Part shown: positions 1 through 64,000 of the stretch, in pieces
How the letters are laid out: every line of letters starts with the position of its first letter
How positions within the stretch are numbered: the stretch's first letter is position 1
Source of the DNA: Candidatus Poribacteria bacterium
GTDB lineage: Bacteria > Poribacteria > WGA-4E > JAJDTR01
Assembly (NCBI GenBank): GCA_965222225.1
Contig: CBDCTK010000002.1
Location: forward strand, 768,001 to 832,000
Direction: 5' to 3'
DNA length: 64,000 nt
The notes under the pieces: generated by a model
Told to the model about the DNA's origin: nothing
The model's database searches: none
Seen by the model: only the letters and a program-made list of their open reading frames with translations
Made by a program: the position numbers and the translations under genes

Positions 1-1040
1 ACGAATGACAGATAACCATCTTTGCGCTTTTCTCGAGCGATCTGAAAGATTTCGCGAACCTTCCGTTCGGATTCTCCCAACCACATGTTCAATATTTCAG
101 GCCCCTTGATATGCAGGAAACAGCCTTCGACGTTGCTTCCAGTTTCCGCTTTTAACCTTTCGGTCAGGTTATGCGCGGTCGCTTTGCCGATTAGTGTCTT
201 TCCACAGCCGGGCGGGCCATGCAACAGGAATCCCTTGGGGGCGCTATATTGAAAACGCTCAAATATCTCCGGGTGGAGAATCGGGAGTTCAATGGTATCT
301 TTAATGAGTTTTATGGTGTCGCTCAACCCACCAACCTTCTCCCAAGGTATATCGGGTACTTCTTCCAGATAGTAGTCTTTTGCTTCCTGAGTTTCTAATC
401 GTTCGAGCGCGACCTTAAAATTCGGATCGATGCGGACTTCGTCTCCTACTTTCAGCTTCTTGTTAGCCAAATCTGTTGACCGTTCCAAAATAACAGCTTG
501 GGTTGTAGGTTCCTGTCCAACACGCAATCTACCATCCGGTAGGATGTCGCCAATCTTCCCTATGGGGCCGGCATCGCTGTATCCGAGTTCGCCCACTATA
601 ACATAAGCCTCATTGAGGAGCACACTGAAGCCGATCTTGAAGGCGTACGGATCCAACTGGGAGTCAATGTTTGCGAGGTAATCTGAACCGCCAACAATTA
701 CACGTGCAATACCCTTTTTCGGGAATCCGAGGAGTGTACCTATTCGATTCGCAGGAGCGGTTAGTTTGTCAACTGTTTCTTGCATTTCGACGATGGCTTG
801 CCGCGCTTCCTGAAACGTTACTTCATCCTCAATAATCGCACGTCGCAGTTCATACAGAAGTGAGCGTCTACGATCGTCCTCGTGTGTTGCGTAAAGAAGC
901 TGATCGACAAGCATCAAAGAACGGGGTGTACCTACGTCTTCTTCGATTTCATCGGATTCTTCAGCAAAATCGTCATCATATAAATCAAGGCGGTCAGTAG
1001 ATTGCCTTTCAGATTGATTTCGATTCTTGTTGTCGCGCAT
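1..1040 (-). CDS. arc: Proteasome-associated AAA+ ATPase (ARC/Mpa family); 3' end runs off the window
   Basis: Not in the ORF track; translated by hand from ATG 1040 (AGGAGG SD). Coiled coil, then LTAPANRIG, then YLEEVPDIPWEKVGGL..ELPILHPEIF..PKGFLLHGPPGCGKT (Walker A)..FLHIKGPEILNMWLGESERKVREIF. Confidence 0.9.
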   Translation of the reverse strand, partial: MRDNKNRNQSERQSTDRLDLYDDDFAEESDEIEEDVGTPRSLMLVDQLLYATHEDDRRRSLLYELRRAIIEDEVTFQEARQAIVEMQETVDKLTAPANRIGTLLGFPKKGIARVIVGGSDYLANIDSQLDPYAFKIGFSVLLNEAYVIVGELGYSDAGPIGKIGDILPDGRLRVGQEPTTQAVILERSTDLANKKLKVGDEVRIDPNFKVALERLETQEAKDYYLEEVPDIPWEKVGGLSDTIKLIKDTIELPILHPEIFERFQYSAPKGFLLHGPPGCGKTLIGKATAHNLTERLKAETGSNVEGCFLHIKGPEILNMWLGESERKVREIFQIAREKRKDGYLSF

Positions 1041-1520
1041 GAAGTTCCTCCTGGCACAATGTAAATTGAACAACGAGGCTGATGCAATCTGTTGTTCTGA
1101 GGGGGCAGCCAGTTTTTCAAATTGTATCTTGCCAATTCAGAAGATTGAATTGATAAGTCACGGCATTAACGACGAGGTCTAGTGGAACTTCACCAATCTG
1201 ATTCAGACCCCGTGCGATTAACTTGATTGGTTGAAACGCTCCCGGAACTCCTATCTCAACGTAGTGATAGAATTCCCCGCTATACTCGACTCTTCCATGT
1301 TTGTATAATTGACACAATTTGCCTTCCCAAAGTGTCTTCAGGTTTGTTGGGAACCCAGATATCGCTTGCTGTCAATCCGAATGAGTAAAACGGTTCTGGA
1401 TGCTTCCAGAGGTTCTGTAGAGGTAGTTAAGCGATAGACCGTCTGAAAGTCATCGATTTATTGCAATTTTACGATAGATGGGGTAGAGTGAAGGAAATCT
1501 TCTTGAGAAGACAATTGACA

Positions 1521-1549
1521 ATTCTATCACACTATTTCAGGAATCTCAA
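1521..1549 (-). promoter_or_regulatory. Putative sigma-70 promoter facing arc
   Basis: TTGAGA-17bp-TAGAAT on the minus strand. Confidence 0.4.
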
Positions 1550-1599
1550 CGCAAAACATAGAATTTGTTCAGAGAGACAAAGACTCTTGGTGTCAAATC

Positions 1600-3078
1600 T
1601 CAATTCGCCGGCGTGTTCTCTTGGTTTTCGGTTTTCGACTGTTTCCAATCTAACTCGCTCTCATTCCATTCAAATACTTGCAAGGGGCCAAACTTCAAAT
1701 TGACGGTTAAGCTTTTTGGCGTCGGCGAACTATCAAATCGATTGAAGTCGCGAATTACGACATAGGTGTGTTGGCCGTCAGCAATCTTTTTGCAAGAAGC
1801 GATAAAGTCGTCAAGATTCTGAATCGCGCTGCCGTTGATTTCTTGGATAACTACCTTCGAATTGCCACTCCGCTCGCGTATGCCAACCCGTGAGAAGCTG
1901 CTTCCCGCATCTGCATGTGGGAGGTAAACCCCTTCTGCTTTGAAGTATAAAATGCGTCGCAAATCCGGGGTAATGTCGTGAAAGATTGAACCGGCGAAGC
2001 GAACAAATCGGCGAACTTTCTTGAGTTCAAGGTCCTCGACCGGTATTTTGACGCTCATCTGTTCTCCGTTGCGGTAAACCTCCAGCACTACATCTGCTCC
2101 GACGCTGTTGTTGAGCATCGCGTCGAACGCATAGAGATCGTCACGGATAAGTTTTTCGTTGATCCGATAAATGATATCGGACGCGCGGAGGAGGTTCTCG
2201 CCCGTGGTACGGGGGATAATTGACTCAATCTGGATGACTTTCGGTGTTCCGGCTTCGGAGGGGCCAATATCCGCGCGCGATGATTCCGGCAATCTAAAGT
2301 GCTTAATGGCTTCACCAATTGAGATTAGTTCCAAGTCTACACCAATCTCGCCACGATGAATTGAAGACCCCTTCTGAATGTGGGTCAACGCATCAATCAG
2401 GTACTCAATGGGAAGTTCAAAACTAGACGTATCAGTTCCGCGTGCGTGGATGGCAATCGCCTTTCCTTCCGTGTTCCACACCGGACTTCCACTCGAACCG
2501 CCTGTACGGTCAAAGGTCGTGTGAATATAGCTCGAATGGCGATTTCCTTTGTTGACATTGAGATTGGCGACTTTTCCCTCTTTAATTGAGTATTCTTCCT
2601 TATCATTATTACCTATTAACAGGAGTTCATCGCCTAAGGCAAGATTACGCCACGCTCCAAGTTGCACCGCTTCAAGGGTGAACTCGACTTCGCTAGGGTT
2701 TATCTGGTAGAAGCCGAAATCGTGTGTCGGGTCGTAATAGAAAACCTTCGCCTCAGTAAAACTTCCGTCGTAAAAATTAATCTTAACGTAAGCCGGACTA
2801 CTGCCGGTAACGTGACGGTTAGTAGCTATAATCCCACGTTCTGCGTCAACAATAAAGCCGGTAGCGAAACTTGATCCTTTTGCTTCGGTTTCAAAGACAA
2901 CTTCGGATGAGGTTTCCACATTCACAACCATAGGCTTAAATGCAGCAATCTGATCTGTCCAGTTATGGGCGGCTTGACTTCTCAGTGCAGTTCCGTGCGA
3001 TAACAGGAAAATCGCGATACACCAAATAAAAATTCTTTTAGTCTGTCCGGATTGACAAAAAGCCGAAGTGAAGAGCAT
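1600..3078 (-). CDS. Trypsin-like serine protease with PDZ domains, Nma111/DEG7-like HtrA subfamily
   Basis: ATGFIVDAERGIIATNRHV (His), YDPTHDFGF (Asp), GGSSGSPV (Ser); two PDZ-like regions; N-terminal signal-like hydrophobic stretch. Confidence 0.88.
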   Translation of the reverse strand: MLFTSAFCQSGQTKRIFIWCIAIFLLSHGTALRSQAAHNWTDQIAAFKPMVVNVETSSEVVFETEAKGSSFATGFIVDAERGIIATNRHVTGSSPAYVKINFYDGSFTEAKVFYYDPTHDFGFYQINPSEVEFTLEAVQLGAWRNLALGDELLLIGNNDKEEYSIKEGKVANLNVNKGNRHSSYIHTTFDRTGGSSGSPVWNTEGKAIAIHARGTDTSSFELPIEYLIDALTHIQKGSSIHRGEIGVDLELISIGEAIKHFRLPESSRADIGPSEAGTPKVIQIESIIPRTTGENLLRASDIIYRINEKLIRDDLYAFDAMLNNSVGADVVLEVYRNGEQMSVKIPVEDLELKKVRRFVRFAGSIFHDITPDLRRILYFKAEGVYLPHADAGSSFSRVGIRERSGNSKVVIQEINGSAIQNLDDFIASCKKIADGQHTYVVIRDFNRFDSSPTPKSLTVNLKFGPLQVFEWNESELDWKQSKTENQENTPAN

Positions 3079-3789
3079 TAGTGCCTCCGAAGAAGAAGAA
3101 AATGAACTAAGCTAACGTAGCTGGCTGCCGAGACGGCCTCGTTGAATAGCCTATCTAATGAATGGGGCTAGATTTGCAATGGTCCCTACTATATTACCAA
3201 ATACTATGGCAGGACGCAAGCAAGAGAATCGTTGCTAAGCGGGAGATTTGTCGAGATTACGCGGCCGAATGCTGAAAGTTTAATCACTTGGGTTTCTTTG
3301 ATTCGCAGTGAGCACAAAACAGGTTTGATTGATTAGCATGTTATTTCAAGTCTCGACTTCGGAAAAATGATGGGGCCCGGCAATTCTTGCCATTGTCAAA
3401 ACTATTGGTTCCGAGATACTGTCCATCCAGGCGGACATTTTAGATCGAGACTGTTTGCAAACCGCGAGGCTGACATTTGGATACCATTAGGATTATTAGG
3501 CTGAATCATAGAATAACACAACTGCTTAGAAAATGGAAAAATATTTTGAGGGGTATCCAATGCTGGTTCAAAGAGATATCTGTCCAAACGACCGGTGAAC
3601 AAAGGATTTTCGAAACTCCTCGGCATTACTCTGCAACAACCTCAAGTTTAAGAACTGAAAAAGAGATACGTATGCAAATCAAATTGAACTAGATCGAGAA
3701 GGGACGTTACTGCGGCAAGGATTGATCGAGTGGAAGAAGCCGATACCAAGAAATCTTACAAGAAAAAGCAATCTCTATCTAGCTATGAC

Positions 3790-4698
3790 TCACTGCTTCT
3801 TCTGAGAATTTTTCACGTTGTCTGCAGATACGTTTTTCACAGTTGTCGACTTTTTCTGTGATTCGGCAAGATATTCAAACAGATTGGGTTCATCGGTATC
3901 GTCTTCGATGTCAGAGGTTTGACGTACTGTTTCTTCCGACAGCGTGACGGGTTGTTTCGCTGTCGATTCAGGTGTGTTTTGGGGAGGGCGTTGGGGAGTC
4001 ATGCCTTGTGTGGTACCAATTCCCGTGGGTTGGCGATCTTGTGTTTCAAGTAGTTCTATCCGCTCCAATACTTGGTGCAGCGTTTTTCGCACCATCATGA
4101 GTTGATCTTGGAGGTTTTCCACACGAGCGGTTAACTGAGAGACCGTGTCAGCGACATCTTCTTGGCGGCTTTCGGATGCGGGGAGCGAAAACACCTGTTT
4201 GCCAGCTTTATTCGCGACATTCGGGCTTGGCGAGACAACGGGAGCTTGAGGGCGTGGGATGGATTCTTGTGTTGAACTCTTGGTCGGAGTGTCTTCGTGG
4301 AAAACGTCAAGCAATTTGATTTCATAGATGCCAGCGCCTATCCCTTTAGTTGAAAAGTATGAAACCCTGATCTTCATTTCTTGGCCAATCTCCATCTTGC
4401 GAAGGCGAAGGCTTAGATTCCAGATTACTGCGTCGTTATGCCAAGCAAGTTCCCAACCTGGACGACGATTCAATCCGCGCAGATAGGCAGTAACCAAACT
4501 AGTGTCAGAAATCTCCTGTACCAACGGCTCGGTGGTTAAGGTTCCGGTAGTTTCGACTGGCTGAAAATGAGCGTCAACCTCCGTGCGCGGCTGTACAATC
4601 GACATGGGGATTTCCCCCTGCTCTGCCTTCATGGTGGTCACCCATCCAGCGTCGCTTATTCGCTTGCACGCGATATTATAATGGTATTGAACTGCCAT
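3790..4698 (-). CDS. Hypothetical protein with central coiled coil and P/Q/T-rich linkers
   Basis: 302-aa ORF; heptad VSQLTARVENLQDQLMMVRKTLHQVLERIELLE. Confidence 0.6.
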   Translation of the reverse strand: MAVQYHYNIACKRISDAGWVTTMKAEQGEIPMSIVQPRTEVDAHFQPVETTGTLTTEPLVQEISDTSLVTAYLRGLNRRPGWELAWHNDAVIWNLSLRLRKMEIGQEMKIRVSYFSTKGIGAGIYEIKLLDVFHEDTPTKSSTQESIPRPQAPVVSPSPNVANKAGKQVFSLPASESRQEDVADTVSQLTARVENLQDQLMMVRKTLHQVLERIELLETQDRQPTGIGTTQGMTPQRPPQNTPESTAKQPVTLSEETVRQTSDIEDDTDEPNLFEYLAESQKKSTTVKNVSADNVKNSQKKQ

Positions 4699-4770
4699 TG
4701 CTTATGTTCCAGCCGAGATTGTTAAAGGCAAATTAAGAATGGCTTTATAATTTGCCTATATCTACCCAAT

Positions 4771-5604
4771 TCAAAGTGGTTTCAAGCGTTTGCGAATTGA
4801 ATCCAACGTTGGAATGTTTGCTGTATGCCGGCCTTCGACAGCAAATGAGGCGGCACAGTGAGCAAAATTCAACGCCTCCTGCGGTAATTGTGTTTCATAA
4901 TATTTTATTAGGAACGCCGTGGCAAATACATCACCAGCCCCGGTAGGGTCGATTTCGTTCGCAGCATAGGCGTTTGAGTTCAAAACCCGACCATTTTCAT
5001 AAAGAGTAGCCCCATGCATTCCCTTTGTCAATACCACAATTTTCGTCAGCTCAATATATTTTTCAAGTTCGTCAGGATATGTGCTCAAATCCTCATCACT
5101 CAGAATGAGGACGTCTGCGTACGGCAAGATTAATGTGGCGGAACTCCAACGCTTGGCAAGGACGCGGGAATTGCTATTACGATGCCGCATCCAACCTTGC
5201 GGGGTGACGCCGATTAGAGATCCGTTGAAACTATGGATACAATCGGGATCTACTTCGTCCGCAATTGGACACAAATACGCAACCTCCGCTTCACAACAAT
5301 CACCTGTGATATGTTGCGGCATCAATTTCGCTCCCAGTGCCAAGATAGATTGTTGGCGTTGACCATTCTCGCTGTAGCGATTGTCGAAAATCGTAGTGTG
5401 GGACGATTCTTGGTAAATAACTTCGATACCATTCAACAGCGGATTGCGTCGATTAAAGTCAACTCCCACTGCGGTTATTACACGAGCCTGGAGACCTAGA
5501 TGGCGGGCGGAAATAGCCGAATATGCCGCCGATCCGCCAAGCACATACCCCTTGGAGGTAACATCATAGCACAAATGCCCGATGGCGAGAAAGGTTGCAG
5601 TCAT
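4771..5604 (-). CDS. PfkB family carbohydrate kinase
   Basis: LGGSAAYSA N-terminal motif; DPTGAGDVFA C-terminal signature. Confidence 0.9.
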   Translation of the reverse strand: MTATFLAIGHLCYDVTSKGYVLGGSAAYSAISARHLGLQARVITAVGVDFNRRNPLLNGIEVIYQESSHTTIFDNRYSENGQRQQSILALGAKLMPQHITGDCCEAEVAYLCPIADEVDPDCIHSFNGSLIGVTPQGWMRHRNSNSRVLAKRWSSATLILPYADVLILSDEDLSTYPDELEKYIELTKIVVLTKGMHGATLYENGRVLNSNAYAANEIDPTGAGDVFATAFLIKYYETQLPQEALNFAHCAASFAVEGRHTANIPTLDSIRKRLKPL

Positions 5605-5653
5605 TCTCCTCGTTGGAATGAATCAACGTGTCCGAGAGAAGTGTATTGTTCCG

Positions 5654-5682
5654 ATTGTACAAATGAATGCAGGAAAAGTCAA
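5654..5682 (-). promoter_or_regulatory. Putative sigma-70 promoter of the PfkB gene
   Basis: TTGACT-17bp-TACAAT. Confidence 0.55.
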
Positions 5683-5717
5683 GAAGATTTTGCACGGTTT
5701 AGGACAGTTGCATTTCT

Positions 5718-5750
5718 TGTTTGAATAGTGGGTGGCAAAACAACTATTGG
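5718..5750 (+). repeat. Degenerate solo copy of the IS5-type element terminus
   Basis: TGTTTGAATAGTGGGTGGCAAA matches the inward-read right end of the 12186-12757 element at 20/22 nt. Confidence 0.55.
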
Positions 5751-5842
5751 CAAATTAAGAAAGGCGGCTTTTTCCTGTTTATTTATTGGTGTCTACTATT
5801 CGCCTTGAGCGCAGGAGAGGAAATCGGCGAATAGGTTAGAAG

Positions 5843-6010
5843 ACTCTATCGCACTAGGATTTCTTTCGCGGTCAGCGGGGGATATATTATCGCCTAGCGA
5901 TCTCTATCACACTCGCTATTGGCTTGCTTGATCTATGCGCTCAGTTGCAAGTATCTCTATTGCACTCACTATGAGATTTACTATCACCATCACTATTCTT
6001 TCAGTTGATT
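5843..6010 (+). repeat. Dispersed degenerate intergenic repeat, copy A (several units)
   Basis: Units such as CTATCACCATCACTATTCTTTCAGTTGAT and CTCTATTGCACTCA recur at 51931-52007 and 55145-55199. Confidence 0.55.
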
Positions 6011-6064
6011 ATGCTTGATTCTCAGAATCAGACGGAGTTGTCCTAAGAGATACGTTATTTGCCG

Positions 6065-6094
6065 TTGACGAACACCCGCTTCTGATGCTATAGT
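6065..6094 (+). promoter_or_regulatory. Putative sigma-70 promoter of glpK
   Basis: TTGACG-18bp-TATAGT with extended -10 TG. Confidence 0.55.
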
Positions 6095-6133
6095 GGCGAC
6101 ACTTTGAATTTCACGATTTGACCGCATGTCTCA

Positions 6134-7657
6134 ATGGAATCAGGTTTTGGACGAAAGATGGGGCCAAAGACGGCGACACCCTGTGTACTCTCTATCGATC
6201 AAGGTACAACCGGTTCCACAGTCCTCTTGGTTGATGTACACGGGGAAATTATCGCGCGTAGCTATCGAGAGTTGAGGCAATACTATCCACGTCCGGGATG
6301 GGTTGAACAAAATCCGGTTGAGATTTGGGAGGAAACACTCTACGCCATCCATGAAGTGGTTGACAATTCTGAGATTGCTACAAACAACATCGCCGCAATC
6401 GGCATAACTAATCAACGTGAGACTACCATCCTCTGGGAGCGGGATACGGGTAAACCGATTTACCCGGCGATTGTTTGGCAATGCCGTCGCACGGTGGACG
6501 AATGCAACGAACTGAGGAAGCAAGGACTCGAAGATGTTATTCGTGCGAAAACAGGCTTGGTTCTCGATCCCTATTTCTCCGCGACAAAGATTGCATGGAT
6601 TCTAAAGCATGTAGATGGAGCCCGCGAGCGTGCAAATTCCGGGAATCTCGCGTTCGGAACGGTGGACGCATGGCTGCTCTGGAACTTAACTGGCGGCGTG
6701 GTTCACGCGACCGATTACACCAATGCGTCGCGCACATTGCTGTACGACATCGAAAGGCTTGCATGGGATGATGAACTGCTACATAATTTCCGTATTCCTA
6801 GGCAGATTTTGCCGGAAGTAGGTTGGTCAGCTCGGGTGTTCGGCGCCGTAAAAGACCTCCATCCTGCGTTAAACGGTCTTCCAATAGCGGCGATTGCCGG
6901 CGACCAGCAAGCGGCACTGTTTGGGCAACTTTGTACGAAACCGGGTATGGCTAAGAACACCTATGGTACAGGCTGTTTTCTCATGCTCAATACAGGTGAG
7001 AAACGCGTTCATTCCGACGCAGGTTTATTGACGACGCTGGCATGCAGCCTTGACGATCAGCCTGTCTACGCGATCGAAGGGAGTGTGTTCGTCGCGGGAG
7101 CAGCCGTGCAATGGCTCCGGGATGGCATTGAAATTGTCGATTCAGCTGCGGAAACCGAAGCGATTGCGACTAGTGTCAAGGACACCGCAGGCGTTGTCGT
7201 TGTTCCCGCGTTTACCGGATTGGGAGCGCCGTATTGGAACCCGAATGCAAAAGGAGCAATTGTTGGTCTCACGCGCGGGACAACTCGCCCGCATATTGTT
7301 CGAGCAACATTGGAGTCGATTGCATTTCAAAGCGCTGATTTGGTTGACGCGATGACGAGTGAAATCGAAATTATGCATAATCGGCTGCGGGTGGACGGAG
7401 GTGCTGCAGCGAATGACTTCCTGATGCAGTTTCAAGCCGATATTCTTGACATGGATGTCGAGCGACCACAACAGATCGAAAGCACCGGACTCGGTGCTGC
7501 TTTTCTCGCGGGAATAACTTCCGGCGTGTGGGGTTGCATTGATGAACTTGAGTCGAGTCGGAAGGTTGATTGTGTCTTTTCATCAAGCATGAACGATAGA
7601 GAGCGCCGCGAAAAACTAACGGTCTGGAAAGACGCGATTCGAAGGGTGATGATTTGA
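6134..7657 (+). CDS. glpK: Glycerol kinase
   Basis: DQGTTGS, GITNQRETT, DPYFSATK, TDYTNASRT, GDQQAALFGQ, KNTYGTGCF motifs. Confidence 0.96.
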   Translation: MESGFGRKMGPKTATPCVLSIDQGTTGSTVLLVDVHGEIIARSYRELRQYYPRPGWVEQNPVEIWEETLYAIHEVVDNSEIATNNIAAIGITNQRETTILWERDTGKPIYPAIVWQCRRTVDECNELRKQGLEDVIRAKTGLVLDPYFSATKIAWILKHVDGARERANSGNLAFGTVDAWLLWNLTGGVVHATDYTNASRTLLYDIERLAWDDELLHNFRIPRQILPEVGWSARVFGAVKDLHPALNGLPIAAIAGDQQAALFGQLCTKPGMAKNTYGTGCFLMLNTGEKRVHSDAGLLTTLACSLDDQPVYAIEGSVFVAGAAVQWLRDGIEIVDSAAETEAIATSVKDTAGVVVVPAFTGLGAPYWNPNAKGAIVGLTRGTTRPHIVRATLESIAFQSADLVDAMTSEIEIMHNRLRVDGGAAANDFLMQFQADILDMDVERPQQIESTGLGAAFLAGITSGVWGCIDELESSRKVDCVFSSSMNDRERREKLTVWKDAIRRVMI

Positions 7658-9397
7658 ATGCATCTGCAATGGAAATACGCACTCATTGTAAATCTGGCTG
7701 TGTTAGTTGTCTTGGGGGTGTTCTACATCTTGGATGATTTTAGAGCGCAACGGGAACTAAACAGTCTCTACAACAGCGGTCTAGAAAGTGGCGTGGATTT
7801 TAAGGCCATTACAGAAAAAACGATACGCCCAGCAGTCGTTGATGAAATTGTAAGATGGCAGTCGTTTAAACGGGAGGCAGTTGAAAGAAATCTTCGGCAA
7901 AAGAAAATGGAACTGGACGATTTGAGAACCGTTGTAGATATCAACGTGACGTATGGGGATACCGCAATTCAAGCAGCACTTGTGCCTAGAAAGAGTAACG
8001 AAGAGTTCCACATCAACATAACAGAAGAGGATGTCTTTGACCTTGAACGCCTAGGTACAAAGCTATATCCAATTGAAGGCAAGTACGAAACAGCGGTAAT
8101 TGTTCCCTATCAGGCGGATTTGATTGCGCAGACAAGTGATAGGCTTATCTTCAGTGTGGAACTAGCGTACCAGAACGAATTGGACCAAGGTAAAGTGTCG
8201 GAAAATCTTAGACAGGTGTTCGCAGATAAGCGGGCTTTTGGTTCCAACGTTCAGGAGATAGAGGTTGTGGTAAAGGAAAAGGGTCGGAGGTGGCTAGTAA
8301 CTGATACGAGTAATGCGCAAAGGTATTTGATCTGGCGCAACGAGGACTTACTTGATGTCCATGTAGATAATCCTGTCGGAATTGAGAAAGAGAGTTTCAT
8401 TGGAGGATATATTCAAGTAATCTTCCGCATTCCCGAGATCCCCAGGATGATTCACAACTCTCGTTTGATGCATCTCGCATTGCTTTTTGTCATGAGTAGT
8501 CTGCTATTTATCATCGTCAATATTACGACGACTCGCCTTATTATGCGTCCGCTTGAGCAGATGACGCAGATTATTAGAGGCGCGGAGGCGGGAGATCCGG
8601 ATTCGCTTCAGCGGTCCTATTCGCCGGGTGAAATTGGACGGGTGACCTATAGCCTTGTAAGGATGCTTAGACAGTTGAAGGGCGCACACTCAAAACGGAT
8701 AGCTGCTCTAGAACAGTTCGCGGGTGGAGTTGCCCACGAGATTCGGAATCCACTCAATTCAATCGGCATGACCGCCCAGTATCTAAAGTCAATCTTTTCA
8801 CAATCCAAAGTGAAGGAGGAAGACATTGAGGAAGTTAGGGAGCTCTTGAGCATTGTCAATAATGAAATCGGGCAGTTGAAGGAGATTACCGAGCAGTTCT
8901 TAACGTTGAATCGTCCGAAGCATCTCAATTTGGAACCAACTCAACTTGATGACCTTATAGATCGGGTGTTGGCAGAATTTGCACTTAGTATGAGGGCGCC
9001 GAAGATTCATGTCGTGAAAAATTATGACGCTAAGCTTCCCTCCATCAATCTCGATCCGACATTGATACGACAGACATTATTCAATTTTGTGCAAAACAGC
9101 ATTCAAGCCATGTCCATGGGGGGGAGCATCTATATTACTACGCGAATTGATGAGAAAGGCACAGGGCAACGCGTAATCGTGGAAATTCGGGATACGGGCA
9201 TCGGCATTCCGGAGGAAATTCAGGAGCGAATCTTCGATGCATATTTCACTACGAAGGAAAATGAAGGTGGGATTGGGCTGGGACTCGCGCTTGCGCACCA
9301 AATTATAACCGCGCATCATGGAGAGGTTGAAATGAAAAGCAAGGTGGGAATGGGAACATCGTTTACGATTACTTTTCCTATGCAGATTGAGATTTGA
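7658..9397 (+). CDS. Membrane sensor histidine kinase (2 TM, HAMP, HisKA, HATPase)
   Basis: H-box VAHEIRNPLNSI, N-box NFVQNSIQA, DTGIGI, FTTK..GIGLGLA. Confidence 0.93.
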   Translation: MHLQWKYALIVNLAVLVVLGVFYILDDFRAQRELNSLYNSGLESGVDFKAITEKTIRPAVVDEIVRWQSFKREAVERNLRQKKMELDDLRTVVDINVTYGDTAIQAALVPRKSNEEFHINITEEDVFDLERLGTKLYPIEGKYETAVIVPYQADLIAQTSDRLIFSVELAYQNELDQGKVSENLRQVFADKRAFGSNVQEIEVVVKEKGRRWLVTDTSNAQRYLIWRNEDLLDVHVDNPVGIEKESFIGGYIQVIFRIPEIPRMIHNSRLMHLALLFVMSSLLFIIVNITTTRLIMRPLEQMTQIIRGAEAGDPDSLQRSYSPGEIGRVTYSLVRMLRQLKGAHSKRIAALEQFAGGVAHEIRNPLNSIGMTAQYLKSIFSQSKVKEEDIEEVRELLSIVNNEIGQLKEITEQFLTLNRPKHLNLEPTQLDDLIDRVLAEFALSMRAPKIHVVKNYDAKLPSINLDPTLIRQTLFNFVQNSIQAMSMGGSIYITTRIDEKGTGQRVIVEIRDTGIGIPEEIQERIFDAYFTTKENEGGIGLGLALAHQIITAHHGEVEMKSKVGMGTSFTITFPMQIEI

Positions 9398-9530
9398 GAA
9401 TAGGCGTTGATTACAAGCCATGAATTAGCAGTGCTTTAAAACGATTCCATTCAAACGCGCAATGCATTCACTATTACAAACTGAGGTGAGTAAGTTTATA
9501 CCTTTAACCTTAGTCTTGAAGGAACGGAAA

Positions 9531-10919
9531 ATGTCTTCAATTCTGATTGTAGATGATGAACACGCACAGCGAACCATTTTGCGAAGCATTCTGAAGCGAG
9601 AGGGTTATGAGGTTGAAACGGCAATAAACCGTTCTGACGCGCTTGAAAAAATTGGAAAAAGAATGTTCGACGTTGTCGTCAGTGATATGCGTATGGAATC
9701 ACCAATGGAGGGGCGCAATCTGCTCAGGGAGATCAAGCACGACGATCCGGACCTTCCCGTGCTAATCATGACCGCGTATGCGGAAATAGGCGACGCTGTG
9801 GCCCTCGTTGCGCGAGAAGGCGCTTTCTACTACCTTGAGAAGCCGATTAACATTGATGTGCTCAAAAAAGAACTCAAACGTGCAGTAGACTCACGGGGCG
9901 TTCCTCCAGTCCGGGATGAAGTTGACAATCAGGCAATTCCCGACATAGAATTCGAGACAGTTGTTGGACAAAGCCCACAGATGAAACAGTTGTTTAGGAT
10001 TATGTGTCGGATCATCCATCGCGGAGTGAATCAGGTATTGATTACCGGCGAGACCGGTACGGGTAAAGAGGTGGTTGCCAAAGCAATTCACGAAGGTGGA
10101 AAGCGGAAGGATAAGCCGTTTGTGCCAATCAACTGCAGCGCAATACCGGAGCAACTCATAGAAAGCGAATTGTTTGGGCATGAAAAGGGCGCATTCACGG
10201 GAGCAGATCATCAGAAGATAGGACAGTTTGAGTTTGCGGACGGAGGTACGGTGTTCCTTGATGAAATCGGAGATGTTCCGTTGAACATGCAGAGCAAGCT
10301 TCTTCGCGTTCTTCAGGAGCGAGAGGTTTCTCGTGTTGGCGGCACCAAATCGATAAAGGTTGATGTCTGCGTGATTGCGGCAACGCACAAAGACTTGAAG
10401 AATGCCTGCGACGCGGGCGAGTTCCGAGAAGATCTGTACTTTCGACTGAACGTTATTCCGCTTCATGTACCTTTACTAAAGGATCGAAGAGACGATATCC
10501 CCATCTTGGTCAATCATTTTGTGGGCAAGTTCAGTATGGAGTATCTTGATGCAGAACAGAAATCCGTAACACCACGGGCGATGTCCGCGTTTCGGCGATA
10601 CGATTGGCCAGGGAATGTCCGTCAACTGGAGAACTATCTGCATAGAATCTTCGTCCTTTCCGAGAACGAGGCAATCGACCTTGAGGATCTTCCTCCCGAC
10701 ATTTCGGATGGCGCTCCGCCGCCAGCAGATTTCCAAGTTGAGATTCCGGAGCAGGGCGTGTCCCTTGAGGACATCATGAAGGAATATATACAGGTGGCAC
10801 TTGCCAAGACGAATGGCAACCAGACAAAAGCTGCGGAACTCTTGGGAATCTCGCGTCGCAGACTTCAGAATCGGATACAGAACTACGAGATTGATAGCCA
10901 AGAATTCAAGAATGGCTAA
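9531..10919 (+). CDS. Sigma-54-dependent response regulator (NtrC/AtoC family)
   Basis: Receiver ILIVDDE..SDMRM; GETGTGKE; ESELFGHEKGAFTGA; WPGNVRQL; C-terminal HTH NQTKAAELLGISRR. Start moved to ATG 9531. Confidence 0.95.
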   Translation: MSSILIVDDEHAQRTILRSILKREGYEVETAINRSDALEKIGKRMFDVVVSDMRMESPMEGRNLLREIKHDDPDLPVLIMTAYAEIGDAVALVAREGAFYYLEKPINIDVLKKELKRAVDSRGVPPVRDEVDNQAIPDIEFETVVGQSPQMKQLFRIMCRIIHRGVNQVLITGETGTGKEVVAKAIHEGGKRKDKPFVPINCSAIPEQLIESELFGHEKGAFTGADHQKIGQFEFADGGTVFLDEIGDVPLNMQSKLLRVLQEREVSRVGGTKSIKVDVCVIAATHKDLKNACDAGEFREDLYFRLNVIPLHVPLLKDRRDDIPILVNHFVGKFSMEYLDAEQKSVTPRAMSAFRRYDWPGNVRQLENYLHRIFVLSENEAIDLEDLPPDISDGAPPPADFQVEIPEQGVSLEDIMKEYIQVALAKTNGNQTKAAELLGISRRRLQNRIQNYEIDSQEFKNG

Positions 10920-10966
10920 ATATGCGCAATCGCTGATAATCAAACAAACAAATAGAGAGATTTTAT

Positions 10967-12172
10967 ATGAACTCACGTCCACTTACGAGAGTGTTGTTAT
11001 TAATGACGTTTGCGGTACTGATTGTGGGCATTTTCTCATGCGATGAGTTGGTTTCCATTTTTTCAACTGGCGCTATTTCGAAGACAAACGGTGTCACCGG
11101 AGGAATTTCTGTCGGTGTTGTTCTATCTCTGACAGGACCACCCGCCGCTTCGTACGGGTTACCCATGCAACGTGGATTTGAGTTGGCTCTCAAAGAGATT
11201 AACGATTCACAGCTCGGGGCGACAAGGATTAAGCTTATTACTATAGACGACGAGGGGAGCGTTGATGGCGCAGTTCAGGCATATAATGAACTAATTGGTA
11301 ACTACGGCGTTTCCGTTATCTTAGGTCCCGGATATTCAAACCAAGTGCAGGAGGCATTTCTGATTGCGCAACAGAATAAAGTTGTGGCTATAAGTTCCCT
11401 GTCCTCTGCCACTGGTTTGGGGGCGATTGGCGATTTCTGCTTCCGCGTCGGTCTTACGAATGATGTATTGATTCCCAGTAGCGTCGAGGCGACTCAGGCG
11501 AAACTGGGCTACCAGAAAGTGGCAACGCTTCATGATGAAATTGATTTCTATTCAACAGATAGTAACAAGGTGGTGCGGGAATCACTCAACGCAAATGGCG
11601 TAACACTCCTTGCCAGCGAGACCTTCCAAACCGGCGATGCCAACTTTTCCGCACAGTTGAGTCGAATAATGGAGTTGAGTCCTGACGCCGTTTTTATTTC
11701 CGCCTTAGCGCCGGATATTCCCGAAATAATGATTCAGGGGCGCGGCATCGGCATACCCTGTTCCGTGCCGTTTATCGTTCCATACATGACCAAGGACGAA
11801 GTGAAAGCAGCAGGTGCCGCTGCCGAGAGTTCGATTTCGTTTACCAGTTGGATTAGCACCACTCACACGCCGGGGAATCAGGATTTTGTTCGGAATTATC
11901 AATTGAGGTACGGGATTGAACCTGAGACGTGGGCGGCGCAGACGTATGCCACGCTCTATATTTTGGTTGAAGCGATAATGAGTGCTCAATCGACTAATTC
12001 AACGTCAATTCGCGATGCCTTAACAAACATTAGTGATTTTGACACAGTCTTGGGGCAATTCTCTTTTAACGAAAGCGGTGATGCGAATTATGCTCCCAAG
12101 ATATTGGTTGTCGAAGAAGGCGAACTTCTTGACTTTGGAGCGAGCGAAATACTTTCGAGCGATGGCATGTAG
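10967..12172 (+). CDS. ABC transporter substrate-binding lipoprotein, LivJ/branched-chain amino acid type
   Basis: Lipobox-like IFSC; VGVVLSLTGP..YG..MQRGFELA..EIN; FSAQLSRI; AQTYAT. No permease or ATPase genes adjacent. Confidence 0.88.
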   Translation: MNSRPLTRVLLLMTFAVLIVGIFSCDELVSIFSTGAISKTNGVTGGISVGVVLSLTGPPAASYGLPMQRGFELALKEINDSQLGATRIKLITIDDEGSVDGAVQAYNELIGNYGVSVILGPGYSNQVQEAFLIAQQNKVVAISSLSSATGLGAIGDFCFRVGLTNDVLIPSSVEATQAKLGYQKVATLHDEIDFYSTDSNKVVRESLNANGVTLLASETFQTGDANFSAQLSRIMELSPDAVFISALAPDIPEIMIQGRGIGIPCSVPFIVPYMTKDEVKAAGAAAESSISFTSWISTTHTPGNQDFVRNYQLRYGIEPETWAAQTYATLYILVEAIMSAQSTNSTSIRDALTNISDFDTVLGQFSFNESGDANYAPKILVVEEGELLDFGASEILSSDGM

Positions 12173-12185
12173 CAACAAGCTGTAA

Positions 12186-12757
12186 GAACCTGTTTGAGAA
12201 TTAGATGGCAAGACCATGTTCCGGCAATTTGGAGGTCACAATTGCCGAATTGCCAAGTCATTAACCTCCCAATGTGCCTTTCCCGAAAGGCACATCTAGA
12301 AAATTCAAACACATTGCTAATCAATATGGTTTGAGTGTCCATAGTAACTCAAGATTCAGCCATAATTTCCAGCAAAGTTCATGCCAAAATCAAAATCATA
12401 CTTCAATTTAGACTCGGTGAATACGCTGCGTCAAGACAACACGGGGATTCTAGGATTTTTCAAGTCGGGGGATGGTGTTCCACAGTGAAGTGCAAAGGGG
12501 TGCCACAAATATGGACATAATTTGGGAAAATTTGGCTCAAAAGGCATTTAAACCCTTGCCTGGCAAGGGTTTGTACTAGGTGCCACAAATGTGGACAAAA
12601 ATCCGAAATGTGGCACCCCTTTGAAGGATAGATTGTCGGAAGGACGAGAACAGGAATACAGGTTGGAAATATGCTGTTTGCGACAAAGCGGCTATAGATG
12701 ATTCTGTCCTTCCTAAGACCAACAATTGGCTTTGCCACCTACTTTTCAAACAGGCTC
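12186..12757. mobile_element. Non-autonomous (MITE-like) element with IS5/IS1031-type ends
   Basis: Imperfect TIRs (22/26 nt), TAA duplication on both sides (12183-85, 12758-60); right TIR identical over 17 nt to the end of the IS5 at 54152; no transposase ORF. Confidence 0.8.
12371..12387 (-). promoter_or_regulatory. Sigma-54 -24/-12 promoter motif inside the MITE-like element
   Basis: TTGGCATGAACTTTGCT, i.e. GG-N10-GC close to the YTGGCACG-N4-TTGCW consensus. Confidence 0.55.
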
Positions 12758-13067
12758 TAAGACTTAAGCGTAAAGATTCCTCTGTTCAAACCCCGACGCT
12801 AAATTACCGGTACCATGTTCCTTCCTCTTGATGCGCCAAGTGGAAAATCGAATTATAGGCGCTTACCCAACTTCCTCCCGTTCTTACCATTAGCTTCGCA
12901 CTAACGCTAGGCAATCTCCGAATGGATAGTGGTTCGTGCAAATCCAACAGGCACTGCCATACAATGGATGCCCCCATCTTCGGTTTGATGATTCAAGAAA
13001 GAGAGGAAATCGGGGTTTGATGACTCACTGATTCTTACTACGAACCGGCTCATGGCAGAATCGCAAT

Positions 13068-13254
13068 GTAGGTTTGAATTGGGTATACGGTGAGAATAAC
13101 GCGCTTGGGGGCGGTGGGCAATGCCCACCCTACAAAAACTACAGATGAAGTGTTGAGTTTCACTCGAATTCCGACGTTTTCGAGCAGAACGAAACATCGG
13201 AAGTCTTCTTTCTGCTCGCGATTTCTTTTGGATTTTCCGTTCAACCCAACCTAC
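13068..13254. repeat. GTAG-family REP-like palindromes
   Basis: GGTGGGCAATGCCCACCCTAC (13113-13133), CGTTCAACCCAACCTAC (13238-13254), degenerate GTAGGTT at 13068. Confidence 0.6.
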
Positions 13255-13488
13255 GAGTTTGATCTGCGTGAGTCCTAACGACTAACGAGAGGATTATTTC
13301 ACTTTATGCACTGTTATTCAAATGAAATAGTACAACTTGCTTCCGTTCATATTGTAGGCTTTGTGCCGACGTAAAGCGAGGAATGGAGTGTGTGGAAGCG
13401 ATACGCAAAGATTGATCGGAAGGGGTTTACGCTGAGATACCATTAGGTCCCCCAGCTTCGTGGGATGTATCTGCCACTTACGGCAATT

Positions 13489-13932
13489 TCAATATCGAGG
13501 AAGGTCGGGATCGATCTCGGATGCCCACCGGTCAATGCCACCGACGAGACTTCTAACTCGCTTGAACCCCAGTTGCTGCAGAAGATAAGTTGCGTCTAGA
13601 CTTCTCATTCCGCGATGGCAGTATACCACAATTTCTACGTACGGATTTAATTCACGAATACGCCTCGGGAGTTCTGCCAAAGGAATCCATTGCGCCTGAT
13701 CGAGGTGGGCGGTCCGGTATTCCCATTCGTCTCGGACATCAAGCAAAGCTAGTGTTTTCTTCTGTTCCATCATGCGTTTGAGGGTTCGCGGTTCGATGGA
13801 ATATTCCGCTGGATTGAAAGGAAGGATAGCTTCTTCAGTGCTGGGGACTGCGCGAGGTAAGCGGTTTTTGGACGGGAAATGGATATATGTGTCGTAAAAT
13901 TCTTGAAATATCTCTTTAATGCCCTTCAGCAT
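13489..13932 (-). CDS. Rhodanese-like domain protein
   Basis: LLDVRDEWEY..HL; active loop VYCHRGMRS; LVGGIDRWASEIDPDLPRY (MoeZ C-terminal type). Confidence 0.9.
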   Translation of the reverse strand: MLKGIKEIFQEFYDTYIHFPSKNRLPRAVPSTEEAILPFNPAEYSIEPRTLKRMMEQKKTLALLDVRDEWEYRTAHLDQAQWIPLAELPRRIRELNPYVEIVVYCHRGMRSLDATYLLQQLGFKRVRSLVGGIDRWASEIDPDLPRY

Positions 13933-13998
13933 CCGTTGTTACTCCCTGATAAGGACGGCATTTTTGATTGCCTTAAAGTTGTCATGCGTAAAGCCCCA

Positions 13999-14028
13999 AT
14001 TATAATCGAAGGTCTTGGGAAATGTCAA
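13999..14028 (-). promoter_or_regulatory. Consensus sigma-70 promoter of the rhodanese gene
   Basis: TTGACA-18bp-TATAAT. Confidence 0.65.
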
Positions 14029-14042
14029 GACCCGGATTTCAG

Positions 14043-16139
14043 CTAGAACCTCACGCTTACACCCACAGTTGGAAGGATTGGAAAGAACGGTTCTTTGCTT
14101 ACATGACAGTCAAGCAAAGCATCTGTAAGGTCATCATGCTCCTCGGTGAAAGCGTATTCGTGAACGTTCGATCTGTTGTATAGGTTTAGCACCTGTAGAT
14201 ACCAAGAGAGTTGCCAGCTATTGTGTGGGCTTGTCTTTGTCAATCGGAAGTCAAGGCTATGAAATGCCGGCAACCGTTCCGTGTTATAATCTCCGAAGTT
14301 GCGTTCGCAGACGGATTGACCGTCAAGAAGCGTAACAACTGAATGCTTAAGAATTGTAGTTGGATTGCCGGTATGGAAACGCCACACGAAGTGCAGTTGC
14401 CATGCCCGCGAGAGGCGATAGTTTCCGTTAAGCGCGATGGTATGCCGTTGGTCGAACTCGCGAAAAAACTCCGTGCCAAATACCGATGAGAAGACTGTTG
14501 TCGAATCTTCCCTTGCTTTTGCTATTGAAAACGCGTATCCGAGACCTCCGGTCAACCTTTCGGAAATCACGCCGTTCGCGAAAAGGTCGAAGCCTTTCGC
14601 GCTACCCGAATGCGCCGGGGCTACGATTCGCGTTTGCCTGCCGTAGTCGGGAATGTGCCCAATCAGATTCGACAGATTTTTATAGTACGCTTCGGCGCGT
14701 ATGAGAAATTTATTCGGCAAGACATAATCTCCTCCGATGACATAGTGTATCGCCTGCTCTGCACGACCAATATCATCAACGCCATCTTCGACGGGAATTG
14801 TCATTAAGTCCGTTGGCTGATGGTAAAAGCCCCAAGCGGTGCGCAGGATGAGATTGTCAATTGGTCTATATGCCAAAGCAACCCGCGGGCTTAGTTCATG
14901 CTGTTGAACATTGGGCCGACGGTAATTCTGGAATAGATAACGTGTGCCTATATTGACTCCCAACTTTGGATGGAGTTGCCATTCCTCTTGCAGAAAACCC
15001 TTCACCGAGGTGCCGTGGGCGTCAATTTTCGCCCAAGTTTTTCGTTTGAGGTCGCACAGCGAACACCGACTCCGGATGAACTGTGAGGTCATCCGTCCGT
15101 ACGTCGGGACGGAATAGTTGTAGTCCACGACGGACCAGCGCCATTCAAGTCCGGCACGAAACGTGTGCGCACTCAGGAGCTGTGCGTTTACCTCCGCTTT
15201 TGCGCCTAAGAAACCGAAATCTCGGGTGTCAATGCCATTAACCCCTTCTTGTCGGTCACGAGTTGCTAGACCACTAAACAAAAAGACATCTGACCATACG
15301 TCTTCGTTGAAATGATGTCGCCACTTTGTCCATACCAAAGCGTTTTGATACCGAGAGTTGAGATCGTTCTCATCGTCTTCTTCATTGATGCGATTTTTGT
15401 CCCAGGCATACAGACCATTGAGGATTAATGTGTCTTGTGTTGTCAGGTCGTAAATAATTTTGCCGTATAAATCTGCGTATTGCGGTTTCAGTTCCTTGTC
15501 GGCATCCATCAAAGCGAGGATAATGTCGACGTAACCGCGCCGTGCCGAGAGCAACCACGATCCTTTCCGAGATAAGGGGCCTTCCAAAAGCGCGTGCGCA
15601 TTCACCAAATCAACACCAAGATTTGCCCTGAATTCCTCTCGATTTCCCTCTTTAACATTGATGTCAAATATTCCTGACAGCTTATCACCGTATTCGGCGG
15701 GGAAGCCTCCCATTAATAAATCCGCCCGACGTACCAGTCCAAGGTCAATTATGGAAACCGCGCCTCCAAAATCCTGCAAGTGGTATGGATCGTATAACTC
15801 CATTCCGTCCAATCTAACCAAGATTTCATCCTTTTCGCCTCCCCGTAGGTTAAAGCGAGCGCTGAAATCGCTGGACACGACGCCCGGAAAGATATGTGCA
15901 GCCCGTGCTACGTCGTTGTCAATTAAAGGAAGTGATTCGATTTCTCGCTTCGTGAGAGAAAAAACTGAAGGTGTTCCTCCGAGGATTGTAAATTTTCCCG
16001 GGGTAACAATAATCGGGGAGAGCTGGACAGGTTCTGTCGTGTCTTCGCCAGAAACGGGAGCGTGCACGGCAAGGAAAACGAGAAAACCAAGGATGGAAGC
16101 GAGAATAGGATTTGGCGACAACGTCAATGAGGTAGCCAT
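14043..16139 (-). CDS. TonB-dependent receptor
   Basis: Signal peptide, TonB-box-like PIIVTP, plug motifs LRGGEKDE and GGFPAEYGDKLSG, LSPRVALAY, NLYNRSN, terminal Phe. Confidence 0.9.
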   Translation of the reverse strand: MATSLTLSPNPILASILGFLVFLAVHAPVSGEDTTEPVQLSPIIVTPGKFTILGGTPSVFSLTKREIESLPLIDNDVARAAHIFPGVVSSDFSARFNLRGGEKDEILVRLDGMELYDPYHLQDFGGAVSIIDLGLVRRADLLMGGFPAEYGDKLSGIFDINVKEGNREEFRANLGVDLVNAHALLEGPLSRKGSWLLSARRGYVDIILALMDADKELKPQYADLYGKIIYDLTTQDTLILNGLYAWDKNRINEEDDENDLNSRYQNALVWTKWRHHFNEDVWSDVFLFSGLATRDRQEGVNGIDTRDFGFLGAKAEVNAQLLSAHTFRAGLEWRWSVVDYNYSVPTYGRMTSQFIRSRCSLCDLKRKTWAKIDAHGTSVKGFLQEEWQLHPKLGVNIGTRYLFQNYRRPNVQQHELSPRVALAYRPIDNLILRTAWGFYHQPTDLMTIPVEDGVDDIGRAEQAIHYVIGGDYVLPNKFLIRAEAYYKNLSNLIGHIPDYGRQTRIVAPAHSGSAKGFDLFANGVISERLTGGLGYAFSIAKAREDSTTVFSSVFGTEFFREFDQRHTIALNGNYRLSRAWQLHFVWRFHTGNPTTILKHSVVTLLDGQSVCERNFGDYNTERLPAFHSLDFRLTKTSPHNSWQLSWYLQVLNLYNRSNVHEYAFTEEHDDLTDALLDCHVSKEPFFPILPTVGVSVRF

Positions 16140-16168
16140 ATTATTCTCCAGTGATTCAGTTAATGGCG

Positions 16169-16197
16169 ATTATAGCACACCCAATCTCTGTCGTCAA
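16169..16197 (-). promoter_or_regulatory. Putative sigma-70 promoter of the TonB receptor
   Basis: TTGACG-17bp-TATAAT with extended -10 TG. Confidence 0.6.
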
Positions 16198-16643
16198 ACA
16201 GGAAGGGCCAATCCGGGCAGGTTACGCACTGTCGGTGGAAACAACAGTTTGGCGTTCATCGTCTTGGCTCTCTTGTCAAGTGGAGACGCGAGGATGGACT
16301 ATATGAGGCGTAACGTAGACGATAGAGGGATAACCCCACGAAAATGCACGGGAAATCCCGCACGACCGCAATCAAGCTCCGGAGAGTTAGTCCGCACATT
16401 CAAGGAATCCTACTTCCGCGGGGACACCAACCTACGCCGAATGCAAATTTAGCTGTCGCGATTGCCCTTTAATCTCCATACGTTATGCGCGAGCCGTGTA
16501 TTTTTCGATGACGAATCCACTCAGGAATCTTTCTTGAAGCAACGGGGTGGATATGTTCGGTGAAAACGAGAAAACCACGGTTTACCTACTGTGCCTTGAC
16601 GACAGTTTGATGCCCCCCGCTGTTAGCGGATTGACGTTTTGGC

Positions 16644-16672
16644 TTGACGATTCGCAGGGGGTTATGTAGAAT
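16644..16672 (+). promoter_or_regulatory. Putative sigma-70 promoter of the TPR/Omp85 operon
   Basis: TTGACG-17bp-TAGAAT; implies the true start is ATG 16691, not 16673. Confidence 0.55.
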
Positions 16673-16690
16673 ATGACCAAAGATGAGGAT

Positions 16691-17089
16691 ATGAAGATGC
16701 TAACCTATTGCTCGCCCGTATGTCTCTTAATCTCTTCCTTGATTGCCCTTTCAGGTTGCGGGATATCCCCCGATAAGGTCTCGGTAAATCAATACAATGA
16801 CTTCGGGGTTCGATCCGCGGAATCCAAGCTTTGGAACGAGGCGATCTTTCGCTGGAATCAGGTTCTTGACATTGATCCGCGGAATGCCAAGGCACACAAT
16901 AATCTCGGCGTCGCCTTTGAGGCATTGGGAAAGATTGACGAGGCACTGGAATCGTATAAACGTGCGACAGAATTAGATTCGAACAGCAAATATTACCGAT
17001 TTAACTACCGAAAGTGTCGCCTGCAGGTGGAGCGTAATAAGAGTGATCCGGCTGCCGAGAGCGATGGGGAAGAGGAACGAACGGAGTAA
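16691..17089 (+). CDS. Small TPR lipoprotein
   Basis: Lipobox LSGC; TPR WNEAIFRWNQVLDIDPRNAKAHNNLGVAFEALGKIDEALESYKRA. Confidence 0.85.
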   Translation: MKMLTYCSPVCLLISSLIALSGCGISPDKVSVNQYNDFGVRSAESKLWNEAIFRWNQVLDIDPRNAKAHNNLGVAFEALGKIDEALESYKRATELDSNSKYYRFNYRKCRLQVERNKSDPAAESDGEEERTE

Positions 17090-17159
17090 GGTTGTATCCT
17101 TTTCGACTTGGAATCGGACTGGGCATGAATAGGTTTCGTAATCTCGATATGAGGGTAAA

Positions 17160-17867
17160 ATGGGTAGTCGCACTGCCTTAATCTTAGTACTCTTGGCGAT
17201 ATTTAGTGGGTGTGGAAGATTTATTTCACGAGTCACGATACCCATCCAAGTTGATTCTGAAATTGACACCAATCGATTTTCAAGTTTTGCTGTTTTACCG
17301 TTTGTGAAGGACAAATCCGAAGATGCGTCGGACAACGTAGACATAGGGGATGAGATTTCGGATACCATGCGACGTAGGATTGGGAGACATAAAAACTACA
17401 ACGTCGTGGGTAGTCAAGAAACTGACCGATTGATGACAGGAGAAACCATTGATGTCGAGTTTCTAACCGATATGGATCGTCTTACACGGCTGGGAGGTTA
17501 TTTCGAGGTAGATGGGCTTATCACAGGAAGCTACAAATATTCTAGAGTCAACCAACCCAAGACTTATTACGGAGAACATTATTCTCCTACGCTAAGGCAA
17601 TACGTGATGGCTCATCAGGATTATATACAGCGAATATATATTTTGGCGCTAAGGGTGATAATTGTAGATGTTAATTCAGAAAAGATTGTCTGGAATGAAA
17701 AGTATGAACGTACCGCTGTTGAAAATCATGCTTTAGGGTCTTTTCTTGTTTCGCAGATTACACCGCGGGATACTATCTTGAAGTCACTCACTAAGCAAGC
17801 CGTCTCAGAATTTACCCGTCGGATTGCACCACATTATGAGACGGAAGTAAGGTTTTTAGTCAAGTAG
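17160..17867 (+). CDS. Lipoprotein, CsgG/TolB-N-like fold (putative)
   Basis: Lipobox FSGC; FAVLPF..RLGGYFEVDGLITGS..RVIIVDVNSEKIVW pattern. Confidence 0.65.
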   Translation: MGSRTALILVLLAIFSGCGRFISRVTIPIQVDSEIDTNRFSSFAVLPFVKDKSEDASDNVDIGDEISDTMRRRIGRHKNYNVVGSQETDRLMTGETIDVEFLTDMDRLTRLGGYFEVDGLITGSYKYSRVNQPKTYYGEHYSPTLRQYVMAHQDYIQRIYILALRVIIVDVNSEKIVWNEKYERTAVENHALGSFLVSQITPRDTILKSLTKQAVSEFTRRIAPHYETEVRFLVK

Positions 17868-17925
17868 TCAAGCCGAATATGCTGAAGAGGAAAACTTGGA
17901 ACGTTATCTATACGGAGGCAACACG

Positions 17926-20832
17926 ATGAAGGGATTGTCGATAGGAATACAGCACCGGTTTAGCCTCCGGATTGAAACTCGGTGGGCAGCCCTAACTTTC
18001 ATCCTTCTCTGCATCGTCTGCTTGGAATTTGATCCGCTCAGTTCGCGAAAAGGATGGGCACAAGGGTTCGGGAAGAACAAGGTCACCGATCAACATTTCG
18101 ATTGGTTGATCCATCGGACAGAACACTTTCACATATACTATTATCCTGCGGAGGCACAGCTAGTGCCAATCATGGCGGATATTGCCGAAGAGGCATACGA
18201 AAAACATAGTGAAGACTTCGAACATGAGATTGCAGATCGAACACCGCTTATTCTCTATCAGTCGCACAAAGATTTTCAAGAAACGAACATCATTCTCCAA
18301 GAACTCCATGAGGGCATCGGCGGGTTCGCAGAGATTTTCAAGAGGCGGGTGGTGATTCCATTTACAGGGTCAATGGAAGCGTTTCGCGAGGTAATTTTTC
18401 ATGAGTTGGTTCACATCTTTCAATACGACATTATCTACCAAAAACCAACCGCTCGCATTTATAGCGGCGAATTCCTATATTCCGCACCAATCTGGTTCAT
18501 TGAGGGAAGTGCGGATTATTTCGCCGAAGACAACGATGCTATCGGCGAGATGGTATTGCGAGACGCGAGCGTTCACAATCGGATAGTCCCCCTAGTGCAC
18601 TTGCATAACTTTCGAATCCTTGGGGCGCAAGCTTTTCTAGGCTACAAGATGGGACAACTAGCGATAAAATACTTGGCTGAAACATACGGTCGCGAGAAGG
18701 TTGGGGAGATTATGCAGGAGTTGCGGCAGAGCCGAACCAAAGATTTGAATGAAGCGTTTCAGAATGTGCTGGAAATAAGCCTTGAAGAGTTTGACGAAGA
18801 TTGGCGTCGCACAGTGAAAAAGAAATATTGGCCGATGATTGAGCACCGAGATTTGCCCGACGCCGTGTCCAAGAATTTGACAGAAAAATCACGCTATTCA
18901 CATAACGTAAAACCGGTTTGGTCTCCGAGTGGCGACCTTATCGCGTATGTTACCGGGAATGAAGGTTTTGGCGAAATCGTCCTGATGTCCGCGAAGACGG
19001 GCGAGAGGATGGATAGAATTAGCAATCAATTTTTCGGAAGCAAATATGAAGAGATTCGTAGCGATGGACGAGCGCTTGCTTGGTCGCCGGATGGCAATCG
19101 TATCGCATTCATCGGAAAACATCGCGGCTCCGATTACTTTCTTGAGATAAACATCCTAAACAAACGGTTAACGCGTCGCATCAAGCTGGACTTTGACGCA
19201 GCTTCTTCACCCTCCTATGACGGTAGCGGCGAGCGGGTGGTTTTTTCTGCCATGAAGGACACACAGGCAGATCTTTACATCCTTGAATGTGCTACGGGTG
19301 AAATGGTTCCCTTGACGAACGATCGCTTTAACGATACGCATCCGGCTTGGAATCCAACACGTGAAGAGATTATCTATTCGTCTGAACGGGAAGGAAAGTC
19401 CAAGCTAATCGTCATTGATGTTATCCGACGGACACAACGGCAACTGACCCATGACAACTATGGCTCTGTAAGTCCAAATTGGTCGCCAAGCGGAGAGGAG
19501 GTCATCTTCTGCACCGACATACGAGGTGTATATGACATTTATACGATAAAGTCTGACGGTACGGAGCTTACTCGGTGGACCAACATTATGACGGGTTGTT
19601 TCAATCCCAGTTTCTCGCCGGACCGTAAGAGTATTGTGTTCGCGGCATATCAGAATGGCAAACAAGATATCTATCTCATGGAAACAGATAAAGCAATCAA
19701 TGAGAAGATAGATATGCCTCCAGTGGAATTGCGTCCTGTAGCTCTAGAAGCCAATGAAGAGCGAGAACATCGGATTTCCAGAAGAAAATACGGTCCCAAA
19801 GTTGCTCTGGATGCGATATTTACAGATTTTAACTTGGGTGCGGATGGCCTTCTGCGTAATACGACGGAGCTTATTGCCAGTGATATGATGGGAAATCATC
19901 GCTTGGGCTTGAGTGTGGCGAATCAATCGGGTTTTGTCGCGCCCGATTTCATTGCGCGCTACGGGTATCTTTCACGCCGTGCCGATATTGGCGCGGCAAT
20001 ATTCAATTACCATCAATATCATGTGTTGGGCTCGACGCGCAATCGAAGGGGTTTGCTGCAACGAACCACCGGGTTGATGGGTTATTTCAGCTATCCTTTT
20101 AATCGCTACAGGCGTATTGATTTTCAGACTTTGTTCTATTCCACGCCGTTCACTTACAACTTCGAGACCAATCGTACCTTCGACGACGGTCGTGGATTTC
20201 TTATGCTCGGCACAGTTTCTTTCGTGAACGACACCACAAGGTGGAGGGAATTCGGTCCGCATACCGGCGCACGTTACCGGTTCGCTCTTGAAAAATCATT
20301 TCGCGACCTTGGCAGCGACTTAGATCTTATCAATGTCATTTTCGATGGACGGCGGTATTTCAAACTGGGGAGACGATCGACATTGGCAACACGCCTATTC
20401 TTGGGGGGCAGTTTTGGTGAGGATCAATCTCTGCTCTATCTTGGCGGTATTGATTCTCTCCGAGGCTACCGATATGAGGAGCTTGTTGGCACGCGCATGG
20501 GATTACTCAATTTTGAAGTGCGCATCCCGTTCATTGACGAACTGCGTTTCGGTTGGCCTTTCGCATGGGCGATCGGTGGCATTCGAGGAATCATATTTGC
20601 GGATTTTGGTACTGTTTGGTCGGATAACGAATTCAATTCCGAGAATAGATATCACGTTTTACGACGTGACGGGAATTGGTACCGTCTTGACGATGTAAAA
20701 GGAACGATTGGCATCGGACTACGTCTGCAACTGGGTTTGTTTTCACTGGATCTCGCCGCAGCACGGCGTACAGACTTGGCAAGTGTAAATCCGGAAGTTA
20801 GGTACCACTTCGGATTGGGCCGAGCGTTTTAA
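17926..20832 (+). CDS. Omp85/BamA-family outer membrane protein with N-terminal zincin-like domain and PD40 beta-propeller
   Basis: HELVH plus WFIEGSADY; repeated PxWSPxG; barrel motifs LGGIDSLRGY, FADFG; C-terminal FGLGRAF. Confidence 0.88.
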   Translation: MKGLSIGIQHRFSLRIETRWAALTFILLCIVCLEFDPLSSRKGWAQGFGKNKVTDQHFDWLIHRTEHFHIYYYPAEAQLVPIMADIAEEAYEKHSEDFEHEIADRTPLILYQSHKDFQETNIILQELHEGIGGFAEIFKRRVVIPFTGSMEAFREVIFHELVHIFQYDIIYQKPTARIYSGEFLYSAPIWFIEGSADYFAEDNDAIGEMVLRDASVHNRIVPLVHLHNFRILGAQAFLGYKMGQLAIKYLAETYGREKVGEIMQELRQSRTKDLNEAFQNVLEISLEEFDEDWRRTVKKKYWPMIEHRDLPDAVSKNLTEKSRYSHNVKPVWSPSGDLIAYVTGNEGFGEIVLMSAKTGERMDRISNQFFGSKYEEIRSDGRALAWSPDGNRIAFIGKHRGSDYFLEINILNKRLTRRIKLDFDAASSPSYDGSGERVVFSAMKDTQADLYILECATGEMVPLTNDRFNDTHPAWNPTREEIIYSSEREGKSKLIVIDVIRRTQRQLTHDNYGSVSPNWSPSGEEVIFCTDIRGVYDIYTIKSDGTELTRWTNIMTGCFNPSFSPDRKSIVFAAYQNGKQDIYLMETDKAINEKIDMPPVELRPVALEANEEREHRISRRKYGPKVALDAIFTDFNLGADGLLRNTTELIASDMMGNHRLGLSVANQSGFVAPDFIARYGYLSRRADIGAAIFNYHQYHVLGSTRNRRGLLQRTTGLMGYFSYPFNRYRRIDFQTLFYSTPFTYNFETNRTFDDGRGFLMLGTVSFVNDTTRWREFGPHTGARYRFALEKSFRDLGSDLDLINVIFDGRRYFKLGRRSTLATRLFLGGSFGEDQSLLYLGGIDSLRGYRYEELVGTRMGLLNFEVRIPFIDELRFGWPFAWAIGGIRGIIFADFGTVWSDNEFNSENRYHVLRRDGNWYRLDDVKGTIGIGLRLQLGLFSLDLAAARRTDLASVNPEVRYHFGLGRAF

Positions 20833-20884
20833 GACTTAAAGATTGAACAGCCCGTTTCAATCTTCAGCTCAAGAAAGGAAAAAT

Positions 20885-23800
20885 ATGGATTCACGTTACA
20901 ATCGATTGATTGTTCTCATTGCCATACTCGCTGCAATTGGCGTGTTGGTTGCCATCTTTGTGAAAATCTATCCAGACCTACTATGGTTTGGTGTTGTAGG
21001 TTATGGCTCGGTATACAAGAAGATTCTGCTTACAAAAGTGTTCTTAGGGGTTGGTATTGGCAGTTTCTTTCTTTTTGTTACTTTGCTTAACGTCTATCTG
21101 TTGTATCGCTTAACTCCTAGTCGGCTTAGCCGGACGGTTATGGAGAGTATTCCGATAAGAGGAGAGGCTGATTTCGATCTGCGTCGGCTAATCTATGGCG
21201 TATTAACACTCTTGGCGATAGGGTTTAGCCTCCTGATGGGCTATGCGGCGACAGATCGATGGGAGCCTTTTCTGCGGTATTCAAATGCCGAGGGACTCAC
21301 TTTTCAGAATGCCACGCGGCTCGTTGAACCGGTTAGCCGTGATGCTACCGAGTTACACATTGCCGAACTGGAACTAAAAGCCAAAGGCATGCGAGTTGGG
21401 GACTCGGTTGTGATTCAAGATACAGGCGGAAAGGCGACTGCAAGCATCCAATCCATTCAGGTTCAAGGCGATGGCGTTGCAAAAATCCAATTGGAGAGCC
21501 CCGTAGGATTCGATGTAACGACAAATGCGACGCTGATGGCAGCAGCACGCGATCCGATTTTTCAGAAGGATGTCAGCTATTATGTTTTCAGGATGCCCCT
21601 TGAACGCTTCATCATTGGGAATCTGTTTGGATTGTTCATGTTGTTGACCTTCTTTTCTGTCGCCATTTACTTTTTTCACGGTCTGCTCATCGGCGATAAC
21701 AATCGTCTTGCCCCGCCGCCCCGGGTTAAAGTTCATCTCCTGACACTTGGTGCATTGACACTGATATTTCGCGGCTTGAACTATCGTTTTGCAATGTATG
21801 ATTTGCTCTACACGACGAATGATGTTGTGCGCGGTGGTGGTGGATACGCCGCAATACACGCCCGCCTACCGCTATTGAAAATCCTCTTGGTACTTTCACT
21901 CATTTGCGCCGGGATTTTTCTGGTTAGCATTTTCCTAAAGCGACTCAGATATGCTTTCGGAGCGTTTGGAATCTTTCTGCTCGTCGGTCTGATTGGACAA
22001 GTCTATCCGACTGTAGTGCAGAAATGGCGCGTTGAACCGAACAAACAGGAACTTGAGACAGAATACATCAACTACAATATCAAGGCAACACTGCATAGCT
22101 ACCATCTGGAAGAGAATAGGGTTACGGAAGAGGAATATCCCTTGACTGGTGAACTCTCGTACGAAAGCGTTAGAAATCAGGAAAACGCCGCGGTAATGAA
22201 CAGTATTCGACTTTGGGATGAACGCCCCATCCAGCGGACTTTCCGACAGTTGCAGGAATTGCGCTCACAATACGATTTTCATAGCGTGGACATTGATCGG
22301 TACTCAGTAGACGGTTCGCCGCGTCAAGTAATGTTATCCGTACGAGAATTGAACATAAACGAACTTCCGCACGCCGTTCGGAACGATTGGTTTAAGCGCA
22401 CCTATGTATTCACCCATGGATATGGGGCTGTGATGAGTCCCGTTAACGAGATTCTTGATGGAAAACCGAAAATGTATGTTGGGGATATAGATCCGATTGA
22501 CTATGAGCCCGAGTGGGATTATCGATTCGGTGAAAACCCGGGACCTCGGATCTACTATGGAGAACGCACGAATCATTATATTATCGTGCATCCGGGACGT
22601 AAGGAAGAGTTGGAATTTGATTACCCGACATCATTTGGTGAAGATTTTGCCAAGTATGCGTACCAAGGAATGGGAGGTGTTGAACTCTCCTCCTTTTGGC
22701 GCAGGTTTGTATATATGCTGAAGTTTGGTAATGAGTTCAAGTTCGTTCTTCCGGGGGCGATTGAGTCCAATAGTCGCGTACTCTATCATCGCAACATCAA
22801 GGAGCGAGTCAAAAAAATTGCGCCTTTCCTTCAGTATGATGGCGACCCATATGCAATCGTCCATGACGGCAAATTGGTCTGGATGCTTGATGCCTATACG
22901 ACCACACATCGGTATCCGTATTCGGCGCCGATGCAACATGCATTACGCGCCGAAATTGCCGAACAGCGCGGCAGACGTGCTGCCGGTCGGATTCAAGGCG
23001 GTGAAAAACCCTGGGGGAATTACATCCGCAATGCAGTAAAGGTTGTGGTTGATGCTTATGACGGCAGCATAGAATTTTATGTCATGGAGCGGGAAAAAGA
23101 TCCGATTGTCACATGTTATCGCAGTATTTTTCCTGATTTGTTCAAGCCTTTTGACATGATGTCAGACGCACTCAAAAGACATATCCGCTACCCGACCACA
23201 ATGTTTCTCATTCAGGCGCGGATGTATCAGGATTATCACATGAAGGATCCGATCACATTCTACGCAAGCGAGGATCAGTGGGAAATTGGGAAGGAACTTT
23301 ACGACAATACGGAACGTCAACGTCCTCCGCAGGCTCAGATGCCATCAAGCCCGTTCGCCCCGCGTCAGCCAAGCTTGCCTGAAACTATCACGAATGTTCA
23401 GGAGGTGGCGCCCTATTATGTAATTATCAAGTTGCCGGGCGAGGAACGGGCTGAATTCATGCTTATGTTGCCGTTTACACCCAAGAACAAACCTAACCTA
23501 ACGGCTTGGTTCGCGGCCCGATGCGACCTTCCACAATACGGACAACTGTTAGTTTATCGGTTTCCGAAGGGAAAACTCGCGCCCGGACCAATGCAAGTCG
23601 AGAACTTCATTAGCCAAGAACCTGAAATCTCCCAGCAGATTTCATTGTGGGACAGTCAGGGTTCACGCGTGCTCCGTGGTAATCTGCTGATTATCCCGAT
23701 GAATGAATCTATCCTCTATGTAGAACCCATCTATATCCAGGCGGAGGATGCCGCAACGGCGATTCCCGAGTTACGGAGGGTGGTCATAGGGTACAAGGAG

Positions 23801-24097
23801 AAGGTGGCTTGGGGAAAGACCCTTGATGAAGCGCTGATTAACATATTCGGAAAAAGTCTGGCGTCTGCTATAGGTGGTTCCGTCACATCTGAGGATGGCT
23901 CCAACATCATGCGTGTAGACGTGCCAACGTCTAGTAAGACATCCGCTCGCGATTTAGTAAACTCGGCGAGCCAACACTTTGAATCGGCGCAGAAGGCTCT
24001 ACGCGATGGAAATTGGTCGGAGTATGGCAGACATCTGAATCTATTGGAGCAGACTTTGAAGCAACTGGAAGCGAATACACAGAAAGGAGGTGAATAG
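20885..24097 (+). CDS. UPF0182 family membrane protein
   Basis: DLLWF..GY, DPIF..D.SYYVF..P, IRLWD, DIDRY, THGYG, PRIYYGE, DGDPY, NYIRN.VKVVVDAYDG, RGNLL..P..ILYVEPIY. Confidence 0.93.
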   Translation: MDSRYNRLIVLIAILAAIGVLVAIFVKIYPDLLWFGVVGYGSVYKKILLTKVFLGVGIGSFFLFVTLLNVYLLYRLTPSRLSRTVMESIPIRGEADFDLRRLIYGVLTLLAIGFSLLMGYAATDRWEPFLRYSNAEGLTFQNATRLVEPVSRDATELHIAELELKAKGMRVGDSVVIQDTGGKATASIQSIQVQGDGVAKIQLESPVGFDVTTNATLMAAARDPIFQKDVSYYVFRMPLERFIIGNLFGLFMLLTFFSVAIYFFHGLLIGDNNRLAPPPRVKVHLLTLGALTLIFRGLNYRFAMYDLLYTTNDVVRGGGGYAAIHARLPLLKILLVLSLICAGIFLVSIFLKRLRYAFGAFGIFLLVGLIGQVYPTVVQKWRVEPNKQELETEYINYNIKATLHSYHLEENRVTEEEYPLTGELSYESVRNQENAAVMNSIRLWDERPIQRTFRQLQELRSQYDFHSVDIDRYSVDGSPRQVMLSVRELNINELPHAVRNDWFKRTYVFTHGYGAVMSPVNEILDGKPKMYVGDIDPIDYEPEWDYRFGENPGPRIYYGERTNHYIIVHPGRKEELEFDYPTSFGEDFAKYAYQGMGGVELSSFWRRFVYMLKFGNEFKFVLPGAIESNSRVLYHRNIKERVKKIAPFLQYDGDPYAIVHDGKLVWMLDAYTTTHRYPYSAPMQHALRAEIAEQRGRRAAGRIQGGEKPWGNYIRNAVKVVVDAYDGSIEFYVMEREKDPIVTCYRSIFPDLFKPFDMMSDALKRHIRYPTTMFLIQARMYQDYHMKDPITFYASEDQWEIGKELYDNTERQRPPQAQMPSSPFAPRQPSLPETITNVQEVAPYYVIIKLPGEERAEFMLMLPFTPKNKPNLTAWFAARCDLPQYGQLLVYRFPKGKLAPGPMQVENFISQEPEISQQISLWDSQGSRVLRGNLLIIPMNESILYVEPIYIQAEDAATAIPELRRVVIGYKEKVAWGKTLDEALINIFGKSLASAIGGSVTSEDGSNIMRVDVPTSSKTSARDLVNSASQHFESAQKALRDGNWSEYGRHLNLLEQTLKQLEANTQKGGE

Positions 24098-24098
24098 A

Positions 24099-24380
24099 AT
24101 GGGATTGGATTGGAAACCACGCCATCGGGATACGCTTATCGGAGACATTTCTTGGTTGGCACGAATTACTGACAAGGCAAACGCCAAGTTAGCCGGTACA
24201 ATCGGTGATTACATTTACCCGTGACCGGCAGACAAAAAGTTCCTGGAGGAACACAAGATAAGTGCTGAAGCATTCGTTGAGATGGTGAAGAAAAATCCTT
24301 CGGACGTTGAAATGATTGCAGCGATGAAGTCGCTCAACAAGCCATCAAAGAAGGGCAAGTCGAAGAGCCGTAAATCCTGA
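24099..24380 (+). CDS. DUF5069-like small protein, probable selenoprotein (UGA at codon 42)
   Basis: AAGGAGGTGA SD; MGLDWKPRHRDTLIGDISWLARITDKANAKLAGTIGDYIYP-UGA-PADKKFLEEHKISAEAFVEMV; frame stays open 51 more codons; hairpin just downstream of the UGA. Confidence 0.72.
24239..24252 (+). promoter_or_regulatory. Candidate bacterial SECIS apical stem-loop
   Basis: GTTCC-TGGA-GGAAC; loop G lies 21 nt after UGA 24222-24224. Confidence 0.55.
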
Positions 24381-24528
24381 TGAGACAGCCGTAATGCGTG
24401 AAAGCTTACCATGCGGGTCCAATGAATAAAATCAAGTCGTTTATCATTCACTCGACTAAACTAGTATCGGGTTTTATCCCTCATGATTCATGCATTACGT
24501 CTCTCCTATTCTATGGGAGATTCTATTA

Positions 24529-25614
24529 TTGGAATTAGAAACTTTCCGAGATCAGTTGGATGAGATTGACAATCGGATATTGCTCCTGCTGCACAATCGC
24601 GCCGAGGTGGTACGTAAAGTTGGGCAACTCAAAGCGAAAGCAGGCGTGGAAAACGTCTATGTTCCTCACCGAGAGACAGAAATTCTTGCTCGGTTGCGGG
24701 CAACGAATCGCAACTACTTTCCCGCGGATGCATTGGACACAATTTTTTCCGAGATAATTTCCGCATGTCGGTCATTGGAGAGACGTTTACGGGTAGCTTT
24801 TCTAGGTCCCGCAGGGAGTTTCGGTCATGCGGCGGCTCTTCGACATTTTGGTTCGTCGGTTGATTTCACTCCAACAATGGATCAAACCGATGTATTTGTG
24901 GAGGTTGAATCGGGCGGAGCGGATTACGGCGTCGTTGCCATAGAGAACTCATCGAGAGGGACAGTCCGCGACGTATTAGAGATGTTTGAAGTTACGACGT
25001 TACAAATCTGCGCAGAGGTGATTTTGCCGATTGACCAGAACCTACTTTCTAATACTTCAAAGGAGCAAATCACTAAAGTTTATTCGCACCCACAGCCGTT
25101 TGCGCAATGCCGAGAGTGGTTGCGCCAAAATCTAAGGGGTGTGCGGCAGATTGAAGTCGCAAGCACATCGGAAGCCGCACACTTGGCGGCGGCAGAGGAA
25201 GACGCCGCGGCTATAGCCAGCAGGCTCGCCGCTGAAATCTATGGCTTGCGAATTGTCGATGAGTCAATCATGGACAGTTCGAACAATATAACGCGCTTCC
25301 TCGTGATTGGACGACATACTGCGAAGAGAAGCGGTCAAGATCGTACGTCAGTTTTTATTGCCATCCAAGACAGAGTTGGCGCTCTTTACGAAGTGTTGAC
25401 GGTTCTACAGAAGCACCAAATTAATATGAGCAAGATTGAATCAATGCCAGCCCAGACAAAGCCGTGGGAGTACGTGTTTTACGTCGATTTGGATGGACAT
25501 ATCGAAGATGTTAACGTACAGGCAGCGCTGCCAGAGCTTGAAGCATTGTGCATGCATGTCAAGCTGCTAGGTTCCTATGCCCGTGGCGCATCGCCACAGG
25601 ACAAATCGACCTAG
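24529..25614 (+). CDS. pheA: Chorismate mutase / prephenate dehydratase (P-protein)
   Basis: CM R..LDEID..IL.LL..RA; VAFLGPAGSF; YSHPQPFAQC; NITRF; ACT domain with IESMP..WEYVFYVD. Likely TTG start at 24529. Confidence 0.95.
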   Translation: MELETFRDQLDEIDNRILLLLHNRAEVVRKVGQLKAKAGVENVYVPHRETEILARLRATNRNYFPADALDTIFSEIISACRSLERRLRVAFLGPAGSFGHAAALRHFGSSVDFTPTMDQTDVFVEVESGGADYGVVAIENSSRGTVRDVLEMFEVTTLQICAEVILPIDQNLLSNTSKEQITKVYSHPQPFAQCREWLRQNLRGVRQIEVASTSEAAHLAAAEEDAAAIASRLAAEIYGLRIVDESIMDSSNNITRFLVIGRHTAKRSGQDRTSVFIAIQDRVGALYEVLTVLQKHQINMSKIESMPAQTKPWEYVFYVDLDGHIEDVNVQAALPELEALCMHVKLLGSYARGASPQDKST

Positions 25615-26541
25615 TTTAAGAGGGTAAAAACCTCCACCTGCACTAACGGTCCATGAACGACAGAAGTGTCGGGAGGCCCGGAGACCTCCGGCCCGGTCGT
25701 GTCGCGCCGATTCGACAAAGCCTACATTTTCCAAATTCTAGCCCCATAGATTTTACCCTTGCCAAAATCATTACTATGCTTAGACATTGTAAAACCGCGC
25801 TGCAAGCGCAATCGCGTTTACTAAACTGTGTGTGATTATCGACGGAATCAGCGAGCGCGTGCGATGAAACAGCAGTGCTACAACCACGCCAAAAACAAAC
25901 GATGGAATAAACTGAATCACTCCTCCGTGAAAAATAGCATAGAAAAGGGCACTTAATGTGATACCTGCAGAATAACCAAATCGACGGGCGAAAGCGGAAT
26001 ATCCAATTCCTCTATAAAATACTTCGTAAGCAATTGGCGAAAGAACTATTGAAACGAAAGCGATAAGAATTATCGAAGCATCGAAATCTTCGGGCAGGTA
26101 CGCGGATTCTTGGTCGCGTTCCCATTGAACAAGGTTTTCCAAGGATGCAAAGGAGGTCCAACGACTAACTTGTAATATGACGTGGACGGTAGATTCAGAG
26201 AAGAGGAATAGCAGCGGCGCAAGCACCAATGGAAGGGCGATTTGGCGATAACTAAACGTGAATTGAAGACCAATCGAGTTGAGGCGTCCGAGATACCGGG
26301 CCGTGATACAGTGGAAACACAACCAAATGAGCGCATTTGCCGCAATGAGCTCAATGGTCCAAAATTGAGAAGGTGAGAGCGTTGTGATATCAACTACTTC
26401 AGTAAGTAGGTCCGATCCATCTCTAATCAGAAATATGATATAGAGACATAACCTGTGAACTAGGAGTGCAGCCAAAGAAATGACCATTACGTCTGACGGT
26501 TCAGGATATCCATGTAGCCGTAGAACAGTTTCCTCTCTAGT

Positions 26542-27585
26542 TAGGAGTTACGCAGTTGGCTGAAGCGTATAAAGAGGTTGTGCCAAATAAGCCCGTACCG
26601 CATCTCTGACAATAGAGAGTTTTGCATCAAACCAACTGATACCGGTATGATAGCAATAGTGCTCAATTCTCAGAAAGGCTCTCAGCGCTAAACCGATATG
26701 ATTTCTTTGAGTGCGAGCAGAGCGCACTTGTGCGCGTTCAATGCCAACAAATTGCTTAATCCCGCGATGATATTCTTCTATTGTCCAAGACCATTCGGCA
26801 TATTTGAGACGCGTCAATTCGTCCATCTGTAAATCATTCGTTGCCCAATATTCAATGTCACCTTCTGGAGTGTCAACCTTAAATACTCGAATCAATCCAT
26901 AGCCTTTGAGATGGACAATTGTACCTGTTGATTCACTCGGAAGCGTACTCACCGGACGGTTACCGGAATAATCTTTACTGACAAGTCGGTTGGCAGCTAG
27001 ACGAGTAAGCCACTTCCAACCATGACCTCGCACCGCTTTTAGATTCTTTAGACTGGCATACCAACTATCAAAACACACACATTCAGGAGCAAAACCGCGT
27101 GTTTTCGCTTCTTCAAGCATGGCGCGGAAATGCTCATTCTTCGTCAAGCCGTCTTTGGCTTTATCATAGATTCGATAATCACACGGAATATGTCTATCGC
27201 CATCCGTCCAGAGCAAAGTGACCAAGTTAATCCCATTCACAACTCGGTGGTGTTTCCCTGACCAGTGTTTTGTCACGAGTTCAATCTTTTGTGAATAAGG
27301 TTTATCCAGAGTCGAGTCATCTATAACTAAAATTCCGGATTCTAATTTCACCTGATTTCTCGATTCTTGCCGCAGTTTGCCAGTATCGGGTTCCTCTCGA
27401 TGCAAGAGCCGTGTTATCGAATCGTGAGCCGGAGGATTATCAGCTTGGGGTTGAACTTTTTCCGATTCAAGACAACTGTAACTTTTCTGAGCGGCTACCA
27501 AGAAATCAATATAGTCAGTGTCAGTATATTTAGGGGGATTCATACTCAAATTATAACCTATTTTCACTCAACTGCGTAACTCCTA
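26542..27585 (-). mobile_element. IS701 family insertion sequence
   Basis: Perfect 17-bp IR TAGGAGTTACGCAGTTG; flanking direct repeat TCTAGT (core CTAG). Confidence 0.92.
26548..27567 (-). CDS. IS701 family transposase
   Basis: HDSITRLL, LVIDDSTLDKPY, FDSWYAS..NLK, WTIEEYHRGIKQ (DDE). Confidence 0.93.
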   Translation of the reverse strand: MKIGYNLSMNPPKYTDTDYIDFLVAAQKSYSCLESEKVQPQADNPPAHDSITRLLHREEPDTGKLRQESRNQVKLESGILVIDDSTLDKPYSQKIELVTKHWSGKHHRVVNGINLVTLLWTDGDRHIPCDYRIYDKAKDGLTKNEHFRAMLEEAKTRGFAPECVCFDSWYASLKNLKAVRGHGWKWLTRLAANRLVSKDYSGNRPVSTLPSESTGTIVHLKGYGLIRVFKVDTPEGDIEYWATNDLQMDELTRLKYAEWSWTIEEYHRGIKQFVGIERAQVRSARTQRNHIGLALRAFLRIEHYCYHTGISWFDAKLSIVRDAVRAYLAQPLYTLQPTA

Positions 27586-27861
27586 TCTAGTATAAAGTCG
27601 TTCGCAATGCCTACACCTGCGAGTCGAATCCGTATTGGCGCTGGTACATGCCGGGCAATACCAAATCAACTTTGGTTCAATTCGCCAGAAGTATATAGGA
27701 AAGAACGCCTCTGGCATAAGAGCCGTTCCGAGAGCCCAATACAATGATTGACCCCGAAGTTTTGCATCCTTGTACACCCAAAACGCCGAACCAACGTGAA
27801 TTATCCCAAGTAGGAAAAATAGGTATATCTGTTGTGCTAGCAAGCAGGGACCCCTTCCAAT

Positions 27862-29204
27862 TCAATATTCATTCGTTTTCAACTCGCGGAAAAGTTGCAT
27901 AATCCCGTCCTGGATTTGTCCTTCGATAGAAAGTTCTAATGGCCAACGATAGTTGATTGAAGCCTCGTACCCACCACGTGCGCCGAGAGGTCGTAGTCTT
28001 TCTTGGTTGCAACGTATCCTATGCCTCGATTGGTGTATCCTAAGACCACGGTGGTTTGAAGGGGGAGGTTTCGTCCGCAAGCAACTGATATTCGGCGAAT
28101 GCCTCACTCGGTAGAAACACAAAGCACAACTCGTCGCCAATGGAAAAAGCGCTCATGGGAAAGGAGAGAAATTCCTGACTGACTCCGCTAATTATTCGTT
28201 GTAACCGTTCGCGGTGTCGGGAATCCGGTTCTTGCTCCAACATTTTTCTACAGGCCTTAACAGATGGATGCCAGTGCGGAAGAGACACGTCAAGCGCGGA
28301 CGCTTTGAACGACTTGGCGGAAACGGTTTCCGCATGAGCCAATGCGTTTTTTTTTTTGCAAAAACCAATGAAAGTCCCGCGGCATCAGCCGCGTCGTACC
28401 CACCCCGTAATGGATACCCGTTAATGTTAGCGCAGCATCCTTGGGCAAACATGAGAACTCCTTGCGGATTACTGTATTTGTCGAGTAAGTTACGCAAATG
28501 TCCAACAGCATACCCCGGAACGTCGGTGGTGATTGCTTCGCTTACCCAATGCACGATGACGGGGTGCGCCGCGTGAGAGAAGAGCACGGCGATTCGTTTG
28601 CCATCGTGTGACCGTAAACACCCAAGACGTCCACCCACGGTACGATCGCCCCCTTGGGATTTACGTCCATGGTGATATTTCCATCGTCGCCCATCAAGCG
28701 TCAATTGTAACCGATTTGTACCGGCTCGCATCCAACACGAAGCGTGGCATTCTTAAGATAATCAAAGGCGCGTCGAACCAATTGGCTCAAGATACTAGCA
28801 AGCCATTCGCCGGACCGCGGTGCCTGAGCGCGCCCATCAACCCCGGCAGCATCGTGCGTATGACTCCAGTTGACAGCAATGTTCGTTTTGGGAATTCCAG
28901 TGGCCTTCTCTATGGCGCCGAGTATTACCGGTCCATCCAAGCTGCCGATATCTACCGTGATGATGGCGAGGCGTTGTGTGCCATCGCTCATTAACAAAGC
29001 ACGAGCATACAACTCATCTCATCATGGACATCCTCAAGATCTTCGGGAGCCTTGTCTATGAGTCTGAGGACTCTTTGCGTTGGCTCGTCCTTGACGCGAG
29101 TGATAATAGTCTCGGCAAGCACCTGCCATCAAATCGGGAGGATTGCCTGTGGCGCCACTGTAGGCTGTGTCAGCAATAGTGGTCAATGCGGAAAAAGTTG
29201 CCAT
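27862..29204 (-). pseudogene. Neutral/alkaline ceramidase N-terminal-domain family hydrolase, multiply frameshifted
   Basis: Pieces across frames: LMAGA/AETIIT, VHDE/LYARALLM..NWSHTHDA, VQIGYN, FSHAAHPV..DVPGY..FAQGCCANIN, LPSEAFAEYQ, GGYEA; ATGAG duplication near 29020; T11 run at 28347-28357. Confidence 0.8.
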
Positions 29205-29550
29205 TGTGCCACCTTTTGATGATTGTGTTTGATGGTCCTCAACGATGCCACAACCGAGAAGGGGTCAGAAACTGCTTTGTTCGTTAACCTTTCATTCGGA
29301 TTTGGATCTTTATCTAAAAGAGGATTTCCAATAACCGAAGCTCGATTGGCACGGATTAACATCTTTGGCTACATGTGGAATCATTGTAACGGTTTTGTAC
29401 TTCACGGTCAACCAAAATGCATCGCGAGTTAGCCACGCCGCAGTCGAGTTTGTACTTGCAATCGTCTCTATAAGTGTGGTAATATCCTCACAGGATTGTA
29501 ATCACCAAGGCCATAATCTGTCGATTTCCCTCCTTTCAACGAAATGTCCG

Positions 29551-30255
29551 ATGGACAGCCATCAATTTATCTCTGTTCGAGAGAATATCAAAATCGTTCA
29601 GTATCGAATTGCATCAGCTGCACAGCGTGTCGGGCGAGATGCAAGTTCAATAGAGCTTGTAGCCATTTCCAAAACCAAGCCTTTGAGCCTGATTGTAGAA
29701 GCGATTGACGCAGGCGTTACGGATATAGGTGAGAATCGTGTGCAAGAAGCGACAAGCAAGCACTCTCAGATCAATCGCCCTGTAAAATGGCATCTCGTGG
29801 GACATTTGCAAACCAACAAGGTTAAGCAGGCGTTGCAGATGTTTGATCTAATTCATTCGGTAGACAGTTTGCGGCTTCTCGCCGAAATCAATCGCCGTTC
29901 CTGTCAATTGAGTTGTCAAACAGACGCGTTGGTCGAAGTCAATACCTCCGGTGAAGAAAGTAAGTACGGTCTGCAACCCAATAAAGTGCCAAGTTTCATG
30001 GAGTCCGCTCTAGAGTATACACATGTTCATATAAAGGGACTCATGACAGTCGGAACATTTGTGCCCGACCCGGAGGAGGTTCGTCCGTCATTTACTTTAC
30101 TTAGAAAGATTAAGGAAGCAATCGACAGTCAAGGATATCCAAATATCCAGATGAAATATCTTTCGATGGGAATGACAAACGACTTTGAGGTTGCAATTGA
30201 AGAAGGGGCAAACATGGTCAGAATCGGTTCCGCCATCTTTGGCGAGCGCACCTAG
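29551..30255 (+). CDS. yggS: PLP homeostasis protein YggS
   Basis: LVAISKTKP, GENRVQEA, WHLVGHLQTNKVK, LSMGMTNDFEVAIEEGA..VRIGSAIFG. Confidence 0.95.
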   Translation: MDSHQFISVRENIKIVQYRIASAAQRVGRDASSIELVAISKTKPLSLIVEAIDAGVTDIGENRVQEATSKHSQINRPVKWHLVGHLQTNKVKQALQMFDLIHSVDSLRLLAEINRRSCQLSCQTDALVEVNTSGEESKYGLQPNKVPSFMESALEYTHVHIKGLMTVGTFVPDPEEVRPSFTLLRKIKEAIDSQGYPNIQMKYLSMGMTNDFEVAIEEGANMVRIGSAIFGERT

Positions 30256-31089
30256 ATGCACGGGAGGGTAGCTTTGGACAGGGAATTTCGATTAGGAATT
30301 ATTGGCGTTGGGGGCATGGGGGAGGCGATTCTTCGCGGACTAGTCGGTGACTTGCTCGGTAGCGGCCAGGTTTGGTTGAGTGACATCATAGAGGAAAAGG
30401 TAGATTCTCTGTGTGAGGAACTACAGGTCAACAATTCGACGAGTATCTCGAATCTCGTAGAAAATGTCGACTGTGTGCTTTATGCGGCGAAACCGGGGAA
30501 TGTGTCGACAATTCTGCCTGAAATTGCTACTGTTCTCCAATCTTCGACACAATGGTTGCTTTCAATTGCCGCAGGCGTGCCGACCACAAAGTTTGAATCT
30601 CATTTTTCTTCGCCTACGTCTGTCGTGCGCGTAATGCCGAATCTTGCAGTGACCGCCAAGGCGGCAATTAGCGTAATCGCGAGAGGCAGCACGGCTTCAG
30701 ACCAGCACGTTTCTATCGCTGAGACCCTATTCAACGTCCTTGGACGCTCAATGGTGCGTGAGGAAAAAATCCTTGATGCCGTGACAGCACTCAGCGGCAG
30801 CGGTCCCGCTTTTGTATTTCTGTTTGTTGAGGCATTCGCCGATGCCGGAGTCCATATAGGGTTGACGCGCGAGGACGCTTATCAATTAGCCGTGCATACC
30901 GTTCTCGGCGCTAGCAAAGTGTTGGACGAAACAGGCGAACACCCCGCTGTTCTTAAAAACCTTGTAACAACGCCAGCCGGAACAACCGCAGCTGGTTTGC
31001 ATGAACTGGAACGTGGGAGGCTACGCGCGGTGGTGACCGAGGCGGTAAGGGCTGCGCTGCGCCGCGCGGAAGAGCTCGCGAATTCATAA
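30256..31089 (+). CDS. proC: Pyrroline-5-carboxylate reductase
   Basis: IIGVGGMG, SIAAG, RVMPN, TALSGSGPAF, VTTPAGTT. Confidence 0.95.
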   Translation: MHGRVALDREFRLGIIGVGGMGEAILRGLVGDLLGSGQVWLSDIIEEKVDSLCEELQVNNSTSISNLVENVDCVLYAAKPGNVSTILPEIATVLQSSTQWLLSIAAGVPTTKFESHFSSPTSVVRVMPNLAVTAKAAISVIARGSTASDQHVSIAETLFNVLGRSMVREEKILDAVTALSGSGPAFVFLFVEAFADAGVHIGLTREDAYQLAVHTVLGASKVLDETGEHPAVLKNLVTTPAGTTAAGLHELERGRLRAVVTEAVRAALRRAEELANS

Positions 31090-31111
31090 GGAGCAAAACA
31101 AGGGTCTAAGA

Positions 31112-31387
31112 ATGGGAAATATCCTAATTCCGATAATTCTCGAAGTGATTCAGATTTACATTTGGATTGTTATTGCGAACGCCGTGCTATCATGGTTTAT
31201 CGGTGGAATTCAAAACATGGCAGTTCGAAGGATTTATTGGATAACCAATGCGCTCGTAGATCCTGTGTTAGCTCCTATCCGCCAAGTATTGAGTCCCATG
31301 ATTCGGAATTTCGGATTCGATATCTCGCCTCTGATTTTGTTCATTTTTCTGCGTATCATTGAAAAAATGTTGATAACAATATGGTGA
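31112..31387 (+). CDS. yggT: YggT family membrane protein
   Basis: IY.WIVIA..VLSW..DPVLAPIRQ..GFDISP; yggS-proC-yggT synteny. Confidence 0.9.
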   Translation: MGNILIPIILEVIQIYIWIVIANAVLSWFIGGIQNMAVRRIYWITNALVDPVLAPIRQVLSPMIRNFGFDISPLILFIFLRIIEKMLITIW

Positions 31388-31567
31388 TAGCAATAGACAC
31401 TAAGGATTTGTCCCAAGGGAGGGTTCTACAAATATCAGGATTAGCCTCATGCGAAACATTGGGCGGCAGAAGTGTTCGACCCGGGGGCGAAATCGCGCTG
31501 CGCCAGCGAAGTAAATCTCTCATTTGTTCACTGCCAATTTTAGCGCGGCGGAATAAGGGAAACCTCA

Positions 31568-32074
31568 ATGCTACCACCTAAGCTTCGGTCACTTTTCCCT
31601 CTTATTTTGGTAGCGATGCCTTGTTTTGCGCTAGATCAGCTGACAAAGTGGCTTGTTGAGCAAAACATTAGACGAGGAAGTTGGTACGTCCTTATTGATG
31701 GAATGATTAATCTGAGGCATGATAGAAACAGCGGCGCGGCTTTTGGAATAATGCCGGGGCAGAATGTACTGCTTATCGTTGTTACAGTTGTCGCTATCGG
31801 TTTTATATTTTTTTACTATCGCCAATTTCAGACCAATCTTTGGATGAGGATTGCACTCGGGTTTCTTCTGGGTGGGGCGATAGGGAATTTTGTTGATCGC
31901 CTTCGTCTAGGCGAGGTTGTCGATTTTCTACAAATAGGAATTCAAAAGGCGGGGCTCTGGTGGCCGACGTTTAACGTTGCAGATATTTGCATTTGCGTTG
32001 GAGCTGGTATGTTGATAATCCACCTGGTCCGAACTCGAGGGGATTATGACACTTCGAAACAGAGTAACGATTAA
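31568..32074 (+). CDS. lspA: Lipoprotein signal peptidase II
   Basis: DQLTK, NSGAAFG, GGAIGNFVDR, VVDF, FNVAD. Confidence 0.95.
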   Translation: MLPPKLRSLFPLILVAMPCFALDQLTKWLVEQNIRRGSWYVLIDGMINLRHDRNSGAAFGIMPGQNVLLIVVTVVAIGFIFFYYRQFQTNLWMRIALGFLLGGAIGNFVDRLRLGEVVDFLQIGIQKAGLWWPTFNVADICICVGAGMLIIHLVRTRGDYDTSKQSND

Positions 32075-32537
32075 TTTGGCATGTGGCTTCCTTATGTGTT
32101 TCTTTTTGATACCGACGAACGTCGTCGCCCAGTACCGCGGATCTTCGGAAGGCGCGCGACCCGTCCAACGCGGAAAGCATGAAGAACCTTACCAAGAAAG
32201 TGCGCTACGCCGATTTGAGATTGTTACCTTAATCTCGCTACCGTTTACCGCAATTCACAGTTTTCTTGTGGTTCGCGGCGTTGAGATGGTCCGACAGAAT
32301 GGAATTGCACCAGAACTTTCAAGCACGCATTTTGGGGTTGTAGGTGCCTCCGCAGTTTCCTTCGCACTCTTCATTGGCTTTTGGGATTGGTTGCATACTC
32401 ATGATAAAGACTCTTCAGAGCAGTTGATTCCGTCTGTTCCCTCGCTTCAACAGCTGCAAAGAAAGGTTGGAAGTGTTGGCCGGAATGTTGAGGAGCCATC
32501 AAGTTTTATGCTTCCCGTCGTTCAGATTCGGTTTTGA
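32046..32537 (+). CDS. Hypothetical exported/membrane protein
   Basis: Signal-like N-terminus, ESALRRFEIVTLISLPFT, hydrophobic segments, terminal Phe; overlaps the lspA end. Confidence 0.6.
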   Translation: MTLRNRVTINLACGFLMCFFLIPTNVVAQYRGSSEGARPVQRGKHEEPYQESALRRFEIVTLISLPFTAIHSFLVVRGVEMVRQNGIAPELSSTHFGVVGASAVSFALFIGFWDWLHTHDKDSSEQLIPSVPSLQQLQRKVGSVGRNVEEPSSFMLPVVQIRF

Positions 32538-32655
32538 TTAGGTGTAAGGAGAGCCCATTTGCTTAGACGTTCTGTAACGATTTCACTGAATATTTTCTTG
32601 GGGAAGTTCCGTTCGAATGATGTTAACTTTCCGATTGTAGATTTACGGTTGATAC

Positions 32656-33159
32656 ATGGCAGTATTAGAAATTCACACCGGTGACATCCCCATTCTTCGA
32701 CAAAAAGCCAAGCCGGTTAAACATATTGGCAACAATGTACTACAACTTATCAAGGATATGTTTGAAACTATGGCAGCCGCCAGCGGGATTGGTCTCGCCG
32801 CGCCGCAGATTGGGGTGTCTAAGCAGATAATTGTTGTGGACATTTCTCAGTGCATTCCGGACTGCCCGCCAGTTGCGTTGATAAATCCTTTGATAACGGA
32901 GGCGAGTGGGGAGGAACTAGCCGAGGAAAGGTGTTTGAGTTTGCCCGGACATCGAGGCATGGTTCGACGCGCCAGTTCGGTGACCATCCAGGCTCTGCTC
33001 CCCAATGGGGAAGAGATGGAATTGAACGGAAGTCACCTGATGGCAAGAGTTCTGCAACACGAAATTGGCCATCTTAATGGAATACTCTTTATTGATTTGC
33101 TGAGGTCGGAAGACCAGAGACTGCTTGAGGAAGAGGAGGCTAAGGAAGTGGGCGGATGA
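32656..33159 (+). CDS. def: Peptide deformylase (variant motifs)
   Basis: GIGLAAPQIG, ERCLSLPG, QHEIGHLNG; adjacent to fmt. Confidence 0.9.
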   Translation: MAVLEIHTGDIPILRQKAKPVKHIGNNVLQLIKDMFETMAAASGIGLAAPQIGVSKQIIVVDISQCIPDCPPVALINPLITEASGEELAEERCLSLPGHRGMVRRASSVTIQALLPNGEEMELNGSHLMARVLQHEIGHLNGILFIDLLRSEDQRLLEEEEAKEVGG

Positions 33160-33205
33160 GTTCATCAATTGACAAGGTCTTCATCTGCTTGGCAAGTATC
33201 GTGTA

Positions 33206-34165
33206 ATGCGAATCGTTTTCATGGGCACGAGCGGGTTTTCCGTTCCGAGTCTTCAAGCGCTGATAATGCGGAATTTTGATATCATAAGTGTTGTAACGCA
33301 GCCTGACCGACCGTCCGGGAGGGGCAAAAAATTGATGCCGCCGCCTGTCAAGGTTACAGCTGCACGCCACAATCTGCGGGTCTACCAACCTGAAAGGGTA
33401 AGGAAGCCCGATTTCATTCGTACACTCAAAGAACTCCAACCGGACGCAATTGTGGTGGTCGCCTTCGGACAGATAATTCCCAAAGCTTTGTTAGATTTGC
33501 CTCCTTTCGGCTGTATAAATGTCCATCCCTCTTTGTTGCCCAAGTATCGCGGTGCGGCTCCAATTCAGTGGGCTTTAATAAATGGCGAAGAGGAAACAGG
33601 TATAACAATCATGCTTCTTGATGAGACCGAGGACACAGGTGACATCATCCTTCAGCGGCGTGTCAGGGTTGACCCGCAGGAGAGTGCCGCTACGCTCGCT
33701 AACCGATTAGCATGTACTGCGGCAACGGCGTTGGTTGAGGTGCTGGAAGCAAGCCCTAGTAACGCACCGCCGCCGCACACTCCACAGAATCACGACCAAG
33801 CAACACATGCCCCCAAACTAACCAAAGAAAGCGGACAAATTAACTGGGAAGTATCAGCGGTTGAGGTTTGCAATCTGGTACGCGGCACAGTGATTTGGCC
33901 CGGAGCATATACATTTTTGAATGGCGAAGTTCGCCTGAAGATTCTTGAATGTCAGGTAATGGTTGATGACCTAAAAAGAGATGTGTTGCCGGGGGACATT
34001 ACCGTTACACCGCAGCGCGATTTGACTGTCGGGACGAGCGCGGGGATTGTGCGTATAACGAGGGTGCAGCCCGCCAATAAGCAAATTATGGACGCCAACG
34101 AATTTATCAATGGGTACAGAGTAAAAACAGGTGCACGCTTAATGCGCCAATTTGAGGACAATTAG
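33206..34165 (+). CDS. fmt: Methionyl-tRNA formyltransferase
   Basis: MRIVFMGT, TQPDRP.GRG, INVHPSLLPKYRGAAPIQ. Confidence 0.96.
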   Translation: MRIVFMGTSGFSVPSLQALIMRNFDIISVVTQPDRPSGRGKKLMPPPVKVTAARHNLRVYQPERVRKPDFIRTLKELQPDAIVVVAFGQIIPKALLDLPPFGCINVHPSLLPKYRGAAPIQWALINGEEETGITIMLLDETEDTGDIILQRRVRVDPQESAATLANRLACTAATALVEVLEASPSNAPPPHTPQNHDQATHAPKLTKESGQINWEVSAVEVCNLVRGTVIWPGAYTFLNGEVRLKILECQVMVDDLKRDVLPGDITVTPQRDLTVGTSAGIVRITRVQPANKQIMDANEFINGYRVKTGARLMRQFEDN

Positions 34166-34186
34166 CGCAGCCCTGACAAACCAATC

Positions 34187-35155
34187 ATGAATTCTACTTT
34201 AGCTGCCATAATCAAATTTGCTGTTCTGAATTTAGCCATAATCTCGATTGTTGGACTGGTGGTGGTATTCCTTGTTATTCCTTGGTCCGTGCGTTCAAAG
34301 GATGTTGAAGTTCCAGATTTGGTTGGTGAGAGCTACGATCAAGCAGTTGCGTTGCTCTATGACGCGGGTTTACTGGTAGCTGATGACGTTGAGGCAAAAG
34401 CTAGTTCTGACATTCCGAAAGGTTTCGTCCTCGAACAGTCTCCTCCCGCAGACTTCAAAGTCAAGCGAAAGAAGCCGGTACAAATCACGTTGAGTATCGG
34501 CGATCAGATGGTGGAAGTGCCAGACACGACGGGTAAAGCGCTGAAAGAGGTAGAAAAGATATTAAGAGAAGCCGGACTTCGCCGTGGCCGCGTTGCGGAG
34601 GTGCACTCGGATGAGTATGCAGTGGCAGGCGCAGTAATTGCTCAAACACCCTTAAGCGGAACCATGCATCAACAGGGTGCAGCGGTTCACTTGTTGTTGA
34701 GCCTTGGCAAACGATCCAGATTGTTACTGATGCCGGATTTGCGTGGAGAACCGATTGATGAGGTACGGTCTTTGCTCAAATCTAGCGGATTGGAGATTGG
34801 AGATGAGAGCTATGAATCGACGCCTGAAATACCGCAAGGTTCGATCATTAGCCATTCTCCGGTCGCTGGGGAACTGGTGCACATTGGTCAAGTCGTGTCG
34901 CTTGAAATCAGCGGTTCGGCAAAGACCCAATCCGATAGAGGCCGTCTCATCTCGCTTAGGTATCGTGTCTCAAAGGAGGGTGGGCTTCCCAGACGTGTGC
35001 GCCTTGTCGTCGAAGACGAACGCAACACTCTTATCGTTGTTGATAGTCATTATGAACCAGGAGCGTTAATTGAGCGGCCACCCCTCCGCGTTTTTGGCGA
35101 GGCGACGATGACTGTCTACGAGGACGGTGTAGAGGTTCAGAAGAAGGAGTTATAG
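34187..35155 (+). CDS. Membrane-anchored PASTA-domain protein (3 PASTA repeats, no kinase)
   Basis: N-terminal TM; VPDLVG, VPDTTG and MPDLRG repeats with QSP..G motifs. Confidence 0.88.
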   Translation: MNSTLAAIIKFAVLNLAIISIVGLVVVFLVIPWSVRSKDVEVPDLVGESYDQAVALLYDAGLLVADDVEAKASSDIPKGFVLEQSPPADFKVKRKKPVQITLSIGDQMVEVPDTTGKALKEVEKILREAGLRRGRVAEVHSDEYAVAGAVIAQTPLSGTMHQQGAAVHLLLSLGKRSRLLLMPDLRGEPIDEVRSLLKSSGLEIGDESYESTPEIPQGSIISHSPVAGELVHIGQVVSLEISGSAKTQSDRGRLISLRYRVSKEGGLPRRVRLVVEDERNTLIVVDSHYEPGALIERPPLRVFGEATMTVYEDGVEVQKKEL

Positions 35156-35817
35156 TGTTGGGGCGGGAGATAAAAATTGCACCATCCGTTCTCGCATCCG
35201 ATTTTGGTCGACTTGGCGAAGAGGTCTGTCGCGTCGTGGAAGCTGGGGCAGATCTCATCCACTTCGATGTGATGGATGGGCATTTCGTACCCAACCTAAC
35301 CATGGGGCCTCAGTTGATAAAATCAATCAAGCAGTATACGGATTGCCCTTTCGATGTGCATCTTATGATTACCCATCCGCAGAATTATATTGACGATTTT
35401 GCGGATGCGGGCGCGGATTTCATCACTTTCCACATTGAAATTGAGGACTCGATCGAAGAGGTAATTAATTTGATTAAGGCGCGAGGGGTCAAAGCCGGGG
35501 TTGCCCTCCGACCCAAGACGCCAATTTCGGTTCTATTTCCCTATATTGCGGATTTGGACCTTGTATTGCCGATGAGTGTGGAACCCGGGTTTGGCGGGCA
35601 GAAATTCATCATGGGCACCCTTGATAAAATTGACGGTTTGCGAAAGAAGATTTCGGAGCTGGGTTGTGAGGCGTTGATTGAGGTGGACGGAGGCATAAAT
35701 GTAGAAATAGCACCACTAGTGGTAGATCATGGCGCAACGGTTTTGGTTGCAGGCACTGCGATTTTCAATAGTGAGAATCCGAGAGTGACGATTCGGGCGT
35801 TGCGAGACGGAGCGTGA
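35155..35817 (+). CDS. rpe: Ribulose-phosphate 3-epimerase
   Basis: IAPSVLA.DF, HFDVMDGHFVPN, DVHLM, MSVEPGFGGQ, EVDGG. Confidence 0.96.
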   Translation: MLGREIKIAPSVLASDFGRLGEEVCRVVEAGADLIHFDVMDGHFVPNLTMGPQLIKSIKQYTDCPFDVHLMITHPQNYIDDFADAGADFITFHIEIEDSIEEVINLIKARGVKAGVALRPKTPISVLFPYIADLDLVLPMSVEPGFGGQKFIMGTLDKIDGLRKKISELGCEALIEVDGGINVEIAPLVVDHGATVLVAGTAIFNSENPRVTIRALRDGA

Positions 35818-35953
35818 CGATATCTAAGATGCTCGGGATTAAGCGTACTAAATTGCGTGTAGACATGGATTTCGATGTTCGTATGGCGGGAGATTGCCGG
35901 CTAGGGTAAGCGCGCTCTCTTCCATAACATTATGGCGAAATAGCGGAGACAAG

Positions 35954-37138
35954 ATGACACAATTATTTGATGAGTTGAAGGCGTCGCCGCGCGTGCTTCT
36001 TGGGCCTGGTCCGAGCGACGCGAGTCCGCGAGTATTGAAAGCAATGACCACGCCCATGATGGGCTACCTTGATGGCGAATTCATCAAGATAATGGATGAG
36101 ACCGTGAATCTCCTGCGCCATGTATTTGGCACGGAAAATAGGCTTACACTGCCAGTTTCCGGGACCGGCACTGCCGGGATGGAAGCTGCGCTCTGCAACG
36201 TCATTGAGCCGGGCGATTCAGTCATAGTAGGTATTAACGGTTATTTTGGTGGACGGATTGCGGACATTGTTGAACGTTGCGGTGGTGTAGTGACCACTGT
36301 CGAAGCGGATTGGGGTTCAGCTATCCGGGTGGAAGACGTAGCCAACGTGATAAAACGTGCCAATCCGAAGCTGGTTGCCATAATCCACGCAGAAACTTCG
36401 ACGGGGGTTCTTCAACCGCTTGATGACATCGGTCAAGTTGTGCGTGAGAGCGGCGCATTGTTCCTCACGGACTGTGTTACCTCCTTAGGTGGACAACCAG
36501 TGGAGTTAGATCGACGCGGGATTGATATCGCCTACAGTGGTACTCAGAAATGTCTCGGCGGTCCGCCAGGACTTGCCCCTATTAGCTTTAGCGATAGAGC
36601 TGTGGAAGTAATTCGCAATCGGGCGAGGAAGGTGCAGAGTTTCTATCTTGATATGACGCTACTGGAAGCTTATTGGAGCGGCGAAGTAAGGGCCTATCAC
36701 CATACGGTTTCCATGTCTATGGTCTATGCATTACATGAGTCACTGCGCGTAGTGCTAGAGGAAGGTCTGAAAGCGAGATATAGACGGCACGAACTTAACG
36801 CGAGAGCACTTGTCGCCGGGGCAGTTGCAATAGGCCTCAAACCCGTTGTACAAGAGGGATTCCGTGCTCCCATGTTAACCACCATCAATATACCGCACGG
36901 CATTGATGATTTGGGAATCCGAAATCGCTTAATTGAAGATTTCGGCATCGAAATCGGTGGCGGTTTAGGCATATTCAAAGGCAAAGCATGGAGAATTGGC
37001 TTGATGGGCGAGTCTTCAACGCAACGCAACGTCCTACTGGTCTTGAGCGCCTTGGAGAAACTCCTTGCCGAGGCAGGTCATAACCTCGAATCTGGCGCTG
37101 GGGTGCGTGCGGCATCAGAGGTTTATGCCCAAGCATAG
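35954..37138 (+). CDS. Alanine-glyoxylate / serine-pyruvate aminotransferase family (class V)
   Basis: LLGPGPS, SGTGTAGME, HAETSTGV, SGTQKCL..PPG, YHHT, WRIGLMG. Confidence 0.92.
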   Translation: MTQLFDELKASPRVLLGPGPSDASPRVLKAMTTPMMGYLDGEFIKIMDETVNLLRHVFGTENRLTLPVSGTGTAGMEAALCNVIEPGDSVIVGINGYFGGRIADIVERCGGVVTTVEADWGSAIRVEDVANVIKRANPKLVAIIHAETSTGVLQPLDDIGQVVRESGALFLTDCVTSLGGQPVELDRRGIDIAYSGTQKCLGGPPGLAPISFSDRAVEVIRNRARKVQSFYLDMTLLEAYWSGEVRAYHHTVSMSMVYALHESLRVVLEEGLKARYRRHELNARALVAGAVAIGLKPVVQEGFRAPMLTTINIPHGIDDLGIRNRLIEDFGIEIGGGLGIFKGKAWRIGLMGESSTQRNVLLVLSALEKLLAEAGHNLESGAGVRAASEVYAQA

Positions 37139-37457
37139 GGACGAAAACGTCAGATGACATGGACCAAGGATTGTGTTTGGGAATGCCGGCCGACGTAGGA
37201 AAATTCATGGGTGATTGCCATCGTTCGGGCGGTTGTAGGGTCTTTATGTTTTAAGTTTCTGATGATGATTACAGTTAATGAACGGTATCAAAGTAAGAAT
37301 CAGTTTTATTCCTTATTGAGATCTGCCCACACCTCTCACCTTCATCCCAATTCGGTTGAAGCGTGTCTCCTAAACCTCACTTTTTCTGCTACGTCTAAAC
37401 GGTGAAATCCCACGATGAACGCATATTTGTCACTCCAAATTCGTCAATTTTGAGGAA

Positions 37458-39221
37458 ATGCGGAAATTGGAAACCACTCCTGATATAACGTTAATAGAGA
37501 TGATGCTTGATGGTCAACTCATTTCTGAAATTGACCATCAACGGATTCTAGAGGATATCCATTCGGCTGGCCTTTCCGTCGCCGAAGCGCTCTTAAACCA
37601 TGTTGCGCCGGATATAGTTGCGTTCGCCAAGAAAGGAATGGAATGCGGTGTGTCATGTGTTCGTCTGGAGAACATCGAACCAGAGCTTGAAACGACACGG
37701 AAGATGCCTGCCGGATTTGCCTATAAAAACAAGATTGTTCCGATTCATTTAGATGGCAAGACACTTACCGTGGCGATGGCAGACGTGCTGGACGTCATGC
37801 TGATTGACGAGATTCGCCTCGTGACCGAGTGTGAGATTAAGCCGGTGCTTGCGGCTGAGGTGGATGTGGAAGCTGCCATTATCCGCATATATGGGAAAAC
37901 GGCGGGAACAATACTTAGCGAAGGCATCAGAGGTCCTGTCGGCGCGGTTTCAACTCTTCAGCGTGAAACGATTGATGATTTTGGTATTGATGAGAAGGAT
38001 CTCAGCCAAGATCCAACCGTAGTACATGCAGTTGATCAGATGATTATTGATGCTGTGCGATTGAACGCCAGCGATATCCACATTGAGCCGTTTCCCGGTG
38101 TGCTCAAGATTCGTTTTCGAATTGACGGTGTACTGGAAGACCAGCCACAACCTCCTTCACACCTGCAATCGGCGATTACCTCGCGTGTCAAGATTATGGC
38201 TGGAATGAACGTTGCTGAACGGCGCCGGCCGCAAGATGGAAAAATTGGAGTTACCGTTGGAAGTGTGGGAAACCGGCAGATAGATTTGCGTGTCTCAACA
38301 GTGCCAACGGTTGCCACATCGCAGGGCGAAAGCCTTGTCTTACGGATATTAGACAGACAGTCAATCTCTTTCGGATTGGAAGAACTTGGGTTAATGGAGG
38401 ACAATCTGTTATGTTTTGAACGGCTAATTCGAAAACCACATGGCATCATTCTAGCGACGGGGCCAACCGGTAGTGGCAAAACGACAACGCTGTACGCCTG
38501 CTTGAAGAAAATAAATACCCCGGAAGTGAAGATTATAACCATTGAAGAACCGGTTGAATATGAACTTGAAGGAATCAATCAGATTCAGGTCAATCCGGAT
38601 ATTGACGTCACGTTTGCGGCGGGATTGAGACATATCCTACGGCAAGATCCGGACAAGGTCTTAGTTGGCGAGATTCGCGACTATGAAACCGCCGAGATGG
38701 CAATTCACACTTCATTGACTGGCCATTTGGTTTTTAGCACACTGCACACGAATGACGCGCCAGGGGCTATAACTCGACTTATCGACATGCAGGTTGAACC
38801 CTATTTGCTTGCTTCGACCATAGAAGGAGTAATAGCCCAGCGCCTCGCTCGAAAAGTCTGCCAGAACTGTTGTGAAATGTATCATCCCGCGGAACTGCAA
38901 TTACAGGAGTTTTTCGGGCACCACTCTCAGGAGATTGAACCAAGTCTTTTAATTCCACGAGCCGTAGGTTGTAAGGAGTGCAGAGACAGAGGTTATAGGG
39001 GGCGCATTGGCATTTTTGAAGTTCTCGTCATGAGTGAGGAAATTCGAGCGATGACGTTACAACACACATCAACGAACCAACTTCGGCACGCTGCGATTAA
39101 GAGTGGAATGAAAACCCTTCGTGAAGACGGCTGGAAAAAAGTTGTTGCCGGTCAAACGACCATGGAAGAGATTATTCGGCTTACGCAAGAGGACGAATTT
39201 GGCATTGGAGAAGTTGCATAG
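37458..39221 (+). CDS. gspE: GspE/PilB family secretion ATPase
   Basis: ASDIHIEP, GPTGSGKTTTLY, LRQDPD..LVGEIRD, TGHLVFSTLHTND, CxxC..CxxC. Confidence 0.92.
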   Translation: MRKLETTPDITLIEMMLDGQLISEIDHQRILEDIHSAGLSVAEALLNHVAPDIVAFAKKGMECGVSCVRLENIEPELETTRKMPAGFAYKNKIVPIHLDGKTLTVAMADVLDVMLIDEIRLVTECEIKPVLAAEVDVEAAIIRIYGKTAGTILSEGIRGPVGAVSTLQRETIDDFGIDEKDLSQDPTVVHAVDQMIIDAVRLNASDIHIEPFPGVLKIRFRIDGVLEDQPQPPSHLQSAITSRVKIMAGMNVAERRRPQDGKIGVTVGSVGNRQIDLRVSTVPTVATSQGESLVLRILDRQSISFGLEELGLMEDNLLCFERLIRKPHGIILATGPTGSGKTTTLYACLKKINTPEVKIITIEEPVEYELEGINQIQVNPDIDVTFAAGLRHILRQDPDKVLVGEIRDYETAEMAIHTSLTGHLVFSTLHTNDAPGAITRLIDMQVEPYLLASTIEGVIAQRLARKVCQNCCEMYHPAELQLQEFFGHHSQEIEPSLLIPRAVGCKECRDRGYRGRIGIFEVLVMSEEIRAMTLQHTSTNQLRHAAIKSGMKTLREDGWKKVVAGQTTMEEIIRLTQEDEFGIGEVA

Positions 39222-39374
39222 TCTTCATGGATTCCTGCTTTCAGTATTCCTTATTTGGTAGTAACCGCTTGTGGACGTAAATCTAGCAACGGATATACAC
39301 ACGAAGGAATCATAAGACTGTCGACTTCTTCAATCGTAACGCTAAGTGTAGAGAACTAGGGACAATATCTACCG

Positions 39375-40598
39375 ATGCCCAGATTTCGCTACGAAGCTCT
39401 TACAAACACTGGTGGAACAGTTAAGAGCGTACAAGACGCAAGTTCCAGAGCGGAACTTGTCTATCAGCTGAAAGCCATGGGCTATTGGCCTCTGGACATC
39501 GTTGAGGATAACGCAGGCGAGACGGGTGACAAACGGATTCAGGTTCCCTGGTTTTCCGCTCGTGTGAAGTCAAAGGATGTGGAATTTTTCACCTATCAGA
39601 TGGCAACACTGATAAATGCCCACATCACTCTGCCACGCGCATTGGCAGTTACGCTCGAACAGATTGATCATCCAGGGTTTCGGCAGATTGTTGAGCGGAT
39701 TAAATACGATATCGAACACGGTTCTACGTTTCATGACGCCCTAAGTCAACACCCAAAGGTTTTTCCGGAGTTGTATGTCAACATGGTTAGGGCAGGAGAA
39801 TCGGGTGCGGTGCTCGGGGTGGTGCTAGAACGGCTCGCAAAATTCTCCGAGCGGCAGCGTTTGCTTAAGGCCGAGGTAATTTCGGCACTTTTTTATCCGG
39901 TAATTCTTTTCACTCTAAGTCTAGGTGTGATAGTTTTCTTGGTGTTGGTTGTTATCCCGAGGTTTGCCGATATGTTCGCCGATTTGGGGATCGATCTACC
40001 TTTGCCAACACGATTGCTGATAGGCACTGTTGGTTTTGTCAAGAGCTATTGGTGGGGGCTAATGATTGGGGGAGCTGCAACTATCTTGGGGATTGTGCAA
40101 TATTCTCGCACTGAAGGCGGAAAACTGGTTTTCGATATCTTGAAACTGAAGCTTCCGCTATTGAGAGCCGTTTGCAGCAACTATGCGCTCGTGCGCTTCA
40201 CACGAACAATGTCAACACTACTAGAGAACGGCGTTTTGCTTCTTCCCGCGCTTCGGGTTGTCAAGGGCACAATTGGAAATTTGGTCTATAGCAATGCGGT
40301 TGCCCAAGCAGAAAAGGGGCTTGAGCAAGGATCGACTTTGTCGAGAGAACTGCAGGAAAGCGCTGTTTTCCCCCCGCTAGTTGTTCATATGGTTGGAATT
40401 GGAGATGAGTCGGGTAATCCGGAGCAAATGTTAGCTAAACTTGCCGATTACTATGACTTGGAGGTACAACAAACCTTACAGCGGTTGACGAGTGCCATCG
40501 GACCGCTTGTAATTTTGATTATGGGAGTAATTGTCGGACTAATCGCGGTGGCAATAATACTTCCGGTGTTTAGGGCAAGTACATCGTTAGCCGGGTGA
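39375..40598 (+). CDS. gspF: GspF/PilC platform protein
   Basis: MPRFRYEA, HPKVFPELYVNMVRAGESG, ALFYP, LPLPT, GDESG. Confidence 0.92.
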   Translation: MPRFRYEALTNTGGTVKSVQDASSRAELVYQLKAMGYWPLDIVEDNAGETGDKRIQVPWFSARVKSKDVEFFTYQMATLINAHITLPRALAVTLEQIDHPGFRQIVERIKYDIEHGSTFHDALSQHPKVFPELYVNMVRAGESGAVLGVVLERLAKFSERQRLLKAEVISALFYPVILFTLSLGVIVFLVLVVIPRFADMFADLGIDLPLPTRLLIGTVGFVKSYWWGLMIGGAATILGIVQYSRTEGGKLVFDILKLKLPLLRAVCSNYALVRFTRTMSTLLENGVLLLPALRVVKGTIGNLVYSNAVAQAEKGLEQGSTLSRELQESAVFPPLVVHMVGIGDESGNPEQMLAKLADYYDLEVQQTLQRLTSAIGPLVILIMGVIVGLIAVAIILPVFRASTSLAG

Positions 40599-40632
40599 AA
40601 ATGGTCGAAAAAGGTTCAATAAGGAGAGACAT

Positions 40633-41082
40633 ATGCTAATGCCAATAAAAACGGGTGAATCGGGGATGACGCTCATTGAACTTACGATTGTGATGGTGAT
40701 AATAGGGCTCTTGGCGGCGCTTGTTATTCCACAGTTTCGCGGCGTGGTTGATGACGCAAAACTGAAATCTGCCCAGAGCGAGATCCAAGTGTTTGAAAGT
40801 GCACTACAACGGTATTCAATTGATGTAGGGGATTATCCGGCCACAGAACAGAGTTTGATTGCGCTTTGGAACGCCGATAGTCTCACGTCAGGAAATTGGA
40901 GGGGACCATACGTATCAAAACCCAAGTTCAAAGATCCCTGGGGCAAAGATTACGTCTACCGGTATCCCAGTAATCATGAGGGATACGATTACGACCTATA
41001 CTCTTTGGGAAAGGATGGCAAAGAGGGCGGCGACCCACCTTTCAATGCTGATGTTACAAATTGGATTGAGTTAGCCGAATAA
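40633..41082 (+). CDS. gspG: Major pseudopilin GspG
   Basis: G|MTLIEL; AL..Y..D.G.YP; WRGPY; DPWG..YVY..P; YDLYSLGKDG. Confidence 0.92.
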   Translation: MLMPIKTGESGMTLIELTIVMVIIGLLAALVIPQFRGVVDDAKLKSAQSEIQVFESALQRYSIDVGDYPATEQSLIALWNADSLTSGNWRGPYVSKPKFKDPWGKDYVYRYPSNHEGYDYDLYSLGKDGKEGGDPPFNADVTNWIELAE

Positions 41083-41118
41083 GCTGCAGATTTCTGTCGA
41101 TTTTCCCTATATGCACTC

Positions 41119-41787
41119 ATGAACCGGATTAGACGCCTCAAACATTTTACCTCGGAGACAGGCTTCACTCTCATAGAAGTGATGTTGGTGCTCACGTTAA
41201 TTGTGATTCTATCCACAATTACAATGCCATCTCTTCGTGGGTTCGCGGGTTCAACGCGCTTAAAGTCATCGGCGTCAGCCATTCGAGATATGCTGCACTT
41301 TGCGCGGGACATGGCTATCACGGAAGGAACTACCTACCTTGTTGTCTTTGATCTCGATCAAAACCGCTATTGGTTGGCCTCAAGTGAAATATTTCTCGCG
41401 TCAGATCTTGACGCGTCTCTAACTACGACTTCATCAAACATTGTCAACCAAATCGACACTCGCTCATCTGATGCGAGCCAGCCATCCGTTTCGCGCACGA
41501 GTATGATTCTCGGTATTCCTCAGGAGCCAAATCACAACATCCGTTTGTCGCAATTGGTTATCAACCATAACTCCCAGACAAGCCACATTCAATCTGGCAT
41601 TGAATACATCTATTTTTCTCCAACCGGTTCCTCGGAAGACACAATTTTGTACATTCAGGACCAAGATGGAGAAGTTGTATCCATTAGTGTGGATGCTGCT
41701 AGCGCTCGCGTACGAATTCAGGATATTGATGCCGAGGAGAACGGGGAGTTAGGCATGCTACCCCCTAGCAATAACCGTATGAATTGA
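41119..41787 (+). CDS. Minor pseudopilin, GspH/FimT-like
   Basis: G|FTLIEVM; AR..AI; YFSPTGS. Confidence 0.8.
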   Translation: MNRIRRLKHFTSETGFTLIEVMLVLTLIVILSTITMPSLRGFAGSTRLKSSASAIRDMLHFARDMAITEGTTYLVVFDLDQNRYWLASSEIFLASDLDASLTTTSSNIVNQIDTRSSDASQPSVSRTSMILGIPQEPNHNIRLSQLVINHNSQTSHIQSGIEYIYFSPTGSSEDTILYIQDQDGEVVSISVDAASARVRIQDIDAEENGELGMLPPSNNRMN

Positions 41788-41791
41788 AGGT

Positions 41792-42244
41792 ATGCGTATG
41801 CAGTTGCGATCGCAGATTAGAGCTTCATCAAAACCTCACCAATCCACGGCGGACGATGACGGTTTCACGCTCGTAGAAATCTTGGTGACCTTGACCGTCT
41901 TGTCGATTGCCCTTCCAGTGTTGATGTATTCCTTTAGGAATGCCGCCCATGGGCAGGCACAATCGGAGAATCGGACTACGGCGGTATACCTGCTTAAGTT
42001 TCGTATGGCGGAAATTGAGCTAATTGGCTACCCGGATATTGGAGAAGAGGACGGTGAGTTTGGTGAAAATTCGCGCTTTCGTTGGCATTCGAGCGTTCAA
42101 GACGTGACATCGGATGAAATCGAGAATCTAAGGCGCGTCACCGTTACCATAATGTGGCAGGAACAGGGAAGGGAGAATTCGATTTCCATGAACACCTATG
42201 TGGCAGATCGGGAAAAGCAGGTGCAAGGACAGAGCGGAAGTTAA
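41792..42244 (+). CDS. Minor pseudopilin, GspI-like
   Basis: G|FTLVEILV; FRW..V; LRRVTVTI.W. Confidence 0.8.
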   Translation: MRMQLRSQIRASSKPHQSTADDDGFTLVEILVTLTVLSIALPVLMYSFRNAAHGQAQSENRTTAVYLLKFRMAEIELIGYPDIGEEDGEFGENSRFRWHSSVQDVTSDEIENLRRVTVTIMWQEQGRENSISMNTYVADREKQVQGQSGS

Positions 42245-42263
42245 CAGGGCTAGGGGCAAGAGA

Positions 42264-43160
42264 ATGAGAATACGGAGAAAGGCAGTTGGAAAACCAGCGA
42301 GTCGACATTCCGGGCAAATACACAGCATGACGGAGCGTGGGTTCACGCTAATAGAACTGTTAATCGGTGTGACCGTCCTTGTCATTGTGGGCGGAGTTAC
42401 CTACAAGGTGTTTGATGCATCGGTAGATGTTTACCACAATTCCGAAACTCGGAAGACTATGGCACAAAAGTGCCGGGTCGCGTTGGATTTCTTGAGTAAG
42501 GATTTGAGAAATATTTATGCGGTGCAACAGGATGATTCGCTCGTTCTCATTTCACAGGATAATCCGAACGAAGCGGGGGACAGGGACATTATTAGCTTTG
42601 TCACACTACAGTATACCGACCCGGATCCTTTCCTCACACAACTAAATCAGGGATTAGAAACTGTACGGGCGGAGGAGTCGCTGCCGATAAGTGACGTACA
42701 GCGCGTCGCTTATTATGTTGGCCCCGATTTGTCACAATCAGGGGCCGAATCCGCAAGCCAGCGAGCCGATTTGACAGTGGCAGATGAGGGTGAGAATCTT
42801 GTTCTCTCGCGGATTGCAACGACCTCAATTGATCCGGAGACGGTAATCGCTTCTCTGTTCGATACGGGGACAATTCCAACAGAAGACGAGGATGGAAATC
42901 CAATTCATGTAGAGATTGCCCAAATAATCGATCGTGTGGCATCGTTCGATCTCAAATACTCGGATGGTGAAGATTGGTACGAGTCGTGGGAAGAAACCAA
43001 TGCCATTCCAAAGGCGGTTCAGATTCTAATCGCGGTGCTGACGGAGGATAATAGTCGAATACGTCAGAATTCGGGGCAGAACACGATGACTCAGTCGACA
43101 ATGATTTATCTACCTATGAGCGCCAATTTCGGAGGGCAAGATACCGGCGGACAGCCCTGA
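42264..43160 (+). CDS. Minor pseudopilin, GspJ-like
   Basis: G|FTLIELLI; DL.N; FDLKYSDGEDWYESW..PKAVQI. Confidence 0.8.
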   Translation: MRIRRKAVGKPASRHSGQIHSMTERGFTLIELLIGVTVLVIVGGVTYKVFDASVDVYHNSETRKTMAQKCRVALDFLSKDLRNIYAVQQDDSLVLISQDNPNEAGDRDIISFVTLQYTDPDPFLTQLNQGLETVRAEESLPISDVQRVAYYVGPDLSQSGAESASQRADLTVADEGENLVLSRIATTSIDPETVIASLFDTGTIPTEDEDGNPIHVEIAQIIDRVASFDLKYSDGEDWYESWEETNAIPKAVQILIAVLTEDNSRIRQNSGQNTMTQSTMIYLPMSANFGGQDTGGQP

Positions 43161-43250
43161 GGAATATCAAGCGGTTGAAGGAATACCGAGGAAGACAGGT
43201 TACGTGCCATGCTTTGCCTTTTCCGTCCCACCCCAAGTATATTAAGGAAG

Positions 43251-44666
43251 ATGCGCCGCTCATCAAATGAACGCGGTCTTTCTCTCGTCGGTACGCTCTG
43301 GATTATAACGATTCTTTCCGTGTTGGCGACACAGTTGCTCCACTCCATTTACCTTGAACGTCGTGTTCAGGCTAATTTTGCGGATCGAACGAAATATCAC
43401 TTTGCCGCGAAGGCGGGATTTGAGCATACGCTTGCAATGCTTCGTGGAGATAGCACGCCGTTTGATTCGCTCGGAGAAGTCTGGGCAGCTACCGTAGAAG
43501 ATCGCATTGAAGATGGTATAATTGACGGGACTATGCTCACCTATCAGGTAGACATTAGCGACGAAAGTTCAAAGGTAAATATCAATACTGCCGAGGTAGA
43601 CACAATTCAGAGACTCTTGGATCTACTAGGTTATGAGAATGTTCAATCTCCCAATCAATCGCTTGCCGATTCAATTGTTGCGAGCCGCCCTTTTCGAACC
43701 GTGCGCGACCTTGCCAAAGTCCCGGGTGTGACTACGACGATACTCTACGGCAGACAACAGCCAACTGTTGGAGGTTTAACTATTGAAGATACTGAAACAC
43801 AGAATATGTCGGGATTGATTAAGTTTACAACAGTCTATTCAGTTGATACGAACACGGATTCGAGCGGTGAAAGACGGCTAAATATCCGGAGTACTGAATC
43901 GCAGCAACTGGTCCAACTTCGGGGCACTAATAATCAACCTGTCTTCAGTCAAGGTGAGGCAGATTCTCTCATCCAACAACGTGATTCGATTGAGAATATC
44001 GGCGATGTTCTCAATCTTAAAGCTATCTCGGAACAAGCCTTCAATAGTATTCGAGATAGGATTCGCACTGATGGCGGTGGAGGTAACGAGGGATTGGTGA
44101 ACATAAACACTGCCGATGCGAATCAATTGCAAACGCTTGATGGCATTGATGAAGGTATTGCCATTCGGATTATCGATCATCGCAACACCCAAGGAAACTT
44201 CCAAAATGTTGATGCAATCAGGGATGTGAATCTAGTCACGACAGATGAATTCAAGAGTATCGTTGATAAGATCTCCACAACTGACGACGAGATATTAAAC
44301 GGTCTAGTCAACATCAACACCGCCTCGTTAGAGGTTCTGCAACTCCTTCCGGAAATGGATGAGTCCAAAGCACAGGCGGTAATCACCCGTAGAGAGTCTG
44401 AGCCAGAAAGTAGTCAACAGACACAAGCGCAATCACAAGATGAAATTGAGGGCAATCCATTTACCGATATTGGTCAACTCCTTGATGTGGAAGGAATTGA
44501 CCCGGATACATTTCAGCAGATAGCAGGGCTCGTTGCGTATCGGTCGCATGGGTTTCTAGTCGAAGCAGCCGGGATTGACGCACGAGGGCGAAAAATCGCG
44601 TCATGTACTGGAGTAGTTGATCGGACGGGACAGACGGTAACGGTTAAGTATTGGCGACAGAATTAG
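43251..44666 (+). CDS. GspK-like minor pseudopilin with extra ComEA-like helix-hairpin-helix repeats
   Basis: G|LSLVGTLW; DSLGEVW; DESSKVNIN; four xNIN/IR-TA..L..L repeats. Confidence 0.8.
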   Translation: MRRSSNERGLSLVGTLWIITILSVLATQLLHSIYLERRVQANFADRTKYHFAAKAGFEHTLAMLRGDSTPFDSLGEVWAATVEDRIEDGIIDGTMLTYQVDISDESSKVNINTAEVDTIQRLLDLLGYENVQSPNQSLADSIVASRPFRTVRDLAKVPGVTTTILYGRQQPTVGGLTIEDTETQNMSGLIKFTTVYSVDTNTDSSGERRLNIRSTESQQLVQLRGTNNQPVFSQGEADSLIQQRDSIENIGDVLNLKAISEQAFNSIRDRIRTDGGGGNEGLVNINTADANQLQTLDGIDEGIAIRIIDHRNTQGNFQNVDAIRDVNLVTTDEFKSIVDKISTTDDEILNGLVNINTASLEVLQLLPEMDESKAQAVITRRESEPESSQQTQAQSQDEIEGNPFTDIGQLLDVEGIDPDTFQQIAGLVAYRSHGFLVEAAGIDARGRKIASCTGVVDRTGQTVTVKYWRQN

Positions 44667-44689
44667 CGCTGAGTACAAAGTAGGTCAAG

Positions 44690-46414
44690 ATGGCGAAAAA
44701 TCTAGTTATAGCTGTTGATATAGGTACAAACACAGTCAAGCTGGTACAGTTTGCACTAAACTCGTCGGAGATACGGCTTGTCAGAACAAGCGTTGCCAGT
44801 TATCCCCGTGAGAGTGCGACCGGAGACATAAACGCGGAAACAGTATCGCGCACCTTCGAAGAACTGTGGCATGAGGTCAAAGGAGGGAAGCACACGGTCA
44901 TATTGTCAATTCCCAGACTGCTGGTGACAACTCGCCGATTAACAGACTTTCCAGCGTCGGCAAGCGATGAGCAGTTGTCCAGTCTAGTATCCATGCAGGC
45001 TGAAACCGAAATTCCCTTTAGTGCGGAAAATGCCATTTTCGACTACCATGATGTTCACCGTGGGGAAAATGGAGTTTCCGTGGAGCTAATTGCCGCAAAG
45101 CGCAAAAGCGTGCAGAAATACATTGATTATCTACAATCGATTGACGTTGTACCGATGGAAATCATTCCGTCAACGATGGCAACCGCAGCGTTAGCACGGC
45201 GTCTCCTTGGTGAGAATGCGCCAGATCAGACTACAATGATTGTCGATATTGGCGCGGGCAACACAGATATCTGTTTGTTTCAAGGGCAGAAACTTGGATT
45301 TTCCCGAAGTTTTCCGATCGGCGGCAACAACCTAACGCTTCGCTATCAGGATGAAGTTGGCGGTGATTTTGAGTTTGCCGAGCGCATAAAGCTGGGACGT
45401 TCCGGGCTTGACCAAGAATCGACTGATAGGATTCCCACCGACCAATGGGCAGAACAGTTGGCAACACAGATTGAGCAGTCAATCGGGGCGGCACGACGAG
45501 AGTCGGAGTCTGCCTCGTCGGCTAAGGTAGATGAAATCTGGATTTCTGGCGGCGGGGCGCAAGTCTCCGGATTGCCAAATTACTTCACAAACCGGCTTGG
45601 AATTACTACGAGGCCCTGGAATCCGCTAGATGCTTTCAGCGAACAGGGTGGGAAGATTGACACGGCGCCTGTGGGCAATATTGGCGTTACCCTTGCTGTT
45701 GCACTAGGACTGGGCATGAATGCGGCTACCCATGACATAACCTTAGATTTGTTGCCCGGAGAAGAAAAAGCCAAATTGACACAGAGTGAACAGAGGCGGC
45801 GATTGATATACAGCTTTGCCGCAGGAGTAGTTCTATTTGCGGGCATTGGGCTTGGCGGGCTAACATTTAGCAGAACCCAGCAGATGGAAACCGCAGTTTT
45901 GGACGAACAGCTACGGCATATCTCACAATCGGAATTGCGAGCGAAACAGGCGCTCGCCAAGAACTTGGCGACTGCCGACCTTTTGACGCCTCGCGTGTCA
46001 GTGCTGGATATACTCCGCGTATTGAGCCTACGATTTTCTGATCGGACTAGGGTTGCATGGACCAATTTCCATATTATTCGTTTGGATGAACTCGACTCGG
46101 CGAAAATTACGTTCAACATTGAAGCTAAATCTCACGGCGATGTAAGTGAAATGATTCGTGTAATGGGGCAGTCGGGACTGTTCGCCAATATAAAATCGGG
46201 AGACGTCACAAGCGTTAGGCGTGAAAGAGAGGTGTTTTTTCAAACTCAAGTCGTGTGTAATCTGTCCCCGGATGCTCCACGATTGCTTGCACAAACTCGA
46301 TTCCCCGGCACAGTGGCCGGAATCCAGGACCGAGGAGAAGAAGAGATAGTACAATCGGACAAAAAATCGACCACAGAACGTCCACAGTCACCAAGCACGA
46401 ATACTAGGTTGTAG
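44690..46414 (+). CDS. PilM-PilN-like fusion (GspL equivalent)
   Basis: Actin-like AVDIGTNTVKLV, IVDIGAG, ISGGGA; LDLLP then TM and periplasmic domain. Confidence 0.8.
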   Translation: MAKNLVIAVDIGTNTVKLVQFALNSSEIRLVRTSVASYPRESATGDINAETVSRTFEELWHEVKGGKHTVILSIPRLLVTTRRLTDFPASASDEQLSSLVSMQAETEIPFSAENAIFDYHDVHRGENGVSVELIAAKRKSVQKYIDYLQSIDVVPMEIIPSTMATAALARRLLGENAPDQTTMIVDIGAGNTDICLFQGQKLGFSRSFPIGGNNLTLRYQDEVGGDFEFAERIKLGRSGLDQESTDRIPTDQWAEQLATQIEQSIGAARRESESASSAKVDEIWISGGGAQVSGLPNYFTNRLGITTRPWNPLDAFSEQGGKIDTAPVGNIGVTLAVALGLGMNAATHDITLDLLPGEEKAKLTQSEQRRRLIYSFAAGVVLFAGIGLGGLTFSRTQQMETAVLDEQLRHISQSELRAKQALAKNLATADLLTPRVSVLDILRVLSLRFSDRTRVAWTNFHIIRLDELDSAKITFNIEAKSHGDVSEMIRVMGQSGLFANIKSGDVTSVRREREVFFQTQVVCNLSPDAPRLLAQTRFPGTVAGIQDRGEEEIVQSDKKSTTERPQSPSTNTRL

Positions 46415-46531
46415 GTAGAATCTCAAGATGAATCCTTTGTGAGTGGTAGTAGATGAGATAACGGTGTTTGAATGTTTTGGTATTGAACGTCACACGCGGG
46501 TTTATTGAGACACTAACGGAAATTGGGTACG

Positions 46532-48037
46532 ATGAGGAAATTAACAAAACGTGAAAAAACGCTGTTAGGTATTGTTGGACTGATTAGCCTCGTAGTCCTT
46601 CTTCTGAGAGTTCTGCCTACAGTTCTGCAAGGGTTGACAGGGACTATGATAGCCGAAAAGCGCGAACGACTTCAATCGGCAAAGAATTTGGTCTTATTGG
46701 ACAAACAGGCGAACCGAATTGACGAGAGTCTACGTGAACTGGTGGGCTTACAGGGGCGGCTGATTTCGGACTCTTTATTTGACGAAATCTCGCAATTGTA
46801 TAATTTACAGACCCTCAACCAAACGCGTCAAATATCGGATTTGGTAGCGTTACATCCTGCTTTGGAGGGCAAAGCGGCGACTCTTTTCGCGTATAAGGAC
46901 CAGCGCGGCGGTTTTACCAAACTGGAAGAATTGAAAACGATTCATGGGTCAATCTTTGAAGGGGAGCAGCCGCGGGTAGTGATTTCGCAATGGATTTCGC
47001 AACTAGCAAGAAAATCTGGTCTCAAACCGGATTACCAACTCAACATCAAACCTTCTCCAGGCAAGAAGACTGAAAAAATCTCTCGTCAGGCAAAACGGAA
47101 TTTCGTTTTGTACAGCTACATGAACGGGCTGGAAGATGAACTTAAGCGCCTCAAAGAACAGGCAGAACAAAAGGCAGAACTGTCACAAGGGAAGCTAGAT
47201 GAAGAGAGTGAGCTGGAGCGTGCGATGTTCGAAGGATGGTGGGGAGATTCTGACTTCGCCAAGGCTAACAACAGCGACATTAAGGATGGCGTATCGCAAG
47301 AAGCCAAACCAGCGAAGGACGAAGCGGCAGTCTACGCCGATCTTAATAGCAATTCCTCATCGGATAGAATTCCGGCTAGAAACCGAGATTTGTCAAAAGC
47401 TAAAGTTCGGTTAAGAAATGAAAATCTAAGTTTCGCACAGTTACCGGCGATTATTCCAATAGAATTGCGGGTCCCATTGATCGAATTTATTCTCTCATTT
47501 ATTACGTTGGAACTAAATGGGGCGACAGAGTTCAAGCGAGGTATCTTTTCAGACCAGATTTCCCGCGTCGATGAAGGCACGTCGCGTAAGTTTCTGGAGT
47601 TTGGACAGACGGGATCCAGTGTCCAAGTTAGGCTTAGAGAGGATAGCGTTCTGCTCGCGAAATTTGAAGATTTGATTGGTCGTTACGAAGCAACTCAGAT
47701 CAATGATTCGGGGGAATCAACTGATGGTATTCTTGACTACGAAGAACAAATAATGGTTTTAACCGAATATGTCGATTATACCGAACTGCAGATTAAACAG
47801 CTCGAAAACTGGCTTGCCGGCGTTTCGTTGACATACCAGCCAGAATTTTACGGTGTTGAGGTGAAGTTCAAAAGTGGAGTAGGCACCATGGTAAAGCTAA
47901 TAGAATCAATTGATGTTTCTACGAAATGGCTGCATGTCAGAAACCTTAAGATTATCAAAGACAAATCGGAGAAAAAAGAGGAGGAAGAAGGAACTAGGGT
48001 CAGTGTGGAGTTATCAATGATGGCACGAATCCTATGA
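46532..48037 (+). CDS. GspM/PilO-like protein, enlarged, with HhH-like insert
   Basis: LTKREKTLL plus TM; KAATLFAYKDQRGGFTKLEELKTIHG; C-terminal VEVKF..MVKLIESID..LHVRNLKI. Confidence 0.55.
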   Translation: MRKLTKREKTLLGIVGLISLVVLLLRVLPTVLQGLTGTMIAEKRERLQSAKNLVLLDKQANRIDESLRELVGLQGRLISDSLFDEISQLYNLQTLNQTRQISDLVALHPALEGKAATLFAYKDQRGGFTKLEELKTIHGSIFEGEQPRVVISQWISQLARKSGLKPDYQLNIKPSPGKKTEKISRQAKRNFVLYSYMNGLEDELKRLKEQAEQKAELSQGKLDEESELERAMFEGWWGDSDFAKANNSDIKDGVSQEAKPAKDEAAVYADLNSNSSSDRIPARNRDLSKAKVRLRNENLSFAQLPAIIPIELRVPLIEFILSFITLELNGATEFKRGIFSDQISRVDEGTSRKFLEFGQTGSSVQVRLREDSVLLAKFEDLIGRYEATQINDSGESTDGILDYEEQIMVLTEYVDYTELQIKQLENWLAGVSLTYQPEFYGVEVKFKSGVGTMVKLIESIDVSTKWLHVRNLKIIKDKSEKKEEEEGTRVSVELSMMARIL

Positions 48038-48143
48038 CAAAAACGCGAGTAGATTGGGGGCAACCCTGTTCTCATTGTGGGAATTAAGTTGCTTAAATCC
48101 GATGAGTACCCCATTGTTTTGGATAGAGGTGTGATTACCAATA

Positions 48144-51116
48144 ATGAATTCATATTGTTATAAAATTGGCAGGCGGCAACCTAGCTATTTTGCTCTCTTA
48201 CTTCTTATTGTGCTGGCTGCCAATTTGGCGATTATCGGAAGGGTCACGTTTGCGCAGGATGATGAAAAAGCTATGAGCGTATCGGAGCGCGACGAAACCG
48301 GAAGAGCAATTCGGTTTGATTTCAACTTCATTAGCAAGGATCTCAGAGACCTAATTAGATTTTTGAGTCAGGAAACCAATCTGACATTTGTTGCTTCCGA
48401 AAATGAAATCAAGGACAAAAAGTTTGCTTTGACGAACCTCAAAAATGTCACTATGGTTGAGATGATGGAGGAGGTCAAAACCGTCTTGTCGACCTATAAT
48501 CTGACAACAATTCGCGACGGAAACACCGTGCTTATCACAACCTTCGAAAAAGCGGTGCAGATGAAGGTGCCGGTCAAACGAATCACCGCGGATGCGAGCC
48601 AAGTCGAGATGATTGACGAGATTCAGACCTACATCATTCAGTTGGAAAATGCCGTCGCGTCTGAACTCGTGGGAGGTCTCAAACCACTGTTGAACAAAGC
48701 GGCGAATATATTCGCCGATGCAAACAGCAATTCTTTGGTAATTACGGATGTTGCTTCAAACGTACGCCGAATTGCATCAATCTTAGAAGTTGCCGATGAA
48801 GCACCGGAAATGCCGCTCAAGGTGGAAATTGTCCCACTGGAAAACGCTACCGCATCCTCGCTAGCTGCAACCTTGAATCAAGTATTCCAAGATGAGACGC
48901 AGATTGCAAATGTACTCAGGACTATGGGAGCCGCCAAGAATCCTGAAGAGATGCACAGAATGATCGAGAAAGCGAAAGACGATGGAGCCGGCATCGACAT
49001 GATTAGGGGGCGAATCTACATTGCTGCTGACGAAAGCTCGAACTCATTGGTCATCAAAGCGTCCGATGCTAATCTGGTTGCGCTGAAAGACGTAATACGT
49101 CAGCTTGACACTGCACCAAACATTCAGACGGAAATCAAGATATTCCGACTGAACTTGGCAATTGCCGCGGATGTCGCACGAACGCTCGAGGAAGTCATCA
49201 CGGGGCAAAGCGCCGGCAGACGGCCTGGTAGCAGGGCGCAATGGTGGGAACGTCGGGAATGGGATCGTCGCCGGCGAGATGTGCAGCAGGATCGTCGAGG
49301 ACAGGAGTATCAGGGCATTATCGGAAGCGTAAATGTCTCATTCAATGACCGACTGAATGCTGTAGTTGTCTCTACTGATCAGCGGAATCTTCCCTTGATA
49401 GAGAAACTCATAAAGGAGCTCGATCAAGCCGATCCACAAGAGGAAGTCCGAATCTTCTTCCTCAAATTCGCGGATGCTCAGACACTCTCCGATAATTTAG
49501 TAGATCTTTTTGAAGGCGGCACTGCAGGCAGGGACAGGAATAGACCATGGTGGGAAGATCGGGAACAACGCCAATCACAGGATAGTAACTTCGGAGTTCA
49601 GGGAACAGTGCATTTGGTACCGGATTCCAGACTAAACGCACTATTGGTTTCGACGGCTTCGCAGAATTTTCCGACCATTGAAAATCTCGTGGAGCGGCTT
49701 GATGTAAGCATGCCGGATCAGGAATGGGGTACAAAGGTATATCCGTTGAAATACGCGGATGCCGAGAATGTGTCCAACATAATCAACAATGTCTATCAGG
49801 GCGGAAATAACAATAGCAGTTTCTTTTCTTTCCTCCCCCAGCGAAACCAGAACGAAGGATCGCTCGCTGGAAATGTGACTGCGGAGCCGTACATCACTCT
49901 AAACGCGGTAGTTGTAACGACTGCTACACAACGCAACTTTGAACTGATTTCTGAGTTTATTCGCGAACTTGATGTGCCGACTCCTGAAGAACAGAGAGAG
50001 ATTACGCGATTGATTCGGTTGGAGTATGCCAGTGCACAGGAGACCGAAGACCTGCTGGAGAGCATCTGGAGTGAAGGCGGAGATGGCGGATCGGACTTCA
50101 GTTTTAGACGTTTCGTTGCATCGGGCGGGCGCCTTGAACAGAAGGATATCAATTCCCTTCGCGGTCAGGTGGAGATAGCGGCGGACATTCAGACCAATTC
50201 GCTTCTTGTAAGAACTGCCCAGCGGTATATGCCGCAGGTTCAAGCTATGATTGAGCAACTCGACTTTGTGCGGGGACAGGTTTGGATTGACATTCAGATT
50301 CTTGAAGTAACACTGGATGAAAGCACAAAACTCGGAATTGAGCTAACGGCACAGGAGAACAGACTCTTTGGTGAGCAACTCCGAAGTGGAAATCCACTGG
50401 TTGGGAGTGTAGACACGCAGTTAGGGTTGGATCAGGAGATTAGCGGGTTCACCTATAGCATTGCAACGAAGGAGTACATGGGATTGCTTCACATTCTCCT
50501 GCGCGAGAACAAAGTGAAGACATTGTCAACTCCTTCGCTGCTGACTCGAGATAACCAGCAAGCCACGTGGAGTCGTGGACGTACGATTCCATACTTGCAG
50601 AGCGTGGATACGACCAGTCTCCTCGGGGAGGGAGTGAATCAACCTTTATTCAATTACGACTTCATCAGTCCGCCTGTTGGCATAAACATTACGATTACGC
50701 CACACATTGCCAGATCACGAGAGGGATCCGACGGTAAACGTACCATCGGTCTTGATATTGAGCAGATCCAGGCAAGCAATTTCATTGAGTTCACTGATTT
50801 TAACGCGCCAATAACGGAAGATAGTTCAATCAGCGCTTACATTGATGTCGAAGATGGACAGCAGATTGTAGTGGGCGGGATGATCAAGACCAAACAGCAG
50901 GAAGTCGAGAGTAAGGTGCCGATTCTCGGAGACATTCCGTTCGTCGGGCGTCTGTTCAAGCGAACAGAAAAGGTTTCAGAAAACTCCGAAATTGTCATTA
51001 TTATCACACCTCATATCGTCGATATTAAGAACCCCGAGGATTTGGATAAGCTACGGAAGGAAACTGACAAGTGGCGTTCGAATAATGACCAAGGAGAATC
51101 GACACAGGAACAGTAA
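48144..51116 (+). CDS. gspD: Secretin GspD-like with six N1-N3-type repeats
   Basis: N0 FNF..DLRDLI; six L..A.A..[LV]..NSL/NAV..LD repeats; QVWIDIQILEV, LSTPSLLTRDN, GGMI..KVPILGDIPFVGRLF. Confidence 0.88.
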   Translation: MNSYCYKIGRRQPSYFALLLLIVLAANLAIIGRVTFAQDDEKAMSVSERDETGRAIRFDFNFISKDLRDLIRFLSQETNLTFVASENEIKDKKFALTNLKNVTMVEMMEEVKTVLSTYNLTTIRDGNTVLITTFEKAVQMKVPVKRITADASQVEMIDEIQTYIIQLENAVASELVGGLKPLLNKAANIFADANSNSLVITDVASNVRRIASILEVADEAPEMPLKVEIVPLENATASSLAATLNQVFQDETQIANVLRTMGAAKNPEEMHRMIEKAKDDGAGIDMIRGRIYIAADESSNSLVIKASDANLVALKDVIRQLDTAPNIQTEIKIFRLNLAIAADVARTLEEVITGQSAGRRPGSRAQWWERREWDRRRRDVQQDRRGQEYQGIIGSVNVSFNDRLNAVVVSTDQRNLPLIEKLIKELDQADPQEEVRIFFLKFADAQTLSDNLVDLFEGGTAGRDRNRPWWEDREQRQSQDSNFGVQGTVHLVPDSRLNALLVSTASQNFPTIENLVERLDVSMPDQEWGTKVYPLKYADAENVSNIINNVYQGGNNNSSFFSFLPQRNQNEGSLAGNVTAEPYITLNAVVVTTATQRNFELISEFIRELDVPTPEEQREITRLIRLEYASAQETEDLLESIWSEGGDGGSDFSFRRFVASGGRLEQKDINSLRGQVEIAADIQTNSLLVRTAQRYMPQVQAMIEQLDFVRGQVWIDIQILEVTLDESTKLGIELTAQENRLFGEQLRSGNPLVGSVDTQLGLDQEISGFTYSIATKEYMGLLHILLRENKVKTLSTPSLLTRDNQQATWSRGRTIPYLQSVDTTSLLGEGVNQPLFNYDFISPPVGINITITPHIARSREGSDGKRTIGLDIEQIQASNFIEFTDFNAPITEDSSISAYIDVEDGQQIVVGGMIKTKQQEVESKVPILGDIPFVGRLFKRTEKVSENSEIVIIITPHIVDIKNPEDLDKLRKETDKWRSNNDQGESTQEQ

Positions 51117-51226
51117 GTATGATCCAATATATAAGACCAATGTCGCAAAATTCTCCGAAGGAATATCTAGAACGTCGGATATCTTCTGTTGAATACGCTT
51201 AACTTTGCTGCTGGAAGTGCCGGCTC

Positions 51227-51691
51227 TTACACTTTTCCTGTTAATCTTGTACCGATCCACGCCATAGGAATGTAGGCGCCCAATAAGTCCACGACGACAA
51301 ACCAAGCGGGAGGCGGCAGCATGAATACATTGATAATGCCAAATATAAGGAAGAGGACGCCAATCACCAACCCCAACATCAGCTTGTAACTGGCAGCTAT
51401 TATTGCGGCGACATAAGCGCCTACCAATGTTCCCACAGCATGTGCCAAGAACGGGACGACGAAATGTCTAAATTCAAAGAGATGCAGGTGGGATTTGATG
51501 GATTCGACATCGGTCACATCAACACCTGCAGGGGGCGGGATAATTTGGGCACCCGCCATGACCAATCCCATATTTACAGCACTACCTGCGATGAGACCTA
51601 CGATGATGGCAAGTACGTTTCTGATTTTTGAATTCACAACTTTCCTCACTGGTTTTGTGGCACAGGAATTGCCTCCTAGTGTCACTTCCAA
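51227..51691 (-). CDS. Hypothetical integral membrane protein
   Basis: IRNVLAIIVGLIAGS.VN..IPPPAG..FLAHA.GT..P.WF; about 4 TM segments; start uncertain. Confidence 0.75.
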   Translation of the reverse strand: MEVTLGGNSCATKPVRKVVNSKIRNVLAIIVGLIAGSAVNMGLVMAGAQIIPPPAGVDVTDVESIKSHLHLFEFRHFVVPFLAHAVGTLVGAYVAAIIAASYKLMLGLVIGVLFLIFGIINVFMLPPPAWFVVVDLLGAYIPMAWIGTRLTGKV

Positions 51692-51930
51692 GAGCCTTAG
51701 GCAGGTTCATTATCTTAATCGCGTTCTGAGCAGTTCGCTGATTTTCTTGTACTCGCGCTCTGACATGCGCGTCCGATGCTTATAAGTAGTTCTTTTCTTA
51801 GGCCGACTTCTCAAAACCCTTTTGAGATATGCGAAAGCCATTTTACCCAGTTTTCGCCGTGCAGTCAACAACAACTCTTTTTCTTCTTTGTCGAATTACA
51901 GTCGATGATATGGCGATTGGTGAGGGTTTT

Positions 51931-52007
51931 CTATCGCCCTCCCTTTTCGGTCGGTTGATCGCTCACTATGGGATCTACTATCGCCTTCGCTATTCGCTCA
52001 GTTGATC
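51931..52007 (+). repeat. Dispersed degenerate intergenic repeat, copy B (two units)
   Basis: CTATCGCCCTCCCTTTTCGGTCGGTTGATC and CTATCGCCTTCGCTATTCGCTCAGTTGATC. Confidence 0.55.
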
Positions 52008-52079
52008 CTCCACGCCATCCTCGAAATGTGAAGTTTATTTTCTAAGCGTGCTTGGAATAGGCATAAACCGAAATTGGCT

Positions 52080-53177
52080 CTACGATTGCCTTAGCTGTTT
52101 CAGTAGGTGTCTTGCTTTCAATTGTCGCCACAGGTTCACGCTAGCACTAAACAAAAAACCGAAGCCAATCAATCCTCCGGTTAGACCGGCAAGTGCATAC
52201 TCAGTCAGTGCCATTCCATACCACGCCCCGCCGATTAAGACTGCGGCAATGACAAAATCCTGTATGGAGTGCCTTCGCGCACGCGCTCGCACGATGTGTA
52301 GGTTTTTCAATTTCTGCTGTCTGATATACTTCGAGATTAACTCCAGCGAAACTTGAGGTACATAACGCCGTACTTCCTTCGGACTTGCACCTTGAGCGCA
52401 ACGAAATCCGATGTTATTAGCCACATAGTCTTGAGGTGCGTGGAGCCGGTTGGCACAGCGGAAATATTGTTCCGCGGTACGATCTCGAACTTCGAGCCAC
52501 GAGCCGCCTCGCAAAACCTTTTGCTTTGCACCATAGCCGCGTTCCCGGCGCCGGTTTTCGTTATTATATGGTCTGTACCAGTCCGCTGTCCATTCCCACA
52601 CATTACCTGCCATGTCGTCAGCGCCGTAGGGGCTTGACACTCTCGGTCGACTGCCGACAGGCGTGAGGTAGTCTGTAAGCAATTGTGTGATGAGACTGTT
52701 GTTTGTATTTTCTTTCACGCTGTTCGTCTCGTCTGCGAAGTTTGACGTTTCAAAATCATCCCCCCAAGGGTAAATGCGACCATCAATACCTCTAGCGGCT
52801 TTTTCCCATTCCGCCTCGGTAGGTAATCGTTTCCCCGCCCATTGTGCGTAAGCTGTGGCATCGTGCCAGTTGACGCCGATGATCGGCAGGTTTGCTTCTC
52901 CATGCCGTAATCTTGCGTCGTTCCAATGAGCGGGAGGAGGATGTTCAGTCGATTGAGTGAAACGTTCGTATTCCGCGTTGGTCACGGGATAGCGATCAAT
53001 ATAGTATGGTGCAAGGTTCACCGCGTGAATTGGAGATTCGTCAAGTTTGGCGTGTTTCGATCGTTCAAGCGCAGTGCCGTAAAATGGTTCAATGTCCGTG
53101 CCCATTATAAACGCGCCGGGCGGAATGAGAATTGCCTTAGTGGAGCGAGAGGAAGAACCGTCTTGAGTCTGGCTCAT
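52080..53177 (-). CDS. FGE-sulfatase (SUMF1/EgtB/PvdO) domain protein with C-terminal TM hairpin
   Basis: IPPG.F.MG, PVTNAEY, RLPTEAEWEKAARG, DMAGNVWEW, RGGSW, IGFRC. Confidence 0.9.
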   Translation of the reverse strand: MSQTQDGSSSRSTKAILIPPGAFIMGTDIEPFYGTALERSKHAKLDESPIHAVNLAPYYIDRYPVTNAEYERFTQSTEHPPPAHWNDARLRHGEANLPIIGVNWHDATAYAQWAGKRLPTEAEWEKAARGIDGRIYPWGDDFETSNFADETNSVKENTNNSLITQLLTDYLTPVGSRPRVSSPYGADDMAGNVWEWTADWYRPYNNENRRRERGYGAKQKVLRGGSWLEVRDRTAEQYFRCANRLHAPQDYVANNIGFRCAQGASPKEVRRYVPQVSLELISKYIRQQKLKNLHIVRARARRHSIQDFVIAAVLIGGAWYGMALTEYALAGLTGGLIGFGFLFSASVNLWRQLKARHLLKQLRQS

Positions 53178-53974
53178 CGTCGATAGGTCCATTCGGATGT
53201 GGTATACTTGGATTGCGCCAAGGATTTAACTGCATCGAGTTCCTCGGTCGAAAGATCGGAAGCAACCAATAGAGTATTCGGCACTTCTTTAAAACCAGCG
53301 ATGACTGCGTCTTCAATCTGTTTACGATTCTTTGGGGAGTGCTGCTTGAGGTTAATTGCCGTTGATTTTTCGGTTAGAGTTTTTTGATAGTCGGGGAATT
53401 TCGACGCGAGTGTCAAAATCTCGGGAGGAGGCATATTGAGTGCGATATAGCCTTGATAAACACCGCCGACGCGATTTCGGCGCTGCGACACGCCCGCAAT
53501 TTTCTTTCCGTTAAGCATGACGTCATGCTCCGCGGGATTGGCGAGGCAAGTGTTCGGTCCAACCGCCGATGCCCTAGACTTGCTGCCTTGTAGTGTGGCG
53601 GGCACATGAATCTGATGAAACCCTTCAAGCAGGCGGTTAGCGATCCAACAGTAGGACGCGGATATATCACTGGGAATCACTCCGTTGCCATGGGGAACAA
53701 TAATCGAGTAGGTCACATCCCAACCATGAACAACTATACCACCACCGGTCATTCGGCGAACAAGCTCGACACCATGGCCTTCACATGTTTTTACGTCAAT
53801 TTCCGTGGTAATCTTTTGAAAGTATCCAAAGCTGAAGGCGGGTAGAGACCAGTCGTAGAGTCGCAACGTCGGCTGAGGGCAGGTTTCTTGTCGTAGCAGA
53901 ATGACCTCGTCGATTGCCATGTTTGTAGCAGCGTCATGCTTCCCTGTTTTGAGCAGTCGCCAGTTGGTATTCAT
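53174..53974 (-). CDS. Lipoate-protein ligase / octanoyltransferase family (LipM/LplA-like)
   Basis: WRLL..G..NMAIDE, PTLRLY.W, VRRMTGGG.V.H, KKIAG.SQRR. Confidence 0.88.
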   Translation of the reverse strand: MNTNWRLLKTGKHDAATNMAIDEVILLRQETCPQPTLRLYDWSLPAFSFGYFQKITTEIDVKTCEGHGVELVRRMTGGGIVVHGWDVTYSIIVPHGNGVIPSDISASYCWIANRLLEGFHQIHVPATLQGSKSRASAVGPNTCLANPAEHDVMLNGKKIAGVSQRRNRVGGVYQGYIALNMPPPEILTLASKFPDYQKTLTEKSTAINLKQHSPKNRKQIEDAVIAGFKEVPNTLLVASDLSTEELDAVKSLAQSKYTTSEWTYRR

Positions 53975-54034
53975 ATCGTCTTCGACTCCCACGGCATTGT
54001 GGCTAGTACATATCCGAGGAACCCCGGATTCTCA

Positions 54035-54063
54035 ATTGTATGATTCGTCAAAGAGTCTGTCAA
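54035..54063 (-). promoter_or_regulatory. Putative sigma-70 promoter of the lipoate ligase-FGE pair
   Basis: TTGACA-17bp-TACAAT. Confidence 0.6.
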
Positions 54064-54151
54064 GCGATTGTTGACGGATAGATCGCTGTTTTTGGCTTTA
54101 TTCCAAATCGGCGTTATTGTACAATACTACATTATTTAACGAGATGGTTTA

Positions 54152-55038
54152 GAGCCTGTTTGAAAAGTCATTTGATTCGATTTCGCATCAAGTAAATGGA
54201 AGCGATGTAAACCATAGTTTCAGCGGTCTTAGGATAGCGTTCATAGTCCAAAGTCAATCGACGAAACCAACCAAACCAAGAAAATGTGCGCTCAACAATC
54301 CATCGTAACGGAACAACCTCAAACCCCTGTTGCCCTAGCGTAGGTGCAATCTCCAGTTGACACTGATGAGCCAGATATAACCAGTCTTCTAATTCGCCAC
54401 GATAGGCAGCATCGGCACACACCAACTGAATCGTTATGTACCAACTAAAGACTTCTGTTAGTAGTTCAATAGCTATCTGATTATCACTCACATTGGCGTC
54501 AGTGACCTTGACCATCAATCGAATACCCGTCGTATCCGTGACTAGATGTCGTTTGCGTCCTTTGACCTTCTTGTGACCATCAAACCCTCTAGTCGTTGCC
54601 AGTTCAGTCGTCTTAACTGATTGACTGTCAATGATAGCTACTGTCGGTGATGGTTCTTTGCCACCATCACGACGTGTTTGTTCATGAAGTGACTGATGAA
54701 TCAAGAGCCATGTATCGTCGGCTTTCCACTTTCTGAAATGGTAATAGACAGTTTGCCACGGTGGCATATCATGGGGTAGCATTCGCCACTGGCACCCTGA
54801 CTTGACGACATAAAAGATGGCGTTGATGATTAAGCACATCTCCCACTTGAGAGGTCTGCCTAAGGGTTGAGGTGTTGGCAAAAATGATGACAGTTTCTTG
54901 CACTGTGCATCGGTCAAATCGCTGGGATAACTCTTGCGGTTTATGTTTACTCCTTTCATTGGTTCAGAATTAACTGCTCCAATGAGTAAACGTAAACATC
55001 AACCGTTCGGACAACTTTTTTCTTTTTCAAACAGGCTC
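54152..55038 (-). mobile_element. IS5 family (IS1031-like) insertion sequence
   Basis: 15-bp perfect IR GAGCCTGTTTGAAAA; TTA duplication at 54149-51 and 55039-41. Confidence 0.92.
54168..54959 (-). CDS. IS5 family transposase
   Basis: YPSDLTD, GCQWRMLP, IIDSQSVKT, GRKRH..TD, ADAAY, RWIVERTFSW..RRL..DYE. Confidence 0.95.
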   Translation of the reverse strand: MKGVNINRKSYPSDLTDAQCKKLSSFLPTPQPLGRPLKWEMCLIINAIFYVVKSGCQWRMLPHDMPPWQTVYYHFRKWKADDTWLLIHQSLHEQTRRDGGKEPSPTVAIIDSQSVKTTELATTRGFDGHKKVKGRKRHLVTDTTGIRLMVKVTDANVSDNQIAIELLTEVFSWYITIQLVCADAAYRGELEDWLYLAHQCQLEIAPTLGQQGFEVVPLRWIVERTFSWFGWFRRLTLDYERYPKTAETMVYIASIYLMRNRIK

Positions 55039-55144
55039 TTACACGTCGCAGCGCTCCGCGGATTGAGAACCTCATTAGTGAAGGCTTGGATTTGGAAATC
55101 CAGGCAGATTAAGCGGCTGAATAGGGAGTAGGACTTTCTATGAG

Positions 55145-55199
55145 CTCTATTGCACTCATTAACCATTCGCTTTATCCCTCACTATTTGTTCTGTTGATC
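55145..55199 (+). repeat. Dispersed degenerate intergenic repeat, copy C
   Basis: CTCTATTGCACTCA identical to 5955-5968; ends TCACTATTTGTTCTGTTGATC. Confidence 0.5.
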
Positions 55200-55429
55200 G
55201 ATAGAGTTCCTCGCGGGAAACAATTAGGAGCGTCTCACATCTGCCTGACCAATTCAGTTGTTGTATAATACCGAAGTGCCAGTTCCTTAACGAGAACTAC
55301 GGATTCAGAGTTTATCAGTATAGCTAAACCTCGGAGCGCCGTAGCTTTCAAAATGGACAATGAAAGTGAATTGCTGATTCTTGCACCGTGCAAATTTACA
55401 GCCACGGTTCGACCGTGCTAAGGAAAAAA

Positions 55430-56665
55430 ATGAATGTCGAACAACTAGAAGGAAAAACTATTGGCGCAGCCGTTTCGGGAGGACTTGATAGCTGCACGAT
55501 TACGCGGTGGCTAGTTGATCGTGGTGTTAACGTAGTGTGTTTCACCGCCGATCTTGGTCAACCGGATGAAAAAAACGTTGACGAAATACGAGAACGGATG
55601 CTGGCATCCGGTGCGAAAGAATTCGTAATTGTTAATGCCAAAGATGCGCTAGCCAAGGCTGGAGTGAAGGTCATCCAATGTCAAGCCATGTACGAGGGAG
55701 GCTATTGGAATACAACCGGAATCGCGCGCCATATCACGGTGAAAGCTTTGCTACCGGAGATGCTCAAACGTGGAATAACTATTCTCGGACATGGGTGCAC
55801 TGGCAGAGGCAATGATCAGGTGCGATTTCAACTCGCGGCGAACATGCTAAATCCCGAGGTCACTGTGTATGCGCCTTGGCGAGATTCGGCTTTCTTAGAT
55901 GAGTTTGGCGGTAGGAAGGAGATGATTGATTTCTGCAATGCGCGGGGGCTTCCCATCACCGCCACGCACGAAAAACCCTATTCTACCGATGCAAATCTAC
56001 TTGGCTTAACGCACGAAGCTGGAAGGTTGGAGTCGCTTAAAACGCCTGCCAGGTTCATCACACCCGGAATGGGAATCCACCCCGAGGATGCTCCAGACGA
56101 GGTTGAGTATTTTACCGTAGCCTTTACGAGAGGGATACCCGTGGAAATTAACGGAAGTCCAACGACGCCGCTGCAGGCTATTTTGGAAGCGAACCGAATC
56201 GGGGGGAGAAACGGAGTAGGTATAGGCATCCACACGGTCGAGAATCGATTTGTAGGGATAAAGAGCCGAGGGGTTTATGAGTCGCCCGGGATGGAATTGC
56301 TTGGAAAGTGCTACGAGTATCTGCTTCAACTCATTCTGGACAGACGTGCGCGGCGCGTGTTCAATCAGGTATCAGACACGGTTGCAGAGCAGATTTATCA
56401 AGGGTATTGGTTTGACCCATCCACGCAATCATTGCTTGCGTCAATCGAGCCATTCACGCGACTGGTTCAAGGAACAATTACGGTGGGATTGTATAAAGGC
56501 AATGTCTCGTTTCACGCGGCGGGTGGAGTTCCTCACTCAATCTACTCCGAGGAAACCGCTTCAATGGAGGCAGTCGGGGACTTCGATCATGCCGACTCCG
56601 AAGGATTTGTGTCGGTACTCGGAGTCGGAGCTAGGGCTTTGGCTGTGGGCGGGCAAATTGAGTAA
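55430..56665 (+). CDS. argG: Argininosuccinate synthase
   Basis: AVSGGLDS, ADLGQ, HGCTGRGNDQVRF, YSTDANL, ENRFVGIKSRGVYESPG. Confidence 0.95.
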   Translation: MNVEQLEGKTIGAAVSGGLDSCTITRWLVDRGVNVVCFTADLGQPDEKNVDEIRERMLASGAKEFVIVNAKDALAKAGVKVIQCQAMYEGGYWNTTGIARHITVKALLPEMLKRGITILGHGCTGRGNDQVRFQLAANMLNPEVTVYAPWRDSAFLDEFGGRKEMIDFCNARGLPITATHEKPYSTDANLLGLTHEAGRLESLKTPARFITPGMGIHPEDAPDEVEYFTVAFTRGIPVEINGSPTTPLQAILEANRIGGRNGVGIGIHTVENRFVGIKSRGVYESPGMELLGKCYEYLLQLILDRRARRVFNQVSDTVAEQIYQGYWFDPSTQSLLASIEPFTRLVQGTITVGLYKGNVSFHAAGGVPHSIYSEETASMEAVGDFDHADSEGFVSVLGVGARALAVGGQIE

Positions 56666-56930
56666 GGATTATTGGAGCCACACCGCTATCTTATACGGTT
56701 TCAGCAGCTAAATGTTACACCTCTCCACAACGCCCAATGAATTGCGCTTCTACAAACACCTTCTGCTTGTAACTTATTGGTTACGAATTAGTTTTAGAAA
56801 ATGAGAGAACGCATTCCATCAGTTCCGCCGAGCATGCAATATCATCGGCGAACGCCACTTCGCATGTACGTCGGATATTGATATCCGTGTTTGGTTGCCT
56901 TGATGGGTTGTGGAGCGATGGCAGCAGAGA

Positions 56931-58940
56931 TTAAATTAGGTCCGGATCGGCGATGATTTCAACCATACTCGGACCGTCGTGAGAGAGGGCGTCCGTTAAG
57001 GCACGGTCTAAGTCGTCTTGGTTAGTGACGCGAATGCCTACCGCGCCACAGATGTTAGCGTATTCCGCAAAGTTCGGATTGTGCAGCGAGGTTTGCCAAA
57101 CATCCCAATGTCCGGCGCGCTGCTCTTTGGTGATTTTCCCAAGTTGGTTGTTGTTTAGCAGAATGTGAGTGATGTTCATGCCGTATTTAACCGCGGTGGT
57201 AAGTTCAGCCATGTATTGTCCGAAACCACCATCGCCGGAAACCGCAATCACGCGCCCACCTTTGTAGCGCGGATCGTTTTCTCGAGTTGCGGCAAACGCG
57301 CCTATCGCCGCCGGATACGCGAAACCGATCGAGCCCAAGTACCCGGACATAAGAATTGATTGCCGCGTGCATTCGAAATACCGACCAAATGAGTAGGCGT
57401 TGTTTCCGACGTCCACAGCGATGATTGCATCATCGGGTAGTTGCCTGTTCATGGCTGCAAAGACAGACGCGGAGTTGATTCCTTTTCCGCGGGTCTCAAG
57501 TAGCCGTCGTTCTTTCTCGGTTCTCCAGATTTTCCAACGCTCAGCAATTTCCGGACGTTGATTTATTGTGTCAGTCTTTCCAGTGAGGGCGTTAGAGAGT
57601 AGTTCCATCGTAACACCAATTTCTCCCCAGACAGGTACATCAACGGCGTGAAATTTGCCCAATGTCATTGCGTCAAAGTCAACTTGGATGGTCGGCTTTT
57701 TGTCCGTAATACCAGTATGGTTGCTGAAACTGGCGCCGAGTACGAGCAAGCAGTCAGATTCGTTCATAAACCAACTGGCGATTGGCGTGCCGCTCCGACC
57801 AAGAACACCGCAACCGAGCGGGTGTTTGTCAGAGATTAATCCCTTGCCTTTGAAGGTGGTAATTATCGGGCAATCGAGTATTTCGGCGAAGGCAGTAATT
57901 TCGGGCATATTGAAACGAGCGCCGTGTCCCACGATGATGACAGGCCTTCTTGAGTTTCGGAGCATGTCAATGGCTTTCTGCAGAGAATCCTCCGGGGGAG
58001 AGATTGCCCGTAGTGTAACTCGTCCTTCAGGAGAACCGGCTTCAGCACCTTCCGCCGCGGGTAGGGTCTGCACTTCATCCGGAAAGATTAAGTGTGAGAC
58101 TCCACGATTTAGTATGGCACTTTTGCATGCGAGGGTCATGAGCTCGGCATGTTTGCTGGTATGCAGCACGGATTGTGTCCACTGGGCGACTTTGCCGTAT
58201 GCCGCCTGTAAATCAATCTCCTGAAAGGCGCCGGGTCCGAGGACCTGAGTGTCAACTTGGCCGGTCAGCGCCCATCTTGGCGCCCGGTCAACGTTGGCGT
58301 CCCAAAGCCCCGTCAGTAAATTTGTCGCCCCGGGACCCGCGATTCCAAGGCAGGCAGCCGGCCGTCCTGTCAGTTTGCCGTATGCCGATGCGGCGAACGA
58401 TGCGGCGCCTTCATGGCGAATCCCGATATAAGTCAACTTACCGGCTTCCTCCTGCTCCCGTAATGCGTCAGCCAATCCCAGATTGGAGTGGCCAACCATG
58501 CCGAACACGTGGCGTACTCCCCAATTAACCATCGTTTCTACTATCACATCGGATACTGTACGAATTCGTGGTTGTTCCGGCGCTAATCCGACATAGATGC
58601 CGTCTGATTTTTCTTGCACCGGATAAGTTTCGACTCCATCATCATAACCACCAAGAGGTTTACCGGTAAGTGGGTGGAAATCCCATCCATGCCATGGACA
58701 TCGCAACCATCCCTGCTCTATAGATCCTTCGCCTAACGGACCACCTTGATGTGGACACTTGTTGTCGAGTGCTGCATACTTCCCTTCAAATCGAGTCATG
58801 CAGAACGTCTTGTGCGCACAGGTAATCGATTTAACACGTCCCTCGGGTAACTCATCAATGTCGAGCGCTTTATACCAAATCCGTCCTGCCTCCTCGGTGT
58901 TCACGCCTGCTTCCGTTTCTTCTCTTTTTTCGTGTTCCAT
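56931..58940 (-). CDS. Rieske [2Fe-2S] + TPP-dependent (pyruvate oxidase-like) fusion protein
   Basis: CPHQGGPL..CPWHGW; RHEGAA, GPGATN, GDGGF..NN TPP motif. Confidence 0.9.
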   Translation of the reverse strand: MEHEKREETEAGVNTEEAGRIWYKALDIDELPEGRVKSITCAHKTFCMTRFEGKYAALDNKCPHQGGPLGEGSIEQGWLRCPWHGWDFHPLTGKPLGGYDDGVETYPVQEKSDGIYVGLAPEQPRIRTVSDVIVETMVNWGVRHVFGMVGHSNLGLADALREQEEAGKLTYIGIRHEGAASFAASAYGKLTGRPAACLGIAGPGATNLLTGLWDANVDRAPRWALTGQVDTQVLGPGAFQEIDLQAAYGKVAQWTQSVLHTSKHAELMTLACKSAILNRGVSHLIFPDEVQTLPAAEGAEAGSPEGRVTLRAISPPEDSLQKAIDMLRNSRRPVIIVGHGARFNMPEITAFAEILDCPIITTFKGKGLISDKHPLGCGVLGRSGTPIASWFMNESDCLLVLGASFSNHTGITDKKPTIQVDFDAMTLGKFHAVDVPVWGEIGVTMELLSNALTGKTDTINQRPEIAERWKIWRTEKERRLLETRGKGINSASVFAAMNRQLPDDAIIAVDVGNNAYSFGRYFECTRQSILMSGYLGSIGFAYPAAIGAFAATRENDPRYKGGRVIAVSGDGGFGQYMAELTTAVKYGMNITHILLNNNQLGKITKEQRAGHWDVWQTSLHNPNFAEYANICGAVGIRVTNQDDLDRALTDALSHDGPSMVEIIADPDLI

Positions 58941-59051
58941 GATTCTACTCCTCTCCACTATTTTGAACTCTGATTCCAGATCGACAAGACGCAACTCACC
59001 CTATGCCTAAAACATTGAACCCATAGATGTTCAACCGCGTAAGTCCCACTC

Positions 59052-60407
59052 TCAATATCCCAAACGCTTTGATGTTTCTTCAATGGCATCTCTTAGCACA
59101 TTTACGACAACATATACATCATTTTCGTTTATGGTAAAGGGTGGGCTGATAGCGATGTGGTCACCACTGACGCCGTTAACCAGACCTGGTGCACCGGGCA
59201 TGACCAATACGCCTCTATCGAAGGCAGAATCTACAATCATTGAAGTCACATCCTTTGAGGCATCAAACGGCGTACCCTTGTCCTTGTTGGCAACAAACTC
59301 CATTCCAATGAGTAGTCCCTTTCCACGGACTTCCCCAACTATTGGCAAATTTTGCAAGTCACGGAGCTTGTCGAGCATTAACTTACCCATCTCTGCACAC
59401 CGTGACACGAGATTGTGTTTCTGAATGAAGTTTTGTACGGCAAGGGCAACAGCACAGGAGAGCGGATTTCCTCCATAGGTATGGCCGTGTGTAAACGATA
59501 TTGACTTCGAGTAAATTGCGTCATATATCCTTTCATGTGCGATAGTAGCGGCAATAGGCGTGTATCCGCTGCTTAGTCCTTTTCCCGTAGCCATGATGTC
59601 GGGAGTCACTCCCCAGTGGTCAATACCAAAGTTAAGACCTGTGCGTCCAAATCCGGTCACAACCTCATCAATAATCAGCAGAACGTTATGTCGATTGCAT
59701 ATTTCTTGAATTGCGGGATAGTAATCGGGCGGTGGTGTGACGCCGGCAGCGGAAGTTCCTAGAATTGGTTCGGCGATGAATGCGGAGATGTACTCGCTTC
59801 CCTCTTGGGTGATTACCCGATCAAGTTCGTCAGCACAACTGAGGTGACAGTCGGGGTGAGTTTGTCCGTAGGGACAACGGTAGCAGAACGGCGGCGGAAT
59901 GTGTGGAAAGTCGAGAAGGTATGGAACATAGTCCTTGCGCCAAGGCGTCCGTCCAGACATCGAAAGCGCGCCAATCGTGTTTCCGTGCCAGCTCTGCCAT
60001 CGTGATATCACCTTATATTTCTTGGGATTTCCAGTTTCAATATGGTACTTACGCGCGATTTTCAAAGCGGCTTCAGTCGCTTCCGATCCGCCTGAGACAT
60101 AGAATACTCTGGATAGCCCTTCCGGCGTGAGTTCTGTGATTTTCTCGGCAAGATCGACTTGGGCTTGGGTAAGAAAACGTCCGTATGTGAAACAGACTTT
60201 ACTTGCCTGTTCTTCCATAGCGTCTACCACTTCTTTAACGCCGTGGCCGATACTCACAACGTGGACACCCGCGGCTGCATCAAGATAGCGTTTTCCTTCA
60301 GTGTCAAAGAGATAGATGCCATCACCGTGTGTAATGTATTGCCAATCCTTTTTGAGTGTCCTGTGAAAAATGCGGTCTCCGTCCGGGATTTCAAGCATAT
60401 ATGTCAC
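59052..60407 (-). CDS. Class III PLP aminotransferase
   Basis: GDGIYL.D..G.RYLD, SGGSEA.E, WHGNT, DEVVTGFGRTG, GKGLSSGY.P, HGHTY. Confidence 0.92.
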   Translation of the reverse strand: MTYMLEIPDGDRIFHRTLKKDWQYITHGDGIYLFDTEGKRYLDAAAGVHVVSIGHGVKEVVDAMEEQASKVCFTYGRFLTQAQVDLAEKITELTPEGLSRVFYVSGGSEATEAALKIARKYHIETGNPKKYKVISRWQSWHGNTIGALSMSGRTPWRKDYVPYLLDFPHIPPPFCYRCPYGQTHPDCHLSCADELDRVITQEGSEYISAFIAEPILGTSAAGVTPPPDYYPAIQEICNRHNVLLIIDEVVTGFGRTGLNFGIDHWGVTPDIMATGKGLSSGYTPIAATIAHERIYDAIYSKSISFTHGHTYGGNPLSCAVALAVQNFIQKHNLVSRCAEMGKLMLDKLRDLQNLPIVGEVRGKGLLIGMEFVANKDKGTPFDASKDVTSMIVDSAFDRGVLVMPGAPGLVNGVSGDHIAISPPFTINENDVYVVVNVLRDAIEETSKRLGY

Positions 60408-60465
60408 CTTAATGATTAGGCAATTTTTGGTGGCTGCATCTCGGCTAAAGTAGCGTTGTCCTCAT

Positions 60466-61422
60466 TTATCCTACTATCGACTTCAGTGTTCCAGTGTCAA
60501 TGTTAGCACCGCTCATTACCATCACGACGTTCTGATTTCTTAGCTCGGTTTTCAGCTTGTGCGCAGCCGCAATTGGGGCTGCTGCCGCTGGTTCTGCCAA
60601 GTTGTGCGTGTATCGTAACGCCATTCGAACGGCTTCTTGAATTTCGTCCTCGCTCACCAAGACGATTTGGTGGATCCCTTTCCTAAGAATTGACAGAGGA
60701 AGCTCGAATGGTACGCGCGTGGCTAGCCCATCCGCAATAGTTTCACATGAGTTGGTTTGGACTGGCTTCCCTGCCTTCCATGAGAGGTAGATTGCCGGCG
60801 CATTTTCCGCCTGGACACCGATAATCTTTGCCTCGGGGTGAATTGCGCGTGCTACGGTAATCGCGCCGCACGATCCGCTACCTCCTCCGATTGGCACGAT
60901 AACCACGTCCGGGTTCGGAAGTTCCTCGAAAATTTCAAGGGAGTATGTCCCCACGCCATGAAATAGCGCAGGTTCTACACAAGGATTCAAATAGTAGAGT
61001 CCACGCTCGGCTTGCAAGTTTTCACAAAACTCACGTGCCTCATCAAAGTCAGCCCCATGTTCGATGAGCTCCGCACCATAGGCACGCATCGCACTGTTCT
61101 TTTCAGGATTGTTCCCGTATGGGACAACGATTGTGGTGTGAACTCCAAATTCCCTTCCGGCAAAGGCTATCGACTGTCCATGATTTCCCCTCGTGACCGT
61201 GATTACGCCGCGCGCCTTCTGTTCATCCGGAAGCTGTGCCATGAAGTTCAAACCCCCCCGAATCTTGAAACTCCCGGTTGGCAGATGATTTTCATGTTTG
61301 ATGTGGGCGTTGAAACCGAGGAAGGTAGATAGCTCAGGGTATGGGATTAATGGAGTGGGCTTTAGAAACCGGTAGACAATACGGCGTGCTGCGATGATGC
61401 CTTGAAATGTAACCAAATTCAA
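60466..61422 (-). CDS. Threonine/serine dehydratase family PLP enzyme
   Basis: PTPL, KHEN..TGSFKIRG, GNHGQ, PIGGGS, IADGL, SGAN. TTG start after AGGGAG. Confidence 0.9.
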   Translation of the reverse strand: MNLVTFQGIIAARRIVYRFLKPTPLIPYPELSTFLGFNAHIKHENHLPTGSFKIRGGLNFMAQLPDEQKARGVITVTRGNHGQSIAFAGREFGVHTTIVVPYGNNPEKNSAMRAYGAELIEHGADFDEAREFCENLQAERGLYYLNPCVEPALFHGVGTYSLEIFEELPNPDVVIVPIGGGSGSCGAITVARAIHPEAKIIGVQAENAPAIYLSWKAGKPVQTNSCETIADGLATRVPFELPLSILRKGIHQIVLVSEDEIQEAVRMALRYTHNLAEPAAAAPIAAAHKLKTELRNQNVVMVMSGANIDTGTLKSIVG

Positions 61423-61460
61423 AGGAATCTCCCTTGTAAGTAGCCTTGATGTTTGGTACA

Positions 61461-61489
61461 ATAATAGCAGCGCTTGAGAATGCTGTCAA
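61461..61489 (-). promoter_or_regulatory. Putative sigma-70 promoter of the dehydratase operon
   Basis: TTGACA-17bp-TATTAT with extended -10 TG. Confidence 0.55.
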
Positions 61490-61598
61490 CCCAATACGTT
61501 TTGGCATAGACATGTGGTTTCATTTGACGTATATCGCTGCGAAAGAAGTGGTTGAGGCCTCTAAGACTTCACTAGCTGTGCCGGCAAAGAGGGTACAA

Positions 61599-62576
61599 AT
61601 GACAGAGTTACAGTGGCAATCCAATCTGATTGAAGTGAACAACGAAGCGGACCCAATAGAAGTCACTTATCAGAATGGTTGGACAGATGGTTTGCCCGTG
61701 GTTCCACCAACACCGGAGCGGGTAGAACACATGCTTACGGGTACGAAGCGTCCGGCAGATGAGATTATCGCGTTAATTCCGCCCAAATGGGGACGCGCCA
61801 CGGTCGAAAAGATTGCCATCAACGCTGTGATGGCGGGCTGTAAGCCGGAATACATGCCTGTGATCATTGCGGCGATAGAAGCGATGACAACCGAAGCATT
61901 CAGTTTGCATGGCATTCAGGTAACCACATCTCTTATATCACCGCTGTTGATTGTTAATGGTCCCATACGAAGAGAATTGCAAATCAACGATAGTTTCAAT
62001 GTCTTTGGCCAAGGTTGGCGAAGTAACGCCACGATTGGCAGGGCTGTCCGCCTCATCTGCACCAACATCGGCGGTGCATTGCCCGGAGAATTGGATCGCG
62101 CGACGTTCGGGCACTCGGGGAAGTTCACTTATTGCATTGGTGAAAAAGAGGAGGTCAGCCCGTGGTCACCACTGCACGTAGATCGTGGGTTCAAGGCGTC
62201 CCAAAGCACCGTTACCGTCTTTGCAGGCGCTTCACCACGGGTCATTGATGACCACGGTAGCAATACGGCTGAAGGAATCCTCAATACAATTTGCCTTAAT
62301 CTCGCCGTGCCGGGAATCGCCGCCGGAGAAATGGTCATAGTATTGAGCCCAGAGCACTCAAAGACCATTGGCGACGGTGGTTTAACCAAGCATGAGGTTC
62401 AAGGTTACGTGCACGAGCACACTAAGATTGACCATTCCCAGAAGGGCATGATTACCATTCACGAACCTGACGAGGTAGTTGTCATGGTGGCAGGTGGACC
62501 GGCCGGGCGAAGTACGATGGCTGTTTCAGGTTGGGGAGGTTCAACGCGATCTGTAACTGTGCGAATAGATACCTGA
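61599..62576 (+). CDS. Conserved hypothetical protein (GWTDGLPVVPPT family)
   Basis: GWTDGLPVVPPTPERV, ATVEKIAINAVMAGC.PEY.P, NATIGRA, SPW.PLHVDRGF. Confidence 0.8.
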   Translation: MTELQWQSNLIEVNNEADPIEVTYQNGWTDGLPVVPPTPERVEHMLTGTKRPADEIIALIPPKWGRATVEKIAINAVMAGCKPEYMPVIIAAIEAMTTEAFSLHGIQVTTSLISPLLIVNGPIRRELQINDSFNVFGQGWRSNATIGRAVRLICTNIGGALPGELDRATFGHSGKFTYCIGEKEEVSPWSPLHVDRGFKASQSTVTVFAGASPRVIDDHGSNTAEGILNTICLNLAVPGIAAGEMVIVLSPEHSKTIGDGGLTKHEVQGYVHEHTKIDHSQKGMITIHEPDEVVVMVAGGPAGRSTMAVSGWGGSTRSVTVRIDT

Positions 62577-62799
62577 TGCGATGACACCAAAAGCTATTAA
62601 TACCAGAAATTGAACTCCACGTTTTGATTCACAAAACAGGTTGTAGACACTACTGCTACCTTGGATTTGACACGTTATAGGCGGTGTGAAATTTCAACTT
62701 AAATACTGGATGGGAAATTGGCACTCACATTTAGTCCTACATCAATTTTTTGCGGAAACGAAACGTGTCTGTTGTCGTTTTGTTTGAAAGGAGCCAATA

Positions 62800-63249
62800 A
62801 TGGATGCACACACCTTGTCTCTGCCAATCAGCACTCTTAATCCGAATCAACCTTGTTCAGTGGAAATTGGCACCTCGGTTAATGAAGCTATCCGGTTGAT
62901 GCAGGATGGCAGATTTGGATGCGTGTTGGTTGTTGATGCCGAAGAAAGGCTTGTCGGTATCGTCACCGAGCGGGATTTGCTCGTTGAGATTACTGGCACG
63001 GACGCGAATCCGGAGGACGTGCTTGTTGATGACATCATGACGCCCGATCCGGAATCACTACGTGCAAGTGATCCGATTGCCTTTGCACTAAATCTTATGC
63101 ATCTGGGACACTACCGCCACGTGCCTTTGGTGTTGTCTGATGACGACAGTCGCAGCGATGAAGGCGGCTATCCGGTCGGTGTAATTTCGAGCAAGGACAT
63201 CACCAACTACGTCGCCGCCTTCTTGGAGGAGAGTACGGAGAGGAGATGA
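62800..63249 (+). CDS. CBS domain pair protein
   Basis: GCVLVVD..LVGIVTERD, IMTPDP, YRHVPLV. Confidence 0.9.
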   Translation: MDAHTLSLPISTLNPNQPCSVEIGTSVNEAIRLMQDGRFGCVLVVDAEERLVGIVTERDLLVEITGTDANPEDVLVDDIMTPDPESLRASDPIAFALNLMHLGHYRHVPLVLSDDDSRSDEGGYPVGVISSKDITNYVAAFLEESTERR

Positions 63250-63252
63250 AAA

Positions 63253-63792
63253 ATGCTATATGAGGAAGTAGTTGATGAAGAACTGGCTATCATGGATGAA
63301 ACGCCAGATGAACCTTCAAAAACGTTGAGTGCGCACGAAATCCAAGTGCCGCTGCATTCTCTAATGACCCCTCCAGTTATAATTGAAATAGGTGCGAGTA
63401 CCCAAGATGCGATTAATCTAATGATTGATCGTCACGTTGGACACGTGTTAATTGTTTCCGCCGGTATTCTGAAAGGAATTTTCAGCGAACGTGATGTATT
63501 AGTGAAGATTCTAAACCAGCCGGTGGGTAATCTAAGACAGATTCCGGTCGAACGTTTTATGAAAGCGGACCCACAAACCGCCAACGTGAAAGATTCTCTT
63601 GACACCGCAATCTTGTATATGGCGGAGGGCGGATACAGACATGTTCCCGTAGTAGATGAAGAATATCGCCCGGTTGGAACAGTGTCCGTGCGCGATATTA
63701 TTTCCCACTTGGTCGAACATTTCCCCCAAGATGTGCTAACACTTCCGCCCAAACCGATTCGCCGTGCGATGAGATCCCGCGAAGGGGCGTAA
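63253..63792 (+). CDS. CBS domain pair protein
   Basis: GIFSERD, M..DP, GGYRHVPVVD..VGTVSVRDII. Confidence 0.9.
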   Translation: MLYEEVVDEELAIMDETPDEPSKTLSAHEIQVPLHSLMTPPVIIEIGASTQDAINLMIDRHVGHVLIVSAGILKGIFSERDVLVKILNQPVGNLRQIPVERFMKADPQTANVKDSLDTAILYMAEGGYRHVPVVDEEYRPVGTVSVRDIISHLVEHFPQDVLTLPPKPIRRAMRSREGA

Positions 63793-63914
63793 ACATAAAG
63801 ATGCGGTTGCCTAAGAGCGTTAAGAACATGGCAGTATGGGAAGAGTGTGAGTCGTAACCATTGAGCAACAGGGCTTAGTGGCATGACGCCAGATGTGAAG
63901 GGTAGGGAGGTGTG

Positions 63915-64000
63915 ATGAAAAAGCGGATTCAGACCATTGAGGAGGCCACAATTTTGTTTGCTGGCGACTCCGGCGATGGTTCGCAGATAATTGGTACGCA
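63915..64000 (+). CDS. 2-oxoacid:acceptor oxidoreductase alpha subunit, N-terminal fragment
   Basis: GGAGGTG SD; MKKRIQTIEEATILFAGDSGDGSQIIGT. Confidence 0.8.
   Translation, partial: MKKRIQTIEEATILFAGDSGDGSQIIGT

Follow-up and report, generated by a model that had tools for sequence, protein, structure and literature searches.

In Bacteria, selenocysteine (Sec) is incorporated through a dedicated pathway in which SelB delivers Sec-tRNA(Sec) at a UGA codon in a SECIS-dependent manner. The type case of an intragenic SECIS decoded by SelB is fdhF of E. coli, and the substitution of a residue by Sec is a classic pointer to a catalytic or redox position. Limits for the bacterial SECIS (bSECIS) are given in the legend of Fig. 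2 of PMC13188914 (2026) as a loop of 3-9 nt, an upper stem of 4-16 bp, a G in the first two loop positions, a distance of 16-37 nt between UGA and loop and a minimum free energy of -7.5 kcal/mol or lower. Table 1 of the same paper lists 119 prokaryotic selenoprotein families and subfamilies, including the families of PMC12013261 under NF accessions, and its DUF-type entries comprise DUF3179, DUF166, DUF1573, DUF1858 and DUF523. The domain family DUF5069 (Pfam PF16798) is absent from this table. Likewise, DUF5069 was not seen in passages of the deep-Sep and BSepDB papers (PMC12013277, PMC13326102), although supplementary tables such as BSepDB Table S2 might include it. In the titles and opening lines of abstracts of the literature on Latescibacter selenoproteins and sponge-symbiont selenoproteomes, nothing on a DUF5069 selenoprotein family is apparent, and a full-text search returned no paper on DUF5069 or PF16798. 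This agrees with the earlier note on the locus described here, the author of which did not know DUF5069 as a selenoprotein family. The selenoprotein literature found for Poribacteria appears to concern NiFeSe hydrogenases.

The window analyzed here is a stretch of 64,000 nucleotides from a Candidatus Poribacteria bacterium, the genome of which is a metagenome-type assembly of 2 contigs. Positions 24099-24380 on the plus strand are predicted, with a probability of roughly 0.9, to be a real, translated gene for a DUF5069 selenoprotein of 93 amino acids. This reading, already proposed in the earlier note, is supported by the pairing of Cys with UGA among homologues, by a hairpin specific to the UGA forms, by the Sec machinery of the genome and by independent assemblies. 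The gene starts with the ATG at 24099-24101 and runs through 41 sense codons, an in-frame TGA (24222-24224), 51 more sense codons and a terminal TGA (24378-24380), which is directly followed by a second TGA in the same frame (24381-24383). The read-through product has 93 residues with U at position 42, corresponding to codon 42. A Shine-Dalgarno sequence, AAGGAGGTGA, is located at 24084-24093, its GGAGG core (24086-24090) lying 8 nt before the ATG, and homologues begin with M-[GSAP]-LDWKPR at the same ATG. The near-perfect ribosome-binding site, the start codon and the 41 and 51 codons on either side of the TGA were thus described correctly at the outset. The accompanying statement that the open reading frame list misses the gene holds for the full gene, which is not shown there, but the gene is not wholly absent from the list, since its N-terminal piece is present as a 44-residue frame with a GTG start (24090-24224) that ends at the internal TGA. 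Upstream on the same strand lies a gene for a UPF0182 family membrane protein (20843-24097, stop TAG at 24095-24097; Pfam PF03699, E 6.9e-242), the 3' end of which is overlapped by the Shine-Dalgarno sequence. Downstream, pheA (24490-25614, plus strand) combines chorismate mutase, prephenate dehydratase and ACT domains (Pfam CM_2, PDT and ACT).

With C written for U, the read-through product matches PF16798 over residues 7-83 with an E value of 9.5e-15 and 55.4 bits (cut-off 27). The match crosses the TGA on both sides and covers profile positions 4-80 of 133, as a short form of the domain. At E values up to 1, the read-through protein matched no model of NCBIfam release 20.0. The only relative with a solved structure, PDB entry 3OMD, an uncharacterised protein from Leptospirillum rubarum, is matched by phmmer with E 5.6e-13, and the Cys of its Y-N-C-P-L-D motif aligns with the UGA column. 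The UGA is hence placed on the conserved Cys of a YP[C/U]PxD motif, with similarity continuing beyond it in the Pfam match, in the 3OMD alignment and in the homologue column, as had been claimed from the sequence on first inspection. The gene product resembles PF16798 and 3OMD in its above-threshold match (to the curated cut-off), in its predicted fold and in the alignment of Y-x-C-P-x-D with the Sec column, while it differs in being a short form of 93 amino acids with Sec in place of Cys. The other DUF5069 protein of the same genome is a triple repeat of 446 amino acids without Cys. Such tandem-repeat paralogues read Y-G-E-[DN]-S-G and carry no Cys at the site, unlike the short form.

In a family profile search across 1.84 billion representatives, 679 members were found at E values up to 0.001, and the best 150 of these were classed by regular expression. 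At least 71 of these 150 have Cys at the site, most of the 38 that could not be parsed also read C-[PG]-x-D, and one has W. A further 11 of these 150 stop immediately short of the Sec column, and these truncated proteins are the footprint of gene callers halting at the presumptive Sec codon.

Evidence on the nature of this codon comes from DNA fetched for 110 homologous loci, in which the column is TGA in 91 and TGC or TGT in 19, corresponding to 73 and 19 distinct sequences, respectively, with homology on both sides of the codon. The same column thus pairs Cys with UGA, which is the pairing that the earlier note had suggested looking for. All 61 genomes surveyed from the same order (the source genome and 60 relatives, from 4 families and 11 genera) carry an ortholog with a TGA inside it, so that close relatives are far from having uniformly TGC or TGT without a hairpin. 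The placement of the TGA at the Cys column was checked in the 30 fetched loci of these 61 genomes and found in 30 of 30, the other 31 being assessed by stop count; the remaining 80 loci came from a scan of species-representative genomes. The MAGs with TGA forms are labelled Poribacteria or Latescibacterota, apart from a single one with the label Gemmatimonadetes, and Cys forms are found in other Poribacteria and Latescibacterota as well as in Gemmatimonadota, Chloroflexota and Handelsmanbacteria.

The second line of evidence is a hairpin within the coding sequence at 24239-24252. Its 5-bp stem is formed by GTTCC (24239-24243) and GGAAC (24248-24252) around the loop TGGA (UGGA in the RNA, 24244-24247); it begins 14 nt past the UGA, with 19 nt between UGA and loop. 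The first loop G (24245) lies 21 nt past the UGA when counted from its A, exactly as first reported. In this arrangement, with an in-frame UGA paired with Cys in homologues and a stem-loop directly downstream in the coding sequence, the gene resembles known bacterial genes with an intragenic SECIS. Every one of the 73 distinct TGA forms carries the 5-bp stem without mismatch around a UGGA loop, whereas none of the 19 Cys forms does. The distance from the TGA to the stem is 14 nt, except in three sequences, where one additional codon extends it to 17 nt. Relatives extend the 5-bp stem of the window to as many as 7 bp, and RNAalifold predicts a helix of 6 bp. None of the 73 distinct sequences, whose MAGs carry the labels of three phyla, departs from a 10-nt core, UCCUGGAGGA, each flanking position being changed in one sequence. 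L080 and L081, Cys forms that fall within a Sec clade, have one stem mismatch each.

The hairpin is conserved at synonymous sites as well. Across its 14 positions, entropy in the Sec forms is 0.03-0.10 bit at every codon position, compared to 0.98, 0.74 and 1.58 bit in the Cys forms. The synonymous sites of TTC CTG GAG GAA are all fixed in the Sec forms, which encode FLEE in 72 of 73 distinct sequences (L104 with FLEG is the exception), whereas the Cys forms vary in both DNA and protein (FLEK, FLER, FLQR, WLQK, LLGA and others). The helix covaries: among the 73 distinct Sec forms, the closing pair is GC in 67, CG in 3, AU in 2 and GU in 1, with none broken, and the next pair outward is UA in 27, AU in 19 and GU in 6, with 21 unpaired. 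Over a 7-bp helix, pairing extends to 89.4% of cells, compared to 82.9% in shuffles, with covariation scores of 0.144 and 0.057, respectively; 0 of 500 shuffles attain either observed value, although these counts are not probabilities, since the sequences are related. In slid controls, in which the partner was moved by 1-3 columns, pairing falls to 19-64%. Furthermore, a search of the 5.7-Mb genome for the exact 14-mer finds this one copy, where 0.02 would be expected. Folding of the single sequence lends no support (z = 0.26 for a 76-nt fold, a stability matched by 117 of 200 shuffles); it is the comparative evidence, namely the single 14-mer against 0.02 expected and the 73/73 versus 0/19 distribution, that marks the hairpin as non-random.

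Measured against the limits of the Fig. 2 legend in PMC13188914, the hairpin fits the bacterial SECIS geometry, as the earlier note had held, with a 4-nt loop, G at loop positions 2 and 3, a stem of 5-7 bp and a spacing of 19 nt. It differs from that model in being unusually small and weak, with -5.7 kcal/mol for the hairpin alone in the window compared to the limit of -7.5, and in matching no Rfam model: a permissive Rfam scan of 24000-24500 gave no SECIS family and five matches at chance level (E 1.9-7.8). Its energy is borderline: with 9 nt added on each side, 32 of 73 homologues reach the -7.5 limit. The fold of the UGA plus 60 nt has -10.7 kcal/mol in the window and passes the limit in 73 of 73, but its extra pairs are not conserved, and the minimum-energy fold of this segment retains the hairpin in 54 of 73. 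The selD gene of the same genome, which has an in-frame TGA of its own in the context C-A-G-U-A-S-K, places the Gs of its GGG loop 21-23 nt from the U of the UGA, compared to 24-25 nt for the DUF5069 hairpin.

The machinery for Sec insertion is encoded in the source genome. The genes selA and selB and a tRNA-Sec with anticodon tca are found side by side at C2:1590469-1593762, and together with selD all four components sought (selA, selB, selC and selD) are accounted for, so that the objection of a genome without Sec machinery does not apply. A SelA match with an E value of 1e-129 or better was obtained in each of the 61 genomes of the order, and SelA is likewise encoded in all three Sec-form genomes examined from other phyla. 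The genetic code is standard with respect to TGA: of 1318 frames of 400 codons or more, 439 are closed by TGA, 474 by TAA and 405 by TAG. TGA closes long frames about as often as the other two stop codons and has therefore not been reassigned.

These data bear on the first alternative, in which ribosomes pass the UGA without inserting Sec, either by a near-cognate Trp, Cys or Arg tRNA or by reassignment (codes 4 or 25), and the hairpin is merely stimulatory. The small hairpin, below the usual energy limit, would suit this explanation, and so would the W found at the column in 14 of 35 public gene calls, the other 21 database homologues having Cys. However, all Trp forms stem from metagenome gene calls, and two of them (P0002 and P0021) also run through real stops with W, which identifies the W calls at the column as artefacts of gene callers that translate TGA as Trp. 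In addition, the homologous residue is Cys, the classic partner of Sec, with no Trp or Gly codon at the column among the 19 sense-codon loci. The closure of long frames by TGA speaks against reassignment, and the presence of selA, selB, tRNA-Sec and selD in the genome and of SelA in every UGA-form genome of the order speaks for Sec. Read-through without Sec is accordingly regarded as very unlikely.

Equally improbable is that the UGA simply terminates translation, yielding a 41-residue peptide, with the downstream conservation reflecting an RNA element or a separately translated fragment. Standard gene callers do halt at this point, both in the window (24090-24224) and in the 11 family representatives mentioned above. 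Nevertheless, the Pfam domain and the 3OMD alignment continue in frame across the UGA, and the sense-codon homologues are single proteins of 81-101 amino acids. Downstream of the UGA, entropy at the first, second and third codon positions is 0.64, 0.52 and 1.45 bit, and with variation concentrated at third positions of the same frame, the coding signature persists past the UGA. By sequence reading, the region past the UGA offers no start codon preceded by a ribosome-binding site from which a separate fragment could be translated.

A pseudogene, or an assembly or sequencing error in a TGC or TGT codon, is still harder to uphold. TGA is one base away from either Cys codon and the assembly is of metagenome type in 2 contigs, but the TGA recurs in 91 of 110 loci, drawn from numerous separate assemblies, an internal TGA is found throughout the 61 genomes of the order, and the frame is intact, with purifying selection on both sides. 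The stretch itself was found in 20 runs from 10 studies, six of them recorded as RNA. Contigs were compared from one run of unrecorded kind and three metatranscriptome runs, representing four studies, and in none of these was another letter seen at 24222-24224, an outcome that speaks against the sequencing error considered in the earlier note. The interval 23800-24700 is covered end to end by two RNA-library contigs of 2897 and 1517 nt, such contigs being no proof of transcription. A loose contig end in one run represents the version of a relative, likewise with an in-frame TGA. Contig depth shows a spike at 24234-24264, which is no measure of expression and probably sums related strains that share the conserved hairpin.

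An equally untenable alternative, a palindromic hairpin acting as a minus-strand terminator or protein-binding site unrelated to recoding, draws on a terminator scan that lists the hairpin as a stem plus TTTTT, and it was rejected because the hairpin lies inside a conserved coding frame, the A-run that is the source of the T-tail varies among homologues (AAAAAG, AAAATG, AAGTTG and CAGAAAG), and the presence of the hairpin tracks the UGA exactly, down to the mismatches in the nested Cys forms.

Under the preferred selenoprotein reading, the UGA at 24222-24224 would be decoded as Sec, with Sec-tRNA(Sec) brought by SelB as in the established pathway. SelB would be recruited by the compact GUUCC-UGGA-GGAAC hairpin within the coding sequence, and translation would end at the UGA at 24378, the next in frame, where no hairpin follows. 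The predicted product is a short, mostly helical DUF5069 domain in which a single Sec replaces the hallmark Cys of YP[C/U]PxD.

An AlphaFold model of this product (from 25 sequences; mean pLDDT 77.9, pTM 0.65) consists of a short hairpin and four helices (H20-32, H43-51, H56-65 and H69-79), with residue 42 directly before or at the N-terminus of helix H43-51, in the N-cap position. In a Foldseek search of the PDB, 3OMD was the sole match below E = 1 (query-normalised TM of 0.71 and 40% identity across 73 columns). Neither this search nor the sequence reveals a thioredoxin-like fold with UxxC or CxxU; the 93-residue product contains no second Cys, and its YPUP motif is without a CxxU or UxxC partner. 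The lone Sec, at a helix N-cap in the model, is most likely redox-active or otherwise nucleophilic, although a catalytic redox role, as put forward in the earlier note, is less firmly based than the recoding itself. No resolving Cys would be needed if the Sec formed, for instance, a selenenyl-sulfide with the thiol of a partner.

Compared to the 119 families of PMC13188914 Table 1, DUF5069 is alike in having one Sec, Cys-containing homologues and a presumed redox role, as most of them do, and in being a DUF, as several of them are. It differs in being unlisted there and unmatched by NCBIfam models, in having a fold that is not thioredoxin-like and in its YPUP motif without CxxU or UxxC. Recoding in DUF5069 is well supported by the comparative sequence evidence, and one family, using the standard bacterial mechanism, would thereby be added to the prokaryotic selenoproteome. 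The finding is notable for its breadth across genomes, for the minimal SECIS and for marking the likely active residue of DUF5069. It would provide a first functional handle on a domain that has a crystal structure (3OMD) but no assigned function. It would also correct the annotation of a gene that is missed, cut at codon 41 or given Trp in at least 61 Poribacteria genomes and many Latescibacterota. Furthermore, models of the SECIS, and of how SelB recognises RNA in little-studied phyla, could be tested on an element this small and this strongly conserved.

To approach the history of the Sec residue, 65 distinct cores of 73 residues were placed in an unrooted, short tree after masking of the Sec/Cys column. 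The Sec/Cys label requires 5 changes on this tree, of which at least 3 are forced by well-supported branches. Sec forms fall into three clades, namely Poribacteria (32 rows), Latescibacterota and a small third clade, all with the same hairpin core. The shared SECIS core in three separated clades, together with the single-base change that leads from Sec to Cys, suggests that Sec is old in the short subfamily and has been repeatedly replaced by Cys. Loss of the Sec machinery was considered as an explanation for the Cys forms and was rejected, as a strong SelA match is present in 4 of 5 Cys-form genomes of one set and in the genomes of both L080 and L081.

The gene neighbourhood is lineage specific. 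Of 44 loci of the Poribacteria type (L036-L078 and L083), 33 are preceded by UPF0182 and 42 are followed by pheA, Cys forms included, the two exceptions for pheA being truncated loci; neither gene is found beside any of 36 other loci (L079-L082 and L084-L115). The link to an Omp85/UPF0182 operon drawn in the earlier note consequently stands as an adjacency to UPF0182 in most Poribacteria-type loci, but does not extend to other lineages, and pheA is the more constant neighbour. In the Latescibacterota-type group, the order is TPR, RsmD-like and DUF5069 gene, with the RsmD-like frame matched in 17 loci. A third arrangement, seen in 6-8 loci with both Sec and Cys forms, places the gene between an unknown ORF and an FNR-type NAD_binding_1 oxidoreductase, which is followed by a GT2 glycosyltransferase. 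No partner is common to all three neighbourhoods. Fusion partners were sought among longer homologues at E values up to 1e-5 with the natural Cys form P0010 as query, and none were found, which counts as weak evidence.

A broader and more speculative proposal, which we consider doubtful, is that DUF5069 might be a hitherto overlooked non-thioredoxin module for redox chemistry or selenium handling, with its active Cys or Sec at the start of helix 2. Sec would then be ancestral in the short form (Poribacteria, Latescibacterota and Gemmatimonadota-labelled MAGs) and would have been lost to Cys at least three to five times, the SECIS locking the F-L-E-E peptide in place, and the protein would be reduced in one lineage by the adjoining FNR-type NAD(P)H oxidoreductase. 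If this were true, the FNR-type oxidoreductase and DUF5069 would form a new electron relay in that lineage. The FNR-like neighbour is the sole lead to a partner of the DUF5069 protein.

The gene selD of the genome from which the window derives (G000) is located outside the window, at C2:2933348-2934274 on the minus strand, and is itself a selenoprotein gene, with an in-frame TGA in the motif C-A-G-U-A-S-K. This TGA is followed by a strong hairpin with a GGG loop (-19.5 kcal/mol when folded over the UGA and the next 60 nt). In G062, one of the Poribacteria genomes with a Cys form of the DUF5069 gene, an intact SelA copy is accompanied by a second SelA match (G062:C3:1661-2765) that is split over two overlapping frames covering model positions 1-158 and 156-366, and that may represent a frameshifted duplicate.

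Among the public homologues of the read-through DUF5069 product, the Sec-TGA is rendered as Trp in 14 gene calls (P0002-P0009, P0012, P0014, P0015, P0019, P0021 and P0023), all of which originate from metagenome assemblies. Some of these calls also read through the true stop, and the set looks like the result of applying genetic code 4 to short contigs.

In contigs from sequencing runs, the summed word depth rises sharply at window 24234-24264 (in run X9, for instance, 87 becomes 2445), likely because the invariant words of the hairpin are common to many related strains. In the spacer between the DUF5069 gene and pheA (window 24401-24487), a variant contig in runs X4 and X9 carries 81 other letters in place of 85 nt, which is strain variation in an intergenic region.

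G000 additionally encodes a 446-aa open frame composed of three tandem DUF5069 repeats, outside the window (C2:5588461-5589798, minus strand). The loop in these repeats reads Y-G-E-[DN]-S-G instead of Y-P-C-P, and the site therefore lacks a Cys. Similar frames of 289 aa and of about 430-450 aa are found in the relatives.

In one lineage, which includes both Sec and Cys forms, the genes downstream of the DUF5069 gene code for an FNR-type NAD_binding_1 oxidoreductase and a glycosyltransferase of family 2 (L106, L095, L107, L111, L114 and L115, each time at roughly 3250-5100 of the locus, and, by Pfam, L082). Upstream of the DUF5069 gene lies a conserved ORF, 336-523 aa long, for which Pfam yielded no match.

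Within the window, the gene called Omp85 in the earlier note (17896-20832, plus strand) encodes a multidomain protein of 978 aa containing Peptidase_MA and PD40/beta-propeller domains, with an Omp85 domain at the C-terminal end. On the far side of the DUF5069 gene, two genes downstream, lies a DDE-type transposase (DDE_5/DDE_Tnp_1; 26548-27567, minus strand), adjoined by a gene for an Rce1-like CAAX protease (25780-26487, minus strand).
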